Positions 1 to 64,000 of a stretch of 64,000 nucleotides of DNA are shown piece after piece. The DNA comes from Anaeromyxobacteraceae bacterium (GTDB taxonomy: Bacteria; Myxococcota; Myxococcia; Myxococcales; Anaeromyxobacteraceae): contig JASGHJ010000002.1 of the NCBI GenBank assembly GCA_047602405.1, positions 2,752,001 through 2,816,000 on the forward strand, given 5' to 3'. A program made the translations under genes and the position numbers. How positions within the stretch are numbered: position 1 is the first letter of the stretch; each line of letters begins with the position of its first letter. A model generated the notes under the pieces. It was not told where the DNA came from. It worked only from the letters and a program-made list of their open reading frames with translations, and ran no database searches.

Positions 1-2103
1 GGCTGGCCGCGTTCATCGACGACGCGCTGCTCGGCACCGAGGACGCGTTCCGGCTCCAGTACGCGTCCGGCGAGCTCACCGAGGACAAGGCCGCGGACCT
101 CAAGGCCCGGCTCGCGCCGGTGGTGGTCCGCACGCTGCGCCGCCAGGTGCGGGAGTACGTGAAGTACACCGCGCGCCGCTCGTGCGTGGAGGACTTCGCC
201 CCCTCCGCCGAGGAGCAGGCGCTCTACGACCGCGTCTCCGACTACCTCCGCCGCGACGACACCTACGGCATCCCGCTCGCCCGCCGGGCCCTGTTCCTCC
301 TCGTCTACCGGAAGATCCTCGCCTCCTCGACGTACGCCCTCGCCGCGACCCTCGAGCGGCTCGCCGACTCGGTCGACATGAAGCTCGCGGGCGCCGAGGC
401 GGAGGCCGACGCGGACCTCCTCCTCGACCTGCACGGCTTCGAGGACGAGGCCGAGGAGCTGATGGACGAGGCGAGCGCGCTGCCCGCCCGCCCGAAGGGC
501 CCGCAGGCCGTCCGGAAGATGAAGGACGAGCTGAAGGAGCTGCGCGAGTGCGCGCGGCTCGCCCGCTCCATCCAGGTGAACGCGAAGGGCGAGGCGCTCG
601 TGCGCGGCCTCGATCGCGCCTTCACGGTGGCGAAGGCGTGCGGCTGGCCGGAGAAGGCCGTCGTCTTCACCGAGTTCCGCCGCACGCAGGAGTACCTGAC
701 GAAGCTCCTCGAGAAGCGGGGCTACACCGTCACCTGCCTCTCGGGCGACGTCTCCGGCGCCGACAAGCGCCAGGCGCTCGTGAACGAGTTCCGCAACCGC
801 ACCCAGATCCTGCTGATGACCGAGGCGGGCGCGGAGGGGCTCAACCTCCAGTTCTGCAACCTCGTCGTCAACTACGACCTGCCCTGGAACCCGCAGCGCG
901 TCGAGCAGCGCATCGGCCGCTGCCACCGCTACGGGCAGGAGCGCGACGTCCTCGTCGTGAACTTCCTCAACCGGCGGAACGCCGCCGACGAGCGGCTCTA
1001 CACCCTGCTCTCCGAGAAGCTCGCGCTCTTCGACGGCGTCTTCGGCTCCTCCGACGAGGTCCTCGGCGCGCTCGGCAGCGGCATCGACTTCGAGAAGCGG
1101 ATCCTCGAGATCTACCAGGCGTGCCGGTCGGGCGACGAGATCGACCAGGCCTTCTCGAAGCTCCGCGCCGAGCTCGACGCCCGCATCTCGGCGCGCTTCG
1201 CGGCGGCCCGCACGCTGCCTCTTCGAGCGCTTCGACGGCGAGGTCCGCGGGCGCCTCCGGATCGCCGAGAAGGCCGCCAAGGAGGCCGTCGAGCGCCGCG
1301 AGGCCGAGGAGGACGCGCTCGTCGCGTCCGTGCTCGAGGGCGAGGAGAACCCGACCGGCAACGAGCCCGCCGCGCGCCGCGGCCGCGCGAAGAAGGTCCG
1401 GGAGGCCGCCGAGAAGGTGAAGGCCCGCCCGCAGGACGCGGTGTCCTTCCTCGAGCTGCCCGCGGCGAGCCTGCCCGCGAAGCTCGGCCGCCTCGCCGGG
1501 CGCGAGGGCTGGTGGTTCGTCTACAAGTGCGGCTTCGACGCGCTCGTCGCCGAGGAGCGGGTCGTCCACCTCGTGCTGTGGTGCGACGGCGAGCGGTGGA
1601 CCGCGCTCTCGTCCGAGGACGCCGAGGCCTTCGCGGCGCTGCCCGCCGCCGACCTGTCCGGCGACCGCAAGGGGCCGCGCCCGGTGCCCTCGGCGCTCGT
1701 GCCGGTCGGCCCGGCGCAGGAGGAGGCCCTCGCGGCCGCCCTCGCCCGCATCGCCGGCGAGGTGGCCGAGCGCTCCGGCACGGCCTTCGACGCCTCCCGG
1801 GAGCGCTGGGACCGGTCCGCCGAGGACGCCCTCGCCGCACCGCGCAAGGCGGTCGAGGACGCGCGCACGGCCTGGGTCCGGGCGCGCGCCGCCCGCGAGG
1901 AGGCCTCCGACCTCCCGCTCAAGGACCGCCGGGCGCTGCTCGAGCGGGCCGAGCGCGAGTACCGCAAGAAGCTCGACGACCTCAGGGCCACCGAGGCCCA
2001 GCGCTACGCCGAGAAGGACCGGGCCCTCGCGGAGCTCCGCCGCCGCGCCGAGCCGAAGGAGCGGCGGAGCCTGGTCGCGACGGCCTACTGGCGTTGTGGT
2101 TAG
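1..2103 (+). CDS. SNF2-family helicase (RapA/DrmD-like), C-terminal part; 5' truncated by window; +1 frameshift at ~1218
   Basis: Helicase_C motifs VVFTEFRRTQ, TEAGAEGLNLQ, YDLPWNPQRVEQRIGRCHRYGQ. Removing one C at 1218/1219 joins RTL to LFERFDGEVRGRL and into the 1330..2103 coiled-coil frame. Confidence 0.85.
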
Positions 2104-2934
2104 ATGGCGCCGATGGCCCTCCGCCACGCGCGCTATCGCCTGCTCGCCGTCTCCGCCGCGCTCGTCGCGCTCGTCCCGCTGCCGGTCGCCTGGGCGATCC
2201 GGGATCCCGGCCAGCTCGCCGGCGCCTACTTCGGCTGGGGGCTCGCGCTCTGGATCGTCGCCGCGGGCGGGGCGGTCGTCGCCGCGACCACCTTCCGCGC
2301 GGGCGAGCCGCAGCGGCCGGGCTGGTTGCTCCTCGGCGGCGCGTACCTCGCCTTCGCCGCGATCGTCCTGTTCGTCGGGCCCCGGACCGCCCACCTGCTC
2401 CCCCCCGACCCCGCCGGCTCGCCCTGGGCGATCTTCGTCTCGAACGTGCTCTGGAGCGCCCTCTCCGTCGCGGGGTACGTCGTGCTGTCCCGCGCGTGGC
2501 GCGGGTCGGGCCTCGACCCCACGAGCCCCGCCGAGCACGTCGTCTCGCGCGTCATCGCCTTCGGCATCGCGGCCTTCCTCGCCGGCCCCGACCTCGTCGA
2601 CCGCTTCCCGGTCGCGCTGCAGGGCGACCCGGTGGCGATCGCCGACTGCCTCACCGACGTCCTCGACGGTGCGCTCTTCTTCGTGGCGGTGCCGGTGCTG
2701 CAGGCGGCGCGGGCCCTCGGCGGCGGCATCGTGGCCTGGCCCTGGCTGTTCCTCACCGCGAGCGTCGCCGGCTGGCTCGGCTACGACGCCATCGCGGTCT
2801 ACGGCGAGGCGGTCGGCCTCGGCGCCCGGGGCATCCGCGTGGGCGAGGAGGTCATGCGGACCCTCGGCGGCGTGTGCACCCTCACCGCCGGCATGGCCCA
2901 GCGGTGGGTCATGACGGACGCCCTCGAGCGCTGA
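2104..2934 (+). CDS. Polytopic membrane protein, hypothetical
   Basis: 276 aa with about 7-8 hydrophobic segments, host-like codon usage, starts immediately after the helicase stop. Confidence 0.7.
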   Translation: MAPMALRHARYRLLAVSAALVALVPLPVAWAIRDPGQLAGAYFGWGLALWIVAAGGAVVAATTFRAGEPQRPGWLLLGGAYLAFAAIVLFVGPRTAHLLPPDPAGSPWAIFVSNVLWSALSVAGYVVLSRAWRGSGLDPTSPAEHVVSRVIAFGIAAFLAGPDLVDRFPVALQGDPVAIADCLTDVLDGALFFVAVPVLQAARALGGGIVAWPWLFLTASVAGWLGYDAIAVYGEAVGLGARGIRVGEEVMRTLGGVCTLTAGMAQRWVMTDALER

Positions 2935-3011
2935 CCGGGCGGCCGCTCCCTCCTTCGCGGAGGCGCGGTCGCGAGCTTGCGAGGTGCGCGGGCGCGTGGG
3001 AGCTTTCGCCC

Positions 3012-4020
3012 ATGAGCCCGCTCCCCCTCCCCGCCCCTCGACGTCGCCGACGTGATCAACGTGACCGCGCCCACGGGCCGGCGGATCCTGGACGTCGGCT
3101 GCGGAGACGGCGAGGTCGGCGCCGCGCTCCTCCAGGCGGGCGCCGCCGAGGTGGTGGGCCTCGACGCCTGCGCGCGCGGCCTCACCCGCTCGCGGCTGAC
3201 CGCGACCTTCCGGCTCGCGGCCGACGCCGCGCCGGAGCTGCCCTACCCCGACGGCTACTTCGACGTCGTGCTCGTCGAGGACTTCTCGGCGCTCCAGGTG
3301 CCGAACGCCACCCTGCGCCACCTGCGCCGCTGGCTCGCGGACGACGGCCGGCTGGTCGTCGTCGCACCGAACGCGACCCATGAGGCCGCGCTCGTGACGC
3401 TGCTCGGCAGCGGCCACTGGCCCACCGGCGCCGGCCTGCGCCCCTCGACGGTGGGCGCGATGCTCGACAGCCTCGCCGACGTGGGCTTCGCCGCGGAGGA
3501 CGAGGTGGTCCTCGCCCGCACCCAGCCCGGTCCCGCCGCGCCGCTCCTGAAGCAGTTCGCCGAGGCGCTCGGCGCCGATCCGGCCCGCATGGAGGACGGC
3601 CTCACGCTCGTGCGGGCCATCGTGGGCGCCCGCCCGACCGCGGCGCGCGGCGTGCGCGCCGAGCCGATCCCGGATCCCTGGCGCGGCTCCCGGCCGGTGA
3701 AGGTGCTCGTCGCCCCGGACCTCGAGGACGGCGGGGGCTGGGTGGACGCCGTCGGCGCGCTCGCCCAGGGGCTGTCGGGCAACGCCGGCGTGACCCTCGC
3801 GGTCGCCCTGCCCGGCCCGCTCCTCTCGAGCCCGCCCGCGGCGCTGCAGGCGGTCTCCGAGGCGGCCGACGTCGACATGGTCCTCATCGAGGCGCCCGCG
3901 GACGACACCGGCTGGGCGCGGCTGCTCGCCGGCGCGAGCACCTGGGTCGTGACCACGCCCGACCCCACGCTCGTCGCGCTGGCCCGCCAGGTCGGGCTGG
4001 ACCTTCAGCTGCCGGAGTGA
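3012..4020 (+). CDS. Class I SAM-dependent methyltransferase with C-terminal extension (probable +1 homopolymer error at 3023-3027)
   Basis: Motif I ILDVGCGDG, LPYPDGYFDVV. GGGAG RBS before ATG 3012; deleting one C of the C5 run puts this ATG in frame with ORF 3052..4020. Confidence 0.8.
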
Positions 4021-5003
4021 CCATGACCGCCTCGAAGGTGTTCGTCCTGCCCTCCGGAGTGAAGCTGATCGCCGCCGTCGAGGCGGAGGACGCCTCGGGC
4101 TGGACGCTCTCCGCGCCCATGGAGCTCGGCGCGGGCGACCACGAGGGGCTGACCCCGTTCCTCCCGCACGCCCTGGTCGACCGGTTCGTCCTCCGGCGCG
4201 AGCTCGTCCTCGCCGCGTACGAGCCCGGCCCGCCGCTGCGGGACCGTCACCTCGAGGCGGGCTGGAAGTTCTCGGCCACCGCCGGCGCCCGGCTCGCCGG
4301 CGCGGCCGCGGCGCCCGGGGCGGCGCCCTCCCCGCCGGTGCTCCCGCCGCCCGGGAAGAACCGCGCCGAGGGGGACGTCGACCGGCTGGTCCACGAGCAC
4401 TTCTTCGCGGGCCGCTCCTACCGCGGGGTCTTCGTGGACGTCGGCGCCGCCCGCCCCGACTTCCTCTCCGTCAGCGCGCTCTACCGCGGGCTCGGCTGGC
4501 GCGTGCTCGCGCTCGAGCCGAACCCGGAGTTCGCCGAGCTGCAGCGGAGGGCCGGGAGCGAGGTGCTGCAGTACGCCTGCGGCGCGCGGGACGAGGACGA
4601 CGTCGAGTTCACCCTCGTCAACCAGCACGGCCAGGCCTACGAGGGCGGCAAGGTGAGCTACGAGTCGTTCTCGTCGCTCGGCATCAAGCCGGAGTACGCC
4701 GCGCTCAAGTCCGACCTCGACAAGCGCCACATCCGCGTGAAGCTGCGCCGGCTCGACACCGTGCTGCGCCAGCACGCGCCCGAGGTGCGCGACCCCGACA
4801 TCCTGTCGGTGGACGTCGAGGGCTGGGAGATGGAGGTCCTCGACGGCCTCGACCTCGCCCGGAACCGGCCCCGGGTCATGGTGATCGAGAACCTGTTCAA
4901 GTCCCAGGCCTACGTCGACCGCCTGGCGCGCGACGGGTACGTGCTCTGGCGGCGCCTCGAGCCGAACGACGTCTACGTCGACCGCGCGCTCGTCGGGGCC
5001 TGA
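4017..5003 (+). CDS. FkbM-family methyltransferase with N-terminal extension
   Basis: VFVDVGA, LALEPNP, RRLDTVL, DILSVDVEGWEMEVLDGLD, RPRVMVIEN; GTGA overlap with upstream gene. Confidence 0.85.
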   Translation: MTMTASKVFVLPSGVKLIAAVEAEDASGWTLSAPMELGAGDHEGLTPFLPHALVDRFVLRRELVLAAYEPGPPLRDRHLEAGWKFSATAGARLAGAAAAPGAAPSPPVLPPPGKNRAEGDVDRLVHEHFFAGRSYRGVFVDVGAARPDFLSVSALYRGLGWRVLALEPNPEFAELQRRAGSEVLQYACGARDEDDVEFTLVNQHGQAYEGGKVSYESFSSLGIKPEYAALKSDLDKRHIRVKLRRLDTVLRQHAPEVRDPDILSVDVEGWEMEVLDGLDLARNRPRVMVIENLFKSQAYVDRLARDGYVLWRRLEPNDVYVDRALVGA

Positions 5004-5013
5004 GCGGGGCGGG

Positions 5014-6936
5014 CTACACGAGCTCGATGCCGCCGCGCGCGAGCTTCTCGTGCTCGGCGTCGGCCGGGCTGCGGAACTCGGCCTGGTTGACCGGATCGGA
5101 GAGGTACCGCCCGACGATGATGGGCATGCGGCGGAGCTTCTTCCCGGTCTTCTCGAGCAGCATCCACCAGACCGCGTCGGCGATGACGCGGATCGGGGTG
5201 CGGTCGCCGAACTGCCACGGGTAGCGGGCGATCTGACCGTGCAGGGCCGTCCGCCAGGCGCAGGCGGGCCCGAAGGTGCCCGGCGTGCGCGTGCCGCTGC
5301 CGAGCCGCGCCTTCCTGCCCGGGCGCGGCGGCCACTCGGTGACCATCGGCAGGGCGTCGGCGGGCGCGCACGGCTCCGGCGTGTCGGCCTCCTCCTGCGT
5401 GAAGCAGATCCGCCAGTCGCCGCCGACGAGGTCGGCGCCGGCATCGAGGGCGTGCTGGTACAGGTCGACGGCCTCGGGGTTGAGCCGGTCGTCGAGGTTC
5501 AGGTTCATGACGAACTCGGTGCGCACGAGCGGCAGCGCCACGTTCCAGGCCTCGTAGAGGCCGAGCGGCTCGCGCGACACCACCACCTTGCCCTTCAGCC
5601 AGTCGGGCGGCGTGTCGTTGCCGTCGAACACGTAGACGCGCTCCACCGGCACGAGCTGGGCGTCGAGGCACGCCTGGTGCCCGCGGAGCCGCTCGAGGCG
5701 CTTCGGATCCTGGTGCCACACGGCGCAGAAGACGGTCGTCCGGGCCACGGTCTTTCCTCCGGGGGCCGCGGCGCCGGGGGCGCCCGCGGGGTGGGTGCTG
5801 AGCGCCACGCGCGGCGAGAGCGCCTGCGCGCGGGAGAGGTCGAGGCGGGGGTGCCGGGCCTGCACGTGCAGGCGCGGCCGCGCCGACGGCCCGGCGAGCG
5901 CCGCGCGCACCGCGGCGGTCACCACCGCGGGCTCGAGGTCCTCGAGGCAGTGGTGCCGCGGGTGGGGGCAGGCCTGCGCGCAGCCGTAGCAGTCGAGCGG
6001 CAGCGCCGCGACGCTGGTGAGCGGGCTCGTGAGGAGGAACCGGCCGAAGAACGCGCCGCCCTGCGCGACCACGTGGGGCACGCCCACCGCGGCGGCGAGC
6101 TGGGCGAGCCCGGACTCCACGCCGACCGCGAGGCGGGCGCGGCGCATGAGCGCCGCGGTCAGGAGGATCGGCTGGCCCTCGCAGAGGTTCACGCCCCGGC
6201 CACCCGCGTCGCGCAGCACCGCGTCCCCGAGCGGCCGCTCGTCCCCGGTGCCGAGGGCGAGGAGCGGCACGCCCTCGGCCGCGAGCGGGCGGAGCGCCTC
6301 GCCGAGGCGCGGGTAGCGCCGGCTGGCGGCGGTCGTGCCCGGGAAGACCGCGATGGCCTCGCCCGCGCGGAGCCCCAGGCGCGCGAGGATCGCGTCCGCC
6401 TCGGCCTCGGCCGCGGGCGGGAGCCAGAGCGTGGGCTCGAGGCGGTCCACCTCGCAGCCGAGCGCGCGGAGGAACGCGGCGTGGCGGTCCACCTCGGGCC
6501 GGTCCGGCGGCGCGGGCGGGAGGAGGCGCGTGTAGACGCGGTCGAGGCGCGCGTGCTCCTCGGCCGTCATGTTGGTCGTGTCGCCGCCGAACCCGATCAC
6601 CTCGGCCGCGCCCGAGGCGTGGGCGAGGAGGTCGCCGAGCGGCTCCCGCGAGTGCACGGCGTGCAGGCACAGGTCGGCGCCGGCGGCGGCCACCCGCGCG
6701 AGCAGCGCCGCGCGGTAGGCCTCGTCGGCGAGCGCGGGCCCGCGCCGGAAGGCCACCACGGCGGAGACGTGCGGGCACGCCTCGTAGACCGGCGCGACCA
6801 CCTCCTGGCACACCACCGTGACCCGCGCGCCGGGGTACCGCCGGGCCACGTGCGGGAGCATCGGGAGCGCGATGAGGTTGTCCCCGACCGCGTCGGGGCG
6901 GAGCCAGAGGACGTGGCGGGGCGTTCCTTCGGGCAC
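5014..6936 (-). CDS. Glycosyltransferase family 9 (heptosyltransferase-like) fused in frame to a GT2-like domain
   Basis: LRPDAVGDNLIALP, FPGTTAASRRYP, GVESGLAQLAAAVGVP (GT9). C-terminal LYEAWNVALPLVRTEFVMNLNLDDRL (GT-A). GTG 6936 with GGAG RBS. Confidence 0.8.
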   Translation of the reverse strand: MPEGTPRHVLWLRPDAVGDNLIALPMLPHVARRYPGARVTVVCQEVVAPVYEACPHVSAVVAFRRGPALADEAYRAALLARVAAAGADLCLHAVHSREPLGDLLAHASGAAEVIGFGGDTTNMTAEEHARLDRVYTRLLPPAPPDRPEVDRHAAFLRALGCEVDRLEPTLWLPPAAEAEADAILARLGLRAGEAIAVFPGTTAASRRYPRLGEALRPLAAEGVPLLALGTGDERPLGDAVLRDAGGRGVNLCEGQPILLTAALMRRARLAVGVESGLAQLAAAVGVPHVVAQGGAFFGRFLLTSPLTSVAALPLDCYGCAQACPHPRHHCLEDLEPAVVTAAVRAALAGPSARPRLHVQARHPRLDLSRAQALSPRVALSTHPAGAPGAAAPGGKTVARTTVFCAVWHQDPKRLERLRGHQACLDAQLVPVERVYVFDGNDTPPDWLKGKVVVSREPLGLYEAWNVALPLVRTEFVMNLNLDDRLNPEAVDLYQHALDAGADLVGGDWRICFTQEEADTPEPCAPADALPMVTEWPPRPGRKARLGSGTRTPGTFGPACAWRTALHGQIARYPWQFGDRTPIRVIADAVWWMLLEKTGKKLRRMPIIVGRYLSDPVNQAEFRSPADAEHEKLARGGIELV

Positions 6937-6947
6937 GGGCTCGGCTC

Positions 6948-9746
6948 CTACCGCTGCGGCCCCATGACGTAGCCGCTCGAGCGGTTCACGCGGAGCCGCT
7001 TCGCCTGGGGCGCCGCCAGCGGGGCGACCGCGGCGCCGCCGTCCTTCCGCACGACGAACGAGGCGAACATGTACGGGATCCCCGCGTAGGCGAAGTCCGG
7101 TGGGCCGTGCCGCCACGCGGGGACGTCGGCGAGGCGGCAGCCGGGCATCCGCGCGAGGAGCCGCTCGCCGAGATCGCGGGAGGTGTAGAAGCGGAAGTCC
7201 TCCTGCGGGACGCGGTCGCCGGGGCGGTACGCGTCGTTGAAGTCGCAGGTGAGGACGGCGTACCCGCCGGGCGCGAGCAGGTCGGCGATCTGCGCCACGA
7301 ACAGCCCGTCGTCCTCGACGTGCTCGATGACCGAGGTCGAGAAGACCACGTCGTAGGATGCCTTGCGCGTCTCCGGGCGGCGCCAGAAGGCGTCGAGGTC
7401 CCAGTTCAGCGCCGGGTCGATCTCCTCCACCGCGTAGCCGCAGGCCTTCACGCCGGCCGAGGCGGTGTCCTCGAAGGCCCCCACGCAGAGCACCCGCGGC
7501 GCGCGGTGGGCGGCGAGGAGCCTGCGGACCGTGTCGAACACGAACGCCTGCTGCACGTTCGCGGCCGGGATCTTCCGCGCCATCATCGCGGGCGCGAGCC
7601 GGAAGAGCTCGTCGACGACCGGCGCGTAGTGCGCCCGCGCGCGGTCGTCGAGCACGCGGTTGAGGACGCCGACCGTGGGCGCCTCCCCGGCCACCGGCGG
7701 GGCCGCCGGCCCTCCCCGCCCCAGGCGCACCGTGCGCAGCCCGGCCGCGGGCGGCGCCGCCACGGCGGTGACGCTGGCCGCCGGCGCCGCGGCGCGGTGG
7801 GCGGGCCGGGCGGCCATGCGGTCCAGCACCTCCTCCACGCCCTTCACGAACGCGGGCTCCTGCCAGTCGAGCAGGCAGGGCACGAGCGGCGCGTACCCCG
7901 ACGCGAGGATGTCCCTGAGGCTGCGGTCCTCGACGCAGATCGACGGCGAGAGGTGGTGCACGTGCCGGAACATCCCGGCCTTCGACACCGCCACCGGCCG
8001 GCCCGCCGCGATGGCCTTCTCCACCACCGACGAGATCCCCGCGCGCTTGTGGACGTCGTACAGGAAGACGTTCATGTGGTTGGAGGCGAGGAAGTCCATG
8101 ACCTCCCGGCGGTCGGCGAAGACCTCGTTCGTGACGACGCGGATGCCCGGCTTCGTGGCCGCGGCCCGGCAGCGCTCGGCGAGGTCGGGCACGCCCGCCA
8201 CGATGGCGTTCGGGGGCATGTGGATGCGGACCTCGGCCTCGTCGAACTCCTGCTGCACCCGCTCGACCAGCCGGACGAAGCCCTTGTCCTCGAAGGGGAA
8301 GCCGAAGCTGCCGATGCGCAGGCGCTCCGGGACGAGCCTCTGGGTGTTGACGTAGGTGGGGACGAGCCGCGGGATGCGGAGCGCGACCGGGTTCCGCTCG
8401 ATCAGGGTCGGATCCGGGCAGAGGTGGAAGTCGAACAGGGCGTCGTCCGCCGCGTCCGCCGCCTCCTGCGTCACCTCGTGCATGATCCCCGCCTGCACGC
8501 CGGGCAGGCTGCGGGTGATCTTCGCGGTGAGCCACGGCATCGTGGCCGGGTAGTGGTTGTAGAGCACGATCGCGGGCTTCACCGCGCCCACCGCGCGGCG
8601 GAGCTCCGCCTCGCCCGAGCACTCGGCGTAGAAGGCCTCCCACCGCTCGGCGCGGAGGAGCGCGCGGGTGATGTCCTCGCCGTACTGGTGGATGCCGCAC
8701 TCCTTCTCGGGGTGGTTGACGACGAGGACCTTCCGCCGCTCCACCGCCGGCGGCGTGCGGAGCGCGACCGTGGACGACGGCGCCGGGAGGAGCGCGAACC
8801 GCGCCAGCACCTCCTCGAACCGCGCGGCGAAGCGCTCCGCCGCCCAGTCCTCGCCCATCCGCAGCACCTCCGGCGGCGACAGCGCGATGGCCTCCTTCAG
8901 GCTCCGGTACGGGTACGGCCGCAGGTACGGGTGGATGTGGCGGAACGTCGGGTTCGTCCCCACGGCGAGCGGCCGCCGGGAGGCGATGGCCTGGTCGGTG
9001 GTCGCCGACAGGCCCGGCTGGTCGCGGTTGTAGAGGAAGCAGTTGAGCGTGTTCTGGCTGCACCAGGCGATGAGCTCCTGGTCCTCCATGAACCGGTGCG
9101 TGATCTCGACCTCGACCCCCGGCTTCGCCACCGCCCGGGCGAGCTCGCCGAGGTGCTCCGGGTAGGAGCGGGCGTGGATGACCTGGGTGAAGGGATCGGC
9201 GTAGGTGCCGGGCGGGATGTTGATGCGGACCTTCGCGCGCTCGAACTCGCGGTTCACCGCCTCCACGACGAGCTCGAACCCCTTCCCCGGCGTGCCGAAG
9301 CCGAAGGAGCCGATGACCGGCACCTCGGGCTCGACGTACGGGGTGAGCGTCACGGCCGGCTCGACCGGCCGCGGGAACGGGATGACCTTCGGGTCGGGGT
9401 GCACGAGCGAAGGGTCGAGCGGCAGGTACGCGTCGAACCGGTCCTTCGGGCAGAGCACGTACGGGTCGCCGGGGTTCACCTCGAGCACGAAGGTGAACCG
9501 GGGCGCCTTGCCGAGGCGGGCGAGGCTCGAGAGGTCGAGCCAGCCCATCGTCACGTGGTGGTAGTTGAAGGCGTAGAAGTCGTAGCCGCCCGGGATGGCC
9601 GGGTCGGCCTCGTCGATCTCGCGCCACTCGAGGTCGTACCGGGGCGAGCGCCGGAGGCACTCGTACATCATCCGGCCGGACTCGTAGATGGAGCACTGCG
9701 CCTTCTTCGGGTTCACGAACAGGCCGCGCGGCTTGCGCTCGCTCAT
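6948..9746 (-). CDS. Multidomain protein: two tandem GT-B-like glycosyltransferase units plus C-terminal SAM methyltransferase
   Basis: Repeated IGSFGF..KGF and AIA..RP.AV units; C-terminal LCVGAFED, YDVVFSTSVIEHV, LAPGGYAVLTCD. Confidence 0.75.
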   Translation of the reverse strand: MSERKPRGLFVNPKKAQCSIYESGRMMYECLRRSPRYDLEWREIDEADPAIPGGYDFYAFNYHHVTMGWLDLSSLARLGKAPRFTFVLEVNPGDPYVLCPKDRFDAYLPLDPSLVHPDPKVIPFPRPVEPAVTLTPYVEPEVPVIGSFGFGTPGKGFELVVEAVNREFERAKVRINIPPGTYADPFTQVIHARSYPEHLGELARAVAKPGVEVEITHRFMEDQELIAWCSQNTLNCFLYNRDQPGLSATTDQAIASRRPLAVGTNPTFRHIHPYLRPYPYRSLKEAIALSPPEVLRMGEDWAAERFAARFEEVLARFALLPAPSSTVALRTPPAVERRKVLVVNHPEKECGIHQYGEDITRALLRAERWEAFYAECSGEAELRRAVGAVKPAIVLYNHYPATMPWLTAKITRSLPGVQAGIMHEVTQEAADAADDALFDFHLCPDPTLIERNPVALRIPRLVPTYVNTQRLVPERLRIGSFGFPFEDKGFVRLVERVQQEFDEAEVRIHMPPNAIVAGVPDLAERCRAAATKPGIRVVTNEVFADRREVMDFLASNHMNVFLYDVHKRAGISSVVEKAIAAGRPVAVSKAGMFRHVHHLSPSICVEDRSLRDILASGYAPLVPCLLDWQEPAFVKGVEEVLDRMAARPAHRAAAPAASVTAVAAPPAAGLRTVRLGRGGPAAPPVAGEAPTVGVLNRVLDDRARAHYAPVVDELFRLAPAMMARKIPAANVQQAFVFDTVRRLLAAHRAPRVLCVGAFEDTASAGVKACGYAVEEIDPALNWDLDAFWRRPETRKASYDVVFSTSVIEHVEDDGLFVAQIADLLAPGGYAVLTCDFNDAYRPGDRVPQEDFRFYTSRDLGERLLARMPGCRLADVPAWRHGPPDFAYAGIPYMFASFVVRKDGGAAVAPLAAPQAKRLRVNRSSGYVMGPQR

Positions 9747-10720
9747 CGCTCTCTCCTGCGGAGGGTCTCGAGGTCGTCGTCCACCATCTCGGCGACGAGC
9801 CGCTCGAACGGCACGTCGTCGCGCCAGCCGAGCAGCGCGGCGGCGCGGGCGGGGTCGCCGACCAGGCCCGGGCGCGGGGGCCGCGGGATGGCCGGGTCCA
9901 CGACGACGTGCCGCCGCCAGTCGAGCCCGACGTGGGCGAAGGCGGCGGCGGCGAAGTCGCGGACGGTGTGGGCGGCGCCGGTCGCGAGGACGAGGTCCTC
10001 CGGGGCGTCGCGGCGGATCATGAGCGGCATGGCCCGGGCGAAGCTCCGGGCGTGGCCCCAGTCGCGGCGGGCGTCGAGGTCGCCGAGCGCGACCTCGCGG
10101 GCGAGGCCGAGCGCGACCCGGGCGGCGCCCGCGGAGATGGCCCGGGTCACGTACCCGGGCCCGCGGCGGGCGCTCTCGTGGTTGAAGAGGATCCCCGCGG
10201 CGGCGCGGAGGCCGCGCTCGCGGTAGTGGCGCACGATCCCCACCCCGGCCGCCTTCGCGATGGCGTACACGGAGCGCGGGTCGAGCGGGGTCCGCTCGTC
10301 GCAGGGCGAGGGCGCGTCGGGGGCGAACAGCTCGCTCGAGGCGGCGAAGAAGAAGCCCGCCCGGGGGCGGGCGGCGTGGAGCGCCGAGGCGAGCGCGTGG
10401 GTGGTGCCGATGGCGCCCTCGAGGAGCGCCTCCCCGGCGGCGACCGAGTCGACGGGCTTGCGGGTCCCGGTGAGGTGGTAGAGCTCGTCGGGCGCGACCG
10501 CGGCGACGAGCGCGCGCACCGCGGCGCGGTCCTCGAGCTCCACCGGGTGGAGCACGAGGCGCGGGTCACCGCGGTGCCGCGCGAGGCGCGGGTGCGCCCC
10601 GGCGTCGGCCGGGGTCCCGCGGCGGACGGTGCCGTGGACCTCGACGCCCTCCTCGAGGAGGAGGTCGGCGAGGAACGAGCCGTCCTGGCCCGCGAGGCCG
10701 GTGACGAGCGCGCGCGGCAT
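9743..10720 (-). CDS. GDP-mannose 4,6-dehydratase / Rmd-like extended SDR
   Basis: ALVTGLAGQDGSFLA, AASSELF, YAIAK, ILFNHESARRG, LGDLDARRDWGHA. Confidence 0.85.
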   Translation of the reverse strand: MPRALVTGLAGQDGSFLADLLLEEGVEVHGTVRRGTPADAGAHPRLARHRGDPRLVLHPVELEDRAAVRALVAAVAPDELYHLTGTRKPVDSVAAGEALLEGAIGTTHALASALHAARPRAGFFFAASSELFAPDAPSPCDERTPLDPRSVYAIAKAAGVGIVRHYRERGLRAAAGILFNHESARRGPGYVTRAISAGAARVALGLAREVALGDLDARRDWGHARSFARAMPLMIRRDAPEDLVLATGAAHTVRDFAAAAFAHVGLDWRRHVVVDPAIPRPPRPGLVGDPARAAALLGWRDDVPFERLVAEMVDDDLETLRRRER

Positions 10721-10738
10721 CCCCCGAGCCCCGGCGCC

Positions 10739-12002
10739 CTAGGGCGCCTTCACGATCCGGATCTCGGGGAGCGGGAAGATCATCCCCGTCCCGTTCTCGA
10801 TCGTCTTCTTCTCCCGCTCCAGGAACTCCTCCTGGAAGTGCCAGGGGAGCACGAGGAAGTAGTCGGGCTTCAGGCCGCGGCTCTCCTCCTCGGAGACGAT
10901 CGGGATGTCGGTGCCGATGGTGCGCGCGCCGTACTTGTCGGGGTTGCGCTCGGCGGCCATGTCGATGAGCCGGCTGTCGATGCCGCACCACTGCAGGATG
11001 GTGTTGCCCTTCGTGGACGCGCCGTAGATGTGGATGCGCTTGCCGTCCTTCTTGAGCCCCTTGAGGAGCGCGTTCAGCTTGTCCTTGTGGACGTTGATGC
11101 GGTCCTGGAAGTGCCGGTACGGCTTGTCGGTGTCGAGCTCGAGAATCGAACTCGTCCTGGCGCATCTTCGAGATCTCCTGCGCCCACTCGGCCTTGCGGT
11201 ACTTGAGGCAGGTGTTGCGCGCGGCGTAGACGCGGAGGCTGCCGCCGTTGATGTCGTTCGTCGACACCCGCACGGCCTTGAGGCCGGCGCGGCCGAGGAT
11301 CTTCTCGATGACCGAGAGCGAGTAGTACTCGAGGTGCTCGTGGCAGATCGTGTCGTAGCTGTTCATCTGCAGCATGAACGGCATGTAGCTCATCTCGAGG
11401 ATCCACACGCCGTCGGCCGCCAGCACCTCGCGGATGTTCTTCGCGAAGTCGACCGGCGACTCGAGGTCGTAGAACATCGCGATGGAGGTCACGATGTCGA
11501 CCTTCCGCTCGCCGAGGAGCTGGGTCAGCTCGGGCGACGGGAACAGGTCCTTCACCACGGTGATGCCGTCCTTCACCTCGCTCGCGACGTCGGACGGGTC
11601 GATGCCGAACTTCTCGACCCGGTTCGAGTAGGCGCGGAGCAGGGTGCCGTCGTTGCAGCCGATGTCGAGCGCGGTGACCGCGTTGCGGTTCACCATCGCC
11701 TCGGCCTCCTCGGCGATCCGCTTCAGGTGGTTTCGCATCGTGGCGTTCGTGCCCGAGCGGTACCAGTAGGCGCTGTAGAGCACCTCGGGCGGCACCGAGT
11801 GCTCCATCTGCAGGAGGCCGCAGGCGTGCTCGTCCTGGGTCGGGTCGCAGCGCGAGAGCGTGCACGGGATCTTCCGGAGCGGCGGCTCCTCCTTGCCGGG
11901 CTTCAGGAACGAGCCCTGGAGGTACTGCTCGCCGAGGTCGATGACCGGCTTCAGCGCGGTCGAGCCGCACACGCGGCAGGTCTTGCGGTGGATGAGGTGC
12001 AT
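10739..12002 (-). CDS. NDP-hexose C-methyltransferase (zinc-binding N-terminus); +1 frameshift at ~11145
   Basis: CRVCGS, YWYRSG, LDIGCNDGTLL, YDTICHEHLEYYS, INGGSLR. After the shift IHIYGASTKGNTILQWCGI and PDYFLVLPWHF. GGAGG RBS before ATG 12002. Confidence 0.88.
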
Positions 12003-12062
12003 GTTCGCGTTGCCTCCGAAGGTCGCCCCGCCGCGGCCGCGGGCCGGGTCGGGTCCACCTTG

Positions 12063-12078
12063 AGCAACGGCTGTGCCT
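12063..12078 (-). promoter_or_regulatory. Putative sigma54 (-24/-12) promoter of the glycan operon
   Basis: Minus strand AGGCACAGCCGTTGCT matches TGGCACG-N4-TTGCW with GG-N10-GC spacing, ~60 nt upstream of ATG 12002. Confidence 0.6.
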
Positions 12079-12242
12079 CCCGGCGAGAGCGCACCCAAGT
12101 GACCGAAACCACGGCACAATCGGGCGTCACCCCGCTGACGGGACGGCGGCGCCGCCAGAACCGTGACGGGCGAGCGCCAGCCATTTGCCCCGGCGGCGGG
12201 GCGAGGCGAGACTCGGCTCCGTCCTTCAGCCGGAGGCGCGCC

Positions 12243-12632
12243 ATGTCGGTGATGGTCGAGGTGTCGTGGGGAGAGATGATCGACAAGGTCACGATCCTCC
12301 AGATCAAGCGGGCGCGCATCCAGGACCCCGCGAAGCTCGCGAACGTGCAGCGCGAGCTCGACGCGCTCGCGAAGGCCCGCGCCGACGCGCTCGCGCGCTC
12401 GCCGCGCATGGCCGAGCTCGAGGCGGAGCTCCGGCGGGTGAACGAGGTGCTCTGGGAGAACGAGGACGTGCTGCGCGACCTCGAGCGGGCGAAGGACTAC
12501 GGCCCGCGCTTCGTCGAGGCGGCGCGCATGGCCTACCGCACGAACGACCGCCGCGCGGTGGTGAAGCGCGAGATCAACGACCTCCTCGGCAGCGCGCTCG
12601 TCGAGGAGAAGAGCTACGCGAAGTACGAGTAG
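12243..12632 (+). CDS. DUF6165-like small helical protein
   Basis: VEVSWGEMIDKVTILQIK, LWENED, NDRRAVVKREINDLLGSALVEEKSY; GGAGG RBS. Confidence 0.75.
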   Translation: MSVMVEVSWGEMIDKVTILQIKRARIQDPAKLANVQRELDALAKARADALARSPRMAELEAELRRVNEVLWENEDVLRDLERAKDYGPRFVEAARMAYRTNDRRAVVKREINDLLGSALVEEKSYAKYE

Positions 12633-12885
12633 CGTTCGACGCGCTGCGCTGCGCCCAACGGGTTAGGACTCACCCCGAGTAACGTCCGTTTTCCGTCCGC
12701 GATCCTCACCTCGACGGGGTGCGGAGCATGTACCGCTCCGTACGGTTCGTGCGCTCCGCGTGCGCGCCCTCGCATGCTCCTGCCCGCAACTCCCATCGAT
12801 CGGAGCCCGGACCTCCCGCGCAGGGGCAGGACCCGGGCTCCGTCCCAGCCAAGGGCGCCCGGGGACGCCCGAGGAGAGAACGACC

Positions 12886-15800
12886 ATGACGAACCAGGGG
12901 ACCTGGCTCAGGGCGGCCGTGTTGCTCGGCTTCCTCGCCGCGTGCAACCGGCAGCCCGCGCAGCAGCGCGAGGTGAAGCCGCCGAACGACAACACCGCGC
13001 TCGCCGAGGAGCGCCGCAAGCCCGAGGGCGCGCTCGAGGCGGAGATCGAGCCGCGGGGCGAGGAGGAGAAGGGCGACTTCGACGCCGACGATCCCGGCTA
13101 CCGCCTCGACTGGGAGCGCGCGGCCTGGGGCTCCTCGTCCTCCGAGTTCCGCTCCAACCTGCTCCGCCTCGGCGCCGAGTACGCGAGGAAGAAGTACCTC
13201 TCGGGCCCGCGCTGGGTGAACGTCGGCCCGACCGGCTCCCGCTACGAGCAGAACGGCTCCTTCACCGGCCAGGTGCGCGACTCCGGCCGCATGCGCACAA
13301 TCCTCCCTCACCCGTTCCTGTCCGACGTCGTCTACGTCCTCACCTCCGGCGGCGGCCTGTGGGTGACCACGAACTGGGGCTCCTCGAACACCCGCTGGAC
13401 GGTCCTCACCGACGACCTCCCGACGACCGGCGGCGGCGCGGTCGCGTTCGGCAAGTACCCGACCACGCTGTACCTCGGCCTCGGCGACCCTTACGACCAG
13501 ATCACGGTCGGCGGCGCGATGGTGCGGTCGACCACCGCCGGCCTGTCCTGGTCCGCCCCGGTGGAGCTCGGCGCGGCGGTCTCGGTGCGCGACGTGAAGG
13601 TCGACACGAGCGGCAGGACCGACGTCGTCCTCGCCGCGACCGACGTCGGCCTCTACCGCTCCGCGGACGGCGGGGCGACCTACGCCTCGGTCCCCGCGCT
13701 CGACGGGCAGTCGGTCTGGAGCATCCAGAAGACGAGCGCGGGCTGGCTCGTCTCCGCCCAGCCCTGCCCGGTCGGCTTCGGCGGCCTGCAGTGCCCGTCC
13801 CCCACGACGCTCTGGCTCTCCACCGACAGGGGCGCCACCTTCGCGCCGGTCGCCAACACCGGCGGCGGCTTCGCGAACGCCGGCCGCACGACCCTCGCCG
13901 CGGCGAACCCCGGTGAGGCGGTCGTGTACGCGTACTCCTCCACGGTCGGCGACGCGCAGATGCTGGACGTGTTCCGCTCGAACGACGGCGGCCAGACCTG
14001 GCTCGGCACCGGCACGAACTCGACCAAGCTCCCGACGAACCCGGTCGCGGGAAGCCAGCCGAACATGAACATCTGCGGGGCCCAGTGCTGGTACGACCAG
14101 ATGATCGTGGTCGACCCGCGCGACGCCGCGCGCGGGACGCTCTGGATCGGCGGCAACCTCGCCTCCGCGCAGTCGAAGGACGGCGGCGCCACCTGGACGC
14201 TCAAGAGCTGGTGGCTCTACGAGCAGGTGCCCTCGCTGCCGTACGCCCACGCCGACTTCCACGCGGCCGCGTTCAAGACGACCGGCACGCCGACCCTCAT
14301 CCTGGGCAACGACGGCGGCATGAACACCACCACCGACGACGGCGCGACCTTCTCGTCGGACAAGAACAACGGCCTCGCGACGCACCTCTACTACACGGTC
14401 ACCGGCAACCCGAAGCTGCCGAACGCGATCCTGGGCGGCCTGCAGGACAACGGCACGCGCCTGCGCTCCGACAACGGCACGATCCACGACCAGGTGATCG
14501 GCGGCGACGGCATGGGCGCGGCCTGGAGCCAGGACAACACCAACACCGTCATCGGCTCCTCGCAGGGCTCGTCGATGCGGACGAACCAGTCGAACAACGT
14601 CCCCGACCGGTTCCAGAACTGGGCCGCGGCGACGTCCGGCCTCTCCGACGTCGGCTTCGGCTTCTTCACCTCCATCACCCCCGCGCCCGCGGGCCTCGAC
14701 CCCACCGGCAAGGTCTTCTTCCACTTCTCGAACGCGCGCGTGTGGCGCTCGAACAACGGCGGCCTCACCTGGACCCGCATCGGCTCGGCCATCGCGCCGA
14801 CGTCGCCGGGCCTGCCCACGGCCCGCCGCTTCCGCTCGAGCCCCTACAACCTCGGGGTGTCGCCCACCGACCTCAACCGCATCGCGGTCGGCGCCGGCGG
14901 CGGCTTCCTCGACGTCACCACCGACGGCGGGGCGACCTGGACCGACCTCAACCTCGTCGCGCTCGCGCCCGGCTACCAGGGCTTCGTGACGAACGTGACC
15001 TGGCAGGACAACCAGCACCTGTGGGTCACGTCGGTGGCGCAGGCCGCGGGGGCGGTGCGCGTCCTGAAGGGCACCCTCGCCAACCCGACCGACTCCTGGT
15101 CGACCGCGACCTGGACGGCGATGACGACGGGCCTGCCGGACCTGCCGGTCACGCGGATCCTCTTCGACCCGCGCGACGCGACCCGGAAGACGATCTACGC
15201 GGCCACCCACGTCGGCGTGTACGCCTCGAAGGACGGCGGCGCGACCTGGGCGCTCTTCGGCACCGGCCTGCCCGCGGTCCGCGTGAACGACATCTACATG
15301 CCGCCCGACGGCGGGTCGATGCGCATCGCGACCTACGGCCGCGGCGTGTGGGAGCTCCCGCAGGTCGAGTTCGTCTCGGCGGTCTTCTCCGACGGCGGCG
15401 AGGACGAGGACGACTGCGACAACGATCACGACCGCGTCCTCGACAACGGCGAGCGCGGCCACCTCGCGATCAAGGTGCAGAACCAGGGGTACAACCCGCT
15501 CAAGACGGTGAAGATCACCGTCACGTCGTCGAACCCGCACGTCACCTTCCCGAGGGGCAACGTGGTCACCATCTCCCCGCTCTACGGCGGCGACGACCGC
15601 ACGCGGTACGTGAAGGTGGCGCTCGCGGGCGCGACGGGCGTCGAGACCGTCGACTACACGATCCGGATCGAGGCCGACGCGATCCTGCCTGGCGGCTACA
15701 CGGTCACCTCCACCCAGCGCGTGAACTACGACGAGGTGCAGAACGCCTCGGCGACCGACACGTTCGACGCGAAGGTCTCGCCCTGGGTCGCCTCCGGCGG

Positions 15801-16377
15801 CGCGACGACGATGCCCAACATCGCGGCGTGGCAGGTCCGGGCGCTCTCGCCCACCCGGAACGTCATCTGGGGGCCGGACAACAACGGCCAGACCGACGGC
15901 GTCCGTCCGGACGGCCCGGACGAGCAGAGCCTCACCTCGCCCGTGCTGAAGGTGGGCACCGACCCGCTCGTCCTCTCGTTCACGCACCGGTACGCGTTCG
16001 AGAACGGCGGCTGGGACGGCGGCGTGATCGAGATCTCGAACGACGGCGGCGCGACCTGGGCCCCCCTGCCGGGCGTGCCCTACACCGGCGCGACCAACAC
16101 GGTCACCTCGGCGCCGATCGGCGTCAGCCGCCCTGCCTTCGTGAACCGCCCGGCCACCTGGCCGGCGTTCACGAACGTCACCGTCGACGCCGGCACCGCG
16201 TACGCGGGCCAGGACGTGAAGATCCGGTTCCGCGTCGGCGCGGACGAGTCGACGGGCGCGCCGGGCTGGGAGATCGGTGACGTCGCCATCGGCGGCCTCA
16301 CCAACACGCCGTTCCCGGCGCTCGTCCCGGACGCGTCCCTCCGGTCCAGGACCGGCAACACCGTGGCCCAGAAGTGA
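12886..16377 (+). CDS. Large secreted lipoprotein with BNR/Asp-box beta-propellers (sortilin/GH74-like) and C-terminal beta-sandwich domains
   Basis: Lipobox FLAAC; many S.DGG.TW Asp-box repeats; ATYGRGVW; C-terminal ENGGWDGGVIEISNDGG; GAGGAG RBS. Confidence 0.85.
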   Translation: MTNQGTWLRAAVLLGFLAACNRQPAQQREVKPPNDNTALAEERRKPEGALEAEIEPRGEEEKGDFDADDPGYRLDWERAAWGSSSSEFRSNLLRLGAEYARKKYLSGPRWVNVGPTGSRYEQNGSFTGQVRDSGRMRTILPHPFLSDVVYVLTSGGGLWVTTNWGSSNTRWTVLTDDLPTTGGGAVAFGKYPTTLYLGLGDPYDQITVGGAMVRSTTAGLSWSAPVELGAAVSVRDVKVDTSGRTDVVLAATDVGLYRSADGGATYASVPALDGQSVWSIQKTSAGWLVSAQPCPVGFGGLQCPSPTTLWLSTDRGATFAPVANTGGGFANAGRTTLAAANPGEAVVYAYSSTVGDAQMLDVFRSNDGGQTWLGTGTNSTKLPTNPVAGSQPNMNICGAQCWYDQMIVVDPRDAARGTLWIGGNLASAQSKDGGATWTLKSWWLYEQVPSLPYAHADFHAAAFKTTGTPTLILGNDGGMNTTTDDGATFSSDKNNGLATHLYYTVTGNPKLPNAILGGLQDNGTRLRSDNGTIHDQVIGGDGMGAAWSQDNTNTVIGSSQGSSMRTNQSNNVPDRFQNWAAATSGLSDVGFGFFTSITPAPAGLDPTGKVFFHFSNARVWRSNNGGLTWTRIGSAIAPTSPGLPTARRFRSSPYNLGVSPTDLNRIAVGAGGGFLDVTTDGGATWTDLNLVALAPGYQGFVTNVTWQDNQHLWVTSVAQAAGAVRVLKGTLANPTDSWSTATWTAMTTGLPDLPVTRILFDPRDATRKTIYAATHVGVYASKDGGATWALFGTGLPAVRVNDIYMPPDGGSMRIATYGRGVWELPQVEFVSAVFSDGGEDEDDCDNDHDRVLDNGERGHLAIKVQNQGYNPLKTVKITVTSSNPHVTFPRGNVVTISPLYGGDDRTRYVKVALAGATGVETVDYTIRIEADAILPGGYTVTSTQRVNYDEVQNASATDTFDAKVSPWVASGGATTMPNIAAWQVRALSPTRNVIWGPDNNGQTDGVRPDGPDEQSLTSPVLKVGTDPLVLSFTHRYAFENGGWDGGVIEISNDGGATWAPLPGVPYTGATNTVTSAPIGVSRPAFVNRPATWPAFTNVTVDAGTAYAGQDVKIRFRVGADESTGAPGWEIGDVAIGGLTNTPFPALVPDASLRSRTGNTVAQK

Positions 16378-16385
16378 CCTGAAGG

Positions 16386-16418
16386 CCGGAGGGGTTCCGC
16401 TCCGCGGGACCCCTCCGG
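16386..16418 (+). terminator. Stem-loop downstream of the BNR lipoprotein gene
   Basis: CCGGAGGGGTTCCGC-TCC-GCGGGACCCCTCCGG, 15-bp stem; no strong U-tract. Confidence 0.5.
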
Positions 16419-16475
16419 TACAATCCGCTTCGACTTTCCGTGCAGCCATAACCCTGCCCACACGAGGTTCTCCCC

Positions 16476-17108
16476 GTGCTCGTCATCGCTTTCGTGGCAT
16501 CGCTCGTGCTCGCCGGAACCGACCACAGCGGCCTCGTCATCGAGGCGCCGTCGGTCCCCGAGAACCGCACCGTCGCCGTCGACAGCGGCGGCGGCATCGA
16601 GGCCGGTGAGGCGACGGGCTACCTCTCCGGCCGCTGGCAGGTCACGAACCGCCTCGCGCTGACCGCGGGCGTCTCCTACCTCAGGGGCGAGGCCGGCCCG
16701 AACGCGGGCCTGCGCCTGAAGCTCGTGGACGGCCTCACCGCGGGCGTCCGCCTCAAGTCCGAGGGCTTCGAGCCCGAGGGCGCCGAGGTCGAGGCCTCGA
16801 TGATCGGCGGCCTCTCCCTGGGCAAGCTGGACCTCATGGGCTCCGCCACCGTCGGCTACGGCGAGGAGACCGTGGACGTCGAGGGCGCCGCCGCCGCGCG
16901 GACGACGTTCTCGCGGATCTTCGATCTCGGCGTCGAGGGCCGGTACCGCGGGGCGACGAACGGCACGAAGCACGACCTGGTGGCCGGCCCGGCCTTCGGC
17001 GTCACCTTCGCGGGCGGCACCGTGCGCGTCCAGGCGCTCGCGGGCTACGCCTCGAACGAGAAGGACCGGGGCGTGGCCGCGTTCCTCGGGCTCGCGGTCT
17101 ACAACTAG
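16476..17108 (+). CDS. Putative outer-membrane beta-barrel protein
   Basis: Hydrophobic N-terminus, alternating amphipathic strands, C-terminal FLGLAVYN; host codon bias. Confidence 0.65.
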   Translation: MLVIAFVASLVLAGTDHSGLVIEAPSVPENRTVAVDSGGGIEAGEATGYLSGRWQVTNRLALTAGVSYLRGEAGPNAGLRLKLVDGLTAGVRLKSEGFEPEGAEVEASMIGGLSLGKLDLMGSATVGYGEETVDVEGAAAARTTFSRIFDLGVEGRYRGATNGTKHDLVAGPAFGVTFAGGTVRVQALAGYASNEKDRGVAAFLGLAVYN

Positions 17109-17160
17109 CCTCCCGCGGCACCCACAGCCGTCGGCCGCGGTCTCCGGATCGGCGGCCGAT

Positions 17161-17710
17161 GTCGTTCACCCCTGCCAGCGTTTCAGTAGGCGGCCGCCTC
17201 TCCGCGCCTCTCCGCTCCTCGGGCCCCAAGGCAAAGGCCCGCCGCGGAGGGGATCCTGGAGACGTGTCCGAACGGATGGAGACCCGCGGCACGTCCACGC
17301 ATGCCAGCCGAGAGAGACGTCGCCGTTGCGGTCACGTCGCCGCTCGGCTGTCATGCTCCGTGCAAATCGCGGCTCCGTCGTCGGGCGGGCCAGCCGGGGG
17401 CCCTGCGGGGCAGAGAGGCCCTGCGAGGCGGCCGCCGAGGATAGGTTGGGATGGGCGAACGACCGCGGAGGCGAACGGAGTTGCGAGCCGGGTGCGCTCC
17501 CTCAAGCAGGATCGATCGTGGAGGACGCCTCGGTCGGGCGGTGCCTCTTCGGCGCCCTGCTCAGACCACGTGTGAAACTCTGCGTAGAGGAGTCGACGAC
17601 GCCCGCCTGCGTCCCTGCAGGGACATCATCGATGAATGACCTCACGGATTCCGGGTTCACCCGGAGGAAGGTCCGGCTGCCGGTCCGAGAGAGGAGCGCC
17701 CCCTCGGACT
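17161..17710 (+). ncRNA. Candidate large structured non-coding RNA (unassigned family)
   Basis: No credible ORF. Nested long-range helices (17161-67/17457-63; 17189-200/17425-36), a seven-helix rod 17266-17386, further hairpins to 17709; G-U wobbles favour the + strand. Confidence 0.5.
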
Positions 17711-17720
17711 CGCCCGCCGC

Positions 17721-18650
17721 CTACGGCGCCCTCGCAGTGAGCTCGAACCGGATCGGCACCGCGGCGGGGCCGCCGGCGGCGGTGACGCCGGCGAGGGCCT
17801 TCTGCACGCAGGTCGCGAGCGCGGCGTCGCCGACGGAGTCGCCGGAGAGCTTCGGGGCGGCGCTGCCGGCCCCGGTGACCTCCGCGACCAGCACGCCGTC
17901 GAGCGACGGCGCCCGCTTGAGCGCGTCCGCGTAGCACGCGCCGAGGGCGTCCTGGCGGGCGGCGATGGCCTTGCGCGCGGCCGCGGGGCCCGACAGCGGC
18001 TCGCCGACCGTCACCCTCGCCTGCGCGCCGCGCGCGGCCGACAGCGCGGTCCGGTCCGCGCCGGCGGCGCCGCCGAGCGCCAGCACCTCCTCGCCTGCGC
18101 GCCAGCGCCAGGAGACGGGCTCGACCGCGAGGGTGCGCGGGCGGCCGCGGGAGCAGGTGGCGTCGTCCGGCAGGTCGAACACGAGCTCGAGCGCGAGCTC
18201 GCCCTTCCGCTGGAGCTCGAAGAGCCGCTTCGCCGTGGCGAGGTCGGCCTCCACCGGCAGCCCCGCCTCGGTCGCGCAGTAGAGCCGCGCGCCGCCGAAC
18301 CCGAGCAAAACGGCGTCCTGCAGGGCGAGGCGCCCCTCCCCGCGCGCGTACGGGCCGAAGAAGAGCTTCCCGGCCGGGATCGTCACCCGGTACCGCGCGA
18401 CGGTCGCGAGGTCGCGACGCTCCTCCTGGGTGTCCTCGGCGGTGGCCCGGTCGAGGGCGTCGCCCTTCGTGCGGAGGCGCTCCGCGGGCTCGAGGGCCTG
18501 GCAGAGGGTCTCGAGCTCGGCGGGGCCGGCGACCTCGATCGGGACCACGTCGGGCACGCCGGTGGCGGCGACGGCCGGCCCGGGGGCGGCGAGGCCCGGG
18601 GTGGGGGTGGCGGCGGCGAGGAGGGCGAGGAGCGCGGTGGTGGCGACCAT
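17721..18650 (-). CDS. Secreted hypothetical protein with C-terminal AgmX/PglI (TonB-C-like) domain
   Basis: Signal MVATTALLALLAAA; C-terminal ALGACYADALKRAPSLDG...DAALATCVQKAL...VPIRF; GGAGG RBS. Confidence 0.65.
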   Translation of the reverse strand: MVATTALLALLAAATPTPGLAAPGPAVAATGVPDVVPIEVAGPAELETLCQALEPAERLRTKGDALDRATAEDTQEERRDLATVARYRVTIPAGKLFFGPYARGEGRLALQDAVLLGFGGARLYCATEAGLPVEADLATAKRLFELQRKGELALELVFDLPDDATCSRGRPRTLAVEPVSWRWRAGEEVLALGGAAGADRTALSAARGAQARVTVGEPLSGPAAARKAIAARQDALGACYADALKRAPSLDGVLVAEVTGAGSAAPKLSGDSVGDAALATCVQKALAGVTAAGGPAAVPIRFELTARAP

Positions 18651-18661
18651 GCCTCCGGATC

Positions 18662-19588
18662 CTACCCACTCCCGAGCCGGATCTTGAGGGCCTTCGGGAG
18701 GAGGTCGAACCGCGCCGGCGCCCGCCCCGGGTGCTCGCCGTCCACGTCGAGGAGCGCCTCGGCGTCCCCGACGGGCTCGATCTCGACGGTGCGCCCGTGG
18801 AACACCCGGGTGTTGGGCAGCTTCACGTGGGTGCCGTCGTAGAGGGTGCTCCGCTTCGTGACGAGGTCCACGAGCCCGAAGCCCTTCCACACCACGACGT
18901 CGAAGAGCCCGTCGTCCATGCGGGCGTCCGGCGCGACCTTCATGCCGCCGCCGAAGTACCGGCCGTTGCAGACGGACAGCGCCGTGACGCCCTCCTCGTG
19001 CCACTCGCCGCCGTCGATCCGCCAGCGCACCCTCGGGTCCGACCACCCGATGAGCGCGCCCGCCGAGGCGAGCATGTAGGAGAGCGGGCCGGTGAACTTG
19101 AGGCCGTCGATGCGCGACGAGACCGCCCCGGAGATGCCGCAGCCCGCGACGTTCGCGAAGTGGCGCAGGTGCGAGGTGCCGTCGTGCGCGCGGAACGCCA
19201 CCCGGCCGAGGTCGGCGACCACCGTGCGCTCGCCGGCGAGCGCGCGGGCCGCCTCGTGGAGGTTCTCCGCGAGGCCGAGCGTGCGGCGAAAATCGCCGCC
19301 GGTGCCGCGCGGGATGAAGCCGAAGGTGGAGTCGGGGTCGCGCAGCCGGCCCTCGTCGAGGAGGCCGTCGATGACCTCGCTCGCGGTGCCGTCGCCGCCC
19401 ACCGCGACCACGAACTTGCCGCCCGCCGCGAGCGCCTCCTGGGCGAGGCGCTTGCCGTCGCCGCGCGCCTTCGTGAAGGCGCACTCGAACTCGCCCACGG
19501 CGGAGCGCACGGCGCTCGCGATCTTGTCGAAGTGACGCCCCGTGCGGCCGGAGGCGCTCTCGGGGTTCACGATGAGCCAGGGCTTCAT
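18662..19588 (-). CDS. Diacylglycerol kinase family lipid kinase (YegS/DgkB-like)
   Basis: IVNPESASG, VGGDGTASEV, IPRGTGGDF, NGRYFGGGM, VDGE. Confidence 0.92.
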   Translation of the reverse strand: MKPWLIVNPESASGRTGRHFDKIASAVRSAVGEFECAFTKARGDGKRLAQEALAAGGKFVVAVGGDGTASEVIDGLLDEGRLRDPDSTFGFIPRGTGGDFRRTLGLAENLHEAARALAGERTVVADLGRVAFRAHDGTSHLRHFANVAGCGISGAVSSRIDGLKFTGPLSYMLASAGALIGWSDPRVRWRIDGGEWHEEGVTALSVCNGRYFGGGMKVAPDARMDDGLFDVVVWKGFGLVDLVTKRSTLYDGTHVKLPNTRVFHGRTVEIEPVGDAEALLDVDGEHPGRAPARFDLLPKALKIRLGSG

Positions 19589-19625
19589 GCGTCCCCGTGG
19601 CTTACCACGCTCGGAGTTCGCCCGC

Positions 19626-19679
19626 TCATCCGGAGCGCAGGTTCCGCGACCGGAGGTCGGCGGGACCGGAGTCGAGGGA
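19626..19679 (-). repeat. Palindromic REP-like element, copy 1 (supplies the C-terminus and stop of the ferredoxin gene)
   Basis: TCCCTCGACTCCG-hairpin-TGCGCTCCGGATGA; same ends as copies at 36540 and 42871. Confidence 0.7.
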
Positions 19680-20087
19680 GGCCATGGCGCGCAGCGTCGT
19701 GACGACGCGCGCGATGGGGACCTGGGTGGGGCAGAGCGCGTCGCAGCCGGCGCAGCCCGCGCACGCGTCGAGCGCCTCCTTCGCGGCGGGGAGGTCGGCG
19801 AGGTTGCGGGAGTAGAGCCGGAACGCCGCGTGGAGCCCCAGCGCGCGCACCGCGGGGTCCGCGGCGGCGAGCGCGCAGCCCGCCTCGCAGAGCCCGCACG
19901 AGATGCAGGCCGCGGCCGCCTGCGCGGCCTCCCGGTCGGCGGCGCTCGTCGGGCGGAGGCCGTCCTCGCCGGCGTACTGGGCGAGGAAGCGCGCCTCGCC
20001 GGTGCCGCGGTGCTGGAAGAGCTTCTTCAGCGGGTGCGCGACGAGCGCGCGCCAGGCGAGGTAGGCGAGGGCGGCGGGGCGGGCCAT
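19626..20087 (-). CDS. 2x[4Fe-4S] dicluster protein (GlpC N-terminal-like)
   Basis: CISCGLCEAGC and CAGCAGCDALCPTQVP motifs; downstream of glpAB. Confidence 0.8.
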   Translation of the reverse strand: MARPAALAYLAWRALVAHPLKKLFQHRGTGEARFLAQYAGEDGLRPTSAADREAAQAAAACISCGLCEAGCALAAADPAVRALGLHAAFRLYSRNLADLPAAKEALDACAGCAGCDALCPTQVPIARVVTTLRAMASLDSGPADLRSRNLRSG

Positions 20088-20089
20088 CG

Positions 20090-20878
20090 TCAGGCGTCCT
20101 CCTTCGCGTCCGGGCGAGGGCGCCGCGGCGGCGGGGACGCCGCGAGCACCCGCTCGGCGCGGGCGCGGGCCGCGGGGGTGTAGGCCGCCGGGTGACGGCG
20201 CACGAGCAGCGCCCGGAGCGAGGCGTCGTGGGCGAGGGCGGCGTTGCTGCGCGCCCCGCCCGCCCCGCCCTTCACGCGGTAGAAGGCGAGCGGCTCCGCG
20301 ACGTGCACCGCCCGCACCCCGCGCTCGGCGCAGGAGAGCCAGAAGTCCCAGTCCTCGTAGCCCGCCGTGAAGTCGTCCGAGAAGCCGCCCACCTCCTCCC
20401 AGAGCCGGCGGCGGAAGAGCGAGGTCACGACCAGCCGGTTCCGCTCGGCGAGGCTCGCGAGGTCGAACGGCCCCATGAGCGCGCGCCGCGCGGCGCCGCC
20501 GTCCTCGAAGAGGAGCACGTCGGTGAAGGCGACGCCCGCGCCGGGGTCGCGGTCGAGGGCGGCGACCGTCTTCTCGAGGAAGGTCCCGTGCAGGAGATCG
20601 TCCGCGTCGAGGGGCAGGACGAGCTCGCCCGAGGCCGCGGCGATGCCCGCGTCGAGCGCGCCCGGGGGCCCGCGGTTCTCCTGCTCCACGAGCCGCAAGG
20701 CCTTGCCCGGGTGCGCGGCGGCGAGGGCGCGGAACGCGCCGGAGGTGTCGTCCGGGCTGCCGTCGTTCACGACGACGCACTCCCAGTCGGGATACGTCTG
20801 CCGCACGACCGAGCCCACCGCCAGCGGCAGGAGCGCGGCGTGGCCGTAGCAGCGGACGACGACCGAGACGCGCGGCAC
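20090..20878 (-). CDS. Glycosyltransferase family 2
   Basis: VSVVVRCY, VVNDGSPDDT, LPLDADD, YEDWDFWL. Confidence 0.9.
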   Translation of the reverse strand: MPRVSVVVRCYGHAALLPLAVGSVVRQTYPDWECVVVNDGSPDDTSGAFRALAAAHPGKALRLVEQENRGPPGALDAGIAAASGELVLPLDADDLLHGTFLEKTVAALDRDPGAGVAFTDVLLFEDGGAARRALMGPFDLASLAERNRLVVTSLFRRRLWEEVGGFSDDFTAGYEDWDFWLSCAERGVRAVHVAEPLAFYRVKGGAGGARSNAALAHDASLRALLVRRHPAAYTPAARARAERVLAASPPPRRPRPDAKEDA

Positions 20879-20880
20879 GC

Positions 20881-22194
20881 TCAGGTCCCCTCCCCGCGCG
20901 CGGCGGCCGCGGCGGCCTTGCCCGCGAGGAAGCCGGTGAGGAGCGCGACGCCGAGGCCGGTGCCGTCGGTCGCCTGCTCGTGGCCGCCGAGCACGGCGCC
21001 CGCCGCGAAGAGCCGCGGGTGCACGGGGCGGCCCTGCCCGTCGAGGGGCCGGAGCCGCGCGTCGGCGCGGAGCCCGGCCGAGAGGAGCGGCTGCGGCGCG
21101 CGGCGGTCGCGCAGCGTGAGCGGCTGCGCCGGGCGGTCGGCGAGGTGGACCCCGGCCTCGCGGCCCTCCGCCGCCTGCACCGGGAGCCCCAGCGCGGGCT
21201 CGACCAGCCGTCCCCGCCGCGCGATGCCGCCGCCCACGAACCGGCCGGTGGCGAGGACCCACGCGCGCGCCTCGAGCGTGGCGCCCGCGACGGCGAGCGG
21301 CGCGTCGGGCGTCGTCCCGGCGGCGCTCCCGGTCACGACCTCGACGCCCGCGGCGGCGAGGCGGGCCTCGAGGGCCGCCTGCAGCCGGAGCCCGGGCACG
21401 CTCGGGACGTCCGAGAGCGTCTCCGCGACCGGCAGGCCCGCCGCGCGGGCGACCCGCTCGTGGACCGCGCCGCCAGGCTCGAGCCCCTGCAGCTGGAGAC
21501 CCAGCACCGGCGGGAGGAGCGCCACGGCGGTGCCCGGCGGCAGGGCCGCGCGGAGCCGCTCCCCGAGCGCCTCGGCCGCGCCGGGCGCGTCGAGGGCGCG
21601 GGCGAGCTCGTGCGGGCGCGCCGCCTCGAGCCCGGCCCCGGGGAGGTCCACCTCGAGGGAGCGCACCTCCGGGCCGCCCCGGGCCCGGTAGCGGGCGAGC
21701 CCCGCCGCGACGAGCGCGGCGTCGAAGAGGAGGTGCCCGCGGAAGCCGACCACCGCGACCGGACCCCGCGCCGCGAGGAGGTCGCCCGCCTCCATCGTGC
21801 GCTGGCAGGTCGCCACGGCGGCGGCGGTGCCGAACGGCGTGGCCAGGAAGCGCGGCCGGTCGAGGGGCGGCGCGAGCACCGCCGCGAGCTCGCGGGCCGT
21901 GAACTCGAGGGCCTCCGGGAGGCGGTCGAGCCCGGCGCCGACCGCGGCGTACGGGTGGTCGGGGCGCTGCGCGGCGAGCCGGCGCGCGGCGTCGACCGGG
22001 CCCCGCCGCCACGAGAGCGGATTGCCGGGGGCGGCGGTGAGGTCGGGGGCGACGCCGATCGCGCCGGAGGAGAGCGCGGTCGCGCCCGGGGAGCGGCGCA
22101 CGAGCACCGCCGAGGCGCCCGCCTCGCGCGCGGCGAGCGCGGCGATGGCCCCGGCGAGGCCGCCCCCGACGACGAGGACGTCCGCGCGCTTCAC
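20881..22194 (-). CDS. glpB: Anaerobic glycerol-3-phosphate dehydrogenase subunit B-like FAD protein
   Basis: DVLVVGGGLAG, GATALSSG, PSVPGLRL, LATGRFVGGGI, FAAGAVLGG, GTGLGVALLTG; GTGA overlap with glpA. Confidence 0.85.
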   Translation of the reverse strand: MKRADVLVVGGGLAGAIAALAAREAGASAVLVRRSPGATALSSGAIGVAPDLTAAPGNPLSWRRGPVDAARRLAAQRPDHPYAAVGAGLDRLPEALEFTARELAAVLAPPLDRPRFLATPFGTAAAVATCQRTMEAGDLLAARGPVAVVGFRGHLLFDAALVAAGLARYRARGGPEVRSLEVDLPGAGLEAARPHELARALDAPGAAEALGERLRAALPPGTAVALLPPVLGLQLQGLEPGGAVHERVARAAGLPVAETLSDVPSVPGLRLQAALEARLAAAGVEVVTGSAAGTTPDAPLAVAGATLEARAWVLATGRFVGGGIARRGRLVEPALGLPVQAAEGREAGVHLADRPAQPLTLRDRRAPQPLLSAGLRADARLRPLDGQGRPVHPRLFAAGAVLGGHEQATDGTGLGVALLTGFLAGKAAAAAARGEGT

Positions 22195-23834
22195 CACGGC
22201 AGCTCCGCCGCGCCGTGGGCGCCGCGCAGGAGCTCCTCCTGCGCGAGCTGGGCCCCGTCGAGCACCGGCCGGCGCTCGCGCCAGCCCTGGTCGAGGAGGT
22301 CCGCGAGCTCCGCCCTGACCTGCTCGGCGCTCCAGCCGAGCTCGCGCCCGGCGAGCTGCGCGGCCGGCCGCGCGCAGTCGAGCCCGCCGCAGGCGCCCAC
22401 CGCGACGCGGCAGCGCCGGCGGAGGTCCTGGAGCCGGCGCACCTGCTCGTGCCGGACGCAGTACACGACCTCCGCCGCCAGGATTGCCTCGTCGCGGCAG
22501 AGCACGAGCCCGAGCCGGGGATCGTCCTTCGCGAGCGCGAGCACGTCGCGCGCGCGGCTGCCGTGGCGGTACGCGAGCCGGGCGGCGACCGGGGCGGCCA
22601 CGCCGAACTCGCGCGCGAGGTCCCGGGCCGCGGGCACGGCGTCGCCGCCGGGGAGCGCCTGCACGTGCGTGCGGCACGCGACGGGCGCCCTGCCGAGGAC
22701 CTGCAGGATCCGGTCGGTCGCCTCCTGTGCCTGGGCCCGGTAGCTCGCGAGCTTCCCGCCCACGAACGAGAGGAGCCCGCCCGCGCCCTCCCCGCCGTGC
22801 TCGAGGAGCTGGTGCTCGCGGGAGAGCGCGTCCTCGCTCGGGCCGTACGCGAAGATCGTCGTCCGCAGCCCGCACCAGGCGCGGGTGACGCGCGCGCCGC
22901 GGACGCCCGGCACGAGCGACGCCGCGCCCTCGAGCAGGTACTCGACCTCGTCGTTGGTGGCCTCGAGGTCGTCGGGATCGCCGTAGTAGTCGTCGTCGGT
23001 GGTGCCGATGATCGACTCGTTCTCGTGCGGCATGAGGAACATCTGCCGCCCGTCCACGGCCGAGAGGATGATGCCGTAGTGCGACCAGCGGCGGTCGAGG
23101 GTGAGGTGCACGCCCTTCCCCGGCCGCATCGGCACCTTCACCCGGTTCTTGCCCGCGAAGCGGGGCGACCAGGCGCCGGTGGCGTTGAAGACCGCCGGGG
23201 CGTGCACCACCGACTCCTCTCCGGTGAGCCGGTCGCGGATCCGCACGCCCGTGACGCGGCCGCCCTCGGTGAGGAGGTCGCGCGCCTCGGTCCAGGTGCG
23301 GACGTCGGCGCCGTGCGCGCGGGCGTCGAGCGCGTTCGCGACGCACAGGCGGAAGGCGTCGATGCCCCACTCGTCGAGCGTGACGGCGCCCGCGAGCCCG
23401 GGCCGGAGCGCGGGCTCGAGTCGGTACAGCTCCTCGGCGGTGACGCGCGTCGAGGGCTTCCCGCGCTTGAGCGGCTGGAACTGGTCGTAGGTGCCGACGT
23501 ACACCTCGGTCGCGTACCAGGCCGCCCGCTCGTACAGCGTCGCCGCCTCTCCCCTCGACGCGAACGGCATGAGGAACGGGATCCTGAAGAGGAGATGCGG
23601 CGCGATCCGCTGGATGTAGCCGGAGTCCTGGCAGGCGAGCGCGGTGACCGCGCGGCCGGAGAGCATGTAGCGAATGCCGCCGTGGATCATCCCCGACGAG
23701 TTGCCGGTGGCGCCCACGCCGAAGTCGGCCCGCTCGACGAGCAGCACCGAGAGCCCCCGGAGGGCGCAGTCGCGCGCCACGCCCGCCCCGTTGGCGCCGC
23801 CCCCGAGGACGATGACGTCGAAGTGATCCCGCAC
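22191..23834 (-). CDS. glpA: FAD-dependent glycerol-3-phosphate dehydrogenase subunit A
   Basis: GGGANGAGVARD, GATGNSSGMIHGGIRY, NATGAW, GTTDD, GGKLASYR; C-terminal BFD-like RRRCRVAVGACGGLDC. Confidence 0.9.
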   Translation of the reverse strand: MRDHFDVIVLGGGANGAGVARDCALRGLSVLLVERADFGVGATGNSSGMIHGGIRYMLSGRAVTALACQDSGYIQRIAPHLLFRIPFLMPFASRGEAATLYERAAWYATEVYVGTYDQFQPLKRGKPSTRVTAEELYRLEPALRPGLAGAVTLDEWGIDAFRLCVANALDARAHGADVRTWTEARDLLTEGGRVTGVRIRDRLTGEESVVHAPAVFNATGAWSPRFAGKNRVKVPMRPGKGVHLTLDRRWSHYGIILSAVDGRQMFLMPHENESIIGTTDDDYYGDPDDLEATNDEVEYLLEGAASLVPGVRGARVTRAWCGLRTTIFAYGPSEDALSREHQLLEHGGEGAGGLLSFVGGKLASYRAQAQEATDRILQVLGRAPVACRTHVQALPGGDAVPAARDLAREFGVAAPVAARLAYRHGSRARDVLALAKDDPRLGLVLCRDEAILAAEVVYCVRHEQVRRLQDLRRRCRVAVGACGGLDCARPAAQLAGRELGWSAEQVRAELADLLDQGWRERRPVLDGAQLAQEELLRGAHGAAELPW

Positions 23835-23885
23835 GGCCCAGGAGTCTACCTTCGAGCCGTCCCGGAGGGCGGTATCATCGGTGCC

Positions 23886-24623
23886 ATGCCACCCTCCGCC
23901 TGGCGTGCTGCGCTCCTCTGCGCAGCCCTGACCCTCCCCGCCGCGGCGCGCGCGACCGGCGCCCTCATGCCCGCGGGGCCGGTCGCGATCCCCCGGGACC
24001 TCGTGTCCCCCGACGAGCCCGCGGACCGCGGCTTCAGGGTGTTCGCGCTCGGCGGGATTGGCGACACGCGGGAGGACCTCTCCGAGCTGCCCATCCGGCT
24101 CACCGCGGGCGGCCTCGAGCTCGGCTTCGTGAAGCGGCTCTCCGACAACCTCTTCGTGTCGCTCGCCCTGGGCGGCCAGGCCTTCGGCTCGGTGGACCCG
24201 GATCCGGACCCCGACACCGCCCGCCCGCGGGCCCTCGGGGCCGGGCCGTTCGCCCAGGCCGCCGCCACGTGGCGGGTGGTCGAGGGCTTCGACGAGGAGC
24301 CCTTCGTGACCGCGACCTTCGGCATGAGCCTCCTCCGCGGGAGGAGCTCCGAGGGCGGCCGGCTCGACGTGACCGACCTCTCCCTCGGCGTCGCCGTGGG
24401 GCGGGCCTTCGACGAGCGCTGGGCGCCGTACGTCGCCGCGAAGGTCTTCGCCGGGCCGTCGAGCTGGCGCTGGGAGGACAAGCGACTCCACGGCCACGAC
24501 GCGAACCGCTGGTCGGCCAGCCTCGGGGTCGTGGCGACGCTCACGAAGACGCTCGACCTGCAGGTGGAGCTCGCCCCGGTGGGCGCCCGGGGCTTGACCA
24601 CGACGGTCGGCTGGACGTTCTGA
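23886..24623 (+). CDS. Putative outer-membrane beta-barrel protein
   Basis: Signal peptide, amphipathic strands, C-terminal VGWTF; TATCAT 7 nt upstream (leaderless). Confidence 0.65.
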   Translation: MPPSAWRAALLCAALTLPAAARATGALMPAGPVAIPRDLVSPDEPADRGFRVFALGGIGDTREDLSELPIRLTAGGLELGFVKRLSDNLFVSLALGGQAFGSVDPDPDPDTARPRALGAGPFAQAAATWRVVEGFDEEPFVTATFGMSLLRGRSSEGGRLDVTDLSLGVAVGRAFDERWAPYVAAKVFAGPSSWRWEDKRLHGHDANRWSASLGVVATLTKTLDLQVELAPVGARGLTTTVGWTF

Positions 24624-24693
24624 CGGGCGCCGCGGCGGCTCCCCGGACGGGGGTGTAACGGCTCGACGCCTCCCGGGACGTTAAGAGTCGACC

Positions 24694-25344
24694 ATGTTCG
24701 CAAAGCCCTCGTCGATCCCCACGGCCGCGGAGGCCCTCCCCGGCCGCCCCGAGCCCCTCCCCGTCCCCGAGACGCACTTCGTGAACGGGAACCGCATCGT
24801 CCCCCCGTTCCCCGCCGGCCTCGAGCTCGCCGACTTCGGCCTCGGCTGCTTCTGGGGCGCGGAGAAGGCCTTCTGGAAGCTGCCCGGCGTGTACGCCACG
24901 GCCGTCGGCTACCAGGGCGGCCACACGCCCAACCCGACCTACAAGGAGGTCTGCACCGGCCGCACCGGCCACGCCGAGGTCGTGCGCGTGATCTTCGACC
25001 CGCGGAAGACCTCCTACGAGCGCCTGCTGAAGGCGTTCTGGGAGGCGCACGACCCGACCCAGGGCATGCGCCAGGGCAACGACGCCGGCACGCAGTACCG
25101 CTCCGCCGTGTACTTCCACTCCGACGCCCAGCGCCGGGCCGCCGAGGCGACGCGCGAGGTCTACGCCGCCGCCCTCTCGGCCCGCGGCTTCGGCCCGATC
25201 ACGACCGAGCTGCGCGAGGCGCCGCCGTTCTACTACGCGGAGGACTACCATCAGCAGTACCTCGCGAAGAACCCGGACGGCTACTGCGGCCACGGCGGCA
25301 CGGGCGTGAGCTGCCAGCTCGGGACGGGGGTCGCGGCGGGGTAG
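24694..25344 (+). CDS. msrA: Peptide methionine sulfoxide reductase A
   Basis: [42 protein letters not shown]. Confidence 0.97.
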
Positions 25345-25475
25345 CGAGGGTGGTCGCGGGGCGGTCGAGGGGCGAGCGTCGCCCGGCCACCGTGCCCGCC
25401 ACTCACACCCACACCGGCGCCTGTCGCCGGTAGGCCGCACCGTGAATGGCCCGCGGGCGGGCCCGTCCAAGAGGC

Positions 25476-25889
25476 ATGACGCCCGCCGACCGGAACCCGA
25501 GAGCCCTCCTCCTCGCGAAGGACCACGAGACGCTCTACCCGCTCGTCACGGGCCTCGAGCGGCGCGGGTTCGAGGTCCTCGCGGCCACCGACGGCGCGCG
25601 CGGCGTCGAGCTCCTCCTCGACAACCTCCTCTCGCTCGACGTGGTCGTGGCCGACCTCGACCTCCCCGGCCGCGGCGCCGCCGCGCTGCTCGACCTCGTC
25701 CGGGTGGCCGGCGGCGAGCACGAGCTCGCGGTGGTCGTCCGCGCCGAGGGGCTGTCCGCCCGGGACCGCGACGCCCTGCGCGCGCTCGGCGCGGACGCGG
25801 TGGTCAGCGCCGCCGACGACGCGGACCACGTCGCGGCGCTCGCGGAGGAGGCTGCCGGCGCGGGGGCGCCGTTCGCGCTCGCCGCCTGA
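25476..25889 (+). CDS. Single-domain atypical response regulator receiver
   Basis: GFEVLAATDGARG, DVVVADLDLPG, LGADAVV; lacks the conserved Thr/Ser and Lys. Confidence 0.7.
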   Translation: MTPADRNPRALLLAKDHETLYPLVTGLERRGFEVLAATDGARGVELLLDNLLSLDVVVADLDLPGRGAAALLDLVRVAGGEHELAVVVRAEGLSARDRDALRALGADAVVSAADDADHVAALAEEAAGAGAPFALAA

Positions 25890-25890
25890 G

Positions 25891-25930
25891 ACAAGTTGTA
25901 TGCTTACGGCATACAACTATGTCCGGACAT
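25891..25930. repeat. AT-rich inverted repeats between convergent genes
   Basis: AGTTGTATGC-TTACG-GCATACAACT, immediately followed by the 12-bp palindrome ATGTCCGGACAT. Confidence 0.7.
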
Positions 25931-25965
25931 GGTAACGGAAGGGGCCTGCGGCTCCATGTCGCCGC

Positions 25966-27324
25966 TCACTTCCCCGTGAGCACCAGCGCCTTCCCGTCGC
26001 GCACGACCTCGACGCGGGCGCCCGGCTTCGTCAGCGCCTTCGGGAGCTCGCCCATGAGCTTTCCGGGCGCGGCGCCGTCGATCGCGGTGATCCGGTCGCC
26101 CTTCACGAGCCCGAGCGCCTCGCCGGCGCTGCCGGGCGCGACGTGCTCGACGACGCCGTCCCCGCCCGGCTCCACCCGGAGCGCCACGCCGAGGCGCGGG
26201 CCTGCGCCTCCGGGGCCGCTGCCCAGCGGCGGCCGCGGCGGGCCGGCCTGGATCGGCCGCGCGTCCGGCGCGTAGGCGGCGCGGACGGCCTCGGCGAGCC
26301 CCTCCACGAACTCGCCGCTGAAGCCGCCGTTCGTGAGCACGACGATCGCGAGGTCCTTCGCCGGCCAGGTCGCGAGGCCGGCCGTGAACGAGCCCTCGCT
26401 CCCGAGCGCGACGCCGCCCTCCTCCGGCCTCCCGCCCCCGCCCTTCAGCCCCGCGAGCTCCGCGACCGCCTTCTCGCCGAGGTACGTCGTCGCGCGGCCG
26501 GCCTCCGCCGCGACCTCGACCGCGGCGAAGGCGGCGAAGTCCGCGAGCGTCAGGTTCGCGGCGCCCGCGGGCGCGAGCACGCCGGACACGGGCGGCACGC
26601 GCGGGTTCGGGAGGTAGCCGTCCGGCGTCCGCGCGTGGCCCACGGCGCTCGGGCCGAGGCCGAGCTCCTCGGTGCGGCCGAGCCGAGCGTCCTTCATGCC
26701 GAGCGGGGCGAACACCTCGTCCGCGACGAGCGCCTCCCAGGGCCTCCCGCCCACCCGCTCCGCGACCACGCCGAGCAGTGCGTAGCCGGCGTTCGAGTAG
26801 AGGAACCTCCCGCGCTCGCCGGCGGGCGGCTCCATGAGCAGCTTCCCGACGAACTCGGCGCGGCGCTCGACCGGCGTCTTGCCCTTCAGCTCGAAGAACC
26901 CCGGCGTCTTCACCGGCGTGATCTCGGTGTACGGCTGCAGGCCCGCGGTGTGCCGGAGCACGTCCCGCAGGCTCGCCTCGCGGTAGGCGGCCTGCATCGG
27001 CACGTCCGGCAGGACCTCGGCGAGCGTCTTCCCGAGGTCCACCTTCCCGGCCTGCGCGAGGCGCAGGAGGAGCATCCGGGTCATCGGCTTCGTGCAGGAG
27101 CCGACGAGGAACCGGTCGGCCTCGGTGACCCGGTCCGCCTTCCCGGCCTCGCGAACGCCGCGGGTGCTCGAGGCGACGACCTTGCCGCCCTGCACGACCG
27201 CCACCTCGGCGGCGGGCATCTTCGAGCCCGAGAGCGCGGCGTCCAGGAGGGCGTCCAGGCGGGGGTCCGCCTTCGGCGGTGAGCCGGCGGCGGCGAGCGT
27301 GAGGAGGAGCGCGGTGACGAGCAT
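25966..27324 (-). CDS. Secreted serine hydrolase (beta-lactamase class C-like) with C-terminal PDZ domain
   Basis: FLVGSCTK (SxxK), HTAGL, YSNAGY; C-terminal VAPGSAGEALGLVKGDRITAIDG. Confidence 0.88.
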   Translation of the reverse strand: MLVTALLLTLAAAGSPPKADPRLDALLDAALSGSKMPAAEVAVVQGGKVVASSTRGVREAGKADRVTEADRFLVGSCTKPMTRMLLLRLAQAGKVDLGKTLAEVLPDVPMQAAYREASLRDVLRHTAGLQPYTEITPVKTPGFFELKGKTPVERRAEFVGKLLMEPPAGERGRFLYSNAGYALLGVVAERVGGRPWEALVADEVFAPLGMKDARLGRTEELGLGPSAVGHARTPDGYLPNPRVPPVSGVLAPAGAANLTLADFAAFAAVEVAAEAGRATTYLGEKAVAELAGLKGGGGRPEEGGVALGSEGSFTAGLATWPAKDLAIVVLTNGGFSGEFVEGLAEAVRAAYAPDARPIQAGPPRPPLGSGPGGAGPRLGVALRVEPGGDGVVEHVAPGSAGEALGLVKGDRITAIDGAAPGKLMGELPKALTKPGARVEVVRDGKALVLTGK

Positions 27325-27488
27325 CGGGACCTCGGGGGCGACGGTGAGTCCGGGAGAGGCGTTCGATCCTCGGGTCCCGACCCCGGCGCGCCCCGGAGGT
27401 TAGCCGGACGCCCCTTCCGTGCCGCGGCGCCCGCCAAGCGTCACGAACGCCCCGCGGACATCTCACGGATCCGAGGAGGAGCCTCGAG

Positions 27489-27872
27489 ATGCCCCGTCCC
27501 GTCCACTTCGAGATCCACGCCGCCGACCCCGCCCGCGCCATCGCCTTCTACGAGGCGCTCTTCGGCTGGGTGTTCCAGCCCTACGGCGGCAGCGACGTCG
27601 CCTACTGGCTCGTCCGCACCGGCGAGGGACCGGGCATCGACGGCGGGCTCCTGCCGCGCGCGGGCCCGGCGCCCGAGCCGCGCGCGGCGGTGAACGCGTT
27701 CGTGTGCACGGTGGGCGTCGACGACCTCGACGCGGCGCTCGCGAAGGCGGAGCGGCTCGGCGCGCGGCAGGTCGTGCCGCGCACCGCGATCGGGGACATC
27801 GGCTGGTCGGCGTACGTGAAGGACCCCGAGGGGAACCTCCTCGGGCTGTTCCAGTCGGCGACGCCGGGCTGA
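27489..27872 (+). CDS. VOC/glyoxalase family protein
   Basis: PVHFEIHA, FYEALFGW, GIDGGLL, DPEGNLLGL; GAGGAGG RBS. Confidence 0.9.
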   Translation: MPRPVHFEIHAADPARAIAFYEALFGWVFQPYGGSDVAYWLVRTGEGPGIDGGLLPRAGPAPEPRAAVNAFVCTVGVDDLDAALAKAERLGARQVVPRTAIGDIGWSAYVKDPEGNLLGLFQSATPG

Positions 27873-27875
27873 CCG

Positions 27876-29687
<1,812 letters not shown>

Positions 29688-29807
29688 GGTTGTTGGCCTT
29701 TCGTCCGGATACAGGCGTGAAGGGGCAGATCACACCATGCAGCGCGCAGCGTCAAGGCGAAGGCGCCCCACCCGGGATCGGCACACCGACGGCGCCCGGG
29801 ACGGCGC

Positions 29808-31571
29808 TCAGCCCGGCTCGATGGCCCGGAGGTCCTTCAGCCGGAGCTGGAGCCGGCGGGTGCCGTCCCACTCGTCGAACCCGACCGTGAAGGCGGCCTC
29901 CACCGGGCCCCCGCCGCCGCACAGGGAGAGCCGGTCGCCGAGCCCGAACCCGATGGCGTCGAGGCCGCGGCCGAACGCGAGCTTCAGGTGCGCCCCGCCC
30001 GCCCCCACCGGCCGGACGCGCTCGGGGGCGCCGCGCATGGCGAACACCGGCTCCGGGTTGCCGGCGCCGTAGGGCGCGAGCCGGTCGAGGTCCTCGGCGG
30101 CCTTCTCGGTGACGAGCGGCGCCTCCACCCAGCCGTCGATGCGGGTGCGGGGCACGAGGTCGTCCGGGCCGAGCCGCTCCATCGCGTGGGCCTCGAAGGC
30201 CGCCCGGAAGCCCTCGAGGGCGTCGCGCGCGACGGTGACGCCGGCCGCGTGCCTGTGGCCGCCGAACCGGACGAGGTGCGAGGCGCAGGCGGCGAGGGCG
30301 TCGTAGAGGTGGAACCGCTCGATGGAGCGGCCGCTGCCCTTCCCCACCCCGGCTGCCTTCGCGCCGGCCGGATCGGCGCCGCCCTCCATCGCGACGAGCA
30401 CCGCCGGACGGTGGAAGCGCTCGACGATGCGCGAGGCGACGATGCCGACCACCCCGGCGTGCCAGCCGTCGCGGGCGAGCACGAGGCCGCGGGCCCCGGC
30501 CTTCACGCGCTCGCGGGCGTCGGCGGTCGCCTCGTCGAGGATGCGCCGCTCGATCTCCTGGCGCGCCTGGTTCTCGCGGTCGAGCTCCTCCGCGAGGGCC
30601 TGCGCGCGGACGGGGTCGGTCTCGAGCAGGAGGCGCACGCCCCGGCCGGCGTCGTCGAGCCGGCCCGCCGCGTTGATGCGCGGGGCGAGCCGGAAGCCCA
30701 CCTGGCCCGCCGAGACCGGCTGGCCGTCGGCGACCCCCGCCACGCGCTTCAGCGCCTTCAGGCCCGGCCGGCGGGTGGTCGCGAGGACCTCGAGGCCGGC
30801 CCGGACGAGGAGCCGGTTCGCGCCGGTGAGGTGGACCACGTCGGCCACCGTGCCGAGCGCGACGAGGTCGAGCGCCTCCTTGAGGTTCGGCTCCGGGCGG
30901 GTCGCGCCGAAGCGCCCCGCCTCGCGCAGACGTCTGCGCAGCGCCATCACGAGCGCGAAGGTGACGCCCACCGCGGCGAGGTCCTTCGTGGGGTAATCGC
31001 AGCCGGGCTGGTGCGGGTTCAGGATCGCCGCCGCCGCGGGCAGCTCCACCGGGACGGTGTGGTGATCGACCACGACGGTGTCGAGCCCGAGCGCCGCCGC
31101 CGCCTTCACCTCGGCCGAGGCGGTGATGCCGCAGTCGAGCGTCACGAGGAGCTTCACGCCCTGGGCCGCGAGCTTCGCGACGGCGTCGCCGTTCAGCCCG
31201 TAGCCCTCGACGAGCCGGTGCGGGACGTAGGTGACGACGTCGCCGCCCGCCGCCCGCAGGAACCCGGCGAGCAGCGTGGTGGAGGTCACGCCGTCCACGT
31301 CGTAGTCGCCGTAGCAGGCGATGCGCTCGCCGGCCTGCAGCGCCCGGGCGACGCGGGCCACCGCGCCGTCCATGCCCTTCATGGTGAAGGGGTCGGGCAG
31401 GTCCTGGAGGCGCGCCGCGATGAACGCCTCGGCCGCGGCCGGGTCGGCGAACCCGCGGGCCGCGAGGACCCGCGCCGCGAGGGGGTGCAGCCTCAGCGCC
31501 CCGGCGAGTCGCTCGGCGGCCCCGCCGTCGACCGCCGTCTCGACCCACCGCCGCCTCGCCGCGCCGTCCAC
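29808..31571 (-). CDS. recJ: ssDNA-specific exonuclease RecJ
   Basis: GDYDVDGVTS, EGYGL, DCG, DHH, PRINAAGR, GSGRS, FGGHRHAAG. Confidence 0.96.
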   Translation of the reverse strand: MDGAARRRWVETAVDGGAAERLAGALRLHPLAARVLAARGFADPAAAEAFIAARLQDLPDPFTMKGMDGAVARVARALQAGERIACYGDYDVDGVTSTTLLAGFLRAAGGDVVTYVPHRLVEGYGLNGDAVAKLAAQGVKLLVTLDCGITASAEVKAAAALGLDTVVVDHHTVPVELPAAAAILNPHQPGCDYPTKDLAAVGVTFALVMALRRRLREAGRFGATRPEPNLKEALDLVALGTVADVVHLTGANRLLVRAGLEVLATTRRPGLKALKRVAGVADGQPVSAGQVGFRLAPRINAAGRLDDAGRGVRLLLETDPVRAQALAEELDRENQARQEIERRILDEATADARERVKAGARGLVLARDGWHAGVVGIVASRIVERFHRPAVLVAMEGGADPAGAKAAGVGKGSGRSIERFHLYDALAACASHLVRFGGHRHAAGVTVARDALEGFRAAFEAHAMERLGPDDLVPRTRIDGWVEAPLVTEKAAEDLDRLAPYGAGNPEPVFAMRGAPERVRPVGAGGAHLKLAFGRGLDAIGFGLGDRLSLCGGGGPVEAAFTVGFDEWDGTRRLQLRLKDLRAIEPG

Positions 31572-31736
31572 GAGGGGTCAGGTAGCACGGCCTCCTGACA
31601 GGGGGAGCCGGGCCGCCGCCCGCGGGCGGGGCCGGCGAGGGGGGCTGCGCCCGCCGGGGACCCCGCCCGGAAGTTCCCTCCCGCCCCGTCCGGCGCTAGC
31701 CTTCGCCCGGCCTTCCACCCCGACCGGAGGACTCCC

Positions 31737-32933
31737 GTGAAGCTCCTGATCGCCGATGCCTTCCCGAAGGACCGCGTGCAGGACCTCACCGCCCTCGGGC
31801 TCGAGGTCGTGCTCCAGCCGGACGTCTCCGTGAAGGACCTGCCCGAGGCCGCGAAGGACGCCTCGATCCTCGTCGTCCGGTCGAAGCAGGTGACCGCCGA
31901 GGTGTTCGAGAAGGCGGCGGCGCTCTCGCTCGTCGTGCGCGCCGGCGCGGGCGTCAACACCATCGACGTCGCGGCCGCCTCGCGGCGCGGCGTGTTCGTC
32001 ACGAACTGCCCGGGCCAGAACGCCATCGCGGTGGCCGAGCTCGCGATCGGGCTCCTCCTCGCGCTCGATCGGCGGATCCCGGACAACGTGGAGCGCCTGC
32101 GGGCGGGCAAGTGGGAGAAGAAGCGGTTCAGCGACGCGCAGGGGCTCTTCGGCCGCACGCTCGGCGTGGCGGGCCTCGGCGCCATCGGCAAGGAGACGGT
32201 CCGGCGCGCGCAGGCGCTCGGCATGCGGGTCGTGGCCTGGTCGCGGTCGCTCGACGACGAGGGCGCGAAGCGGCTCGGGGTCGAGCGCGCGGCGGACCTC
32301 GTCGCGCTGGCGCGCGCCTCCGACTACCTCTCGCTCCACCTGCCGCTCAAGCCGGAGACGCGCGGCGCGGTGAACGCCGCGGTCCTCGGCGCCCTGAAGC
32401 CCGGGGCCGGGCTCATCAACACCGCGCGCGCCGAGGTGGTCGACCAGGCCGCGCTGCTCGAGGCCGCGAAGGCGGGCAAGATCCGGGTCGCGACCGACGT
32501 GTTCCAGGGCGAGCCGGAGAAGGGCACCGCCGACTTCACGAGCGAGCTCGGGCAGCTGCCCAACGTCTACGGCACCCACCACATCGGCGCGTCCACCGCG
32601 CAGGCCCAGGACGCCATCGCCCGCGAGGCGGTGCGCATCGTGGGGGCGTTCGTCCGGACCGGCGAGGTCCCGAACTGCGTCAACGTCGCGAAGAAGACCC
32701 CGGCCCGGGCGCGCCTCGTCGTGCGCCACCTCGACAAGGTGGGCGTCCTCGCGAACGTGCTCGGCGTCGTGCGCGAGGCCGGCATCAACGTGGAGGAGGT
32801 CCAGAACACGGTGTTCGAGGAGGCGCGCGCCGCCTCGTGCAGCATCGACCTCGCGGTACGGCCTCCCGACGCGCTCCTCGGGAAGATCCGCGGCGCGGAG
32901 GAGGTGCTGTTCGTGGACTGTGTGGACCTCTGA
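31737..32933 (+). CDS. serA: D-3-phosphoglycerate dehydrogenase-like (with ACT domain)
   Basis: RAGAGVNTID, GLGAIG, INTARAEVVD, HIGAST; C-terminal HLDKVGVLA ACT domain. Confidence 0.8.
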   Translation: MKLLIADAFPKDRVQDLTALGLEVVLQPDVSVKDLPEAAKDASILVVRSKQVTAEVFEKAAALSLVVRAGAGVNTIDVAAASRRGVFVTNCPGQNAIAVAELAIGLLLALDRRIPDNVERLRAGKWEKKRFSDAQGLFGRTLGVAGLGAIGKETVRRAQALGMRVVAWSRSLDDEGAKRLGVERAADLVALARASDYLSLHLPLKPETRGAVNAAVLGALKPGAGLINTARAEVVDQAALLEAAKAGKIRVATDVFQGEPEKGTADFTSELGQLPNVYGTHHIGASTAQAQDAIAREAVRIVGAFVRTGEVPNCVNVAKKTPARARLVVRHLDKVGVLANVLGVVREAGINVEEVQNTVFEEARAASCSIDLAVRPPDALLGKIRGAEEVLFVDCVDL

Positions 32934-32974
32934 GGCGGCCGGAGCCCGACGCCGGGCCCCGGCCGCTCCGGAGG

Positions 32975-33463
32975 CTACAGCCCGGTCTTCGCCACCACCC
33001 GGTCGCGCACCATCGCGCCGACGCCGGTGAGGCCCTCGGTGGGGATCGCGACGACGAGGCACGGGCTCGTCACGACCTGGGCCGTCATCATCCCGTCCTG
33101 CGGGACGGTGAACGCGACCTTGATGCCCGCGGCGCCGTCCTTCACGGGCGCCTTGGCCGAGGCGAGCTCGACCGCGTAGCCGCCGGTCGGCTTCTGGCCG
33201 TCGGTGATGAGGACCACCGCCTCCTTCGCCCAGTCGATCTCGGGCACCTTCGCCGGGGCGACCCCGCCGACCGAGAGGGCCGCGACCAGCGCCGGCTCGT
33301 CCGCGAGCCGCTTCACGACGGGGAAGTCCCCGCCGCCGCCGCACTGGATGCCCGCCCCGACCACCCGGACCGGGATCTCCCGATCGCCCTTGCAGCCGCC
33401 GCCGTCGGCGCCGGCGAGGAGGAGGACCGCGACCACGCCCCCGACCGCGTGCTTCCTGCTCAC
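32975..33463 (-). CDS. PrcB C-terminal-domain protein (protease complex accessory subunit)
   Basis: PEIDWAKE, GQKPTGGYAVE, MTAQVVTSPCLVVAIP; GTGA-coupled to the S8 protease. Confidence 0.75.
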   Translation of the reverse strand: MSRKHAVGGVVAVLLLAGADGGGCKGDREIPVRVVGAGIQCGGGGDFPVVKRLADEPALVAALSVGGVAPAKVPEIDWAKEAVVLITDGQKPTGGYAVELASAKAPVKDGAAGIKVAFTVPQDGMMTAQVVTSPCLVVAIPTEGLTGVGAMVRDRVVAKTGL

Positions 33464-36432
33464 TTGCCACCTCCGAGCGGGCGGACGGCGAGCGGGCGCT
33501 TCACGCCTCCCGCCGGGAGCGCGGCCACGTCCCCGCCCGCGGAGGCGAGGCCGGTGCCCGGGTCGAAGCCGACCGTGAAGTCGAGGCCGGTCTTGTTGCC
33601 GGTGAAGTCGAGCTGCGTGACCACGCCGAGCGTCGGCCACGCGCCGCAGGCCTCGCCGTCGTCGCAGATGAACCCGTCGTCGTCGGAGTCGGTGCCGGCG
33701 ACGAGGATGTACTTGCCCGCCGGGACGCCGGTGAACTGCCAGGTGTACGTGCCGCCGGAGCCGCGCCCGCCGCCACCCGCGACCGGGTCGGGCTTGTTCG
33801 GGTCGATGACGAGCAGGTAGACGAAGCCGGCGTCCCCGGTGGTGGGGGCCGCGGCGCCGACCCGCATCGTCACCGCGACGGTCACCTTCTTCGCGTCGCT
33901 GGAGGTGAAGGTGATGAGGGCCTTGTAGGCGCCGTCGGCGAGGCCGGTGCGGTTCACCGAGGCCGTGTAGGTGCCGAGCTTCGAGGCGTCGACCGTGGTC
34001 TCCGTCACCGAGAGCCAGGCGGCGTCGTCGGTGACGCCGGTGACCGAGAGCGTGCCCGCGCCGACCTTGGAGGCGGTGAGCGTGAGGTTCACGCCGGCGT
34101 TGCCGAAGTCGGCGACGACCGGGTCCACCTTGAGCGCGGTGGTGACCGCGACGCTGCACTTCGCCTGGGCCTCCTGCACGGCCTTCAGCGCGTTCACGAG
34201 GCCGTAGCCGAACTCGTTCGACTTGCCGGCCTTGCCGCCGACGAGGTCGGTGATCTTGCCGGTCGAGATGAGCGTGTCGAGGTCCGCCGGCGTCAGCGTG
34301 CCGCACACCGACTTCATGAGCGCGACCACGCCCGCCATGTGCGGGGAGGCCATCGAGGTGCCCTGGTAGAACTTCCAGGACGGGGTCACGGCGTCCTGCT
34401 CCATCATGGTGGAGAGCACGCCGTCGGCGTAGCCGTCGCCGTCGAGGTCGACGCCGGTGTTGCCGCCGGGCGCGGCGATGTCGACGGCGTCGTTGAAGTT
34501 CGAGTACGGGGCCCGCTGCTTCTGCGAGTCGACCGCCGCCACGCAGGTCACGCCGTTGTAGGCGCCCGGGTAGCCCTTCACGCTCGTGTTGGCGTTGCCG
34601 GCGGCGGCGATGACGAACACGCCGGCGTCGTGGACCTGCTGGTACACCGCCTCCTCGGTGGCCGAGTAGCAGTTCTGGCAGCCGAGGGAGAGGTTGAGGA
34701 TGTCCGCGTGCTTCGCGGCCGGGGTGACCCCCGAGACCGCGAGGCCCGCCGCCCACCGCACGCCGTCGATGATGTCCGCCGAGGTGCCGCCGCCCTTCCC
34801 GAGCACGCGCACCGGCATGATCTTCAATCCCCAGGCCACGCCGGCGACGCCGCCGTTGTAGCCGCCCTGGGTGTTCGAGTTGTCGTTCGTGGCCGCGCCG
34901 ATGGTGCCCGCCACGTGCGTGCCGTGGAACGAGCTCGGGGTGCCGTTCGCGCCGTCGCCCGGATCGGTCGGATCGGCGTCGCGGCCGCCGCCGTCGCCGG
35001 AGATGGCCGCGGTCGAGATGAAGTCGAAGCCCGCGACGAGCTTCCCGGCCGGGAAGTCCGGGTGGCTCGCGCCCTGGCCGGTGTCCACCACCGCCACGAT
35101 CACGCCGGAGGAGCCGGTCGTGATGTCCCAGGCCTGCGGCAGCTGGATGAGCGGGTAGTGCCACTGGTACGGGTAGAAGGCGTCGTTCGGGACCGCCTGC
35201 GGCTGGAAGACGTAGTTCGGGTCGGCGCTCGCCACGTCGTCGCGGGCCCGCATCGCCGTGATGAGGTTCCAGGTCTCCTGGCGCGCGGTGGCCTCGTCGT
35301 CGAGGACCGCGGAGTCGAGGGAGACCGGCTTCGCGCCGAGCTTCGCGAGCGTGGCGGCGCGCAGCGCCGGGTCGAGCGGGAGGCCGAGGTGCGCGGGGCC
35401 GCTCGTGAGGTCACCGCCGAGCGCGACGAGGCCGAGCTCGCCCGCCTTCGCGGCGAGGTTCTTCGGGCCGCCGGCGGCCGCCCGCGCCGAGACCGCGCCG
35501 TCGCGGAAGCGGACGAGGAGCTCGCCGGGCACGATGGGCGTGCCGAGCCGGACCGCCGAGGCGGTGGCGGCCGTGGTGCCCTGGCCGATGACGAGCGTGT
35601 AGTTGGTGGAGCCGGCGAACGCGATCACCTGGATGCCCACCGTGAGCGGGTTGGCCAGCGAGACCTGCTCCGGCACGCCGACGTCGTTCTCGGAGCAGAG
35701 CTTGTTCGTCGGGTTCGCGAGCTCGAAGACGCACAGGTCGACGTCGGCGCCGGTCGCCTCCGCGGGGACGAGGGTGACGACCTGGCCGGCCGCGAGCTTC
35801 GCGCTGTAGAAGTCGTCCGGGTCGGCCGACACGTGCGCCGTGGCGATCTTCGACGCCCAGCCGCCGACGGTCACCGTCGAGGGCAGGGCCTGGGCGTGCG
35901 CGATGTCGTCGTTGTTGCCGCCGGAGGCCGACGGGGTCGGGTCGGCGGTGTCGGCGTCCACGGCCTGGCCGGTCTGCGCCGACAGCGTGCCGCTCATCGT
36001 GAAGCCGGAGCTCGTGACGGTGGTGAAGCTCCACGAGAACGAGGCCGCGAGCGCGTTCCCGGCCGGGTCCTTCACCCCGGTCGTCACGGTCGCGCTGTAG
36101 ATGGTGCCGGCGGCGAGCGGCGCGGTCGGCGTGAGCTGGGCGACGTCGGCCTCGCACGCCACGGTGGTGGGGATGGTGGTCGTGAGCCCCTGGCGGAGGA
36201 AGAAGGTCGTGGCGGTGATCGTCGCGCAGTCGATGTTCTCGCTGAACTGGACGGCGACGGCGGTCGAGACCGCGACGGCGGTCGCGTCCTGCCCGGGGCC
36301 GACCGCGATGACCGTGGGCGGCGTGGTGTCGTTGCCGCCGCCCCCGCCTCCCCCTCCTCCGTCACCACCTCCGGAGCATGCGGCCAGCAACACGACCAGC
36401 GACGCGGCGAGCGCGGCGGACCTACGGAGCAT
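33460..36432 (-). CDS. Subtilisin-family (S8) serine protease lipoprotein with N-terminal Ig-like domain
   Basis: Lipobox LLAAC; triad VVDTG / FHGTHVAGT / GTSMASPH; oxyanion AAAGN. Confidence 0.93.
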   Translation of the reverse strand: MLRRSAALAASLVVLLAACSGGGDGGGGGGGGGNDTTPPTVIAVGPGQDATAVAVSTAVAVQFSENIDCATITATTFFLRQGLTTTIPTTVACEADVAQLTPTAPLAAGTIYSATVTTGVKDPAGNALAASFSWSFTTVTSSGFTMSGTLSAQTGQAVDADTADPTPSASGGNNDDIAHAQALPSTVTVGGWASKIATAHVSADPDDFYSAKLAAGQVVTLVPAEATGADVDLCVFELANPTNKLCSENDVGVPEQVSLANPLTVGIQVIAFAGSTNYTLVIGQGTTAATASAVRLGTPIVPGELLVRFRDGAVSARAAAGGPKNLAAKAGELGLVALGGDLTSGPAHLGLPLDPALRAATLAKLGAKPVSLDSAVLDDEATARQETWNLITAMRARDDVASADPNYVFQPQAVPNDAFYPYQWHYPLIQLPQAWDITTGSSGVIVAVVDTGQGASHPDFPAGKLVAGFDFISTAAISGDGGGRDADPTDPGDGANGTPSSFHGTHVAGTIGAATNDNSNTQGGYNGGVAGVAWGLKIMPVRVLGKGGGTSADIIDGVRWAAGLAVSGVTPAAKHADILNLSLGCQNCYSATEEAVYQQVHDAGVFVIAAAGNANTSVKGYPGAYNGVTCVAAVDSQKQRAPYSNFNDAVDIAAPGGNTGVDLDGDGYADGVLSTMMEQDAVTPSWKFYQGTSMASPHMAGVVALMKSVCGTLTPADLDTLISTGKITDLVGGKAGKSNEFGYGLVNALKAVQEAQAKCSVAVTTALKVDPVVADFGNAGVNLTLTASKVGAGTLSVTGVTDDAAWLSVTETTVDASKLGTYTASVNRTGLADGAYKALITFTSSDAKKVTVAVTMRVGAAAPTTGDAGFVYLLVIDPNKPDPVAGGGGRGSGGTYTWQFTGVPAGKYILVAGTDSDDDGFICDDGEACGAWPTLGVVTQLDFTGNKTGLDFTVGFDPGTGLASAGGDVAALPAGGVKRPLAVRPLGGGK

Positions 36433-36539
36433 CTTGTGAACCCTCCCAGGGTGGCCGGCAGGGGAACCGGCCGTCTGATTCTCTGGCTCAAAAAGGGCCG
36501 ATTTACAACCACGCGAACGCGAACGGCCCCGCCCGGGGG

Positions 36540-36593
36540 CCCCTCGACTCCGCTGCGGCCCGGGTGGCCGGGCCGCAGCGACGCTCGAGGTGA
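36540..36593 (+). repeat. Palindromic REP-like element, copy 2 (intergenic)
   Basis: CCCTCGACTCC-GCTGCGGCCCGG-GTGG-CCGGGCCGCAGC-GACGCTCGAGGTGA. Confidence 0.7.
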
Positions 36594-36641
36594 TCGCCTG
36601 CGCGGAGGGAGCGCAGCGGCGGGCGAGCGGATGCGTCGGTG

Positions 36642-37826
36642 CTACTTCGCGGCGCGGGCCGCGGCGGGCGCCGCGGCGGGCTTCGCGTGGGCGCGGGACT
36701 CGAGCCAGATGGTCATCGGGGCGGCGATGAACCAGGTCGAGTACGTGCCCGAGATGATGCCGAAGAGCATCGCCATCGAGAAGTCGAAGATGGTGCCGAC
36801 GCCGTAGACGAGGAGACCCACGAGCGAGAGCGCGGTCGCGAAGGACGTGAGGAAGGTGCGGCCGAGGACGTCGTTGATCGAGATGTTGACGATCTCGTAG
36901 AGCGACTTGCCCTTGTACTTGGCCTGGGTCTCGCGGATGCGGTCGTAGACGACGACCGTGTCGTTCACCGAGTAGCCGACCACGGTGAGGATGACGGCGA
37001 TCGAGGTCAGGTTGAACTCGCGCCCGCTGAAGGCGAAGTAGCCGAGCGTGACGACCGCGTCGTGGATGAGGGCGATGATGACGCCCGGCGCGAACTTGAA
37101 GTCGAACCGGAGGCCCACGTACACGACGATGAGGGCCATGGCGTAGATGATCGCCTTGAAGCCCTGGTTGCGGAGCTCGCGGCCGACGGCCGGGCCGACG
37201 TACTCCACCCGGCGGACCTCGGGCTTCGCCTCGCCGAAGCGGGCGCCTAGGTCGCGCTCGATCTGGTCGCGGATGCCCTGGGTGATGACCGCGAAGCTGC
37301 GCGAGCCGGCGGTGATGCCCTGCTCCTCGCGGACCTCGCGGACGCGGACGCCGGCCGACTCGACCACCTGGCGCAGCTGGTCGACCGTGGGCGCCGTCGC
37401 GAACTGGAGGTCGATCTTGTCGCCGAACTCCGCGTTGAAGGACGAGCTCGTGAGCGGGAGCCCGGCCTTCTTCACCGCGTCGACCACGCGCTGGACGTCG
37501 GCGTCGGTCATGAGGGCCACGCGGCCCACGCGGATGAGGTAGGTGTTCTCGGAGGTCGCGCCGTAGGTCTGCACCGAGGCGTCGATGAAGCCCAGCGCCT
37601 CGACGCCCTTGCGGATGTCGCCCGGGTCGACCGACTTCGCGAACTTCACCTCCATCTCGGTGCCGCCGGCGAAGTCGACGCCGAAGTTCAGCCCGTGGAT
37701 GGCGGGGATGGACCAGAGGATCACGGCCAGGTTGACGACGAGGGACAGCACCACCGCGATGTGGCGCTTCCCGACGAAGTCGAACTTCGTGCCGTGGGGG
37801 ACGATGTCGAAGGTCTTGAATTCCAT
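36642..37826 (-). CDS. secF: Protein translocase subunit SecF
   Basis: GVDFAGG, VGPAVGREL, HDAVVT, GYSVNDTVVVYDRIRE. Confidence 0.96.
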   Translation of the reverse strand: MEFKTFDIVPHGTKFDFVGKRHIAVVLSLVVNLAVILWSIPAIHGLNFGVDFAGGTEMEVKFAKSVDPGDIRKGVEALGFIDASVQTYGATSENTYLIRVGRVALMTDADVQRVVDAVKKAGLPLTSSSFNAEFGDKIDLQFATAPTVDQLRQVVESAGVRVREVREEQGITAGSRSFAVITQGIRDQIERDLGARFGEAKPEVRRVEYVGPAVGRELRNQGFKAIIYAMALIVVYVGLRFDFKFAPGVIIALIHDAVVTLGYFAFSGREFNLTSIAVILTVVGYSVNDTVVVYDRIRETQAKYKGKSLYEIVNISINDVLGRTFLTSFATALSLVGLLVYGVGTIFDFSMAMLFGIISGTYSTWFIAAPMTIWLESRAHAKPAAAPAAARAAK

Positions 37827-39691
37827 CAGACGCTCAGCCGCGCCGTCTCGTGGCGCGTGAAGTATTCCATGATGACGCGGGTCACCACGATGGACGTGAA
37901 CATCGAGGCGACGAGGCCGATGGCGAGGGTCACGGCGAAGCCGCGGACCGGACCGGAGCCGAAGTTCATCAGCACGACCGCCGCGACGAGCGTCGTCACG
38001 TGCGAGTCGAAGATGGTCCAGAACACGCGGTCGTAGCCGAGCTGCACCGCCTGCTTCACCGTCTTGCCGCCCCGCATCTCCTCGCGGATGCGCTCGTTGA
38101 TGAGCACGTTCGCGTCGACCGCCATGCCGAGCGTGAGGACGAAGCCGGCGATGCCGGGCAGCGTGAGCGTCGAGCCGATCATCGCCATGATGGCGAGGAC
38201 GAGCAGGCCGTTCAGCACGAGGGCGACGTCGGCGACGAGGCCGGAGCCGCGGTAGTAGAGGACCATGAAGATCAGCACCGCGATGAGCCCGACCAGGGCC
38301 GCGACGGTGCCCTTCCTCACGAGCTCGGGCCCGAGGGTCGCGCCGACGGTGCGCTCCTCGGAGATGGTCACCGGGGCGGGCAGGGCGCCGGAGCTGAGCA
38401 CCCGCGCGATGTCGGTGGCCTCCTCGAACTGCTTCTGCGGGTTCCGGCCGGACCCGAGGGTGATCTGGCCGTTCGTCGAGATCTTGCCCTGGATGTACGG
38501 GGCGCTCTCGACCTTCTCCTCGAGCACGATGGCCATGCGCCGGCCGAGGTTGTCGGTCGTGAGCTTCTCCATGAGCCGCCCGCCCTCGGGCGACATCTGG
38601 AAGGTCACGAGCGGCCGGCCCGACTGGCCGAACTGCTGCGACTGGTCGATGACCGCGCGCGCGTCGGCGATGTAGTCGCCGGTGAGCTCGGTCTTCGCCC
38701 GGAGCAGGTAGGTCCGGTAGACGCTGAAGCGGACCGGCGGGCGCTCGATGATCTCCTCGCCGATGCCGACGAGGCTCCTCTGCGGGTCGACGAGCGGCTT
38801 GACCCGCTCGTTGATCAGCTTCTCGAGCTCGGTGCGGGTGTTCGCGTAGAGCACGGTCACCGAGCGGGAGTTGCCGCCCGGCAGCTCCACCGTCTCGGCA
38901 CCCCAGCAGCCGCCCTGCGGCAGCGGGAGGTCGAGCTGGCGGCCGCCCGGGCAGGTCGCGAGGCCCGCGCCGCCGCCCTCGACGCCCGCGCCGCGGAGCG
39001 CGTCGAGCGCCGCGTTCTCGTCGTCGGCGATCTTGAACTCGAGCTGGGCGGTGCGGCCGAGCAGCTCCTTCGCCTTCCCCGGATCCTTGAAGCCCGGGAG
39101 CTGGATTTGGATCTGGTTGTTGGCCTTGCGCTTGATGTCGGGCTCGGTGACGCCCCACTTGTCGACGCGGTTGCGGATGACCTTCTCCGCCTGGTCGACC
39201 GACTTCTTCTTGAAGTCGGTGAGGACCGCGTCGCGGAACGCGAAGCGCACGGTGCCCGGCTCCGCGCCGGCCGGCGTGAACATCTCGTCGCCGTAGCCGG
39301 TGGAGTCGAGGACGGTCTTCTCGACGAGGCCCGGGTCGGCCGCCTTCACCGCGAGGGCGAAGCCGTCGCCGACCGGCTGGCAGGACTCGAACGCGACGTT
39401 CTTGCCCTTGAGGAACTCGGCGAGCTCGTCGGCGCGGCGGGCGACCTTCGCCTTCACCGCGCGGTCGACGTCGACGCCGAGCGCGAGGTGGATGCCGCCC
39501 TGCAGGTCGAGGCCGAGGTTCAGGTGCTTCTTCGCCTTCGGCGCCCAGCCCGGGACCGTCTGGTCGTAGGCGTCGCCGTTCCGCACGTCGGGCGGGAGCT
39601 TGAAGTAGAACCAGCTCGGGACGAGCTGCCAGAGCGAGAAGAGCGCGACCGCGACGACCAGTCCGACGCGCCAGTACCAGGAGCGTTCCAT
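37826..39691 (-). CDS. secD: Protein translocase subunit SecD
   Basis: LGLDLQGG, GALPAP, TLTLPGIAG, GMAVDANVLINERIREE. Confidence 0.97.
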   Translation of the reverse strand: MERSWYWRVGLVVAVALFSLWQLVPSWFYFKLPPDVRNGDAYDQTVPGWAPKAKKHLNLGLDLQGGIHLALGVDVDRAVKAKVARRADELAEFLKGKNVAFESCQPVGDGFALAVKAADPGLVEKTVLDSTGYGDEMFTPAGAEPGTVRFAFRDAVLTDFKKKSVDQAEKVIRNRVDKWGVTEPDIKRKANNQIQIQLPGFKDPGKAKELLGRTAQLEFKIADDENAALDALRGAGVEGGGAGLATCPGGRQLDLPLPQGGCWGAETVELPGGNSRSVTVLYANTRTELEKLINERVKPLVDPQRSLVGIGEEIIERPPVRFSVYRTYLLRAKTELTGDYIADARAVIDQSQQFGQSGRPLVTFQMSPEGGRLMEKLTTDNLGRRMAIVLEEKVESAPYIQGKISTNGQITLGSGRNPQKQFEEATDIARVLSSGALPAPVTISEERTVGATLGPELVRKGTVAALVGLIAVLIFMVLYYRGSGLVADVALVLNGLLVLAIMAMIGSTLTLPGIAGFVLTLGMAVDANVLINERIREEMRGGKTVKQAVQLGYDRVFWTIFDSHVTTLVAAVVLMNFGSGPVRGFAVTLAIGLVASMFTSIVVTRVIMEYFTRHETARLSV

Positions 39692-39693
39692 CC

Positions 39694-40044
39694 TTACTTC
39701 CTCGCCTCGGTCTTGGCCGGCTGCGCCTCGACCTGCTTCCAGGGTCCCGTGATCTGCTGCTTCACGATGCGTACCTTCGTGCCCGCCCCCACGTCGACCG
39801 TCACGGTGCGGTCCTCGACCGCGTACACGACGCCGACGAGCCCGCCCTGCGTGACCACCTCGTCACCCTTCTTGAGCTGCGCGAGGAAGTTCGCGTGCTC
39901 CTTCGCCTGCCTGGCCTGGGGCCGGAAGAAGACGAAGTAGAAGACGACGGCGATGAGGATGAACGGCAGGAACTGGAACAGCGGGTTCGGCGCCGGGGTT
40001 CCGTCGGCCGTCTGGGACACGAACGCGTGGAGGAGCGGAGACAT
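39694..40044 (-). CDS. yajC: Preprotein translocase subunit YajC
   Basis: FYFVFFRPQ, LKKGDEVVTQGGLVG; upstream of secD. Confidence 0.95.
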   Translation of the reverse strand: MSPLLHAFVSQTADGTPAPNPLFQFLPFILIAVVFYFVFFRPQARQAKEHANFLAQLKKGDEVVTQGGLVGVVYAVEDRTVTVDVGAGTKVRIVKQQITGPWKQVEAQPAKTEARK

Positions 40045-40138
40045 TCGGGTGTTGCTCCGGTGGGGTGTGCTGGGCTGAAAAGCGCCGTGTTCTAGCGTGA
40101 TTTCACCCGCGAGGGCAAGGGGAACGGTGCCTCACCCC

Positions 40139-43190
<3,052 letters not shown>

Positions 43191-43204
43191 GCTAAAAGGG
43201 CGAC

Positions 43205-43843
43205 GTGGCCATCCTCGACTGGATCATCGGCGTCATCCGCGACCCCGGCGAGCTCATCCGCTGGGGAGGGTACCCGGGGCTGACGCTCGTCGTCTTCGCC
43301 GAGACCGGCGCGCTCGTCTTCTTCCTCCCCGGCGACTCCCTGCTGGTGATGGCCGGAGTGTACGCGGCGAAGGGCGACCTCTCCATGTGGACGCTCAACG
43401 CCCTCATCATCCCGGCCGCGGCCCTGGGCGGCATCTCGAGCTACTGGATGGCCTCCCGCATCGGGCCGCGCCTGTTCACGAGCGAGTCCCGGCTGCTCAA
43501 GCCCGAGCACCTCCTCGCCGCGCGGGCGTTCTACGAGAAGCACGGCGGAAAGGCCATCGTGCTCGCGCGCTTCCTGCCGATCGTCCGGACCTTCGTGCCG
43601 GTCGTCGCCGGCGCCGCGCAGATGGACTACAAGCGCTACACGTTCTTCAACGTGCTCGGCGCCGCGCTCTGGGTCCTGTCGATGACGCTCATCGGCTACG
43701 CGCTCGGCACGAGCGTCCCGAACCTCGAGAAGCACATCGAGAAGGTCGCGATCATCGTCATCGCGATCTCGCTCCTGCCCGGCTTCATCGGCTGGATGCG
43801 CCACCGCCGGGCGAAGGCCGCCGCCACCCCTCCTGGGGCGTAG
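43205..43843 (+). CDS. DedA/VTT family membrane protein
   Basis: VFAETG, FLPGDSLL, HGGKAIVLARFLPIVRTF. Confidence 0.92.
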   Translation: MAILDWIIGVIRDPGELIRWGGYPGLTLVVFAETGALVFFLPGDSLLVMAGVYAAKGDLSMWTLNALIIPAAALGGISSYWMASRIGPRLFTSESRLLKPEHLLAARAFYEKHGGKAIVLARFLPIVRTFVPVVAGAAQMDYKRYTFFNVLGAALWVLSMTLIGYALGTSVPNLEKHIEKVAIIVIAISLLPGFIGWMRHRRAKAAATPPGA

Positions 43844-43892
43844 GTTCCCGCCGGCGGGCGGCCGGGCGGTCTCCTCCTGAAAAGGAGCCGCC

Positions 43893-44579
43893 ATGTCCCG
43901 CCTCGCCCTCGCCGCCCTCGTCCTCGCCACGTCCTCCGCAGGCTGCGCCGCGGCCCGGGTGCGCCCGGAGCCTTCCCTGTCGTCGGTGCCGGCGCTCGCC
44001 GTCTCCGGCGCGAACCCGCGCCGCTGGGGCGCGCCGCTCGGCTTCGGACGGTACGCGACCGGGCCGGTCTCGGGCGACACGACGCTCGGCTGGTCGCTCG
44101 GGGTGCTCGCCCCGGGAGCGGGCGTGGCCGGGTCGACCCGCCCGTACGCCTGGACCTCGACCGGCCCGGCGGGCGCGCTCGCGGCCGAGTGCCACGAGCG
44201 CACGCTCGAGGTGTTCGCGGGCTCGCTCGCGCTCGACGTGAAGGGCGCCTCGGGACAGCCGCGCCTCGCGTGCGCCTTCCGCGGCGTCGACGGCGCCGCC
44301 TGGACCCTCGCCGTGCGCGCGACCGGGCGGCCGGTGCCGGCCTACCTCGGCGAGCTCCGGGGCCCGGGCGGCGCGTCCTACACCCTGCGCTCGGTGCACG
44401 CGCTCGAGGGCACGCGCATCCCGCTCGGCACGCCCGCCGGCTGGGTGCTCGAGCGCGGGGGCGCGCCCGTCGCGATGGTCGAGACCGTGAACGCGGGCCG
44501 GGTCTGGCTGCCGGGCGGCGCCGACGAGGCGCCGGTCGCGGCGGCGGCGACGGCGCTCCTGCTCTTCAGCCCCGAGTAG
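43893..44579 (+). CDS. Hypothetical lipoprotein
   Basis: AGGAG RBS; signal ending SAGC; host codon bias. Confidence 0.65.
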
Positions 44580-44614
44580 CGACCCCGCGCTCCTCCGGCG
44601 CCCGCGCCCGGGGC

Positions 44615-45772
44615 TCAGCCCCGGGGCGCCCCGTACCAGATCTCCTCGTACGGGCAGCTCACGTCGGTCCCCGGGGGATCCGGGTAGAGGTACCGCTCGC
44701 CGCGGTAGTTCCGGAAGGCCGTGTTCGTGCCCTCGCGGCCGAGCATCCACTGCGGCTGGAGCGTCACCTTGCCGCCGCCGCCGGGGAGGTCCACGGCGAG
44801 GTGCGGGATTGCGAGGCCGCTCGTGCGGCCGCGCATCTCGGCCAGGATGGCGATCCCGGCCTCGAGCGGCGTGCGCAGGTGGGCGGTGCCCTCGGCGACA
44901 TCGCCCTGGTGCAGGTAGTAGGGCCGCACGCGCGCCGTGAGCAGGCGCTCGTTGAGGTCGGTGAGGATCCGGGCGGACGAGTTCAGGCGCCGGAGCAGCA
45001 CCGACTGGTTCTCGACCGGCACGCCGTGGTCGACGAGGAGCTCGCAGGCGGCGCGGGCGTCGGGCGTGAGCTCCTTCGGGTGGTTGAAGTGCGTCACCAC
45101 GAAGAGCGGCGCGTGCCGGCGCAGCATCGCGGCGAGCGCCGGCGTCACGCGCATCGGGCAGGTGACCGGCGCGCGGGTCGCGAGCCGGAGCAGCTGCACG
45201 TGCGGGATGGCGCGCAGCGGGGCGAGCACCGCCTCGAGCCGCTCGTCGGAGAGCACCAGGGGATCGCCGCCGGAGACGATGACGTCGCGGACCTCGGGGT
45301 GGGCGCGCACGTACGCGACGCCCTCCTCCACGGCCGCCCTCTCGAAGCCCTCGCCGTCCTCGAAGGTGATCCGCCGGCGGGTGCAGTGGCGGCAGTAGAC
45401 CGAGCAGCGGTCGACGGCGAGGAAGAGCACCCGGTCGCCGTACTTGTGCACGATGGCGCGGGCGGGGCGGTGCGGCTCCTCGCCGAGCGGATCGCGGAGG
45501 TCGCCGGGCGCGTGCTCGCCCTCGGCCGCCGTGGGGATCGCCTGCATCCGCACCGGGCAGGCCGGGTGGCGGCGGTCGACGAGGGACGCGTAGTACGGCG
45601 TCACCGCGACGCGGAAGCGGCCCTCGGCGAGGGCGAGCCCCCGGCGCTCCGCCTCGGTGAGGTCGGCGATCCGCACGAGGTCGGCGGCGGTGCGCAGGGC
45701 GTTGCGGTGCTGCCAGCGCCAGTCGCGCCAGTCGGCCTCGGAGACGCCAGGGAAGAGGTCCTGCCACGGCAT
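44615..45772 (-). CDS. KamA/EpmB-family radical SAM aminomutase
   Basis: [43 protein letters not shown]. Confidence 0.9.
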
Positions 45773-45895
45773 GGGGCGCGGAAGTTAGCCGCCCCCAATC
45801 GGCGGGTCAAACGGGGGTGTAACGCGCCGGGATTTGTATTAGAAAGGCGCGCGCCGGGACCGCCCCTCTCACGTCCCGCGCGGGGAGCCCAACGC

Positions 45896-47080
45896 ATGTC
45901 GACGATTCCTCAGATCGCCCCGGCCGACGCACCGGCCACGGACCCGCGCCCCGTCGCGAACGTGACCTCGCGCTTCCAGCCGGGCAGCCGCTCGATTCTG
46001 GGCGAACGACCCGACCGCGCGCTGGGACGACTGGACCTGGCAGCAGCAGCAGCGCATCACCCGGCTCGAGCAGCTCGAGAAGGTGCTCAACCTCACCGAC
46101 GCCGAGCGCCGCGCGGTGAAGGAGACCGACGCCGAGTTCCACATGGGCATCACGCCCTACTACGCGGCGCTGATGGACCGGGACGATCCGAACTGCCCGA
46201 TCCGCCTCCAGTCGGTGCCGACGCTGGGCGAGCTCAACATCCTCGCCTCCGACCTCGAGGACCCGCTCGCCGAGGAGCGGGACATGCCGGTGCCGGGCAT
46301 CACGCACCGCTACCCCGACCGCGTCCTCTTCTACACGACGCACAACTGCCCGGTGTACTGCCGCCACTGCACGCGCAAGCGCAAGGTGTCGGACCCGACG
46401 ACCGCCGCGGCGAAGAAGCAGATCGAGGACTCGCTCGCGTACATCGCCTCGCACCCCGAGATCCGCGACGTGGTCGTCTCGGGCGGCGACCCCTCTCGCT
46501 CTCCGACGACCGGCTCGACTACATCCTCGGCCGCCTGCGCGCGATCCCGCACGTCGAGGTCTTCCGGCTCGGCACGCGCAACCTCGTCACCCTGCCCCAG
46601 CGCGTCACGAACGACCTCGTGAAGATGCTGCGGAAGCACCACCCGGTCTTCGTGAACACGCACTTCAACCACCCCAAGGAGTGCACGGCGGAGGCCTTCG
46701 AAGCCGCGCGCCGCCTCGCCGACGCGGGCTGCATGCTCGGCAACCAGATGGTGCTCTTGAAGGGCGTGAACGACGATCCGAAGGTGGTGAAGGAGCTCAA
46801 CCACAAGCTCCTCCTGATGCGGGTCCGGCCCTACTACATCTACCAGTGCGATCTCTCGCGCGGCATCAGCCACTTCCGCACGCCCGTCGAGAAGGGCATC
46901 GAGATCATCGAGCACCTGCGCGGCCACACCTCCGGCCTCGCGGTGCCGCACTTCGTGGTCGACGCGCCGAACGGCGGCGGGAAGATCCCCGTGCAGCCGC
47001 AGTACGTCGTCTCGCACGAGGGCAAGCGCTGGGTGTTCCGGAACTACTCCGGCAAGCAGTACGAGTACCTGGAGCCGTAG
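45896..47080 (+). CDS. KamA-family radical SAM aminomutase (lysine 2,3-aminomutase-like); frameshifts at ~45996 (+1) and ~46491 (-1)
   Basis: [53 protein letters not shown] across three frames. Confidence 0.88.
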
Positions 47081-47102
47081 CATCCGAAGACGCAGGGCGG
47101 GC

Positions 47103-47483
47103 TCACCAGATCGTCCTGACCAGCCCCGAGCGCACCACGGTCTCGTCCGCCGTGACGAGCTCCGCGCTGTGGGTGAGCGCCGTGGCCACGATCAGGCGGT
47201 CCGAAGGATCGCGCAGGCCCTTCAGCTGAGCGGCCACGCTCGCGACCGCCGGCGTGAGCGGCAAGAGCTCGATCCGCTCCGTCTCCAGGCTCCCCTCCAT
47301 CCAGCGGACCGGTGCATCGTCGAGCTCGATCCGCTCGCGCGCTGCCAGGCCCGCGACCTCCCAGCAGCTGATGGCGGCGACGCCTCTGGGCCGGGTCGAC
47401 CTGAGAACCTGCCGCACCTTGCGGCCCAGGCGCTCGGGCGCGCTCATGAACCAGAGCCAGGCGTGCGTGTCGAGGATGATCAT
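47103..47483 (-). CDS. vapC: Type II TA toxin, VapC PIN domain
   Basis: ILDTHAWLW, AISCWEV, DPSDRLIVATA, LVTAD; ATGA overlap with antitoxin. Confidence 0.9.
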   Translation of the reverse strand: MIILDTHAWLWFMSAPERLGRKVRQVLRSTRPRGVAAISCWEVAGLAARERIELDDAPVRWMEGSLETERIELLPLTPAVASVAAQLKGLRDPSDRLIVATALTHSAELVTADETVVRSGLVRTIW

Positions 47484-47710
47484 ACGTCCACCGCCCATTC
47501 GTCCCCGAGCGGCGCCAGGAGGTCTCCCCTGACCTTCACGCTCCCCAAGAAGCTCCTGCGCCGCTGACCACCGACAGGCCCGAGCTCGGCAACGGGCTTC
47601 CCGCGCTTGGTGATGACCACGCGGTCGCCATGCTTCGCGACGTCGTCGAGGACCTTCAGGCACCGCGCCTTGAAGATGGCGGCGGTCATCGTGCGGGCGG
47701 GAGCTTTCAT
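47480..47710 (-). CDS. Type II TA antitoxin, Phd/YefM family
   Basis: AAIFKARCLKVLDDV, VVITKRGKPVAEL. Confidence 0.88.
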   Translation of the reverse strand: MKAPARTMTAAIFKARCLKVLDDVAKHGDRVVITKRGKPVAELGPVGGQRRRSFLGSVKVRGDLLAPLGDEWAVDV

Positions 47711-47745
47711 GGTCACATCGTAGTGACCTAGTACCGCGAGATCAA
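47711..47745 (-). promoter_or_regulatory. Sigma70-type promoter with overlapping operator palindrome (TA operon)
   Basis: TTGATC-N17-TACGAT; the -10 is the spacer of GGTCAC-N6-GTGACC; ATG 6 nt downstream. Confidence 0.7.
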
Positions 47746-47763
47746 GCCGGGGGGCGGGCGCGC

Positions 47764-48252
47764 TCATGGCGCCACCTCCAGGACCGCAATGCGCGGTCCT
47801 CCCCGGGGCCTGGGCGGCCCCGCGTCCGCCGCCTCCACGCGGGTGGGCCAGGAGAGGACCGAGGCGACCTTCACGACCACGCCCTCCCCGCCTCGCAACG
47901 CGCACCCGTCGGGCCCGCAGACCAGCCCTGCTCGCATGGCCGCGCGCGCGAGGACGAGGCGGGCGCGCATGAGCGCTGGAGGGGAGCCCTCGAGCGTGAG
48001 CCAGAGCGAGTCCACGCGCCCGGCGCGTGCCGTCCAGCGCACGCGCGCGAGCGCGCCGCCGGGAGCCAGGAACAGGGAGTCGCCCGGGCCGAGCAGCGCC
48101 GCGGCCTCCGCGGCCTCGTCGCCCACGGTCACGCCGCCGAGGCGCAGCCGCGGGCCGTCGGGGCCGCCCGCGAAGCCGAGCGAGAGCGCCGGAGGCGGCG
48201 GAGCCGAGCAGCCGAGGAGGAAGAGGAGCAGCGCGGGGACGAGGCGGGCCAT
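47764..48252 (-). CDS. Hypothetical lipoprotein
   Basis: MARLVPALLLFLLGC lipobox; sigma54-like GGCACGCCCCGCGCA just upstream. Confidence 0.55.
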   Translation of the reverse strand: MARLVPALLLFLLGCSAPPPPALSLGFAGGPDGPRLRLGGVTVGDEAAEAAALLGPGDSLFLAPGGALARVRWTARAGRVDSLWLTLEGSPPALMRARLVLARAAMRAGLVCGPDGCALRGGEGVVVKVASVLSWPTRVEAADAGPPRPRGGPRIAVLEVAP

Positions 48253-48282
48253 GCCTCGAGCCATTGCGCGGGGCGTGCCGGA

Positions 48283-48518
48283 GCGCGGACCGAGTCGGTC
48301 CGCGCGGTTGCGCGAGAGCGGTCCGGCCCCGGAGGTCCGCCGGGCGGACCGGGGTCCGCGGCGCGGACCGGAGAGCGGTCCTGCCCCGGAGGACCGCGGC
48401 GCGGACCTCGCCAGCGGCGAAGCCTCCGCCGCGGCGCCAGGCGCCGCGGTGAGGCGGAGCCGATCCGGGGGTGGGCCCCGCGGAGCTTCGCTCCGCGGGC
48501 GGGGGGCTACGCCCCCCG
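48283..48518. repeat. Cluster of palindromic REP-like hairpins and a 37-nt direct repeat
   Basis: GCGCGGACCG-AGT-CGGTCCGCGC; near-identical 37-mers at 48314 and 48371; CCCGCGGAGC-TTC-GCTCCGCGGG; CGGGGGGC-TAC-GCCCCCCG. Confidence 0.7.
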
Positions 48519-48524
48519 TTCAAC

Positions 48525-48911
48525 TCAGTCCACGACCGCGATCGCGTCGATCTCCACCCGCGCCCCGCGCGGCAGTGCCGCGACCTGCACGGTGGCCCGC
48601 GCCGGCGGCGTGCCGGTGAAGCACTTCCCGTAGACCTCGTTCACCTTCCCGAAATCGCCGAGGTCGGCGAGGAAGATGGTGCACCGCACGACGTGGTCGA
48701 AGGTCGCCCCGCCCGCCGCGAGCACCGCGCGCAGGTTCTCCATCACGCGCGAGGTCTGCTCCTCGATGCCGCCCTTCACGAGCTCGCCCGTGGCCGGGTC
48801 GAGGGGGATCTGGCCGGACAGCCAGAGCGTGCGCGCGCCGCGCGCCTCGATGGCCTGGCTGTAGGGACCGATGGCCTTCGGGGCCGAGGGCGACGCGATG
48901 GGGGTCTTCAT
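48525..48911 (-). CDS. RidA family reactive intermediate deaminase
   Basis: PKAIGPYSQA, SGQIPLDP, PARATVQVAALP, VEIDAIA. Confidence 0.95.
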   Translation of the reverse strand: MKTPIASPSAPKAIGPYSQAIEARGARTLWLSGQIPLDPATGELVKGGIEEQTSRVMENLRAVLAAGGATFDHVVRCTIFLADLGDFGKVNEVYGKCFTGTPPARATVQVAALPRGARVEIDAIAVVD

Positions 48912-48984
48912 GGAGAGCGAATGTAGCCGGGGATGGGCGGGGGTGGGGAGGCGATCGGGGCGGGCGCCGGATCGGCGCGACGGA

Positions 48985-50380
48985 ACGTCGGGCGAACGGG
49001 CACGTGGGCGGCCTCACCGAGTACCGCGCGCGCCTCTTCGCGGGGCTGCCGCGGGGGGAAGTGAGGACGGACCGTCAGACCTCCGGGCGATACCTGAACA
49101 TCGGTATCGCCGCACGAGAGGTGAACGATGTCCGCCAAGGTCCAGGCACTCCACGCCGAGCTCAGGTCGATCGTCGGAACCGACCGCGAGCAGCTCGTCC
49201 GCTTCCTGCTCCTGCTCGACGCCTTCGATCGCGAGGCGGGGTACTTCGAGTTCGGGCGGCCGTCGCTCTGGCTGTACCTCCTCCTGGACTTGAAGCTCAG
49301 GGAGTCGGTCGCGGGTCGGCGCATCGCCGTGATGAAGCTTCTGCGGCAGTATCCACACCTCGACGCGCCGCTCGCGGATGGCGGCTGTGCATCACGACCA
49401 TCGACCTCCTCGCCCCGTTGATGAACCCGGAGAACGTGGACGAGATTGTTCGCCGCGCCTCCTGGCTCACGAAGGAGCAGACGCTGCGGCTGCGCGCGGA
49501 ACTCCAGCCGCGGGAACCGCCCAGGGAGGGCATACGCCGGCTCCCGACCAAGGCGGCGGCCGCACATCCGCTCGCTGCAACGCTGCCCGAGGCCACCCAG
49601 GAGGCTGGGGCGCGGGAAGCCGCCGCCGTCGAGAACCCGGAACACGGTGCCGCGCCGGCCGATGCCCGGCCCTTCCCCCTCCTTTTCCTTGCCTGCACCC
49701 CGTCCACGCCTCGCCATCGAGCCCTGCACTCCCACGCTCGACTCGATGCGCGTGACCATCGACCAGGCCTTCCGCGACCGGCTCGGGAAGGCTCGCGACC
49801 TCGCGAGCCACCGCAACCCGAAGGGCGACCTCTACCGCGTGCTGTTCGATGCGCTCGGCGCGTACATCGAGAAGCTCGAGAAGGACCGGGGCCTCGCGAA
49901 GCCGAAGCACCCGCGTGCACCGAAGCCCGTGCCCGCGCCCACGCCCGGCGAGCGCGCGCCGATCTCCGCCGAGACGGCCCGGATCGTCTGGGAGCGCGAC
50001 AAGGGGTGCTGCCAGCAGCCGATGCCCGATGGACCATCTGCGGGAGCACCTTTCAGCTCGAGCTGCACCACCGGGACCCGGCGAAGCAGACGGGCTCGTC
50101 GCAGCCCGAGGACCTCGAGCTGCGCTGCAAGCCCCACAACCGCTACGAGGCGGACCTCGTCTTCGGGAAGAAGAACATCGACCGGATCATCTCGGAGAAG
50201 CAGCACTCACGACGCGCGCAGCCGAGGCGTGCGCAGCCCAGGGAGGGTAACCGCAACCCGGGAACTTCAAAAACTCCCTCCAGCGGGAGCGAATGAGACC
50301 CGATCCCGCGAATGCACGGAACGTGACCAAGACGGTTCGTGAAAGTGCCGGTGCGACGCCGCGACCACGAGACGTCGGGC
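48985..50380 (+). mobile_element. Possible HNH-encoding insertion cassette
   Basis: ACGTCGGGC direct repeats at 48985-93 and 50372-80 bracket the HNH gene and its structured flanks. Confidence 0.4.
49128..50296 (+). pseudogene. HNH endonuclease with long helical (DUF222-like) N-terminus; three frameshifts
   Basis: Spliced frames give an N-terminal helical domain, VWERDKGCCQ...ICGS and LELHH...DLELRCKPHNRYEAD; shifts at ~49381, ~49620-49700 and ~50032; atypical codon usage. Confidence 0.75.
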
Positions 50381-50381
50381 C

Positions 50382-50852
50382 CTACTCCCCCACCCCACAC
50401 TTCACGTCCGTGCACTGACCGGCGCCGTGCTTCGCGGTACAGGTGGCGGTCACGGCCTCTCGCGCCGCTCGCTCGGTTGCGCCGTACGCCGAGATCGGCG
50501 TGCCGAACGGCGAGGTCTCGCATCGGAAGGCGCGGGCACCAGGCACCGCGACGGGCGGCCTCGCGGGCGTGGCGCCAGGCACGGTGGCGGTGCGCCCTTC
50601 GCCCGCGCTCTGCCCCGCCTCCACGTAGCCGGTGCGGTAGGCGCCGAGGAGCTGGGTGCGGGCGGCGGGGTCGCAGGGGTCCGCGAAGGCGGCGGACATC
50701 GGCCTGCCCTCCGCGGCATCGCGGGCGCCCTCCTCGCGGGCGCCGGCCGGCGAGCAGAGCTGCGCGCGGAAGGTCTCCTGGGGAGTGACGCACGCGGAGG
50801 AGGATGCGGCGACGAAGACCGCCCCGGCGGCGACGCCCCACCTCACCCTCAC
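50382..50852 (-). CDS. Cys-containing hypothetical lipoprotein (DUF2799-like)
   Basis: Signal ending SSAC; EGARDAAEG...AYRTGY pattern; GTGA-coupled to rel. Confidence 0.6.
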   Translation of the reverse strand: MRVRWGVAAGAVFVAASSSACVTPQETFRAQLCSPAGAREEGARDAAEGRPMSAAFADPCDPAARTQLLGAYRTGYVEAGQSAGEGRTATVPGATPARPPVAVPGARAFRCETSPFGTPISAYGATERAAREAVTATCTAKHGAGQCTDVKCGVGE

Positions 50853-53032
50853 ACCCTCCGCACCGACTGCACGCCGTCGACGCGCTCGATGGAGCGGATC
50901 ACCGCGTTCAGCTGCTTCACGTCGGCGATGGTGACCTCGAAGTCGTTCACGGCCTTCTCGCCGGGGGTGGTCTTGCAGCTCGCGCTCGAGATGTTCACGC
51001 CGGTGTCGCTGATGGTCTGGGAGATCTTCGCGAGGATGCCGGGCTTGTCGTAGGTGATGACGCGCAGGTTCACCGGGCGGCGGAACTCGCCGCGGACGTC
51101 CCACGACACGTCGACCCGGCGGTCGGGGTCGATGCCGAGGATCTTGTCGCAGTTGACCGTGTGCACCGTCACGCCGCGACCGCGGGTGATGAAGCCGACG
51201 ATGGGGTCGCCCGGCACGGGGTTGCAGCAGCGGCCGAAGCGCACGAGCACGTCGTCGATGCCGTTGAGCCGCACGCCGCCGGTCTGCGTCGGCAGGCGGG
51301 CGACCTTGCGGAACATCTCGGTGATGACGGACGTCGGCCCCGGCTGGTCGGCCGGGGCCGGGGTGGCGAGCTTCTCGGCGGGGAGGATCTGGGACAGCAC
51401 CTGCTGCGGCGAGATCTTGCCGTAGCCGATCGCCGCGATCAGGTCGTCGGCGACGCGGTAGCCGAGCGCCTGGGCGGCCTTCTCGAGCTCGCCGCCCTTC
51501 GTGAGCTTGTTGAGCGTGACGCCGAAGCGGCGGAACTCGCGCTCGGCGAGGTCGCGGCCGATCTCCATCGAGCGGCGGTGCTCGGCCTGGCGGATGAACT
51601 GGCGGATGCGGGCCTGCGCGCGGCTGGTGCGCACGAAGGTCAGCCAGTCCTTCGACGGGTGGGAGTGCGGCGAGGTGAGCACCTCGACGGTGTCGCCGTT
51701 GCGCAGCTTGTAGCGGAGCGGGACCAGCTTGCCGTTCACCTTCGCGCCGACGGTGTGCTCGCCGACCTGCGAGTGGATGGTGTAGGCGAAGTCGACCGGG
51801 GTCGCCCCGCGCGGCAGGCTCTTCACCTCGCCCTTCGGCGTGAAGACGAAGACCTCGTCGCTGAAGAGGTCGACCTTGACGGTCTCGAGGAACTCGCGCG
51901 GATCGGCGAGGTCGCGCTGCCACTCCACGAGCTGGCGGAGCCAGCCGAAGCGCTCGGCGTCCTTCTTGGACATCTCGGCGCCCTTGCCGTCCCGCCCCTT
52001 CTCCTTGTAGGCCCAGTGCGCCGCGACGCCCTCCTCGGCGATCTGGTGCATCTCCTTCGTGCGGATCTGCACCTCGATCCGGTCGCCGCGCGGCCCCACC
52101 ACCGTGGTGTGGAGCGACTGGTACATGTTGGGCTTCGGGATCGCGATGTAGTCCTTGAAGCGCCCAGGCACCGGCTTCCACAGCGCGTGGATGATGCCGA
52201 GCGACTCGTAGCACCGCGCGACGCTCTCGACGATCACCCGGAAGCCGATGACGTCCTGGATCTGGTCGAACTCGACGTCGAGGGCGCGCATCTTCCGCCA
52301 GACGCTGTACGCGTGCTTCACCCGCCCGGTGACGTCGGCCTCGATGCCGGACTCGACGAGCCGCTGGCGGATGTTCTGGACGATCTCCTCGACGAACCGC
52401 TCCTTCTCGCGCGCCTGGGCGGCGATGCGCCCGGAGATGTCCGACCACTCGGTGGGCTCGAGGTACTTGAAGGAGAGGTCCTCGAGCTCGCTCTTCACCC
52501 ACTGGATGCCGAGGCGGTTCGCGAGCGGCGCGTAGATGTCGATGGTCTCGCGCGCGATCCGCTGCTGCGACTCCGGCTTCATGTGGTCGAGCGTCCGCAT
52601 GTTGTGCGTGCGGTCGGCGAGCTTCACGAGCAGGACCCGGATGTCCTTCGCCATCGCCACGACCATCTTGCGGAAGTTCTCGGCCTGCTTCTCCTCCTGC
52701 GTGTTCGCGGCGGAGAACTGCGAGAGCTTCGTCACACCCTCGACGAGCTCGCCGATCTCCTTGCCGAACAGCCCCTCGATCTCCTCGCGCGTCGCGAGGG
52801 TGTCCTCGATGGTGTCGTGGAGGAGCCCGGTGACGACGGAGGCCTCGTCGAGCTTGAGCTCGGCGAGGATGCCGGCGACCTCGAGCGGGTGGACGAGGTA
52901 AGGCTCGCCCGACTTCCGGATCTGCCCCTGATGCACCTTGGCGCTGTAGACGTACGCCTTCTTGATCAGGTCGAGATCGGGATCCGGGTGGTAGGTCGCG
53001 ACCCGGTCGAGGATGTCGTTCAGTCGCAGCAA
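50849..53032 (-). CDS. relA: Bifunctional (p)ppGpp synthetase/hydrolase (RelA/SpoT, Rel)
   Basis: HD domain LLHDTIED, KLADRTHNMRTL, synthetase YQSLHT / EVQIRT, TGS TPVDFAY, CCNPVPGD, ACT domain. Confidence 0.96.
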   Translation of the reverse strand: MLRLNDILDRVATYHPDPDLDLIKKAYVYSAKVHQGQIRKSGEPYLVHPLEVAGILAELKLDEASVVTGLLHDTIEDTLATREEIEGLFGKEIGELVEGVTKLSQFSAANTQEEKQAENFRKMVVAMAKDIRVLLVKLADRTHNMRTLDHMKPESQQRIARETIDIYAPLANRLGIQWVKSELEDLSFKYLEPTEWSDISGRIAAQAREKERFVEEIVQNIRQRLVESGIEADVTGRVKHAYSVWRKMRALDVEFDQIQDVIGFRVIVESVARCYESLGIIHALWKPVPGRFKDYIAIPKPNMYQSLHTTVVGPRGDRIEVQIRTKEMHQIAEEGVAAHWAYKEKGRDGKGAEMSKKDAERFGWLRQLVEWQRDLADPREFLETVKVDLFSDEVFVFTPKGEVKSLPRGATPVDFAYTIHSQVGEHTVGAKVNGKLVPLRYKLRNGDTVEVLTSPHSHPSKDWLTFVRTSRAQARIRQFIRQAEHRRSMEIGRDLAEREFRRFGVTLNKLTKGGELEKAAQALGYRVADDLIAAIGYGKISPQQVLSQILPAEKLATPAPADQPGPTSVITEMFRKVARLPTQTGGVRLNGIDDVLVRFGRCCNPVPGDPIVGFITRGRGVTVHTVNCDKILGIDPDRRVDVSWDVRGEFRRPVNLRVITYDKPGILAKISQTISDTGVNISSASCKTTPGEKAVNDFEVTIADVKQLNAVIRSIERVDGVQSVRRV

Positions 53033-53158
53033 GCCAGTCTTGCGAGGGTACCGGCCGCCCTGCGGCGCGGCAAGCGCCTCTCCTACCTGATAACGCAATG
53101 CGCCATCGTGCGCCAGCGGACCCCCACCCGGGCGGGCGGTGGACTACCATCCGGACGG

Positions 53159-54175
53159 ATGCCCGTCCGCCGGCTGGTCCTCGCCTCCCTCGCCATCTCG
53201 CTCACGGTCGCCGTCGGCACGACGGGCTACTGGATCATCGGCGGCGGGGACTGGACCCTGTTCGATTGCCTGTACCAGACGGTGATCGGCATCTCGACCG
53301 CCGGCTTCGGGGAGATCCTCCCCCTCGCCGCGAAGCCCGCCGGGCGGCCCTTCACGATCCTGCTCCTCGTGGGTGGGCTCGTCGTGGTGGGCTGGTTCGC
53401 GACCACCGCGGCGGCGTTCCTCATCGAGGGCGAGATCTCGGGCCTCGCCTGGAGGCGACGGATGGACAGGGAACTCGAGAAGCTGAAGGGCCACGTCATC
53501 GTCTGCGGCGCGGGGGCGACCGGCATCCACTGCGTGAAGGAGCTCTCCGCGATCGGCGTGCCGTTCGTGGTGCTGGAGCGCGACCCCGAGCTCGCCCGCA
53601 GGATCTCGCAGGAGCACCGCTGCGGCGCGGTCGTCGGCGACGCCACCCACGACCAGTTCCTCGAGGAGGCGGGCATCACGCGCGCGAGCGGCGTCATCGC
53701 CGCGCTCACCGAGGACAAGGACAACCTCTTCATCACCGTGTCCGCCCGCGCCCTCAACCCGAAGCTGCGCATCGTCGCGAAGGCCATCGAGCCCGGCGCG
53801 GACGCGAAGCTGAAGCGCGCGGGCGCGGACGCGGTGGTGTCGCCGAACGCCATCGGCGGGCTCAGGATGGTGAGCGAGATGGTGCGCCCGGAGGTGGTCT
53901 CGTTCCTCGACGTCATGATGCGGGACCGCAACCAGCCGCTCCGGATCGAGGAGCTGCCGGTGCCGGTGGGCTCGCCCTTCGCCCAGCGGCGCGTCGGGGA
54001 GCTCGGGCTCGCGGCGCACGGGATGCTCCTCCTCGCGGTGAAGCCCGCCGCGGCCGGCGCCGCCCTCGTCTACAACCCCGGGAGCGACCACCGGCTCGAG
54101 GGCGGGGAGACCCTGATCGTGCTCGGGGACGCCAACCGCGTGAGGGAGTTGAGCAGGCGGTCGGCAGCGGGTTAA
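53159..54175 (+). CDS. 2-TM potassium channel with RCK_N/RCK_C (TrkA) domains
   Basis: Pore motif STAGFGE, HVIVCGAGATG, GDAT, AGADAVVSP, C-terminal YNPG...GETLIVLG. Confidence 0.9.
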   Translation: MPVRRLVLASLAISLTVAVGTTGYWIIGGGDWTLFDCLYQTVIGISTAGFGEILPLAAKPAGRPFTILLLVGGLVVVGWFATTAAAFLIEGEISGLAWRRRMDRELEKLKGHVIVCGAGATGIHCVKELSAIGVPFVVLERDPELARRISQEHRCGAVVGDATHDQFLEEAGITRASGVIAALTEDKDNLFITVSARALNPKLRIVAKAIEPGADAKLKRAGADAVVSPNAIGGLRMVSEMVRPEVVSFLDVMMRDRNQPLRIEELPVPVGSPFAQRRVGELGLAAHGMLLLAVKPAAAGAALVYNPGSDHRLEGGETLIVLGDANRVRELSRRSAAG

Positions 54176-54217
54176 CGTGCGGGGCGCCGGCAGCCATCGG
54201 CCGCGGAGGAGCTCCCC

Positions 54218-55442
54218 TTGAAGTGCAAGCAGTGCGGCGCGACCCTGGACCTGACGATGAGCGCCTGTCCTTCCTGCGGGAAGGACGTGGAGCTCGGCCG
54301 GCTCACCGGCATCCTCGGCATGGTCTGCCGCTCGTGCGACGCCTACAACGAGCCCGGCGTGAAGATCTGCGCCGCCTGCGGGAAGCCGCTCGGCACGCAG
54401 CCGGTGGAGCCCGCCCCGCCGCCGCCCGCCCCCGCGCCCGTCGCCGCCCCGGTCGCGCCCCCGGCCCCGGCGTTCACCCCGCCCGTGCCGGCCGCGGCCG
54501 GCGCTGCCAGCCGGCCGAAGCCGGCCGCGACCCGCTTCGTGCCCTCCCAGGCGCGCGCCTCCGGCCCGGCCGCCCCGCTCAACGTCGCGCCGCTCGCGCC
54601 CGGCGGGCCGGCCACCCCCGGCGGCCCGGTCGCCCTCGTCACGAAGTGCCCCCGCTGCGGCGCGGACGCCCAGGGCGCCTTCTGCGCCTCCTGCGGCCAG
54701 CCGCTCGGCCCCCGGGGCACGGCGGTCATGAGGTCGACGCCCGCCCCGGGCGTGAAGACCGCCACCCAGAATCTTCGGGGCGCTCACCCCGGGCCGCGCG
54801 AAGCTCGTGCTCGAGCGCGGCAGCGGCAACGAGGGCTCCACGTTCCGGCTCAACGCGGAGAACGTCGAGGCCGGCCGCACGAAGGGCGCGGTCATCTTCC
54901 CCGACGACCCCTGCCTCGCGCCGCACCACGCGACCTTCTTCTACCGGGAGGGCAACCTCCACGTGCGCGACGAGGGCGCGCCGGGCGGCCTCTACCTGCG
55001 CCTGCGCGGCCTCTCGGTGCCGATCCGCCCGGGCGACCACTTCGTGGTCGGCGACCGGCTGCTCCGCTACGCGGGCCCGCTCCCTCCCTCGCCGCCGGGC
55101 CCGCCCGACGGCACCCGCCGCCTGGGCGCGCCGCGCCCCACCGGCAACGCGGTCGTCATCGAGGAGTGGATGGAGGGCGGCGCCGCCGGCCGCGTCTACG
55201 TCCGCGGCGGCCCGTCCGTCACCATCGGCCGGGCGGGTTGCGCCGTGAACCTCGGCGACGACCCGTTCCTCTCGCAGGCCCACGCCGAGGTGCTGGTCGA
55301 GCCGGACGGCAACGCCCGCCTGCGCGACCTCTCGTCGTCGAACGGCACCTTCGTCCGCGTGCCGCCGCACGCCGAGCGCGAGCTGCGCGACGGCGACTGC
55401 GTGCGCCTCGGCCGCGAGGTGCTGCGCGTCGCGGTGGCCTGA
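54218..55442 (+). CDS. Zinc-ribbon and tandem FHA domain protein; +1 frameshift at ~54770
   Basis: Three CxxC..CxxC ribbons; FHA IGRAGC...SQAHA...SSNGTF; removing one A at 54770 joins the frames (TQIFGALTPGRAKLVLE). Confidence 0.85.
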
Positions 55443-55486
55443 CGGCGGCCCGCCCCCCCGGCGGGCTGCCCCTCCCACGAAGAGAC

Positions 55487-55519
55487 GACCCCGGAGGCCC
55501 GCGAAGGGCCCCCGGGGTC
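55487..55519. terminator. Stem-loop between convergent genes
   Basis: GACCCCGG-A-GGCCC-GCGAA-GGGCC-C-CCGGGGTC. Confidence 0.5.
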
Positions 55520-55566
55520 ATGAGGTCACTCCGGCCCGGCCGCCCCGCGGAGCGGGGCTGCCGGTT

Positions 55567-58392
55567 TCACGGCCCGCACGAGAAGCCGGCCAGGTTGAGC
55601 GTGACCGCGCGGACGCTGCCCGTGTCGGTCGACACGAGGTCGCTCACGTTGAACGTCCAGGTACCGTCGGCGGTGGTGCCGACGAAGGCCGAGAGCGGCG
55701 ACGCCGGCTTGAACGTGCCGGTCCACGGCGCGCCGGACGAGGTGATGTTCTGGATCGAGGTCGCCCCCGCGTCGGAGAGGACCGTCTTGCAGAAGTTGTT
55801 GCCGCTGTTGCTCGTGCCACCCGGGCGCGAGAACAGGGTGACGGTCACGCCGGACGGCGAGGTGAGCTTCGCGACGAGGTCGCCCACCCAGGAGTGGTCG
55901 AGGCCGACGGTGGTCGAGCCCACGGCGGTCGAGCAGGTCGTGCCGTCGATCGAGAAGGTGAGGCCTCCCACGACCCCGACGCCGGAGACCGGGATCGCGA
56001 CGTTCACGCCGGCGGCGTTGTTGTCCGGGATCGCGGCGCGCGGGCCGGTGAAGGAGAACGCGGTCGCCGTGGCGGACGGCGCGCCGGTCTGCGCGGCGAC
56101 CGCGAAGGCCGCGGGGCTCGTGCCGTTCCCGCGGAACGCGACCGAGAGGTTGAACGAGAGCCGCTGCCCGCACGTCACGGACGGATCCACCGTGAAGGCG
56201 AACGGGGTCACGTTCGCGCCGGAGGCGCCGGAGGCGAGGTTCGGGTAGGCCGAGGTCCCGCCGGTGACGGTCACGCCCGGGGTGCCGCTCGTGAGCGCGC
56301 CGACGACGTTGCGGGCCTGCGCGCCACCCTCGTTGAGGAGGGTCACGGAGAGGGTCCCCGAGCCGCCCGGGTTGATGGCCGTGGCGCCGCCCCCGGGGGT
56401 GGCGGTGGTGGACTGGACCGCCAGGTGCACCGCGGGCTTCGCCCCGATGTTCTGGAGCGCCGTCTTCGCCTCGGGGATGCCCATGCCCGAGTCGCGGTCC
56501 CACCCGCCGGCCGCCTCGATGTCGATGGCGCTGTTGAGGAGCGCCTGGGTCACGTGCCAGCCGTCCTCGACCGGGTTGCCCTGCTTCACGAGGGCCGCGA
56601 GGCCGCCGATGTGCGGCGCGGCGGCGGAGGTGCCGAAGAACGGGTTGAGGCCCGAGCCCGAGGGCAGCGTGGTGCTCACCCCGTCGGCGCCTGCGAGGTC
56701 CGGCTTCCAGCGCCACTCCGGCTGGCCCTCGAGGTAGGTGGCCGCGGGGCCGATGAGGTTGCCGGAGCGGTCGTAGAAGATGGGCCGCGGGCCGTCGGCG
56801 CTGTAGAGCTCGACCTGGGTGGTCGGGCCGCCGACGAACTGGCCGGCGCCCGCCTGGGCGACGTCCACGGCGGCGGCGCTGATGGCGTCCTGCGCGGCGC
56901 TGTGACCGTACGTGGAGCCGTGCGTCGCGATGCCGTACTCGCCGGCGAAGATCACGGTGCGCAGCGCGCGGTCCGGCGCGCCGGCCTTCTTCGCGATGAC
57001 GACGCGGTACTCCGCGGGGACGTTGAACCCGAGGAACTCGAACGGCAGATCGTCGCCATCCTGGATGTCGGTCGCGGCGACCGCCACCGAGCGCAGGTCC
57101 GGGGTGAGGACGAAGATGTCGTAGTCACTCCCGGAGGCCGGGGCGTCGAGCGTGCCGGGGTCCGCCCAGTGCAGGATGATGGGACCGCCGCCGAGCTCGA
57201 TGCGGTTGGAGACGGCGCCGTTGCCGAAGTCGTGGACCTCGTAGCCGCTCGGGAGCGTGGCGAAGGTCCCGGCGGAGGTGAAGTCGCCCTCCCAGGTGCC
57301 GGAGGTGCCGTCGTTGAAGTTGCCCTGGTTGCCCGCGGAGGAGACGTAGACGGCGCCGTCGGCGGTCACGTCCGCCACGGCCTGGGCGATGATGTCGTCC
57401 TGATACGGCGACTCGAAGTAGTAGATGATGTCGTCGACGATGACGTCGCAGCCGTAGGTGAAGCGCAGCGCGCGGATGTTGTCGGCGAACGACTCCGGGC
57501 TGTTGAACGCCGTCGCGAAGAAGAGCTTCGCGCCCGGCGCGACGTCGTGGACGATCTCCATCATCGCCGTGCCCTCGCCGGAGCCGGGGCGGCCGTCCTG
57601 GCCCGGGATCGTCACGGTGTCGGCGGGGAGGTCGCCGGAGGCGATGGAGGCCTCCTTGAAGTCGTCGGAGTCGGAGAGGACGCCCACCTTCACCCCGGTG
57701 CCGTCCACGTCGTAGAACTTGCGGGCCGCGTCGGCGTTGTGCGCGTTCGACCCGGCCGAGGTGGCCGCGCCGGCGAAGGTCGTGGCGCCGCCGTCGCTGA
57801 CGGCCGCGGTCGACGAGCGCGGCGCGAAGGCCATCTCGCCCAGCGCCTTGCGGGTGGCCGCGAGCTGCTCGGCGCGCGTCACGTTGAAGGACGCCTTCAG
57901 GCCGGCGCTCGCGGGAGGGTCGTGCCGCGTGGTGGCGGCGAGGTAGGCCATCTTGACCGCCTGCACGCCGCGGAGGGAGGCGAGGTCCTCGAGGCGGCCG
58001 AGGTCGATCCAGACGCGGGCGCTGCGGTGCGACGGCAGGCGGTTCACGACCTTGCCGCCGAGCAGGGCCACGTCGACGTCGAGCTCGCCGCCGAGATCGC
58101 CCTTCAGGTCGACGAGCACGCGGTTCAGCTCGTCGCGCTGCTCCATGCTCTCGAGCCCGCCGCCCTTCACCTCGGCGCCGGGCAGGCCGTCGCGGAGGTA
58201 GAGGAGCTGCGAGGAGACCTTGAGCTGCGCGGGTGTGCGGGCCTGCTTCGCCGCGATGATCGCCTCCATCTGGGCGACGGCGTCCGGGTGCAGCGCCGGT
58301 CCTCCCGACGTCCGATCCTGCTGTGCGGGTCCGCGCGCGCAGCCGGCTACGGCGAGCGCGAACGTGAGTACGAGCCTGCTCCGATGGGCCAT
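55567..58392 (-). CDS. Subtilase-like serine protease lipoprotein (Glu in place of catalytic His) with C-terminal proprotein convertase P-domain
   Basis: Lipobox VAGC; VGVLSDS, GEGTAMMEIVHD, SSAGN, FFGTSAAAPH; P-domain HSWVGDL..LTSPSG, DGTWTFNVSD. Confidence 0.88.
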   Translation of the reverse strand: MAHRSRLVLTFALAVAGCARGPAQQDRTSGGPALHPDAVAQMEAIIAAKQARTPAQLKVSSQLLYLRDGLPGAEVKGGGLESMEQRDELNRVLVDLKGDLGGELDVDVALLGGKVVNRLPSHRSARVWIDLGRLEDLASLRGVQAVKMAYLAATTRHDPPASAGLKASFNVTRAEQLAATRKALGEMAFAPRSSTAAVSDGGATTFAGAATSAGSNAHNADAARKFYDVDGTGVKVGVLSDSDDFKEASIASGDLPADTVTIPGQDGRPGSGEGTAMMEIVHDVAPGAKLFFATAFNSPESFADNIRALRFTYGCDVIVDDIIYYFESPYQDDIIAQAVADVTADGAVYVSSAGNQGNFNDGTSGTWEGDFTSAGTFATLPSGYEVHDFGNGAVSNRIELGGGPIILHWADPGTLDAPASGSDYDIFVLTPDLRSVAVAATDIQDGDDLPFEFLGFNVPAEYRVVIAKKAGAPDRALRTVIFAGEYGIATHGSTYGHSAAQDAISAAAVDVAQAGAGQFVGGPTTQVELYSADGPRPIFYDRSGNLIGPAATYLEGQPEWRWKPDLAGADGVSTTLPSGSGLNPFFGTSAAAPHIGGLAALVKQGNPVEDGWHVTQALLNSAIDIEAAGGWDRDSGMGIPEAKTALQNIGAKPAVHLAVQSTTATPGGGATAINPGGSGTLSVTLLNEGGAQARNVVGALTSGTPGVTVTGGTSAYPNLASGASGANVTPFAFTVDPSVTCGQRLSFNLSVAFRGNGTSPAAFAVAAQTGAPSATATAFSFTGPRAAIPDNNAAGVNVAIPVSGVGVVGGLTFSIDGTTCSTAVGSTTVGLDHSWVGDLVAKLTSPSGVTVTLFSRPGGTSNSGNNFCKTVLSDAGATSIQNITSSGAPWTGTFKPASPLSAFVGTTADGTWTFNVSDLVSTDTGSVRAVTLNLAGFSCGP

Positions 58393-58665
58393 GGAGTTTC
58401 CCCTTCCCCGAGGCGACGAACGCGCCAGGGACGCGTTTCGCGCTGAGTGAGAACGGGCACGTATCAGGCGCTTGCCAGGTCGACAGGTCCCCGGCGGGGC
58501 GCAGGTGTACGATTTCGTGCACCCCGGGGGTGGCGTTCCTCGTCACACCTTCAGGGCACGAGCGGGCGAAACCGCAGGAGCGGGGAGAACCGCGCGACCC
58601 CGGCGGGTTCACGCAGCGCGAAAACGGCCGGCGACGGACCGGACGGCCCGGGCTGCCGCGGCGCG

Positions 58666-60285
58666 CTACTGCAGCGTGTCGAGGATCGAGCGGACCTTCG
58701 CGGCGTCCGGCGGGTTCGTCGCGAGGTAGCGCGTGTAGTGCGTCCGCGCCTTCCTCGTGTCGCCCTTCAGCTGGTAGCAGAGGCCGAGGCGCTTCTGGAC
58801 GTCGGCGAGGCCGGGATCGGCGGCCTCGGCCGCGAGGTAGAGCTTGATGGCGCCGTCCATGTCCATCTCTCCGCGCTTCGCCTCGGCGCGCCTGTAGAAC
58901 GCGAGCGCCTTCGCCGGATCGGTTCCCTTCGGCGAGACCTTCGTCGGGCCGGGCACCGGCGCCGGGTCGGCCTTCGGAGGATCGGCGGGCACCTGCTGCG
59001 CCACCGGCTCCACCTTCGGCGGATCGGCGGGCGGCGGCTGCACCGGCTGGGGCGGCGGCTGGACCGGCTGGGCGGGCGGCGTCACCTGCGCCTGCTGCGG
59101 CGAGATGGAGTCCGGGTGGCCCTGGCGGTCCGAGACCTCCTTCCGCGTCATCATCACGACGGCGCCGCCGCCCACGACCGCGAGCAGCACGATCGCGCCG
59201 ACGATCACCGGGACCTTGCTCTTCACGGCGGGCGCGTCGGCGTGCGTGGGCGCCGGGGCGGCCGCCGGGGCCGGAGCCTTCGTCGCCGGGGCGGTCGCCG
59301 CCATCTGCACCGCGGTCTGGCGCGCCGGCTCCTTCGCGCCCTTCGCGGCGGCGACGAGCGCGTTGCTCATCTCCTCGGCCGACTGGAAGCGCTTCCCCGG
59401 ATCCTTGTCGAGCGCGCGGGAGATGACGCCCTCGAGCGCGGGGGAGATCTGGAGGTCCGGCCGGCGGGTGCGCACCGGCACCGGCGCTTGCGAGAGGTGC
59501 GCCGTCAGGTAGCCGACCGGCGTGTCGGAGGTGAACGGCAGATCGCCGGTCGCCATCTGGTAGAGGATGACGCCCATCGAGTAGAGGTCGCTGCGCGCGT
59601 CGAGCTCGGCGCCCTTCGCCTGCTCGGGGCTCATGTACTCCGGCGTGCCGCACACGAGGCCGGCCTGGGTGAGCTTCGGCTCGTTCGCGCCGGGCGAGAT
59701 GATCTTCGCGATGCCGAAGTCGAGCACCTTCACGTGATCGGGCTGGTCGCGCCGGGGCTCGACCATCACGTTCTCGGGCTTGAGGTCGCGGTGGATCACG
59801 CCCTGCGCGTGCGCCTCGGCGAGCGCGGAGAGGATCTGCGCGCCGATGCGGGCGATGCGCGCGTCGCCGAGCGGGAAGTCCTCGGCGATGACGCGGGCGA
59901 GGTCGCGGCCGCCCAGGAACTCCATCGCCATGAAGAGCGTGCCGTCCTCGGCGTTACCGAAGTCGAGCACCGCGATGGAGTTGGGGTGGTTGAGCTTCGA
60001 GGCCGCGCGCGCCTCGCGCTGGAAGCGCTGCACGATCTGCGGATCGTCGGAGTACGCCTGGTGGAGCATCTTCAGCACGACCGGCCGGTCCAGCGTCAGG
60101 TGGCGGGCGCGGTACACCCGGCCCATGCCGCCCTGGCCGAGGAGGGCCTCGACGCGGAACTTGCCGTTGACGGTCCGCCCGATGAACGGGTCCGGCGCCT
60201 CCTCGGGGGCGACGGCCGCGCCGCAGAACGGGCAGAAGCGGCTGTCGTCTTCGATGGACTGGCGGCACTCGGGGCAGGCGCGCAT
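58666..60285 (-). CDS. Hanks-type Ser/Thr protein kinase (zinc ribbon, kinase, TM, TPR-like C-terminus)
   Basis: GQGGMGRVY, HRDLKPEN, DFGIAK, GTPEYMSPEQ; TM IVGAIVLLAVVGGGAVV. Confidence 0.95.
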   Translation of the reverse strand: MRACPECRQSIEDDSRFCPFCGAAVAPEEAPDPFIGRTVNGKFRVEALLGQGGMGRVYRARHLTLDRPVVLKMLHQAYSDDPQIVQRFQREARAASKLNHPNSIAVLDFGNAEDGTLFMAMEFLGGRDLARVIAEDFPLGDARIARIGAQILSALAEAHAQGVIHRDLKPENVMVEPRRDQPDHVKVLDFGIAKIISPGANEPKLTQAGLVCGTPEYMSPEQAKGAELDARSDLYSMGVILYQMATGDLPFTSDTPVGYLTAHLSQAPVPVRTRRPDLQISPALEGVISRALDKDPGKRFQSAEEMSNALVAAAKGAKEPARQTAVQMAATAPATKAPAPAAAPAPTHADAPAVKSKVPVIVGAIVLLAVVGGGAVVMMTRKEVSDRQGHPDSISPQQAQVTPPAQPVQPPPQPVQPPPADPPKVEPVAQQVPADPPKADPAPVPGPTKVSPKGTDPAKALAFYRRAEAKRGEMDMDGAIKLYLAAEAADPGLADVQKRLGLCYQLKGDTRKARTHYTRYLATNPPDAAKVRSILDTLQ

Positions 60286-60393
60286 GGCCGCATCTTAGCG
60301 AGACCTCGGGGAAAGTGCGCGCCTGCCGGGTGGCCAGGGGCCGGCCGGAATCCGGTTTGACCGCCGGGGCGGGCCGTGGCGAAATGCGGGACC

Positions 60394-61353
60394 ATGGCGA
60401 GCAGCACGAGGTGCCCGCGGTGCGGCCGCGAGAACGAGGCGACGTTCGCGTTCTGCCTGGACTGCGGCCAGTCGCTGCGGCCGGCCTCTCCCCCGACCGA
60501 GGCCCTCTGCACGAAGTGTGGGCAGCCTCTCCAGCCGGGCTTCAAGTTCTGCGGCCACTGCGGCAGCCCCGTCCAGTCCGCCCCGGCGCCGGCGGCGTCC
60601 CCCGCCCCGCCCGCACCTCCCCCGCGACAGGCCACGGGCACCGGCGTCCACGGCGCTCCCGCCCCGGAGGCGCCCGCGCCGGCGCCGGCCGCGGCCGCGG
60701 CGCCGAACGCGAGCGCTGGCGGCACCCAGGTGCGCCTGTCCGCGGTCCGCCACGACGGCCTGCCGGGGGCGGTCTACCTCCTCGATCGGGCGGAGACGGT
60801 CTGCGGCCGGATCGACGGCGACATCCGCATCGCCGAGGACGCCACCATCTCGCCCAGGCACGCCCGCTTCTCCCTGCGTGGAGGGGCGCTCTCGGTCGAG
60901 GACCTCGGGAGCGTCAACGGCACCTTCATCCGGATCCGCTCCGCCCGCCGGCTCTCGGTGGGCGACGAGTTCCGCATCGGTCGCCAGCTCCTCCGGGTCG
61001 AGCCGCTCGTGCGGCCGCCCCCGCCGGTCGACGGCGCGGCGAGGCCCTGGGGGACGCCGGACTCCGGCTTCCGCTACCGGCTCTCGCAGCTGCTCGAGGG
61101 CGGCGGGCTCGGCGAGGTGTTCCCGCTCAAGGAGGGCGAGAACGCCATCGGCCGCGAGGCGGGCGACGTGACCTTCCCGAACGACCGCTACGTGTCGGCG
61201 CGCCACGCCCGGCTCGACGTGAAGCCGGACGGCATCACGCTGACCGACGTGGGCAGCTCGAACGGCACGTTCGTGAAGGTGGCCGGCTCGATCGAGCTCG
61301 GCAACGGCGATCAGCTGCTCGTGGGCGGGCAGCTGCTGCGGGTCGACGCGTAG
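60394..61353 (+). CDS. Double zinc-ribbon and tandem FHA domain protein
   Basis: CPRC/CLDC, CTKC/CGHC; two FHA with GR..SxxH..NGT. Confidence 0.9.
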   Translation: MASSTRCPRCGRENEATFAFCLDCGQSLRPASPPTEALCTKCGQPLQPGFKFCGHCGSPVQSAPAPAASPAPPAPPPRQATGTGVHGAPAPEAPAPAPAAAAAPNASAGGTQVRLSAVRHDGLPGAVYLLDRAETVCGRIDGDIRIAEDATISPRHARFSLRGGALSVEDLGSVNGTFIRIRSARRLSVGDEFRIGRQLLRVEPLVRPPPPVDGAARPWGTPDSGFRYRLSQLLEGGGLGEVFPLKEGENAIGREAGDVTFPNDRYVSARHARLDVKPDGITLTDVGSSNGTFVKVAGSIELGNGDQLLVGGQLLRVDA

Positions 61354-61716
61354 CTACCCGAACGACTTCTCCTTCTGCTCCTGCTCTTCCTTGCAGCGGA
61401 TGCAGAGGGTGGTGACCGGCCGCGCCTCGAGGCGCTTCGCCGAGATCTCCTCCTCGCACTTCTCGCAGATGCCGAAGGTCCCGCTCTCGATGCGGGCGAG
61501 GGCCTTGTCGATCTTGGCGAGGAGGAACTTCTCGCGGTCGCGCAGGCGGAAGATCATCGACTGCGAGTACTCGCTGGACGCGAGGTCGATCTCGTCGGGC
61601 AGATCGTCGGTGTCGAAGCTCGACTCCTCCGTCAGCGTCTTCTTCGCCGACATGAGGAGCTGCTTCTTCGACTCCTCGAGCATCGTCTTGAACTTCTTCA
61701 TGTCCTTCTTGTTCAA
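61354..61716 (-). CDS. dksA: RNA polymerase-binding factor DksA/TraR
   Basis: DEIDLA (DxxDxA), GICEKCEEEI..RLEARP...CIRC. Confidence 0.93.
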   Translation of the reverse strand: MNKKDMKKFKTMLEESKKQLLMSAKKTLTEESSFDTDDLPDEIDLASSEYSQSMIFRLRDREKFLLAKIDKALARIESGTFGICEKCEEEISAKRLEARPVTTLCIRCKEEQEQKEKSFG

Positions 61717-61769
61717 GCGAACCTCGCTGACCCGCGCCAGGGGGGATATCGGCCCGAAAAAGGAGGAGG

Positions 61770-61799
61770 AAGCTAGTCTTCACGCCCCCCCGGTGTCAA
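61770..61799 (-). promoter_or_regulatory. Sigma70-type promoter of dksA
   Basis: TTGACA-N18-TAGCTT upstream of TTG 61716. Confidence 0.6.
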
Positions 61800-61884
61800 G
61801 CCGACCCCGCCACACATCGAAGCGCCGAGAAGCCACGTGGTCCCGAACCTTTACAGGGTCGCCACCTCGGCGGAGACTCGCGCC

Positions 61885-62769
61885 ATGCCCGAGGGCAAGT
61901 TCGACCGTGAGTTCCTGAGGGGCGCGCTGGTGCTCACCGGCCGCTCGGACGTGGACCGGCTCCTGCTCGTGTCCGACCAGCCGCTGTCCCCGAGCGAGAT
62001 CCGCGGCCGCCCGATCAAGAAGAAGCTCGTCTACGCGGTCACCGCCGAGGCGATCGCGAAGGAGCTCCGCGCGAAGAAGTACAACGCGGTGCTCATCCCG
62101 CCGTACGACTACACCCGCATCGAGAAGATCAAGGTCGCGGTCGTCGCGGCCCAGTCGGCCGGGCTGCTGCGCGACGGCGACACGGTCCTCGCGCTCTCCG
62201 GCCCGGGCCAGGACAAGGTGGTCGACACGCTCGTGAAGGTGGAGATCGGCTCGGAGGACCCGGAGGAGAAGATCCGGGTCGACACGCTCGGGCTGCCGCC
62301 GGAGTTCTCGTCGCAGGTGGTCGAGAGCCTCATCCACACCGCGATGGAGATCGGCGCGGAGGGCTACGAGGGCAACCCGGTCGGCACCATCATCGTGGTC
62401 GGCGACGCCACCGCGGTGATGGAGAAGAGCCGCCAGCTCATCCTCAACCCGTTCCAGGGCATCAGCGAGGCGGAGCGCAACGCGCTCGACCCGCCGATCC
62501 GCGAGGCGGTGAAGACCTTCTCCGCCCTCGACGGCGCGTTCGTCATCCGGGAGGACGGCGTCGTGCTCGCCGCCGGCCGCTACCTCCTCACCATGTCACG
62601 GGACGTGAAGCTGCCGATGGGCCTCGGCGCCCGCCACTCCGCGGCCGCCTCCATCACCGCAGAGTCGAAGTGCGTCGCGGTCACCGTCTCCCAGACCACC
62701 GGCACGGTGCGGGTGTTCCGGGAGGGCGGAATCGTCCTCGAGCTGCGCCAGCGGCTCCGCCGCGTGTGA
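61885..62769 (+). CDS. Diadenylate cyclase (DisA_N/DAC) domain protein, DacZ-like
   Basis: LNPFQG, SALDGAFVI (DGA), GLGARHSAA, VSQTTG. Confidence 0.85.
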   Translation: MPEGKFDREFLRGALVLTGRSDVDRLLLVSDQPLSPSEIRGRPIKKKLVYAVTAEAIAKELRAKKYNAVLIPPYDYTRIEKIKVAVVAAQSAGLLRDGDTVLALSGPGQDKVVDTLVKVEIGSEDPEEKIRVDTLGLPPEFSSQVVESLIHTAMEIGAEGYEGNPVGTIIVVGDATAVMEKSRQLILNPFQGISEAERNALDPPIREAVKTFSALDGAFVIREDGVVLAAGRYLLTMSRDVKLPMGLGARHSAAASITAESKCVAVTVSQTTGTVRVFREGGIVLELRQRLRRV

Positions 62770-62771
62770 CC

Positions 62772-64000
62772 GTGCCCGCCCCGAAGGACGCCACCTCCCC
62801 CGGGCGCGGGCCCGCCGCGGCCACCCCGGACCCCCGGCTGGATCGGATCGCCCTCGGCCTCGTCGCGCTGGCGACCGCGTTCCACGTCGTCTACGCGGGC
62901 CTCCTCGCGCTCTCGCCGCAGGAGGCCTACTACTGGACCTGGTCGCGCGACCTCTCGCTCTCGTACTTCGACCACCCGCCGCTCGCGGCCTGGACCATCC
63001 GCGCGTTCACGACGGTCTTCGGCGACTCCGAGCGGGCCATCCGGCTCGCCGCCGCGTTCCACTCGACGGTCTTCGCGGTGTTCCTCTGGCTCTCGACGCG
63101 GCGCCTGTTCGGCTCGCGCGCCGCGCTGGTGGCGCTCGCCGGCGGGCTCTCGGTGCCGCTCTTCGCGCTCGGGCAGGTCGTCATCACGCCCGACGGGCCG
63201 CTCCTCTCCGGCTGGGCGATGGCGCTCTACTTCACGGTGCGCGCGCTCGACGACGAGGAGCCGCGCTGGCTCGTCCTCGCGGGCGCCGCGGCCGGGTGGG
63301 CCATGCTCGGGAAGTACACGGGCGGCCTGCTCCTGCCGCAGGTCCTCGCGGTGCTCCTCCTCGACGCGCGCGGCCGCCGCATGCTCGCGACGCCGTGGCC
63401 CTGGCTCGGCGCCGTGCTCGCCCTCGCGCTCTTCTCGCCCGTGGTGCTCTGGAACGCCCGGCACGGCTGGGCGAGCTTCGGCTTCCAGACGACCGAGCGG
63501 GCGCACGCCTCGCACTTCCGGCCGGTGCTCGTCGGGCGGTTCCTCGGGCTGCAGGCCGGGCTCGTGACGCCGGTCATGCTGGTCCTGCTCGTCGAGGCCG
63601 TGGTGCAGGCGTTCCGGCGCCGGGCCGACGACGCCTTCCGGCTCTGCCTCGTCTTCGCCGCGCCGCTCATGCTCATCGCGGCGGTCGTCTCGCCGGTGCA
63701 CTGGGTGAAGGGCAACTGGCTCGCGCCGGCCTACCCGGCCGCGCTCGCCGCGGCCGCGGCGCTGTTCCTCGAGGGCGGCTGGCGGCGGAGGGCCGGCCTC
63801 GCCGCGCTCGCGGTCGCCCTCCTCGGCGGCGTGTACGTGCACCTCGTGCCGCTCGTCCCGGCGGTGCCGTTCCCGGCGCGCGACGAGGGCTCGGCCGGCT
63901 GGCGAGAGCTCGCGGCGCGGGTGGAGGCGGAGCGCGCGGCGCTCCCCGCCGACGCGTTCGTCGCCGGCTGCAACTACAAGGTCTCCGCCGAGCTCGGCTA
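62772..64000 (+). CDS. ArnT/PMT-like glycosyltransferase (GT39/83), 3' truncated by window
   Basis: Manual translation from GTG 62772: LSPQEAYYWTWSRDLSLSYFDHPPL, TPDGP, LGKYTG; many TM segments; no stop before the window end. Confidence 0.85.
   Translation, partial: MPAPKDATSPGRGPAAATPDPRLDRIALGLVALATAFHVVYAGLLALSPQEAYYWTWSRDLSLSYFDHPPLAAWTIRAFTTVFGDSERAIRLAAAFHSTVFAVFLWLSTRRLFGSRAALVALAGGLSVPLFALGQVVITPDGPLLSGWAMALYFTVRALDDEEPRWLVLAGAAAGWAMLGKYTGGLLLPQVLAVLLLDARGRRMLATPWPWLGAVLALALFSPVVLWNARHGWASFGFQTTERAHASHFRPVLVGRFLGLQAGLVTPVMLVLLVEAVVQAFRRRADDAFRLCLVFAAPLMLIAAVVSPVHWVKGNWLAPAYPAALAAAAALFLEGGWRRRAGLAALAVALLGGVYVHLVPLVPAVPFPARDEGSAGWRELAARVEAERAALPADAFVAGCNYKVSAELG

What the first reader, a model, noticed from the sequence alone, without database searches (positions are those of the whole stretch)
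17161..17710. Candidate large (~550 nt) structured ncRNA of no family I recognise
Seen: the gap between two convergent genes has no protein-like ORF but is densely paired. Outer helix GTCGTTC 17161/GAACGAC 17457. Perfect 12-bp helix 17189-200/17425-36 closing a multibranch junction. A ~120-nt rod of seven stacked helices (17266-71/17381-86, 17275-81/17373-79, 17284-88/17368-72, 17289-93/17359-63, 17299-303/17352-56, 17305-12/17343-50, 17316-20/17334-38). A second branched domain 17505-61, palindromes at 17611-24 and 17626-35, hairpins to 17709. G-U pairs consistently favour the + strand. I could not find the hallmark motifs of tmRNA, RNase P, SRP or group I/II introns. Inference: an undescribed large RNA, or a non-autonomous mobile element.
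Basis: partly seen in the sequence, partly recalled or inferred. Interest (0 to 1): 0.8.

Follow-up and report, generated by a model that had tools for sequence, protein, structure and literature searches.

The report
Mobile hairpin hiding split sigma54 promoter
This stretch is not one large RNA but a patchwork insert that close relatives lack, and its main part is one of about 20 scattered copies of a 300-base hairpin repeat; the repeat is likely mobile DNA, and its inner stem would form a sigma54-type promoter only when the DNA is single-stranded, which is untested.

Summary
The listed helices are real, but only 17161-17463 folds beyond chance (z -8.3; 17464-17710 z -0.9). That part is one of 20 full-length copies, at 14 loci, of a ~300-nt hairpin family ('A'). 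13 of 14 loci lie between convergent genes and 7 hold facing pairs. 24 of 68 base pairs covary. The whole gap is missing in relative G010 and in contigs of 3 of 4 DNA runs. 17608-17677 is a copy of a second, unrelated repeat ('B'). No Rfam match. Core stems show no RNA-like G-U excess (33 G·T vs 28 A·C). In all 18 copies tested, the best two-arm match to this genome's sigma54 motif falls at the same place in the inner stem. The -24 GG is intact on one arm; the spacing is right only on the other (window copy p~0.007, copies not independent). Hairpins before four-helix-bundle-like genes share this design. Verdict: an undescribed mobile DNA hairpin, probably carrying a single-strand promoter. The mover was not found, and nothing was tested for transcription.

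The parts
16476..17108 (+). Left flanking gene (210 aa, no Pfam or NCBIfam family); host gene, not part of the element
   Evidence: 91% nucleotide identity to G010
17110..17739 (.). Segment absent in relatives. There the two genes abut with stop codons overlapping in CTAG. The segment also supplies the last codons and stop of the right-hand gene.
   Evidence: G010 empty site; joint 17109->17740 with 5 other letters between in 3 of 4 DNA runs
17161..17463 (+). Family A copy (short 'b' subtype): ~300-nt imperfect hairpin made of a decayed outermost stem, a long outer stem, a variable internal loop, an inner stem and a variable apex
   Evidence: 62-86% identical to the 17 other aligned G000 copies
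17289..17307 (-). 5' arm of inner stem. Read on the - strand it carries an intact -24-like box (TGGCATG), but the spacer to the -12-like box is 3 nt too long (loop 17294-98 opposite 17357-58).
   Evidence: sequence
17348..17364 (+). 3' arm of inner stem: sigma54-like site with correct spacing but T for the -24 G (T17351, mispaired with C17304). -12-like GC at 17362-63, followed by the unpaired bulge 17364-67. Start would be near 17375 (inferred).
   Evidence: two-arm score 14.6 bits vs median 14.7 for motif sites, ladder-shuffle p~0.007
17464..17604 (.). Unique, unstructured segment; possibly decayed passenger DNA
   Evidence: no other genomic copy; z +0.7 / +1.8; no protein relative
17608..17677 (+).
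17721..18650 (-). Right flanking gene (309 aa, weak AgmX/PglI C-terminal domain match); host gene

Best explanation
17161-17463 is one copy of a ~300-nt, gene-less hairpin repeat present at some sites and absent at the same sites in close relatives; it is likely a non-autonomous mobile DNA element, and its inner stem would act as a sigma54-type promoter only when the template strand is single-stranded and folded. Shown: copy number, convergent sites, filled and empty alleles, covarying stems, and the two-arm motif with a conserved mismatch and a conserved 3-nt offset. Inferred mechanism: in double-stranded DNA neither arm is a complete promoter, because one lacks the -24 G and the other has a spacer 3 nt too long. 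On the folded - strand the GG-bearing arm becomes the non-template strand, the extra 3 nt loop out, and polymerase would start near the internal loop and read out of the element's 3' end. That would prime second-strand synthesis or transcribe passenger genes, as Frpo does for sigma70. Facing a+b pairs give one such hairpin whichever strand is exposed. The mover is unknown. My guess is one of the genome's Y1/HUH (RAYT/TIRYT-like) enzymes acting in trans on single-stranded DNA. The rest of the finding is a second repeat (B) and unstructured filler.
For: Mobility: 20 full copies, 2 3'-half copies and 2 internally deleted minis at 14 loci. 4 of 4 G000 loci looked up in G010 are empty (window, 2589k, 278k, 1207k). 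Copies in L107 (G010) and L060 lie at sites empty in G000. Contig L061 has one of the two copies at the 123.7-124.4k locus. The empty window allele is in 3 of 4 DNA runs, from three studies. 13 of 14 loci are convergent against 811 of 4891 junctions genome-wide by crude gene calls. Structure: 94.7% of cells paired, 24 of 68 pairs with double changes, 0/500 shuffles as high, slid controls 38-49%. DNA rather than RNA: core mismatches G·T 33, A·C 28. Promoter: the genome has 17 exact TGGCAYG-N5-TGCW hits, read by eye as upstream of genes, and an RpoN-box protein. The best two-arm match falls on the same register, apex to base, in 18 of 18 copies. The CC on the 5' arm is present in 18 of 18 while its partner has one G broken in 15 of 18, and the 5' arm is 3 nt longer between the boxes in all three subtypes with different letters. 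The inner duplex is more stable on the - (template) strand in 17 of 18, one tie. Hairpins upstream of RBS plus a ~107-114 aa four-helix-bundle-like ORF, in G000 and five other genomes of the genus, keep the same C·T mismatch in 9 of 9 aligned copies with a covarying spacer, fold better on the template strand in 10 of 10, and occur in G000 as 4 facing pairs. Wild-type sigma54 prefers GG; GA and GT are preferred by R456 mutants (PMC12096077, passages). Co-oriented foreign ORFs or remnants follow A copies at 279k, 1057k and, less clearly, C1:1564k.
Against: No mover found. None of the 6 G000 and 10 G010 Y1 loci scanned has A or B in its flanks, and the 5 further G000 Y1 loci are not near A copies. 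No target duplication, terminal motif or clean junction. Filled versus empty does not by itself separate insertion from deletion, and 9 of 14 loci were not compared. a and b partners show no tree congruence (Mantel rho -0.12, p 0.59, 6 pairs), so pairs need not move as units. Promoter: p is 0.003-0.23 across copies and above 0.05 in 7 of 18; copies are related, so this is roughly one observation. 7 of 18 have C for T in the -12 box, and 3 of 18 have the GG restored on the 3' arm. The matrix is noisy (118 forward vs 49 reverse hits) and was seeded on TGC. The whole element is more stable on the + strand in 13 of 18 with DNA energies, and the - strand edge of the inner duplex partly reflects mismatch energies. 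The four-helix hairpin profile does not detect A copies at E<=50, so common ancestry is not shown. Most A copies point at no gene. Sigma54 needs an activator: the open-complex structure used a bypass mutant together with a pre-formed bubble (PMC7057263, passage). The idea came from an unchecked earlier AI note.
Confidence: 0.5

Rival explanations
1. An oversized REP/TIR-type selfish palindrome with no promoter function. The sigma54-like motif is chance or a dead relic, and the unpaired bases are a transposase recognition site.
For: Same mobility and covariation data. REP dimers are often heterodimers, and some TIR families are self-complementary and closely paired (PMC3733652, passages). 8 of 9 pairs combine an a and a b subtype. 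7 of 18 copies have an off-consensus -12 box. Most copies point at no gene.
Against: Variation in the inner stem follows the sigma54 degeneracy (Y-GG-C-A/G-Y-R ... Y-GC-A; pair tables). The same C·T mismatch recurs in the four-helix hairpins that sit directly before genes. No RAYT/TIRYT is flanked by A. No GTAG or CGTC end tag is conserved.
Confidence: 0.3
2. A multicopy structured RNA made by read-through from the upstream genes (3' UTR stabiliser or buffer at convergent ends), or a 6S-like decoy of sigma54 polymerase.
For: Copies start within about 10-190 nt of a stop codon, co-oriented with that gene. RNA-energy folding is strong (z -3.9 to -11.2 on +). The outermost stem has a G·T excess on + (64 vs 12). 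The closing stem / bubble / terminal stem layout recalls 6S (recalled).
Against: No Rfam match in 11 regions scanned. Core stems lack a G-U excess. Both strands fold about equally. Sites are not conserved between genomes 91-98% identical in the flanks. Co-orientation is automatic at a convergent junction.
Confidence: 0.13
3. A retroposed RNA element copied in trans by the genome's group II intron-type reverse transcriptase.
For: 7 equally scoring 484-aa RT frames in G000. Two 3'-half copies and short tandem duplications at junctions. No target duplication.
Against: 5'-half and 3'-truncated copies also exist in G010. No A similarity near the two RT loci scanned. No G-U excess in the core.
Confidence: 0.07

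Closest known systems
Frpo / ssi single-stranded DNA promoters of F and ColIb-P9 (PMC9849209 and PMC11541004, passages read; Masai and Arai 1997 seen only as a citation there)
   Same: A long non-coding hairpin that would rebuild a promoter only in single-stranded DNA of the template strand and be silent in duplex. Frpo also primes replication, per the cited title.
   Different: Frpo rebuilds sigma70 -35/-10 boxes in plasmid leading regions before genes. Family A carries a sigma54-like -24/-12 motif, is chromosomal, dispersed and mostly gene-less, occurs as facing pairs, and has no demonstrated activity.
REP dimers / REPINs / BIMEs and TIRtron TIR families (PMC3733652 passages; PMC6006769 one passage; REPIN papers as search listing only)
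   Same: Non-coding, self-complementary, intergenic, lineage-restricted, often inverted heterodimers, no target duplication seen.
   Different: The unit is ~300 nt rather than 20-40. No conserved GTAG/CGTC tag. No cognate RAYT/TIRYT flanked by the repeat. Conserved internal mismatches and bulges match a promoter motif.
MITEs (definition recalled; search listing only)
   Same: Short, gene-less, multicopy, internally deleted derivatives exist.
   Different: Ends differ from copy to copy and no target duplication was found; the self-complementarity runs through the whole element.
6S RNA (Rfam RF00013)
   Same: Rod with a central loop between a closing and a terminal stem (recalled).
   Different: No match. 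20 copies at variable sites. Promoter-like letters lie in the stem.
Integron attC sites (features recalled)
   Same: Imperfect hairpin with conserved unpaired bases. At 278-279k a foreign gene lies between a full and a half copy in direct orientation.
   Different: Much longer, inverted pairs instead of arrays, and no integron integrase over the cut-off in G000.

Membership tests
   17464-17710 z -0.9 / -0.1; homologues cover only about 17170-17455 or 17608-17677
   no RNA holder listed
Any Rfam family incl. 6S, SRP, RNase P, tmRNA, introns | Covariance-model match | tested here: not met
   0 hits at E<=1 in 14000-21000; none over A copies in 10 loci; tmRNA lies elsewhere, C2:816k; RF00013 finds nothing in G000
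Frpo/ssi-like single-strand promoter | Long hairpin that completes promoter boxes incomplete in duplex | tested here: met
   computational only, for a sigma54-like motif:
Frpo/ssi-like single-strand promoter | Folds preferentially on the template strand | tested here: inconclusive
   inner duplex favours - in 17 of 18, whole element favours + in 13 of 18
Frpo/ssi-like single-strand promoter | sigma70 -35/-10 boxes; location in a conjugative leading region; sequence similarity to plasmid elements | tested here: not met
   no sigma70-like site in the duplex (a two-arm sigma70 site was not tested); flanks are host genes; no match in plasmids or, for another copy, phages
Frpo/ssi-like single-strand promoter | RNA synthesis from folded ssDNA | not testable with these tools
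   needs in vitro transcription
REP/REPIN/TIRtron | Multicopy intergenic palindrome, inverted dimers, presence/absence between relatives | tested here: met
REP/REPIN/TIRtron | 20-40 nt unit with GTAG or CGTC tag | tested here: not met
   ~300 nt, tag not conserved
REP/REPIN/TIRtron | Cognate Y1 transposase gene flanked by the repeat | tested here: not met
   16 Y1 loci scanned, none flanked; 5 more G000 loci not near copies; only two genomes examined
MITE | Conserved terminal inverted repeats and target-site duplication | tested here: not met
   filled/empty junctions at 6 sites show none; 2-9% flank divergence could hide a short duplication
attC / integron cassette | Integron integrase and direct-repeat array | tested here: not met
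   TIGR02249 best 84 bits vs cut-off 265; copies mostly inverted

The most novel reading that the evidence does not exclude
Family A is a promoter-only selfish element: a gene-less DNA hairpin pair that is excised as single-stranded DNA and recruits sigma54 RNA polymerase as its primase through a promoter that exists only in the folded strand. One hairpin serves each strand, and the built-in unpaired bases after the -12 box ease or bypass melting. On the way it picks up and expresses foreign genes.
Probability: 0.2. Interest if true: 0.85.

Novelty: new variant of a known kind. Interest (0 to 1): 0.55.

Why it matters
The single-strand promoters in the papers I read are sigma70-type and sit in conjugative leading regions. 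Three searches combining sigma54 or single-strand promoter terms listed no paper that, by title or abstract start, describes a sigma54 version. A sigma54 version on a dispersed chromosomal repeat would show that such switches can travel as independent modules. It also gives a small, natural substrate to ask whether sigma54 polymerase can start on folded DNA and whether it still needs an activator. Even if the promoter reading fails, this is a repeat family about ten times the size of a REP with an unknown mover, and it warns that multicopy covarying hairpins are easily mistaken for ncRNAs.

Tried and rejected
One 550-nt RNA: rejected. Rfam, 6S and tmRNA: none. Expression: no RNA holder listed; this is no evidence either way. 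Wider homologues: the core 30-mer with up to 3 mismatches is in 2 of 363 genomes of the order (G000, G010). An exact degenerate pattern gave 1 record in genome contigs, 1 in metagenome contigs and 0 in viral contigs. No plasmid or phage match. The profile search across the genus gave no answer twice, so diverged relatives remain unsearched. Movers: Y1 genes, 2 RT loci, 2 IS110 loci and 1 GIY-YIG locus carry no A or B in their flanks; no integron integrase. Lagging-strand bias: a/b orientation alternates between neighbouring loci, so not pursued. GGGGWSAS TIR motif near the 3' end: 4 of 21 copies only, rejected as a conserved end. Pairs moving as units: not supported. Homology of A to the four-helix hairpins: not detected either way. 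The loose split-motif pattern over 92 genomes was mostly chance matches and served only to find the four-helix hairpins. Passenger at 278k: orphan TPR-like protein, 1 other homologue. A second read-laying, on the 2589k pair, returned no data, so that site rests on G010 alone. One search timed out and was rerun with faster settings.

Full report
OBSERVATION. The gap lies between a + gene ending at 17108 and a - gene ending at 17721. Split by region, only 17161-17463 beats shuffles (z -8.3 / -6.8); 17464-17710 does not (z -0.9 / -0.1). Rfam gives nothing at E<=1.

WHAT IT IS: TWO REPEATS AND FILLER. The window is G000:C2:2752001-2816000, in a 6.16-Mb, 74% GC genome. A public record carrying a family copy is titled Anaeromyxobacter sp. 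(L060), which is my basis for the genus. A profile of 17161-17463 finds 20 full-length copies and 2 3'-half copies; two internally deleted minis were seen by eye. They occupy 14 loci: 7 facing pairs of full copies (six with 45-107 nt between, one with a foreign gene between), 2 pairs with a mini partner, and 5 singles including the window. Two clades, a long 'a' and a short 'b', separate with support 1.0, and 8 of 9 pairs are a+b. Pairwise identity is 58-92%. By crude gene of 14 loci are convergent, against 811 of 4891 junctions; the fourteenth has a short uncalled - ORF ending at the copy. 17608-17677 belongs to a different ~65-nt family B, with about 15 strong hits, two subtypes, and copies in frame inside an HNH-type gene. 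17464-17604 is unique and unstructured.

MOBILITY. In G010 (91% identical flanks) the two genes abut with overlapping stops. The same empty joint, 17109 to 17740, is in 3 of 4 DNA runs laid. Three more G000 loci looked up in G010 are also empty: 4 of 4, with 9 loci not compared and one (after tsf) occupied in both. Conversely, copies in L107 (G010) and L060 sit at sites empty in G000. Contig L061 carries only the a copy of the 123.7-124.4k pair. At 1207k both genes keep their C-termini in the overlapped empty state, which suggests insertion rather than loss (inference). Junctions are untidy: no target duplication, variable 3' ends, frequent short tandem repeats. The family is narrow: 2 of 363 genomes of the order, plus one record each.

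STRUCTURE. I aligned 18 of the 20 G000 copies (C1:1564k and C2:1057k left out) plus one G010 copy. The consensus rod has 68 pairs, 24 with double changes, 94.7% of cells paired; 0 of 500 shuffles reach this and slid partners give 38-49%. The measure 'further pair types' did not exceed shuffles (299/500), and the structure was derived from these sequences. A wobble-blind arm-to-arm alignment gives G·T 33 and A·C 28 in the core stems, and 64 vs 12 only in the decayed outermost stem. That reads as a DNA hairpin that can form on either strand, not as a typical RNA (inference; counts are not independent).

THE INNER STEM. The genome has 17 exact TGGCAYG-N5-TGCW hits at the canonical distance; a second peak at N3 (19 hits) looks by eye mostly like W-H-x-C codons in genes. 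An RpoN-box protein is present (motif recalled). A matrix from 113 upstream sites (noisy: 118 forward vs 49 reverse hits) scores the A 3' arm below the 11-bit cut-off in duplex form (window 7.0 bits). Taking the better letter of the two arms at each paired position, the best register in 18 of 18 copies is the same and points from apex to base. The window copy scores 14.6 bits (median motif site 14.7; shuffled ladders 4.9; p~0.007); the range is p 0.003-0.23, above 0.05 in 7 copies. Across copies the 5' arm keeps CC in 18 of 18, while the 3' arm has T (11) or A (3) at -24, T at -25 (1), or GG (3). Between the boxes the 5' arm is 3 nt longer in all three subtypes, with different letters. The inner duplex is more stable on the - strand in 17 of 18, but the whole element favours + in 13 of 18. 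Seven copies have C for T in the -12 box.

A PARALLEL CASE. They keep the same boxes and C·T mismatch in 9 of 9 aligned copies with a covarying spacer, have an internal loop where the start would lie, and fold better on the template strand in 10 of 10. Their profile does not detect A, so the shared design may be convergent. Published work shows that wild-type sigma54 prefers GG at -24 (PMC12096077, passages) and that Frpo hairpins rebuild sigma70 boxes in single-stranded DNA and drive leading genes (PMC9849209, PMC11541004, passages).

MECHANISM. Shown: repeat, mobility between relatives, covariation, motif geometry. Inferred: on the folded - strand the GG arm is non-template, the 3 nt loop out, and polymerase would start near 17375 and read out of the 3' end, priming the second strand or transcribing passengers. 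Co-oriented foreign ORFs follow copies at 279k (orphan TPR-like protein), 1057k (broken) and perhaps C1:1564k; most copies face no gene. A facing pair supplies one template-strand hairpin for either strand. Guessed: movement by a Y1/HUH enzyme in trans. G000 has 11 such loci but none is flanked by A, and pairs show no co-phylogeny. The activator requirement of sigma54 is an open difficulty (PMC7057263, passage). My odds: mobile DNA hairpin rather than one ncRNA about 0.85; functional or recently functional single-strand promoter about 0.5; Y1 mover about 0.35.

COMPARISON AND NOVELTY. It works like a REP/TIR dimer in distribution and, probably, like Frpo in function, but fails membership of both (see tests). 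Seven literature searches listed nothing describing this family or a sigma54 single-strand promoter, judged from titles and abstract starts. The library lacks most subscription papers, and I read six papers as passages only and no supplements; the repeat tables in the supplements of PMC3733652 and PMC6006769 could bear on whether such repeats were catalogued. Earlier AI notes of this scan already describe the same family at another locus (e1-9979641) and split sigma54 hairpins on ICEs; these are leads, not support.

VERDICT. Observation partly confirmed; not a 550-nt RNA; new variant of a known kind; interest 0.55.

Noticed in passing
G000 genome-wide, e.g. C2:3676051-3676992: A third, short REP-like family (CCGTTCRYCCYGAGCGTAG, inner hairpin, GGAGWCGAGGGRCG): 232 loose motif hits, not all real, including a 7-unit tandem array. 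Copies flank the GIY-YIG gene at C1:1892.9k and lie upstream of the Y1 gene at C2:1325.6k.
   Followed up: partly
G000 C1:163921 and C2:3208409: The head of that short REP runs straight into an identical foreign sequence next to IS110 transposases, suggesting an IS110 that targets the REP.
   Followed up: no
L042:2289-3665 (C1:1593.7-1595.1k) and C1:290.1-291.6k: Multicopy HNH-type gene (weak IscB match, far below cut-off); two copies carry family B in frame in a linker, others do not.
   Followed up: partly
G000 C1:316.5-317.5k, C1:2167.0-2168.1k, C2:7.6-8.6k, C2:3644.9-3645.9k: Four facing pairs of hairpins with the split sigma54-like motif; those read precede small four-helix-bundle-like genes.
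   Followed up: partly
L062-L068: Seven equally scoring 484-aa reverse transcriptase frames, likely a recently active group II intron.
   Followed up: no
L033, L034, L035 and G010 L096-L098, L100: A RAYT-like Y1 gene present in 3-4 near-identical copies with G-rich inverted ends; three sites share flanking genes between the two genomes.
   Followed up: partly
L019:1475-2180 (C2:1207.8-1208.5k): The b copy shares both arms of one stem segment with its a neighbour, suggesting conversion between partners or stem swapping.
   Followed up: no
window 10566-12119: A methyltransferase-like reading frame appears frameshifted near 11070: the C-terminal part continues as ORF 10739-10960 in another frame.
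   Followed up: no
G000 whole genome: Rfam's 6S model finds no match in this 98% complete genome.
   Followed up: no
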